Part shown: piece after piece, positions 1 to 9,664 of the stretch
Numbering within the stretch: the first letter of the stretch is position 1
How the letters are laid out: each line of letters begins with the position of its first letter
Assembly: GCF_006345805.1 (NCBI RefSeq)
Contig: NW_021827874.1
Location: 1-9,664, forward strand
DNA length: 9,664 bases
Reading direction: 5' to 3'
Source: Octopus sinensis
Lineage: Eukaryota
Position numbers and translations under genes: made by a program
Notes under the pieces: model-generated
What the model saw: only the letters and a program-made list of their open reading frames with translations
What the model was told of the DNA's origin: nothing
Databases searched by the model: none

Positions 1-142
1 TGCTTATTGTTGTGAATAAACCGGCCGACAAACTTGCCACAGAAGCAGCAGTTGTGATGGATCTTCTCTGGATTGGTGCTCGAAATATTTTGGTAGAAAT
101 GAGGATGTATTTAAGGTAGTTTAGGCGGAGATATTTATACAT
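1..142 (-). CDS. CLPB: First exon of a second CLPB copy (rest of gene beyond the left window edge)
   Basis: ATG at 142..140. Bases 1..286 are identical to 7190..7475, which contain exon 1 of the complete copy. Exon is 22..142 under the GT-donor model. Whether the rest of this copy is intact cannot be seen. Confidence 0.8.
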   Translation of the reverse strand, partial: MYKYLRLNYLKYILISTKIFRAPIQRRSITTAASVASLSAGLFTTIS

Positions 143-417
143 TCAAAAGTGCAACAGAAATGTGAGAATAAATATTTTATTTGAAATAAATTATTTACAT
201 TTATAACTATTTTCAATGCAATAAAACTAGACATTTAGAAATGATGAATTATAAAAATTTTATTTTAAAAAATAGTATGAAAAGAAGACTGTCTCTAAAA
301 ATCTGTATAAGAATATTGAAATATACATTGTTGGGTGGGAGATATTGTGAAAGTAAGATTTTGTCTTTTAGACACCTCCACTCTTCTTGAGATTGCGATT
401 TTTTGGAGGCTGTCTAG

Positions 418-735
418 ATTATTATTATTAAGCACACCGCAAAATAACGTTAATAAAGTTATCTCGCTTGTGCCACCCTTCCTGGATGCGTTTTGTTATC
501 GCTTCAAAGTCCCTCTGTTCCTCGATAGTTTCCTCAGGTGCTTAAGATCGTCTGCTGAATTCAACTCTTTTCAAATCAAAGTTAGGTCTTGATACAGAAG
601 GGTTGCTAGAGTTCCTGGTCTTCCTCGGAAGGTCGTTTCCGGATGAAAAGTGTAGTGGTGTTCCATTGCGAGATTTGCGGGAGTTTTTCTGTCCATTATA
701 GGATGTGACCGAATAAGCCCCATCTACATGGGAGA
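418..735 (-). mobile_element. Old 3' remnant of an RTE-clade non-LTR retrotransposon with (TAA)n tail
   Basis: Minus-strand reading RWGLFGHIL..MDRKTPANLAMEHHY...FRGRPGTLATLLYQDL...SADDLKHLRKLSRNR fits the RTE C-terminal GHILR / RGRP / DL..LR.LA.DR signature. It has an internal stop and frameshifts, a stop at 459..461 and a tail of (ATT)4 at 418..429 on the plus strand. The 5' limit is approximate. Confidence 0.75.
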
Positions 736-2200
736 TGACTAAACATACTTCATTCCCAATTAAAAAATCGTATTTCGATTGATGAACATTCATTTTATTA
801 TTCATCCGTTTAAAATACGATAAATTTAAATTTGGTGGTGAAAAATTCATTAAAAAATCATTATGATCCAAGTTTTCTAGCATGCTTTATACAAATTTAT
901 CTGAAACGGATAAATATTGTATCATTACTTGTAATTGAGGACGATTTGGTCTTCCATAAATGTGTTTGATTTTGTTTTTAGGGCAAAAAGAATCAAGATA
1001 ATTATTCTTAAATTCCGTTTCATTATCTTTTTGTAGAATCTGTAGATCGTCTGTTTTTTCTTTATTAGGTAATAAAAAGTAAAAATAATTTTATTGCAAA
1101 AAATAATTATTAAACGCATGAATGAAATTAAATTTTCGTCAATATTTTTTGTCTTTCAAATAGCATTCACAGTTAATATGCAGAGTGGATTGTGCTTGGT
1201 CAAATAGTCTTAAAATTCACGAATTTTTAATTCAATTTGTGAAGTACAATGAATTGTAATAAAAACACTTTGTGAAGAATTTATTTTATATAAAAGTTTA
1301 TAATTTACCTTCAAATATTCAAAAAGAAATTTTGAATGTTAAACTTTTACGGCCAAAAAATTCATTTGAATCTGCATCATTAATTAAATTTTATGTAAAA
1401 TGATATCAAATATCAAAACATTGGATTATATAAATATATTTTTTGTTTTTGTTTTCAAAAACATGTTTCAAAAACAACAAGGATTTGCATCATGCTAAAT
1501 TTAAAATCAGTTGATCGTAAGAAACCAAATATTAACGATGATATTTTAATATTCAGATTTAGAAAAATTAGTTCTGATAAACAACACCATCCATTAATTG
1601 AATAATTTTTCCCTTATTTTTTTAAATTGATAAGAGGTACGGAAAATATTGTTTAGATACCAAGAAATAAACGTGGCAAAAATGTTTGAAAACTACTGGT
1701 TTAATACATAATGAAAGAAGAGATATACTGTTAAAATTATTGACTTAAACTTTGAATTTTTAAAGTTTTAATTTTGATTTTCTAATTTTTTTAAAATGCT
1801 AAAATCAAAAAAAAATAAAAAATTTCTCAAATAAATCAAAGAATTAGTTTTGAACTTACAAAAAATAAAGTCCATGTTAAATTGAAAGAGATTATTAAGA
1901 AAATGCTTTACAATATTGCGTATTCTGCTTATATGAAAATCTCATTCAGAAACGTGACAAATAAATTGTATTTTAAGAGTTCACGTGGACAACATGTGAA
2001 AATGTGAAAATGTTTAATTTTATTTAAAATAACGAGTCGTTTTTATTGCAGAACATTTACAGTTGTTATTAAATACTTGTCAGAATCATTTGTTGAATAA
2101 TAATTTCACGACTGAAATTTTGGAGGTTTATATTGAAAAAATAATTCAGTAATATATTTATTTTAAGACATTTTTGGATATTTTTTTAGAAATGTTAAGG

Positions 2201-4909
2201 TCAATAAGAAGAAGAACTGATGGCGATCCTGTTTCCCCTCACTATTGCTTGGGACACGTTCTGGAGGAGCCATCTTGTCTCCAGAGGATTGTGTGTTCTC
2301 AAGGTCTTGAAACGTCCAATACACTTGAGGAAGCACAACGACTCCTTCCCAATCGATTCCAGGGTTTCGACAGCAACCGCCGGAAAACGTAACGATCGGT
2401 GAGCCCATCATATTTCTTCTTCTTGATGTCCTTTGCTTTATCTGCAGCTGTGCCGGCATTGCAGGCACTTTCCAACATGTTTGTCTTGGACAAGGAGCCG
2501 GAACATGTTGAATCCCATACGAGAGGCTTTCCTTCCAAAAACGGAAAGATAGTCATCCCGTCTGGGCGTTTTCCATCTCCTCGGTCCAATCCAGGTGGTT
2601 CCAGCACTGATGGGAATCCGATTGAATCTAGAGCTCTTCTTATAACGTCGTTGAGAGCTGAATGACTCGGGAATCTACCAGCGCTTTTACGACAGGAAAG
2701 ATGGTGAAGTCCAAATTGATCAATCGATACACCACAGCGGAATTTGTGTGGTTCACAAACTTTGAGACCGATACGTAGACATATACCAACTCGCAGTGTG
2801 TCAGAATCCAAGAAAGTCCCCAAGCTTCCGATCGGGAAGGCTTCCAACCATTCTCCACTCCCCGTGGACCTCCCGGCAAGCAAGCATGCTCTACGATGTT
2901 GATTCGATTCTTTAGGAGACTTTCGAAGCGACCTTCGCACACAATCTTGTCATAACTCTTCTGCAAAGAGAAGTCCGACGGCAGCTTCGATTCGTTTGCG
3001 CTCAACTGTCAAAGTAGGCAGTCATCTTAGGTATTGAAGATTCGGGGAGGAGATGGAGAATCTTCCGAACCAGAGTTTGACTGCTGAACAGTGAAGACAG
3101 GAATGCGGGGCGGATCACATCGATAGGATTTCGGATGCCAAGACCTCCAAAGGAGACAGGAAGGGAAGCTTGTTTCCAGCCTTGATCGTCGAATTTGATG
3201 TTTATGATGCGTTCGGTTGTTTTCCGGAAAAGGACATTAATAGAATGAAGTTGATCATTTTCTAAGAAGCAGGGTGACCCCCGTAGCACATGATTTAATT
3301 TTTGGATGCCAAGGGCATTTTTGAGCAGGAAGAAGGCTCTTTTCCAGTAGCATTTCCTTAGTTTCAAGAGCGTCCTTGATTCCAACATCTGTCAATGGGC
3401 AGCCTAATATCTCCAGACTGATACTAGGCGTGATGGACGCTCCGGGAATTATCTCACTGAAAAAGGAAACAATAACCTCGAATTCATCACGACGGAACCT
3501 AAAATTAATGATTTCACTTTTTGAAGTGTTCAGTATAAGACCAACGCATTCAAGTCTCGGAATTAGGTCAACGAACGTCTTGAAAACAGTTTCGGGATGA
3601 CCTCCGAGGGTGCAGTAATCAAGGTACCAAACATTCAGCGGGGTTGAGCAGCTCTTAACAATGTGATCAATTCCAAGGCAAAAGAGAACAGGACCCAAAG
3701 GGTCTCTTTGTTGAACCCCCGAGGACGAGGAAATATGGTAAGGGCCATGGACGAGGGTGGATGGTTTCGCGTATGAGCTAAGAACATAGTTGTATATTTC
3801 GGGACAAAATTCAAGACTGTTCTGCAATATAGAGTCGCGGCGAATAGTGTTAAATGCATTACGGATGTCCAATTTAACAATAATATGGGGAGTATTGTTG
3901 TTTATGTGGTTGAATTCACGGATTCCGTGTATTGCAGCTTCACAACCTCCTGGGGTACCAACTCCAAGTTGAATAGGGAACATTAGCAGGCTTAATGTTG
4001 GGATAACAGCCCTGCATGCCATCTTTGAAGCTAGCCGACGGAAGACAGATCCAACTGCAATGGGTCGAACAACCCCTCCTTTCTTTTCTAGCGTGATCAG
4101 TTTTGCAGAGAAGAAAAAGTGACGGACTAGCTCTGGAAGATCTCCCAAAAGCATTCTGTTGATAAGAGAACAGATCGACGAAAGAAGCCGAGATCCCGAG
4201 TTTCCAGTGTCCGGCGAGATCAAGTCCTTAAGATGTCCTGGTCGCAGCCTGTCTAGATTTGCCCCGCTGCTTGGAGCGAAGGATAAAATTCCGGCTTTAA
4301 TGTCATCGTCCGAGACAGACAATGGCTGAAGAATCCCTGGGAGAGGTGGATTTCGTGAGTCGCTTGGAGCGGCCGGATGTCGATCCAGGAGAGCTTCATG
4401 AGTCTCAATTGAAGGCTTCAGGAATGGACTATCACTGGAGAGCACTCTCAAAGCCGAGCGTATTCCCCCTTCCAATAATTTAGAATGAATGGTCCTCCGT
4501 AAGTGTATCTCTTCAGAAAGTGTATCCTTTGGTATCTTTCGATGACTCTTCACAGTAGCCGGTTGTAATGGGGGATCAATCACCGTAAGTCCGGAATCAA
4601 ACAGGCGTATGTTTTCTTTGACGGACGATGACAAAGATCTACCACGAATTGTAGAACCAGAAGGTAAGCCCAAAACACAAGGGACAAAACAAAGCAGGCG
4701 GACCCAGTAACTGATGTCGTTCGAATGCTGGCTGAAAGGCAGTCGGCAACAGTTAAACGAGCTCCTCTGGGGATCCTTCTTGAGGATGACCATTTATAAA
4801 TCGTGTCAAGTAGGCGTTCGTGATCCAACGGTACAGTGCAGGCAGTTTGATTGAAGGAGCAGTGCCAGCTGGAAGGCATAGGTGACAGGGTAATCTCCAA
4901 TTTTAGGCA
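2201..4909 (-). pseudogene. Frameshifted RT-zinc knuckle-RLE polyprotein of the CRE-like element
   Basis: ORF-track pieces 4580..4900, 3255..4793, 3002..3388, 2640..3005, 2299..2940 plus a final frame to 2201. Consecutive pieces are in different frames (five shifts, near 4710, 3337, 3005, 2890, 2375). Catalytic YLDD reads TAC CTT GAT TAC (YLDY, 3615..3626). QGDP reads QRDP, and the first knuckle Cys reads Phe. Confidence 0.9.
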
Positions 4910-5037
4910 TACTATAAATTTCGACGTATAAGCAATAGATTTTAATTATTTTTTCATTTTTTATTAATTTAAGTTAATTTTAATGGATTTGTCTATTGAA
5001 TTGTCTGGATTTTCATATTTTTTAAGAATAAAAATTA

Positions 5038-5200
5038 AGCCAATGGGAAATGTTAGTAAGGGCCTTCTTAGAAACTCCTCGCATGACATGTGAAGGAGCC
5101 TTGAGCACGCTGAACAAGTGATCGTTCTCTTTCTCGTGTTAATTATGTTGCATTTTTCGCACGGATGGCTGTTTTTCTTATTTACCTCATTAATCTTCAT
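5038..5200 (-). pseudogene. Broken PHD-finger-like coding segment
   Basis: ATG at 5200, then C-x2-C-x11-C-x2-C-x4-H-x2-C (CEKCNIINTRKRTITCSACSRLLHMSC). A one-base shift continues GVSKKALTNISHWL, the expected run-up to the final W-x-C-x2-C, and the sequence is then cut by AT-rich DNA. Confidence 0.6.
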
Positions 5201-5263
5201 TGCACTGACTCTGTATTGAAAATAGTGAATGCACCACACCACGTTAAAATTATAATTTCAAAA

Positions 5264-5312
5264 AAATAACCACAGGAATAACCACAAAAATATAAATAAA
5301 TAACCACAGGAA
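5264..5312. repeat. Three copies of AATAACCACA (TGTGGTTATT on the minus strand) downstream of the CLPB stop
   Basis: Copies at 5265..5274, 5277..5286 and 5299..5308. Copies 1 and 3 extend to AAATAACCACAGGAA. Confidence 0.85.
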
Positions 5313-5359
5313 ATCAAAAATATTTTAAAATCATAAATTTAGTCAAATGGAGCAAACTC

Positions 5360-7331
5360 CTACCAATATCCATGAGATGAATCTGGTGAAAACTCGAGTT
5401 TAATTCTTCCACAAACATTTTCCGAACTATTTCCATCAATTTTGAGAGTAATGGTGGATCCCTCTTTAATTAACTCCTGTTCATGTGCAAAGGCAATCTG
5501 ACTAATAATCCTCCTCTCAATCTCATGTTTGATTGACCTTGCTCCATAGTGAATGTCGTACCCATCAATGAGCACCTCCACCACAGAACTGTCCCACTCG
5601 AGTGTCATCTTATTCGACTCCATCGCCTTTTTGGCCCAAAACTCGAGTTCCTTGACAACCAACCTTCTCAACTCGTATTTAGAAAACGGCAAAAAGTAGA
5701 CAAATTCGTTTATTCTCCCCAAAAACTCATCCCTTTTGAAATGCCTCTGCAAATCACCGCAAGTAAAAACCTTAAGAATAGGCCGGACTTGGCTGTCCTT
5801 GAATTCCCTCGAAACAGTAACCAACTCAAACACTTCTGAGAATATCAAAAAGCCCTAAACCACTAGATCCAGCCCCCTGTCTTTGCTCGGCCTCCTCTCT
5901 CAACTGCCCCCCATACTCAGCAATTTCCTCACTGGCGAGATTGGAGGTCATGACAAATATAGCGTCCTTGCACTCGATTGTGTTGCCCTTTCCGTCAGTC
6001 AGTCTCCCCTACATTCCCCAATACACTCACCTCGTCGAATAATTGGAGCATTATAGTCAGAACATCGGGATGAGCCTTTTCTATCTCATCAAAGAGGACG
6101 ACGGAATCAGGACACTCCTTTAGTAGATTCGTCAACTGTCCTCCCTCCTCGTGACCCACGTACCCGGGAGGAGACCCTATGAACTTGGCCACTTCGTGTC
6201 GATGCTGGAATTCAGACATGTCCATTCGAATAAAGGCTTTCTTGTCTCCGTGAAGATATTTTGCCATCTGTTTGGCCAATTCTGTCTTGCCGATCCCCGA
6301 AGAGCCGAGAAAAAGAAAAACAAGTGGATGGTCTCGGTCTACCCAACCATTTTGTTTCCGTCTTATAGCTACCATATCAACGGAAAGAAAAACCCGAGGA
6401 TACCGCGGAAATGGCACTCTCCTGCCCCACAATCGACTCTCTCAGCACATCCTCTATCAGGTGCTCACGTCGCTCTTCCGCAGACTTGGAATTTCGTTTT
6501 TTAAGGACCTATCATTTGGGTTCCGCTTTTAACCTCTTTTGAGTGGTTTTCCAACAATTTCTTAACTTTTTCACTTCTGGCGTAGTCCGCCGGTTTGTGG
6601 CCGCTTTCGTTCTCTTCCAAAGGGTCCGCTCCTGTCATGACTGAGGGATGAGACCTGCTTCAAGCAGAGCTTCCACAACCGGGATGCTGTTCGATGCTAC
6701 TGCGTAATGAAGGGCCGTACAGCCACGGAAATTCCCATACGGAGACACTCTTCCACTGAAGCAATCATCTCTGTCCATTTGGACTATTTTAATTTATTAT
6801 TTATTTAAATAAAATATTAAATTAAATTATATGCTGCTTGTGGAGCATTAAATATAGCGTGGATTACCCTGAAGAGACACAAGTCCGAAAAATGAGGATG
6901 ATTCAATGACACTCGAGAACTCGTCCTTAAGGTTGGGATCAGCACCGGCAGCCAGCAACAGTTTTGCCATTCTGTCTCAAATCATACTTGGAGTACTCAG
7001 TTTGACCGTTGATGGCTGCAGTCATGAGCGGAGTCCACCCAAGAGGGTGTCGCCGATTGACATCCACGGTCCCCGAGTTGATAATACTCTGAAATTCGCT
7101 GATTCTTCCGTAGCGAATGGTTTGGAATATGTAGTCCTTGTCTAACAGTCTTTATTAGGGTATTTTGCCATTTGGGAAAGTTGAGAATGTGCTTATTGTT
7201 GTGAATAAACCGGCCGACAAACTTGCCACAGAAGCAGCAGTTGTGATGGATCTTCTCTGGATTGGTGCTCGAAATATTTTGGTAGAAATGAGGATGTATT
7301 TAAGGTAGTTTAGGCGGAGATATTTATACAT
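5360..7331 (-). CDS. CLPB: Mitochondrial disaggregase CLPB/Skd3 (ankyrin repeats + one AAA+ NBD), 10 exons, about 549 aa (563 aa if intron 1 is the 27-nt GC-AG variant)
   Basis: Hand-spliced exons, 5' to 3': 7331-7211, 7141-6997, 6971-6868, 6783-6655, 6631-6534, 6508-6394, 6368-6031, 6008-5861, 5835-5771, 5746-5360 (total 1650 nt, frame preserved at every junction). N-terminus [31 protein letters not shown] is basic and acid-free (mitochondrial presequence-like). Ankyrin motifs: [32 protein letters not shown] and [11 protein letters not shown]...[25 protein letters not shown]+ motifs: Walker A GSSGIGKT, pore loop GYVG, Walker B VVLFDE, sensor-1 [11 protein letters not shown], sensor-2 YGARS. 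The ANK + single NBD layout matches animal CLPB as I recall it. Confidence 0.96.
5747..5770 (-). other. CLPB intron 9, 24 nt (in-frame, stop-free)
   Basis: GTTTTTACTTGCGGTGATTTGCAG. Removal gives [20 protein letters not shown], matching the recalled CLPB motif [20 protein letters not shown] without an 8-aa insertion. Confidence 0.85.
5836..5860 (-). other. CLPB intron 8, 25 nt
   Basis: GTTTAGGGCTTTTTGATATTCTCAG. Removal joins [15 protein letters not shown] in frame. Confidence 0.85.
6009..6030 (-). other. CLPB intron 7, 22 nt
   Basis: GTGAGTGTATTGGGGAATGTAG. Removal restores the invariant Clp motif [14 protein letters not shown]. Confidence 0.96.
6369..6393 (-). other. CLPB intron 6, 25 nt
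   Basis: GTTTTTCTTTCCGTTGATATGGTAG. Removal gives [22 protein letters not shown]. Confidence 0.92.
6509..6533 (-). other. CLPB intron 5, 25 nt
   Basis: GTTAAAAGCGGAACCCAAATGATAG. Removal joins ENHSKE to [14 protein letters not shown] in frame. Confidence 0.85.
6632..6654 (-). other. CLPB intron 4, 23 nt
   Basis: GTCTCATCCCTCAGTCATGACAG. Removal restores LLEAGADPL. Confidence 0.92.
6784..6867 (-). other. CLPB intron 3, 84 nt
   Basis: GTAATCC...TTAAAATAG. It has an in-frame stop, and removal joins VSLQ-V-QMDRDD in frame. Confidence 0.9.
6972..6996 (-). other. CLPB intron 2, 25 nt
   Basis: GTACTCCAAGTATGATTTGAGACAG. Removal gives [19 protein letters not shown], a gapless ankyrin repeat. Confidence 0.9.
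7142..7210 (-). other. CLPB intron 1 (69-nt GT-AG, or 27-nt GC-AG at 7142..7168)
   Basis: Acceptor GACTGTTAG|AC at 7142 is fixed by the downstream frame. Both donors (G|GTTTAT at 7210, G|GCAAAA at 7168) are phase 1. In-frame TAA TAA at 7152..7157 makes splicing obligatory. Confidence 0.65.
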
Positions 7332-7476
7332 TCAAAAGTGCAACAGAAATGTGAGAATAAATATTTTATTTGAAATAAATTATTTACATTTATAACTATT
7401 TTCAATGCAATAAAACTAGACATTTAGAAATGATGAATTATAAAAATTTTATTTTAAAAAATAGTATGAAAAGAAA

Positions 7477-7768
7477 TAAGCACACTGCAAAATAACGTTA
7501 GTAAAGTTATCTCGCTTGTGCCACCCTCTCCTGGATGCGTTTTGTTAATTGCTTCAAAGTCCCTTTGTTCCTCGATAGTTCCCTCAGGTGCTTAAGATCG
7601 TCTGCTGATTTCAACCCTTTTCCAATCAAAGTTAGGTCTTGATACAGAAGGGTTGCTAGAGTAATTCGTGCTCTTCCGAATGAGGAGCGTAGTGATGTTC
7701 CATTGCGAGATTTGCAGTTTTCCTGTGTATTCTTAGGATGTGACCGAATAAGTCCCATTTAGATCGTC
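7477..7768 (-). mobile_element. Duplicated copy of the RTE remnant (tail and 5' flank deleted)
   Basis: Aligns with 429..723. Reads KWDLFGHILRIHRKTANLAMEHHY, then shifts into ITLATLLYQDLTLIGKGLKSADDLKHLRELSRNKG (end of ORF 7507..7758). Confidence 0.75.
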
Positions 7769-7923
7769 TGTATTTTCTTTATTAGGTATTAAAAAATAAA
7801 AAAATATAAATAATTTTATTGCAAACAAAATTATTAAACACATGAGTGAAATTAAATTTTTGTCAATATTCCTTGTTTTTTTAAATAGCATTCACAGTTA
7901 ATATGCAGAGAGATTGTGCTTAG

Positions 7924-7929
<6 letters not shown>

Positions 7930-7967
<38 letters not shown>

Positions 7968-8106
7968 TGTAATTAACAAATAGTTATTAACTAACTAAAT
8001 TCCCGGCATCGTAAATGGAAACACAGTTTCCACGTACTATGGCCAAGGAAATCCTTTCGAAAAGCCACTTGGACTCGCGTGGGTCTCCCCGTTTATGGGA
8101 AAGCCA
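7930..8106 (-). mobile_element. Young 5'-truncated CRE-like retrotransposon copy (177 nt) with poly(A) tail and 11-bp TSD
   Basis: TSD CTTAGTCAAAT at 7919..7929 and 8107..8117. T36 at 7929..7964 is poly(A) on the minus strand. Open frame 8106..7987 reads WLSHKRGDPRESKWLFERISLAIVRGNCVSIYDAGNLVS*, the conserved CRE RLE C-terminus. A single empty site CTTGGTCAAAT lies at 1195..1205 in the other copy. Confidence 0.92.
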
Positions 8107-9491
8107 CTTAGTCAAATAGTCTTTAAAATTCACAAATTTTTAATTCAATTTGTGAAGAATTTATTTTATATAAAAGTTTATAATTTACCTCAAATATTCA
8201 AAAAGAATTTTTTGAATGTTAAACTTTTACGAGTCAAAAAATTCATTTGAATCTGCATCATTAATTAAATTTTATGTAAAATGATATCAAATATCAAAAC
8301 ATTGGATTATATAAATATATTTTTTGTTTTTGTTTTCAAAAACATATTTTTGCAAACAAGGATTTTCATCATGCTAAATTTAAAATCAGTTGATCGTAAG
8401 AAACTAAATATCAACGATGATATTTGGATGTATCTATAATTTTAATATTCAGATTTAGAAAAATTAGTTCTGATAAACAACACCATCCATTAATTGAATA
8501 ATTTTTCCCTTATTTTTTTAAATTGATAAGAGGTACGGAAAATATTGTTTAGATACCAAGAAATAAACGTGGCAAAAATGTTTGAAAACTACTGGTTTAA
8601 TACATAATGAAAGAAGAGATATACTGTTAAAATTATTGACTTAAACTTTAAATTTTTAAAGTTTTAATTTTGATTTTCTAATTTTTTAGAATGCTAAAAT
8701 CAAAAAAATAAAAATTTCTCAAATAAATCAAAGAATTAGTTTTGAGCTCACAAAAAAATAAAGTCCATGTTATTATAGATTGAGAGAGATTATTAAGAAA
8801 ATGCTTTGCAATATTGCGTATTCTGCTTATATGAAAATCTCATTCAGAAACGTGACAAATAAATTGTACTTTAAGAGTTCACGTGGACAACATGTGAAAA
8901 AGCTTAATTTGATCTAAAATAACGAGTCGTTTTTATTGCAGAACATTTATAAGTTGTTATTAAATACTTGTCAGAATCATATGTTGAATAATAATTTCAC
9001 GACTGAAATTTTGGAGGTTTATATTGAAAAAATAAAAATAATTCAGTAATATTTTTATTTTAAGCCATTTTTTGGATATTTTTTTAGAAAGATATTTATG
9101 CATTGTATTAAAAATTGAATACATTGCTTGATTTTAAAATATCTCGAACAAAAAATTTTGCAATTTTATTTGTATTTACAAAAATATTTGAATATAAATC
9201 GTTATAATAAAAAAAGAAATGTCCATGATTAAATTAAATTCAGACCTTTTTAACTTTTCGATCCGAAAGATAGTGTTCGGGTACCAGGAAATGAATAAAT
9301 TACTTCATTAAAATAAGTCACGATGAAAAGAAATGATTGTGCTTAATTAAATATTCGGATATTGTCCTTTGAAGAAGTGGATAAGGTGAAATCAAATAAT
9401 AGAAATTGTTTTATTTAATAAAATGAAAATTCGGCATACAACCAAAGTATAAAAGAAACTAATAATCATTAAGTAATGTTTAGGGCAATTT

Positions 9492-9588
9492 TTTTCAGGC
9501 ACTTAAAATTTATTTTTAGGACCTTAAAAATAGGCATTTTAGGACTTTATTTTTAATTTTTAGGACTTTATTCTACATTTTTAGGCAC
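9492..9588. repeat. Cluster of six degenerate TTTTAGG(A/C)(C/A) motifs
   Basis: TTTTCAGGCAC 9492, TTTTTAGGACC 9513, AAAATAGGCAT 9527, TTTTAGGACTTTAT 9537, TTTTTAGGACTTTAT 9557, TTTTTAGGCAC 9578. Confidence 0.6.
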
Positions 9589-9664
9589 ATTTTAATAAGG
9601 TATTAAATCAAAAAGTCGTAAAAAATTATTTGTTATAGTAAGGTATTAAATAATTTTTGACATT

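What the first reader, a model, noticed from the sequence alone, without database searches (positions are those of the whole stretch)
2180..5360. CRE-like retrotransposon sits exactly at the junction of a CLPB tandem duplication
Seen: homology between the two copies ends at 2192/9090. The element's ORF stop (2201) is only 8 nt inside that breakpoint, with no poly(A) of its own, since the adjacent A7 is shared with the other copy. Its other end lies about 120 nt from the CLPB stop, and the sequence following 9090 does not resume there. The geometry is repeat - element - repeat. Inference, three models: (a) insertion-associated duplication, in effect a roughly 3.9-kb target-site duplication carrying a whole gene; (b) unequal crossover between two CRE copies on different haplotypes; (c) the element belongs to the duplicated unit and was clipped in its 3' UTR. 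A haplotype mis-join through the repeat in assembly gives the same picture.
Basis: partly seen in the sequence, partly recalled or inferred. Interest (0 to 1): 0.72.

Follow-up and report, generated by a model that had tools for sequence, protein, structure and literature searches.

The report
Dead LINE bridging a CLPB repeat
A dead retrotransposon lies exactly between two copies of the front end of a parasite's CLPB gene, which could be a gene duplication made by the retrotransposon, but the window is a whole 9.7-kb orphan contig that stops inside the second copy, so an assembly mis-join cannot be excluded.

Summary
Window 1-2192 repeats at 7190-9090. A roughly 3-kb non-LTR retrotransposon on the minus strand fills 2193 to about 5242. 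Its stop codon (2203-2201) lies 8 nt from the repeat boundary. An intact 10-exon CLPB gene (7331-5360) sits just upstream of it in the same orientation.

Three new facts change the reading:
- The window is the complete contig VCDQ01008815.1 of the Octopus sinensis assembly. No left flank exists there, and the "second CLPB" is only exon 1 plus 21 nt of intron 1.
- Seven of nine CLPB introns are 22-25 nt. The DNA is therefore almost certainly from a dicyemid kidney parasite, present as a contaminant.
- The element is a dead PHD-RT-restriction-like-endonuclease LINE. "CRE-like" was not verified. The only other copy found ends in the same CTA7-8/TCCRAAAA motif that also marks the empty site at 9069-9087, so the 3' junction looks like a genuine insertion junction.

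My leading model is one aberrant integration with a 3.85-kb "long target-site duplication" (0.33). Two element copies joined by the assembler (0.27) or by unequal crossover (0.20) are nearly as likely. Interest is modest, and the case is a new example of a known kind.

The parts
1..2192 (.). Repeat copy A. This is the CLPB upstream region plus exon 1 of a second gene copy. It is cut off by the contig end at position 1.
   Evidence: It aligns to 7190-9090. Substitutions are 0/286 in 1-286, 8.6% in 429-723 and 2.4-6% in 1266-2192. There are 12 indels longer than 5 nt. Segments 288-428 and 724-1042 are present only in A.
22..142 (-). Second copy of CLPB exon 1, with ATG at 142-140 and a GT donor at 21-20. 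This is all that exists of "CLPB-left".
   Evidence: It is identical to exon 1 at 7211-7331, at an offset of 7189.
2171..2189 (-). Motif CTAAAAAAATATCCAAAAA, immediately 3' of the element (the occupied site).
   Evidence: The pattern CTAAAAAAA N0-2 TCCRAAAA occurs only here, at 9069-9087 and at the 3' end of the L001 copy. None is expected in shuffled sequence. The pattern was defined after seeing the data.
2193..5242 (-). Non-LTR retrotransposon of PHD - RT - restriction-like endonuclease type. It is essentially full length but dead. Its 5' end is uncertain and lies within 5202-5359.
   Evidence: ORF pieces are listed and Pfam RVT_1 and PHD matches. It is 95.1% identical to L001 9505-11985. 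Disruptions:
- a 153-nt insert with in-frame stops;
- a frameshift near 4720;
- a 35-nt deletion at 3340;
- 1-nt deletions near 3003, 2908 and 2379;
- a further frame change near 2340.
2201..2203 (-). Natural stop codon (TGA) of the element ORF.
   Evidence: The C-terminus ...AIVRGNRIAISSSSY* aligns with the C-termini of relatives.
2452..2901 (-). Restriction-like endonuclease region, with a CCHC motif, GKRPDG, WD.TC and K..KY.
   Evidence: Alignment with three relatives. The window copy has Cys-to-Phe in the CCHC motif and Arg-to-Ser in the PRH motif.
3504..4088 (-). Reverse transcriptase domain.
   Evidence: Pfam RVT_1, E = 2.7e-11. The nearest solved structures are R2 retrotransposon proteins, E about 1e-5, using the L001 copy as query.
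4889..5041 (+). 153-nt AT-rich repeat inserted into the element's PHD region. It carries in-frame stops.
   Evidence: It is 94-96% identical to L001 8132-8281 and 9163-9269. The ORF pieces on either side are in the same frame.
5072..5161 (-). N-terminal PHD-type zinc finger of the element. The likely ATG is at 5201.
   Evidence: Pfam PHD, E = 7.6e-4, below the curated cut-off. The same N-terminal PHD is present in the second family in L001 and in P0134.
5243..5359 (-). Spacer between the CLPB stop and the element's open frame. It contains TGTGGTTATT three times. It must hold the CLPB 3' UTR, the element's 5' UTR, or both.
   Evidence: It has no similarity to 9091-9664.
5360..7331 (-). Intact CLPB (SKD3-type mitochondrial disaggregase) gene: 10 exons, 549 aa. 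Introns are 69, 25, 84, 23, 25, 25, 22, 25 and 24 nt.
   Evidence: Gene model. Pfam finds ankyrin repeats, AAA_2 and ClpB_D2-small. It is 60% identical to metazoan CLPB proteins. NCBI's partial model is XP_029654221.1.
7190..9090 (.). Repeat copy A': intron 1 (part), exon 1 and 1.76 kb upstream of the intact CLPB.
7929..8107 (-). Young, 5'-truncated insertion of a second PHD-RT LINE family (its 3' end plus a poly(A) tail, seen as T36 on the + strand). It is flanked by a 9-10-nt target-site duplication, TTAGTCAAA(T), at 7920-7929 and 8108-8117. It is absent from copy A.
   Evidence: It matches L001 17511-17671 at 161/161 nt, which is the tail of the 1007-aa ORF element there. The sequence is shown and the T-run.
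9069..9087 (-). The same motif, CTAAAAAAATATCCAAAAA, at the unoccupied site.
9091..9664 (.). Unique AT-rich flank running to the other contig end. It contains repeats with a 21-nt period at 9487-9585.

Best explanation
The contig comes from a dicyemid parasite, not from the octopus it is filed under.

Read in the sense of CLPB, the order is: unique flank - CLPB upstream region (A') - intact CLPB - at most 158 nt of spacer - a full-length but now dead PHD-RT-RLE LINE - a second, diverged copy of the upstream region with exon 1 (A) - contig end.

My leading model is a single, aberrantly resolved retrotransposition:
1. The element's endonuclease nicked the bottom strand at its preferred A-rich motif, 1.76 kb upstream of the CLPB ATG.
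2. That 3'-OH (...TTTTTTTAGAAA) annealed to the RNA tail (...UUUCUAAAAAAA) and primed reverse transcription.
3. The far end of the cDNA was joined to a top-strand break just behind the CLPB stop, 3.85 kb downstream, probably on the sister chromatid or by break-induced replication, rather than a few bases away.
4. This duplicated the whole promoter-plus-gene unit as a 3.85-kb "target-site duplication" with the element at the joint.
5. Both the element and the non-coding parts of the repeat then decayed by about 5%. The gene end of the repeat was kept identical by gene conversion.

What is shown: the anatomy, the polarity, the junction overlap and the decay. What is inferred: that it was one event, that a complete left gene copy exists, and the gene conversion.
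For: - Polarity: the layout is exactly that of a target-site duplication. The element's 3' end is joined to the start of the downstream repeat copy, and its 5' side to the end of the upstream copy.
- 3' junction: it looks like a true target-primed junction. Twelve nt (TTTCTAAAAAAA) can be assigned either to the element or to the target. The motif CTAAAAAAA N0-2 TCCRAAAA follows both available copies of the element and is intact at the empty paralogous site. None is expected by chance.
- Economy: only one element copy is needed. Nothing resembling an element follows A'.
- Timing: the element differs by 4.9% from its nearest copy. The repeat arms differ by about 5% in substitutions (61 of 1189 aligned positions outside the identical block). 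Both fit one event of the same age.
- Gene conversion: a block with 0 differences in 286 nt meets sequence that is 8.6% diverged, and the switch falls at an indel. This is the usual signature of gene conversion between tandem paralogues.
- Precedent: L1 experiments and tumours give 1-10 kb tandem duplications with the insert at the joint, described as "large TSDs" (bioRxiv 10.1101/2024.12.14.628481). PCAWG reports an L1-bridged tandem duplication (PMC7058536).
Against: - The window is a 9,664-nt orphan contig of contaminant DNA. It ends 142 nt into the supposed second gene, so a complete left copy is unproven.
- No second dicyemid-type CLPB protein is annotated anywhere else in that assembly. 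The protein cluster has one member on one contig. That is what a single-copy gene predicts. A real duplication fits only if two identical gene bodies were collapsed by the assembler.
- The one ordinary insertion of a related family on this contig made a 9-10-nt duplication, not a kilobase-scale one.
- The motif evidence rests on two copies and was defined after seeing them. An unbiased local-alignment test of the two flanks is not significant (55 of 200 shuffles reach the observed score).
- LINEs of this type are dense in this genome: three RT-bearing elements lie in the 22 kb of L001, and repeats make up 49% of the D. japonicum genome (PMC6736024). Two copies flanking one gene would therefore not be unusual.
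Confidence: 0.33

Rival explanations
1. Assembly mis-join through two real element copies. The gene is single-copy. One element copy lies behind CLPB. On a diverged haplotype or strain in the pooled parasite population, a second copy is inserted at the 9090 site. The long-read assembler merged the two 3-kb copies and strung haplotype A and haplotype A' in tandem.
For: - The window is a whole 9.66-kb orphan contig of contaminant DNA. It ends 286 nt into the block that is 100% identical to the other copy, which is where a collapsed repeat would end a contig.
- Only one CLPB of this type is annotated in the assembly.
- Dicyemid samples are pools of many individuals. The published D. japonicum assembly needed haplotype merging (PMC6736024).
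- Element copies differ by only about 5%, which is below raw long-read error as far as I recall.
- A TE insertion difference between A and A' is already visible at 7929-8107.
Against: - The divergence between A and A' (about 5% substitutions and 12 indels longer than 5 nt in 1.9 kb) is about four times the 1.24% heterozygosity reported for D. japonicum.
- Zero differences in 286 nt next to 8.6% divergence is awkward for alleles.
- The model needs two same-family, same-orientation copies 3.85 kb apart, one of them polymorphic.
- The CLPB reading frame is clean over 1,650 nt, so the consensus quality is good.
Confidence: 0.27
2. A real unequal crossover between two element copies on different haplotypes. 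One haplotype carried an element at the 9090 site. The other carried only the copy behind CLPB. Recombination between them gave a true tandem duplication whose arms were already diverged alleles.
For: - The geometry is the same as in the mis-join model. It explains why A' is followed directly by the unique flank and why A and A' were diverged from the start.
- LINE density is high (PMC6736024).
Against: - It needs the same two-copy, polymorphic arrangement as the mis-join, plus a crossover.
- There is no sign of a hybrid within the element: identity to the L001 copy is flat along its length, 3-6% per block. That test is weak.
- It requires the same unusually deep haplotype divergence.
Confidence: 0.2
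3. Tandem duplication of a unit that already contained the element. One breakpoint fell by chance or by microhomology in the element's short 3' UTR. The other fell at the A-run at 9090.
For: - The window copy has only 8 nt between its stop codon and the boundary. The L001 copy has a 21-nt 3' UTR followed by A8 (29 nt in all), so the window copy could be clipped.
- CTAAAAAAA at both breakpoints could serve as microhomology.
Against: - A random breakpoint within about 30 nt of an element end has a prior probability of only about 1%.
- The motif beyond the A-run (TCCRAAAA) is also shared with the flank of the L001 copy. That fits a target preference better than a random break.
Confidence: 0.08
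4. The element inserted later into the joint of an older duplication, or the unit is a retrocopy made by 5' transduction of a CLPB-element read-through transcript.
For: The element lies in the same orientation as CLPB and at most 158 nt behind it, so read-through transcripts are plausible.
Against: - Hitting a pre-existing joint to the base is very improbable.
- A retrocopy would not keep all nine introns and 1.76 kb of upstream DNA.
- It would also have had to land exactly beside its own source.
Confidence: 0.03

Closest known systems
L1-associated tandem duplications or "large TSDs" in human cells and tumours (PMC7058536; bioRxiv 10.1101/2024.12.14.628481)
   Same: A LINE insert sits exactly at the joint of a direct tandem duplication. 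Its 3' end lies at an endonuclease-type target. The size falls in the reported 1-10 kb class.
   Different: Those events are somatic or experimental, involve an APE-type L1 and are validated by read pairs and copy number. Here the element is RLE-type, the event would be germline and old, it would involve a whole gene, and it is unvalidated.
Restriction-like-endonuclease non-LTR retrotransposons (R2, R4, NeSL/Utopia, CRE and HERO clades; PMC4640811)
   Same: There is a single ORF with RT followed by a CCHC motif and a PD-(D/E)xK endonuclease. There is an N-terminal zinc finger. The nearest solved structures are R2 proteins. There is a hint of sequence-specific targeting.
   Different: The N-terminal finger is PHD-type. 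No rRNA, snRNA, spliced-leader or microsatellite target was seen. Clade membership was not established, because no reference sequences were available here.
Segmental duplication by non-allelic homologous recombination between dispersed repeats
   Same: It gives a repeat - element - repeat layout with a hybrid element at the joint.
   Different: Classical NAHR leaves an element copy at the outer ends too. None follows A'. It therefore works here only if one parental haplotype lacked that copy.
False (heterotype) duplications in long-read assemblies of heterozygous or pooled samples
   Same: Two diverged versions of one locus are placed in tandem on a short contig that ends in the shared part.
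   Different: A plain bubble mis-resolution would not place a transposon's exact 3' end at the joint. It needs a second real element copy.

Membership tests
RLE-type non-LTR retrotransposon (LINE) | Reverse transcriptase domain of the non-LTR type | tested here: met
   Pfam RVT_1, E = 2.7e-11, on window 3255-4793. R2 proteins are the best PDB matches for the L001 copy.
RLE-type non-LTR retrotransposon (LINE) | CCHC motif and PD-(D/E)xK restriction-like endonuclease C-terminal to the RT | tested here: met
   C..H..CRCG...H.LSC, GKRPDG, WD.TC and K..KY align across four sequences. The window copy carries Cys-to-Phe in the CCHC motif, so it is a degenerate member.
RLE-type non-LTR retrotransposon (LINE) | No terminal repeats of its own; A-rich 3' end | tested here: met
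   There are no direct or inverted repeats at the element's ends. The window copy ends in A7 and the L001 copy in A8. The sister family has a long poly(A) tail.
CRE clade (CRE1/2, SLACS, CZAR and Repbase CRE group) | RT groups with CRE reference sequences in a phylogeny | not tested
   No CRE, NeSL, HERO or R4 reference sequences were available in the tools. Database relatives carry no clade names.
CRE clade (CRE1/2, SLACS, CZAR and Repbase CRE group) | Site-specific insertion into spliced-leader RNA genes | tested here: not met
   The Rfam scan of the whole window found no spliced-leader or other RNA gene and there are no tRNAs. The flanks are AT-rich intergenic DNA. A different recurring motif was seen.
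Ordinary target-primed insertion | Short target-site duplication or small deletion, with the flanks contiguous in the empty site | tested here: not met
   The empty site is preserved at 9079-9100. The sequence beyond it (9091...) is not found at the element's 5' side. The only flanking direct repeat is the kilobase-scale A/A' pair.
Tandem gene duplication of CLPB | Two complete gene copies in tandem | tested here: inconclusive
   One complete gene is present. The second is represented by exon 1 only, because the contig ends. No second dicyemid-type CLPB protein is annotated in the assembly.
Metazoan CLPB / SKD3 mitochondrial disaggregase | Ankyrin repeats, one AAA+ (AAA_2) module and a ClpB D2-small domain | tested here: met
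   Pfam on the spliced 549-aa product. It is 60% identical over more than 90% of its length to metazoan CLPB proteins.
Dicyemid (Dicyema) genome | Spliceosomal introns mostly shorter than 30 nt in an animal gene, and association with an octopus host | tested here: met
   Seven of nine introns are 22-25 nt. Among animals such introns are reported only in myxobolid myxozoans and Dicyema japonicum (PMC13644364). D. japonicum was collected from Octopus sinensis (PMC6736024). The contig is filed under O. sinensis.
Dicyemid (Dicyema) genome | Direct match to a dicyemid reference genome | not testable with these tools
   No dicyemid sequences were found in the searchable collections. There were no near-identical hits other than the two O. 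sinensis records.

The most novel reading that the evidence does not exclude
A germline, evolutionarily retained duplication of a complete nuclear gene (promoter, ten exons and 3' end of the mitochondrial disaggregase CLPB), made in one step by a restriction-like-endonuclease LINE as a 3.85-kb target-site duplication in a dicyemid. Gene conversion then kept the two gene copies identical.
Probability: 0.3. Interest if true: 0.55.

Novelty: new member of a known kind. Interest (0 to 1): 0.3.

Why it matters
If the single-event model is right, it would be a natural, inherited example of DNA-level gene duplication made directly by LINE integration. That outcome has so far been documented mainly in human tumour cells and L1 over-expression clones. 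It would also extend the mechanism from APE-type L1 to the older RLE-type LINEs.

There is also a practical consequence. At least two contigs of the Octopus sinensis reference assembly appear to be dicyemid parasite DNA: VCDQ01008815.1 (9.7 kb) and VCDQ01005081.1 (668 kb). Their RefSeq proteins, XP_029654221.1 and XP_029654080.1, are therefore attributed to the wrong animal. This matters for cephalopod gene catalogues and for any claim of host-parasite gene or transposon sharing.

Tried and rejected
- Exact-sequence look-up of the 512-aa RT frame found nothing.
- The search with the full spliced CLPB protein did not return the window's own protein, because NCBI's model is a 243-aa fragment outside the length filter. 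The last-exon search found it.
- The Rfam and tRNA scans gave no RNA-gene target, no HDV-like ribozyme and no SINE origin.
- A search for a short target-site duplication around the 5'-truncated L001 copy found no shared word of 8 nt or more.
- An unbiased local alignment of the two 3' flanks was not significant: 55 of 200 shuffles reach the observed score. The motif result is therefore only suggestive.
- The spacer 5202-5359 compared with the flank 9091-9664 showed no similarity.
- The two small frames in the GC-rich part of the repeat (542-883 and 7507-7758) have no Pfam match and are not conserved in frame between A and A', so I do not regard them as genes.
- Most small indels between A and A' are not homopolymer-length differences (6 of 13 are). 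The divergence is therefore real and not read error.
- Neither the O. sinensis genome paper nor any report of dicyemid contamination in octopus assemblies is in the searchable library.
- The identity profile of the element against the L001 copy shows no step that would reveal a hybrid of two copies. That test is weak.
- I did not build a mended or consensus element. The breaks are only listed.


Full report
**What the window is.**
A search with the last CLPB exon returned one near-identical protein. It is XP_029654221.1, "caseinolytic peptidase B protein homolog [Octopus sinensis]", located on a contig of exactly 9,664 nt. Fetching that contig showed that VCDQ01008815.1 of assembly GCA_006345805.1 is the exact reverse complement of the window from end to end. 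The window is therefore a whole orphan contig.

**Whose DNA it is.**
On the minus strand, 7331-5360 holds an intact 10-exon gene encoding a 549-aa protein. The protein has ankyrin repeats, an AAA_2 module and a ClpB D2-small domain. It is about 60% identical to CLPB/SKD3 proteins across animals, and no closer to molluscs than to echinoderms. Its nine introns measure 69, 25, 84, 23, 25, 25, 22, 25 and 24 nt, all with GT..AG ends, and removing them restores conserved motifs. Among animals, introns shorter than 30 nt are reported only in myxobolid myxozoans and in the dicyemid Dicyema japonicum (PMC13644364). D. japonicum lives in the kidneys of Octopus sinensis, and its genome is 36.7% GC and 49% repeats (PMC6736024). 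The contig is therefore almost certainly parasite DNA assembled together with the host.

**The repeat.**
Window 1-2192 matches 7190-9090, and homology stops at 2192/9090. The arms are unevenly diverged:
- 1-286 has 0 differences. This block covers 21 nt of intron 1, all of exon 1 with the ATG, and 144 nt upstream.
- 429-723 has 8.6% substitutions.
- 1266-2192 has 2.4-6% substitutions.
- There are 12 indels longer than 5 nt. Segments 288-428 and 724-1042 are present only in A, and a 178-nt insertion is present only in A'.

Only 6 of the 13 small indels are homopolymer-length changes. The CLPB frame is clean over 1,650 nt. The differences are therefore real and not read noise. The "second CLPB" consists of exon 1 (22-142) and nothing more.

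**The element.**
On the minus strand, from about 5242 to 2193, the order is:
- a PHD-type finger (5072-5161, likely ATG at 5201);
- a reverse transcriptase (RVT_1, 3504-4088);
- a C-terminal CCHC plus GKRPDG / WD.TC / K..KY restriction-like endonuclease (2452-2901);
- a natural stop at 2203-2201.

Its closest relative is XP_029654080.1, also labelled O. sinensis, on the 668-kb contig VCDQ01005081.1 (locus L001). The DNA is 95.1% identical over window 2193-4651. The nearest solved structures are R2 proteins.

The window copy is dead. It carries:
- a 153-nt AT-rich repeat with in-frame stops inserted in the PHD region (4889-5041);
- a frameshift near 4720;
- a 35-nt deletion at 3340;
- 1-nt deletions near 3003, 2908 and 2379;
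- a further frame change near 2340;
- substitutions at conserved endonuclease residues.

"CRE-like" is not established. No reference sequences were available for a phylogeny, and the defining spliced-leader target is absent. I file the element as an RLE-type LINE of undetermined clade (clades as listed in PMC4640811).

**The junctions.**
In the element's sense the 3' end reads ...TGA CCTTAACA | TTTCTAAAAAAATATCCAAAAA.... The empty site reads ...TAAATATC | TTTCTAAAAAAATATCCAAAAAA.... The L001 copy ends ...TAA, then a 21-nt UTR, then CTAAAAAAAATCCGAAAAG. The pattern CTAAAAAAA N0-2 TCCRAAAA occurs only at these three places in 31.5 kb, and shuffled sequence gives none. I defined the pattern after seeing the two copies, and an unbiased flank alignment is not significant. 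I therefore treat it as a suggestive target preference with n = 2. If it is real, the 3' junction is a genuine target-primed junction with up to 12 nt of primer-template overlap. That argues against a random duplication breakpoint (model c).

The 5' end cannot be fixed. It lies between the CLPB stop (5360) and the ATG (5201). This spacer shows no similarity to the sequence beyond 9090. The insertion was therefore not resolved in the ordinary way, or else the contig does not represent one molecule.

**Polarity.**
In sense orientation the contig reads: flank - [A' - CLPB - spacer] - element - [A - CLPB exon 1...]. This is the arrangement of a target-site duplication. The element's 3' end is fused to the start of the second copy, and its 5' end to the end of the first. 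It corresponds to a bottom-strand nick at the motif and a top-strand break 3.85 kb downstream. Tandem duplications of 1-10 kb with an L1 insert at the joint have been seen in L1-expressing clones and tumours. Their authors call them "large TSDs" (bioRxiv 10.1101/2024.12.14.628481). PCAWG describes a single L1 event bridging sister chromatids to give a tandem duplication (PMC7058536).

**Why it is not settled.**
The same picture arises if two copies of the element exist, one behind CLPB and one inserted at the 9090 site on a diverged haplotype. These could then have been merged by unequal crossover in the animal or by the assembler.

Points in favour of merging:
- The contig is a short orphan that ends inside the identical block.
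- Only one dicyemid-type CLPB is annotated in the assembly.
- Dicyemid samples are pooled populations.
- Such LINEs are dense. L001 carries three RT-bearing elements in 22 kb, and a young insertion difference between A and A' is already visible.

Points in favour of a real duplication:
- The arms differ about four times more than the reported heterozygosity.
- The sharp switch from 0% to 8.6% at an indel looks like a gene-conversion boundary.
- The age of the element (4.9% from its nearest copy) matches the roughly 5% divergence of the arms.

A related family made an ordinary 9-10-nt duplication on this very contig. Kilobase-scale duplications are therefore at best the exception.

My estimates are:

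| Model | Probability |
|---|---|
| Single-event long TSD | 0.33 |
| Assembler mis-join | 0.27 |
| Real unequal crossover | 0.20 |
| Unit including the element, with a clipped 3' UTR | 0.08 |
| Other | the remainder |

**Verdict.**
The explanation remains open between a known but rarely documented LINE-made duplication and a repeat-mediated join. Spanning long reads and copy number, or the D. japonicum assembly, would settle it. The firmest new result is incidental: this contig and a 668-kb contig of the octopus reference share three repeat families at 94-100% identity and appear to be dicyemid DNA.

Noticed in passing
window 1-9664 (whole): The window is the complete contig VCDQ01008815.1 of the Octopus sinensis assembly GCA_006345805.1, in reverse complement. 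NCBI annotates a 243-aa fragment of its CLPB as an octopus protein (XP_029654221.1). The gene structure indicates a dicyemid parasite, so this is contamination in a reference assembly and in RefSeq and UniProt.
   Followed up: yes
window 5360-7331 (-): Seven of the nine CLPB introns are 22-25 nt (the others are 69 and 84 nt), all with GT..AG ends. These are among the shortest spliceosomal introns known in animals, and they explain why the automatic gene model is truncated.
   Followed up: yes
L001 (VCDQ01005081.1, range 318310-340187): The 668-kb "octopus" contig shares three repeat families with the window: the element at 95%, a second LINE tail at 161/161 nt, and a 153-nt AT-rich repeat at 94-96%. 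No other octopus protein matches the element's RT. The contig is therefore probably dicyemid too. The alternative is horizontal transfer of transposons between host and parasite, which I consider unlikely but did not exclude.
   Followed up: partly
window 7929-8107: A young, 5'-truncated insertion of a second PHD-RT LINE family lies in copy A' only. It has a T36 run on the + strand and a 9-10-nt target-site duplication, TTAGTCAAA(T). It is identical to the tail of the 1007-aa ORF element at L001 14485-17671, so that family was active very recently.
   Followed up: yes
window 4889-5041; L001 8132-8281 and 9163-9269: A 153-nt AT-rich repeat is inserted in frame (51 codons, with stops) into the element's PHD region. 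In L001 two copies lie in inverted orientation about 900 nt apart, next to the truncated element copy. It may be a MITE-like family. No terminal repeats or target duplication were worked out.
   Followed up: partly
window 2171-2189 and 9069-9087 (-); L001 12008-12025 (+): The motif CTAAAAAAA N0-2 TCCRAAAA follows both known copies of the element and marks the empty site. It may be a target preference of this LINE family. It rests on two copies and was defined after seeing them.
   Followed up: partly
L001 11753 (and protein XP_029654080.1): The L001 copy lacks 16 nt that the window copy and more distant relatives retain (the K..KY region). The annotated 625-aa protein therefore runs out of frame at its C-terminus. 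That copy is also 5'-truncated at about 9505.
   Followed up: yes
window 429-723 and 7477-7758: This is a GC-richer segment (about 45%) inside the repeat, and it is the most diverged part (8.6%). It carries open frames of 113 and 83 aa that are not conserved in frame and have no Pfam match. Its nature is unknown. It could be an old transposon fragment or a diverged exon.
   Followed up: partly
window 288-428 and 724-1042: Two segments of 141 and 319 nt are present only in copy A. The second is bounded by similar short sequences (TCTACA / TCTGTAGA), which suggests a microhomology deletion in A'.
   Followed up: no
window 9487-9585: Two arrays with a 21-nt period (units resembling TTTTAGGACTTTATTCTAAAT) lie near the right contig end. 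They may be the reason the contig stops there.
   Followed up: no
window 5262-5292: A 12-nt unit (AAAAATAACCAC on the + strand, TGTGGTTATT in sense) occurs three times in the spacer between the CLPB stop and the element's start codon. It is not found in L001.
   Followed up: partly

What the first reader, a model, noticed from the sequence alone, without database searches (positions are those of the whole stretch)
5747..6996. Animal CLPB gene packed with 22-25 nt spliceosomal introns
Seen: seven GT-AG introns of 25, 23, 25, 25, 22, 25 and 24 nt, each needed to keep frame or to restore a conserved motif. Donors share little beyond GT and there is no consistent polypyrimidine tract. Four of the seven have TGAT with the A at -8 to -11 from the 3' end, a candidate minimal branch point. 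Established: ANK + single-AAA+ Skd3 is the animal-type CLPB, and typical animal introns are far longer than this. Inference: the host is a genome-reduced animal with miniature introns (Myxozoa or Dicyemida are candidates) and a modified intron-definition spliceosome.
Basis: partly seen in the sequence, partly recalled or inferred. Interest (0 to 1): 0.7.

Follow-up and report, generated by a model that had tools for sequence, protein, structure and literature searches.

The report
Parasite CLPB gene mislabelled as octopus
The seven 22-25-base introns are real features of an intact animal CLPB gene, but the contig is filed under Octopus sinensis and almost certainly comes from a dicyemid kidney parasite, a group already known for such tiny introns.

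Summary
On the minus strand (7331 to 5360) lies an intact 549-aa ANK + single-AAA+ CLPB/Skd3 gene. It has the seven GT-AG introns at exactly the stated coordinates (25, 23, 25, 25, 22, 25, 24 nt). The finding did not list two longer introns, of 69 and 84 nt.

Six of the seven tiny introns, and the 84-nt one, sit at the same alignment column and phase as introns of 135-13,933 nt in the CLPB genes of Lottia, Owenia and Ptychodera. They are therefore shrunken ancestral introns, not insertions or errors.

The window is the whole 9664-bp contig VCDQ01008815.1 of the Octopus sinensis assembly. RefSeq annotates it as a truncated 243-aa octopus protein whose start codon lies inside a tiny intron. The protein falls outside the cephalopod and mollusc clade on a long branch.

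Introns under 30 nt are reported in animals only for dicyemids and myxobolid myxozoans. Dicyema japonicum is collected from O. sinensis kidneys. The best reading is dicyemid DNA carried into the octopus assembly.

The phenomenon has been published since 2007. The practical points that I found reported nowhere are the contamination and the mis-annotation. The proposed TGAT branch site is modestly supported (corrected p about 0.03, n = 7). The "modified spliceosome" idea is untested.

The parts
5360..7331 (-). Complete CLPB/Skd3 gene: 10 exons, 9 introns, 549 aa, ATG at 7331-7329, stop TAG at 5362-5360. Exons are 7331-7211, 7141-6997, 6971-6868, 6783-6655, 6631-6534, 6508-6394, 6368-6031, 6008-5861, 5835-5771 and 5746-5360.
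   Evidence: splicing and translation; unbroken alignment to human CLPB, E 2e-190; Ank, AAA_2 and ClpB_D2-small domains.
7142..7210 (-). Intron 1, 69 nt, GT-AG, phase 1, 33% GC, with in-frame TAATAA on read-through.
   Evidence: It lies at or within 4-5 alignment columns of a phase-1 intron in Lottia, Owenia and Ptychodera: an exact match in the alignment, offset in the gapped alignment. An alternative 81-nt or shifted 69-nt boundary also keeps the frame.
6972..6996 (-). Intron 2, 25 nt, GTACTC...ACAG, phase 2. TGAT with the A at -11.
   Evidence: Same column and phase as introns of 326, 2091 and 1532 nt in Lottia, Owenia and Ptychodera.
6784..6867 (-). Intron 3, 84 nt, GT-AG, phase 1, 19% GC, with several in-frame stops.
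   Evidence: Same column and phase as introns of 308, 13933 and 3287 nt.
6632..6654 (-). Intron 4, 23 nt, GTCTCA...ACAG, phase 1.
   Evidence: Same column and phase as introns of 598, 314 and 1523 nt.
6509..6533 (-). Intron 5, 25 nt, GTTAAA...ATAG, phase 0.
   Evidence: Same column and phase as introns of 1108, 530 and 388 nt.
6369..6393 (-). Intron 6, 25 nt, GTTTTT...GTAG, phase 1. TGAT with the A at -9. It contains the ATG (6375-6373) that the RefSeq model uses as its start codon.
   Evidence: Same column and phase as introns of 338, 289 and 704 nt.
6009..6030 (-). Intron 7, 22 nt, GTGAGT...GTAG, phase 0. It splits LQLFDE|GRLTDG and is the only donor close to the metazoan consensus (8 of 9).
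   Evidence: Same column and phase as introns of 386, 1161 and 999 nt.
5836..5860 (-). Intron 8, 25 nt, GTTTAG...TCAG, phase 1. TGAT with the A at -10. Its boundaries are the least certain: 28- and 31-nt alternatives also keep the frame.
   Evidence: It is three columns from a phase-1 intron present in all three reference species, in a variable, gapped stretch.
5747..5770 (-). Intron 9, 24 nt, GTTTTT...GCAG, phase 0, 3n and stop-free. TGAT with the A at -8.
   Evidence: Same column and phase as introns of 405 and 260 nt in Lottia and Owenia. Retention would insert VFTCGDLQ into RPILK|RHFKRDEF.
5360..6375 (-). CDS of the RefSeq model XP_029654221.1 (243 aa, 'caseinolytic peptidase B protein homolog [Octopus sinensis]'). 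It starts inside intron 6 and joins donor 6030 to acceptor 5747 as one 284-nt intron, which deletes 71 codons of the AAA+ domain.
   Evidence: The P0251 sequence runs ...LQLFDE|RHFKRDEF..., and its locus L003 is this contig reversed, with the gene at 3290-4305.
1..286 (-). Second copy of CLPB exon 1 (ATG at 142, donor after base 22) plus 144 nt upstream, 100% identical to 7190-7475 and cut by the contig end.

Best explanation
The window is a small contig of dicyemid DNA. The most likely source is Dicyema japonicum or another dicyemid of the octopus renal sac. It was co-extracted with host DNA, assembled into the Octopus sinensis genome as unplaced contig VCDQ01008815.1, and annotated as an octopus gene.

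It carries an intact nuclear gene for the mitochondrial disaggregase CLPB/Skd3. The protein has a short basic presequence, four ankyrin repeats, one NBD2-type AAA+ module and a D2-small domain.

Nine ancestral bilaterian introns are kept. Seven of them have shrunk to 22-25 nt, the size class typical of dicyemid genes.

How they are probably removed (inferred, not shown): an ordinary U2-type GT-AG spliceosome recognises the whole intron at once. The signals available to it are few:
- a G at exon position -1 (8 of 9 introns);
- the GT and AG dinucleotides;
- a yUnAy-like TGAT or TGAY element whose A lies 15-17 nt from the 5' end and 8-11 nt from the 3' end;
- the narrow length itself;
- no polypyrimidine tract.

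Standard annotation pipelines do not allow such introns, which explains the truncated RefSeq model.
For: Shown here:
- Gene model and coordinates.
- Unbroken alignment to human CLPB and domain content.
- 7 exact and 2 near matches of intron position and phase with Lottia, Owenia and Ptychodera, whose introns at those sites are 135-13,933 nt.
- The window is contig VCDQ01008815.1 of GCA_006345805.1, Octopus sinensis, 9664 bp.
- The protein is 55% identical to the octopod Argonauta CLPB. Argonauta is 71-75% identical to a set of unnamed transcript-derived sequences that group with it.
- In an NJ tree the mollusc clade (81% bootstrap) and the Argonauta clade (100%) both exclude the window sequence. 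It sits on a long branch and joined that clade in 0 of 200 replicates.
- TGAT enrichment.

From the literature:
- Animal introns under 30 nt are known only in dicyemids and myxobolids, with reduced 5' and 3' signals and weak A residues in place of a clear branch site (PMC13644364).
- Dicyema introns measure 26.2 +/- 1.9 nt and sit at conserved positions (PMC2222250). The median is 27 nt in Dicyema sp. (PMC6543705).
- The D. japonicum genome is 36.7% GC and 49% repeats, with many LINE ORF2 copies. Its specimens were taken from Octopus sinensis, and host and parasite DNA could not be fully separated (PMC6736024).
- The window is 35.7% GC and carries a degenerate non-LTR element.
Against: - No dicyemid reference sequence could be compared directly. 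The collections searched returned nothing closer than 75% identity over part of the C-terminal exon, 69% or less over most of it. The only 100% match is the RefSeq model from this contig.
- Octopus genomes have a similar overall GC, to my recollection, so composition does not discriminate.
- I could not retrieve the O. sinensis orthologue itself, only that of the octopod Argonauta.
- No RNA evidence was available, so splicing is inferred from conservation.
- The seven introns average 24.1 nt, slightly below the published dicyemid values of 26-27 nt.
- Position +3 of the donor is mostly T here, whereas the published D. japonicum logo shows 'GTa'. The sample is small.
Confidence: 0.87

Rival explanations
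1. The contig is real octopus nuclear DNA: either a divergent CLPB paralogue, or dicyemid DNA that has integrated into the host genome by horizontal transfer.
For: The record and the RefSeq protein are filed as Octopus sinensis. Overall GC is compatible with either organism.
Against: - The contig is an unplaced 9.6-kb piece.
- The gene is compact (1.97 kb, against 8-27 kb in Lottia, Owenia and Ptychodera).
- It falls outside the cephalopod and mollusc clade on a long branch.
- No animal outside dicyemids and myxobolids is reported to splice introns under 30 nt (PMC13644364), so an intact reading frame that depends on seven such introns would not be maintained in an octopus.
Confidence: 0.04
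2. The contig comes from a myxobolid myxozoan, the other animal lineage with introns of 22-27 nt.
For: Intron sizes of 22-25 nt match the myxobolid medians of 22-27 nt, and myxobolid signals are similarly reduced (PMC13644364).
Against: - Myxosporeans alternate between annelids and fish or other vertebrates (PMC13644364), whereas the sample is an octopus, the standard dicyemid host (PMC6736024).
- The closest proteins are bilaterian at 53-62% identity. No cnidarian appeared among the best 120 hits, and no cnidarian or myxozoan CLPB could be included in the tree.
Confidence: 0.04
3. The contig comes from a non-animal eukaryote with tiny introns, such as a ciliate or another protist.
For: Introns of about 25 nt are typical of Paramecium (cited in PMC2222250). 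ANK + AAA CLPB relatives also occur outside animals, in Ichthyophonus, Mucorales and an aphelid.
Against: - Identity is highest to animal CLPBs.
- Nine intron positions are shared with bilaterian genes.
- The exons contain no in-frame TAA or TAG, and the frame ends on TAG, so there is no sign of a ciliate genetic code.
- Coding GC is 47%.
Confidence: 0.02
4. The segments are not introns. They are disabling insertions in a pseudogene, or assembly or long-read errors.
For: The contig is short, unplaced and internally repetitive. The neighbouring retroelement has broken frames.
Against: - All nine segments begin with GT and end with AG.
- Seven coincide exactly with ancestral intron sites.
- All ten exons are free of stops and frameshifts, and the spliced product keeps every conserved motif.
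- Random insertions or indel errors would not produce this.
Confidence: 0.01

Closest known systems
Ultra-short spliceosomal introns of dicyemids (Dicyema acuticephalum, D. japonicum, Dicyema sp.; PMC2222250, PMC6543705, PMC6736024, PMC13644364; Ogino et al. 2010 as cited there)
   Same: - GT-AG introns in a narrow band below 30 nt.
- They sit at evolutionarily conserved intron positions.
- The 5' and 3' consensus is weak and there is no polypyrimidine tract.
- A minority of longer, AT-rich introns occurs in the same gene.
- The source is an octopus host.
   Different: The seven introns average 24.1 nt, against published values of 26-27 nt. Donor position +3 is mostly T here. The species was not identified by a direct sequence match.
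Ultra-short introns of myxobolid myxozoans (Henneguya salminicola, Thelohanellus kitauei, Myxobolus spp.; PMC13644364)
   Same: Median lengths of 22-27 nt, conserved positions, signals reduced to little more than GT and AG, and weak A residues upstream of the AG.
   Different: These are cnidarian parasites of fish and annelids, with no link to an octopus sample. The window protein shows no cnidarian affinity among the hits available.
Human CLPB / Skd3 mitochondrial disaggregase (PDB 7xbk, 7ttr, 7us2)
   Same: Ankyrin repeats with the insertion between repeats 2 and 3, one NBD2-type AAA+ domain, a D2-small domain, Walker A GSSGIGKT and the [14 protein letters not shown] motif. The alignment is unbroken at E 2e-190.
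   Different: The N-terminus is much shorter: 40 aa before the ankyrin domain, and no recognisable counterpart of the long presequence and hydrophobic stretch. The C-terminal tail also differs.
Tiny introns of ciliates and the chlorarachniophyte nucleomorph (Paramecium about 25 nt; Bigelowiella nucleomorph 18-21 nt; Stentor 15-16 nt; cited in PMC2222250 and PMC13644364)
   Same: They are in or near this length class and have minimal signals. They show that a U2-type spliceosome can work at this size.
   Different: The lineages are unrelated. The window gene uses the standard genetic code and has an animal intron map.

Membership tests
CLPB / Skd3 (ANK + single AAA+ disaggregase) | Ankyrin-repeat domain N-terminal to the ATPase | tested here: met
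   Pfam Ank, Ank_2 and Ank_5, two stretches, E 6e-19. Aligns to the ankyrin domain of 7xbk_A.
CLPB / Skd3 (ANK + single AAA+ disaggregase) | A single NBD2-type AAA+ module with a ClpB D2-small domain | tested here: met
   AAA_2 at E 5e-52 over residues 254-435 and ClpB_D2-small over 443-521. Walker A GSSGIGKT and Walker [11 protein letters not shown] are visible in the alignment.
CLPB / Skd3 (ANK + single AAA+ disaggregase) | Mitochondrial targeting and disaggregase activity | not testable with these tools
   The first 40 residues are basic, hydroxylated and free of acidic residues. This is compatible with a presequence, but the judgement rests on composition alone.
Dicyemid-type ultra-short spliceosomal introns | GT-AG boundaries and a narrow length band below 30 nt | tested here: met
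   Seven introns of 22-25 nt, all GT-AG. Published Dicyema values: 26.2 +/- 1.9 nt (PMC2222250) and a median of 27 nt (PMC6543705).
Dicyemid-type ultra-short spliceosomal introns | They occupy conserved (ancestral) intron positions | tested here: met
   Six of the seven tiny introns, plus the 84-nt one, share column and phase with Lottia, Owenia and/or Ptychodera introns.
Dicyemid-type ultra-short spliceosomal introns | Reduced splice-site consensus and no polypyrimidine tract | tested here: met
   Donor matches to MAG|GTRAGT are 3-8 of 9. Pyrimidine fraction before the AG is 0.33-0.80. The sample is only nine introns.
Dicyemid-type ultra-short spliceosomal introns | The segments are removed from mature mRNA | not testable with these tools
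   No transcript of this gene was found in the collections. Splicing is inferred from frame, homology and position.
Dicyemida as source organism | Sample association with a cephalopod host | tested here: met
   The contig belongs to the Octopus sinensis assembly GCA_006345805.1. D. japonicum is collected from O. sinensis renal sacs (PMC6736024).
Dicyemida as source organism | The gene is not the host's own orthologue | tested here: met
   55% identity to Argonauta CLPB. It was excluded from the cephalopod clade in 200 of 200 bootstrap replicates. The O. sinensis orthologue itself was not retrieved.
Dicyemida as source organism | Nucleotide match to a dicyemid genome or transcriptome | not testable with these tools
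   No dicyemid genome is in the searchable collections, and the protein searches returned no named dicyemid sequence.
Myxobolidae as source organism | Cnidarian affinity of the protein and a fish or annelid sample | tested here: inconclusive
   The sample is an octopus. The best hits are bilaterian. No cnidarian or myxozoan CLPB could be obtained for the tree.

The most novel reading that the evidence does not exclude
The contig is truly part of the octopus genome. In that case a piece of dicyemid DNA, with an intact CLPB gene, its tiny introns and a neighbouring retroelement, passed from the kidney parasite into its cephalopod host. A milder variant is that the DNA comes from an unsequenced dicyemid species whose introns use a fixed 15-17-nt spacing from the 5' splice site to a TGAT branch site, acting as a length ruler.
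Probability: 0.04. Interest if true: 0.75.

Novelty: new member of a known kind. Interest (0 to 1): 0.27.

Why it matters
For intron biology this is one more example of a known phenomenon. It shows within a single conserved gene that dicyemid mini-introns are ancestral introns reduced to about 24 nt, while the same introns in Lottia, Owenia and Ptychodera span 135 nt to 14 kb.

The practical points are:
- A RefSeq assembly of Octopus sinensis contains parasite DNA.
- The pipeline turned this gene into a wrong 243-aa "octopus" protein, because it cannot model introns under 30 nt.
- Such records can mislead orthology, gene-family and horizontal-transfer analyses in cephalopods.
- Conversely, cephalopod assemblies could be mined for dicyemid sequence.

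The TGAT element at a fixed distance from the 5' end is a small, testable lead on how branch sites are chosen in introns this short.

Tried and rejected
- Exact look-ups of the two largest window ORFs found nothing. The contig was identified only through the 100% hit P0251 in the exhaustive protein search.
- A search with the C-terminal exon for close relatives found nothing above 75% identity. I followed three of those hits. P0211 is an ordinary exon-limited ORF from an assembly I could not identify. P0124 and P0127 sit on a compact CLPB locus of about 1.9 kb in two large NCBI assemblies whose DNA could not be fetched. None could be assigned to a dicyemid.
- A search with Haliotis CLPB for the octopus orthologue returned the octopod Argonauta and a group of unnamed transcript-derived sequences that cluster with it, but not O. 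sinensis itself.
- Rfam and tRNA scans of the window were empty.
- A circular or rolling-circle origin for the 7-kb direct repeat was rejected. Only 1-286 is identical to its copy, the rest is 85-92% identical with indels, and 2193-2475 has no partner at 9091-9664. The circular DNAs described in dicyemids are under 2 kb and carry only mitochondrial genes (PMC6543705).
- A ciliate genetic code was rejected. The TAATAA after the first exon lies inside a 69-nt GT-AG intron, and the exons contain no in-frame TAA or TAG.
- A U12-type reading of the GTATCCT motif at 6403 was rejected. Using it as the donor with the 6369 acceptor breaks the frame (worked out by hand from the sequence).
- GC content was dropped as evidence between octopus and dicyemid, because the two genomes are similar.
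Full report
**What is there**

The coding strand is the minus strand. Three-frame translation of 7350-5300 shows CLPB-like blocks that hop between frames. Removing eight GT-AG segments joins them into one frame. A ninth, 69-nt GT-AG intron links this frame to an upstream ATG at 7331.

The seven segments in the finding are at exactly the stated coordinates:

| Donor..acceptor | Length (nt) |
|---|---|
| 6996-6972 | 25 |
| 6654-6632 | 23 |
| 6533-6509 | 25 |
| 6393-6369 | 25 |
| 6030-6009 | 22 |
| 5860-5836 | 25 |
| 5770-5747 | 24 |

The gene also has two longer introns that the finding does not mention: 7210-7142 (69 nt) and 6867-6784 (84 nt, 19% GC).

**Is it a real CLPB?**

- The spliced protein aligns without a break to human CLPB (7xbk_A) over 483 residues, E 2e-190. 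Every junction falls inside a continuous alignment.
- Pfam finds ankyrin repeats, one AAA_2 domain and ClpB_D2-small.
- The best database hits are bilaterian CLPBs at 57-62% identity, from a hemichordate, echinoderms, molluscs, an annelid and vertebrates.
- The same architecture also turns up in Ichthyophonus, Mucorales fungi and an aphelid. "Animal-type" is therefore only approximately right.

**Are the segments introns?**

- Read-through gives a stop for eight of the nine. The 24-nt segment is 3n and stop-free, and would insert eight residues into the invariant RPILK|RHFKRDEF motif.
- The strongest evidence is comparative. I fetched the CLPB loci of Lottia gigantea, Owenia fusiformis and Ptychodera flava. 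I derived their exact exon chains and projected all introns onto one protein alignment.
- Seven of the nine window introns share column and phase with introns in at least two of those species.
- The remaining two are in the same phase, 3-5 columns from a reference intron, in gapped stretches.
- With about 16 reference sites among about 1650 slots, this has a chance probability of about 1e-13.
- At these sites the reference introns measure 135-13,933 nt. The window gene spans 1969 nt, against 8-27 kb in the three reference species.
- Five to seven further ancestral introns have been lost from the window gene.
- Frame-compatible alternative boundaries exist for a few introns. Only at 5860-5836 does homology fail to choose between them.

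**Signals**

- Donors match MAG|GTRAGT at 3-8 of 9 positions. Only 6030 (GAG|GTGAGT) looks canonical.
- Exon position -1 is G in 8 of 9 introns.
- There is no consistent pyrimidine tract.
- TGAT occurs in 5 of the 7 tiny introns. In four of them the A lies at -8 to -11 from the 3' end and 15-17 nt from the 5' end. TGAY occurs in 6 of 7.
- Interior shuffles reach these TGAT and TGAY counts with p = 4e-4 or less. Allowing for any 4-mer raises this to p = 0.028. The branch-site idea is plausible, but it rests on seven introns.

**Where the DNA comes from**

- The exhaustive protein search returned one 100% match, P0251. This is XP_029654221.1, "caseinolytic peptidase B protein homolog [Octopus sinensis]", on a contig of 9664 bp.
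- The contig is VCDQ01008815.1 of GCA_006345805.1, so the window is that whole contig.
- The RefSeq model has only 243 aa. Its ATG (6375-6373) lies inside the 25-nt intron 6393-6369. It splices donor 6030 directly to acceptor 5747 and drops 71 codons.
- The full protein is not an octopus orthologue. It is 55% identical to the octopod Argonauta hians CLPB. Argonauta in turn is 71-75% identical to a group of unnamed transcript-derived sequences.
- In a neighbour-joining tree, molluscs (81% bootstrap) and the clade of Argonauta plus those unnamed sequences (100%) both exclude the window sequence. It sits on a long branch among other fast-evolving animals and never joined that clade in 200 replicates.

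**Literature**

- A 2026 survey of 51 animal genomes found introns under 30 nt only in myxobolid myxozoans and Dicyema japonicum. Both have reduced 5' and 3' motifs and weak A residues upstream of the AG (PMC13644364).
- Dicyema introns of 26.2 +/- 1.9 nt at conserved positions were described in 2007 (PMC2222250).
- Dicyema sp. has a median intron of 27 nt (PMC6543705).
- The D. japonicum genome is 36.7% GC and 49% repeats, with many LINE ORF2 copies. Its specimens were collected from the renal sac of Octopus sinensis, and host and parasite cells could not be fully separated (PMC6736024).
- The window is 35.7% GC and carries a degenerate R2-like non-LTR element.
- I found no paper in the held library that reports dicyemid sequence in the O. 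sinensis assembly.

**Conclusion**

The source is best explained as a dicyemid parasite whose DNA entered the octopus assembly (confidence about 0.87).

Rival readings:
- Real octopus DNA, including horizontal transfer: about 0.04.
- A myxozoan: about 0.04.
- A protist with tiny introns: about 0.02.
- A pseudogene or assembly artefact: about 0.01.

Limits of the evidence:
- Splicing itself, the branch site and the nature of the spliceosome are inferred.
- No RNA data and no dicyemid reference genome were within reach.

The phenomenon is published, so the novelty is low. The contamination and the resulting RefSeq mis-annotation are the practical result.

Noticed in passing
window 1-2192 and 7190-9090: There is a large direct repeat. 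Bases 1-286 are 100% identical to 7190-7475 and contain a second copy of CLPB exon 1 (ATG at 142) with its upstream region, cut by the contig start. The rest of the upstream region repeats at 85-92% identity with indels: 429-729 matches 7477-7764, 1043-1205 matches 7760-7929, and 1266-2192 matches 8146-9090. This may be a tandem or segmental duplication that includes CLPB, or an assembly artefact. It is not a simple circle.
   Followed up: partly
window 2299-5242, minus strand: A non-LTR retroelement lies directly downstream of CLPB. ORF 3255-4793 has an RVT_1 domain and weak matches to R2 retrotransposon proteins (E 2e-4). ORF 2299-2940 has a Cys/His cluster and an RPD...D motif that resemble a restriction-like endonuclease. 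ORF 4964-5242 has a PHD-like zinc finger below the Pfam cut-off. The ORFs lie in different frames, so this is a decayed copy or the contig carries indel errors.
   Followed up: partly
window 5360-6375, minus strand: The RefSeq protein XP_029654221.1 (243 aa) is a mis-prediction. Its start codon lies inside a 25-nt intron, and one 284-nt 'intron' (6030 to 5747) replaces two tiny introns and two exons. It is labelled Octopus sinensis.
   Followed up: yes
window 335-900 and 7477-7764: Two related minus-strand ORFs lie inside the repeated upstream region: 542-883 (113 aa) and 7507-7758 (83 aa). GC here is slightly raised (0.35-0.38) and there is no Pfam hit. They could be a small unknown gene or repeat-derived ORFs.
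   Followed up: no
proteins P0248, P0260 and P0305: Full-length ANK + AAA+ CLPB relatives, 41-51% identical to the window protein, occur in Ichthyophonus hoferi, Mucorales (Thamnidium, Mucor) and Amoeboaphelidium. The Skd3 architecture is therefore not confined to animals and choanoflagellates.
   Followed up: partly
proteins P0124 and P0127, assemblies GCA_041442895.1 and GCA_041447055.1: Among the closest relatives of the C-terminal exon (69% identity), P0127 belongs to another very compact CLPB locus of about 1.9 kb on a 10.9-kb gene-dense contig. Its C-terminal ORF runs uninterrupted across three ancestral intron sites. P0124 is a near-identical ORF on a 667-bp contig in the second assembly. 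The organism is unknown and the DNA could not be retrieved.
   Followed up: partly
window 6785-6829: An AT-only palindrome (arms of about 25 nt, 80-87% complementary) sits inside the 84-nt intron.
   Followed up: no
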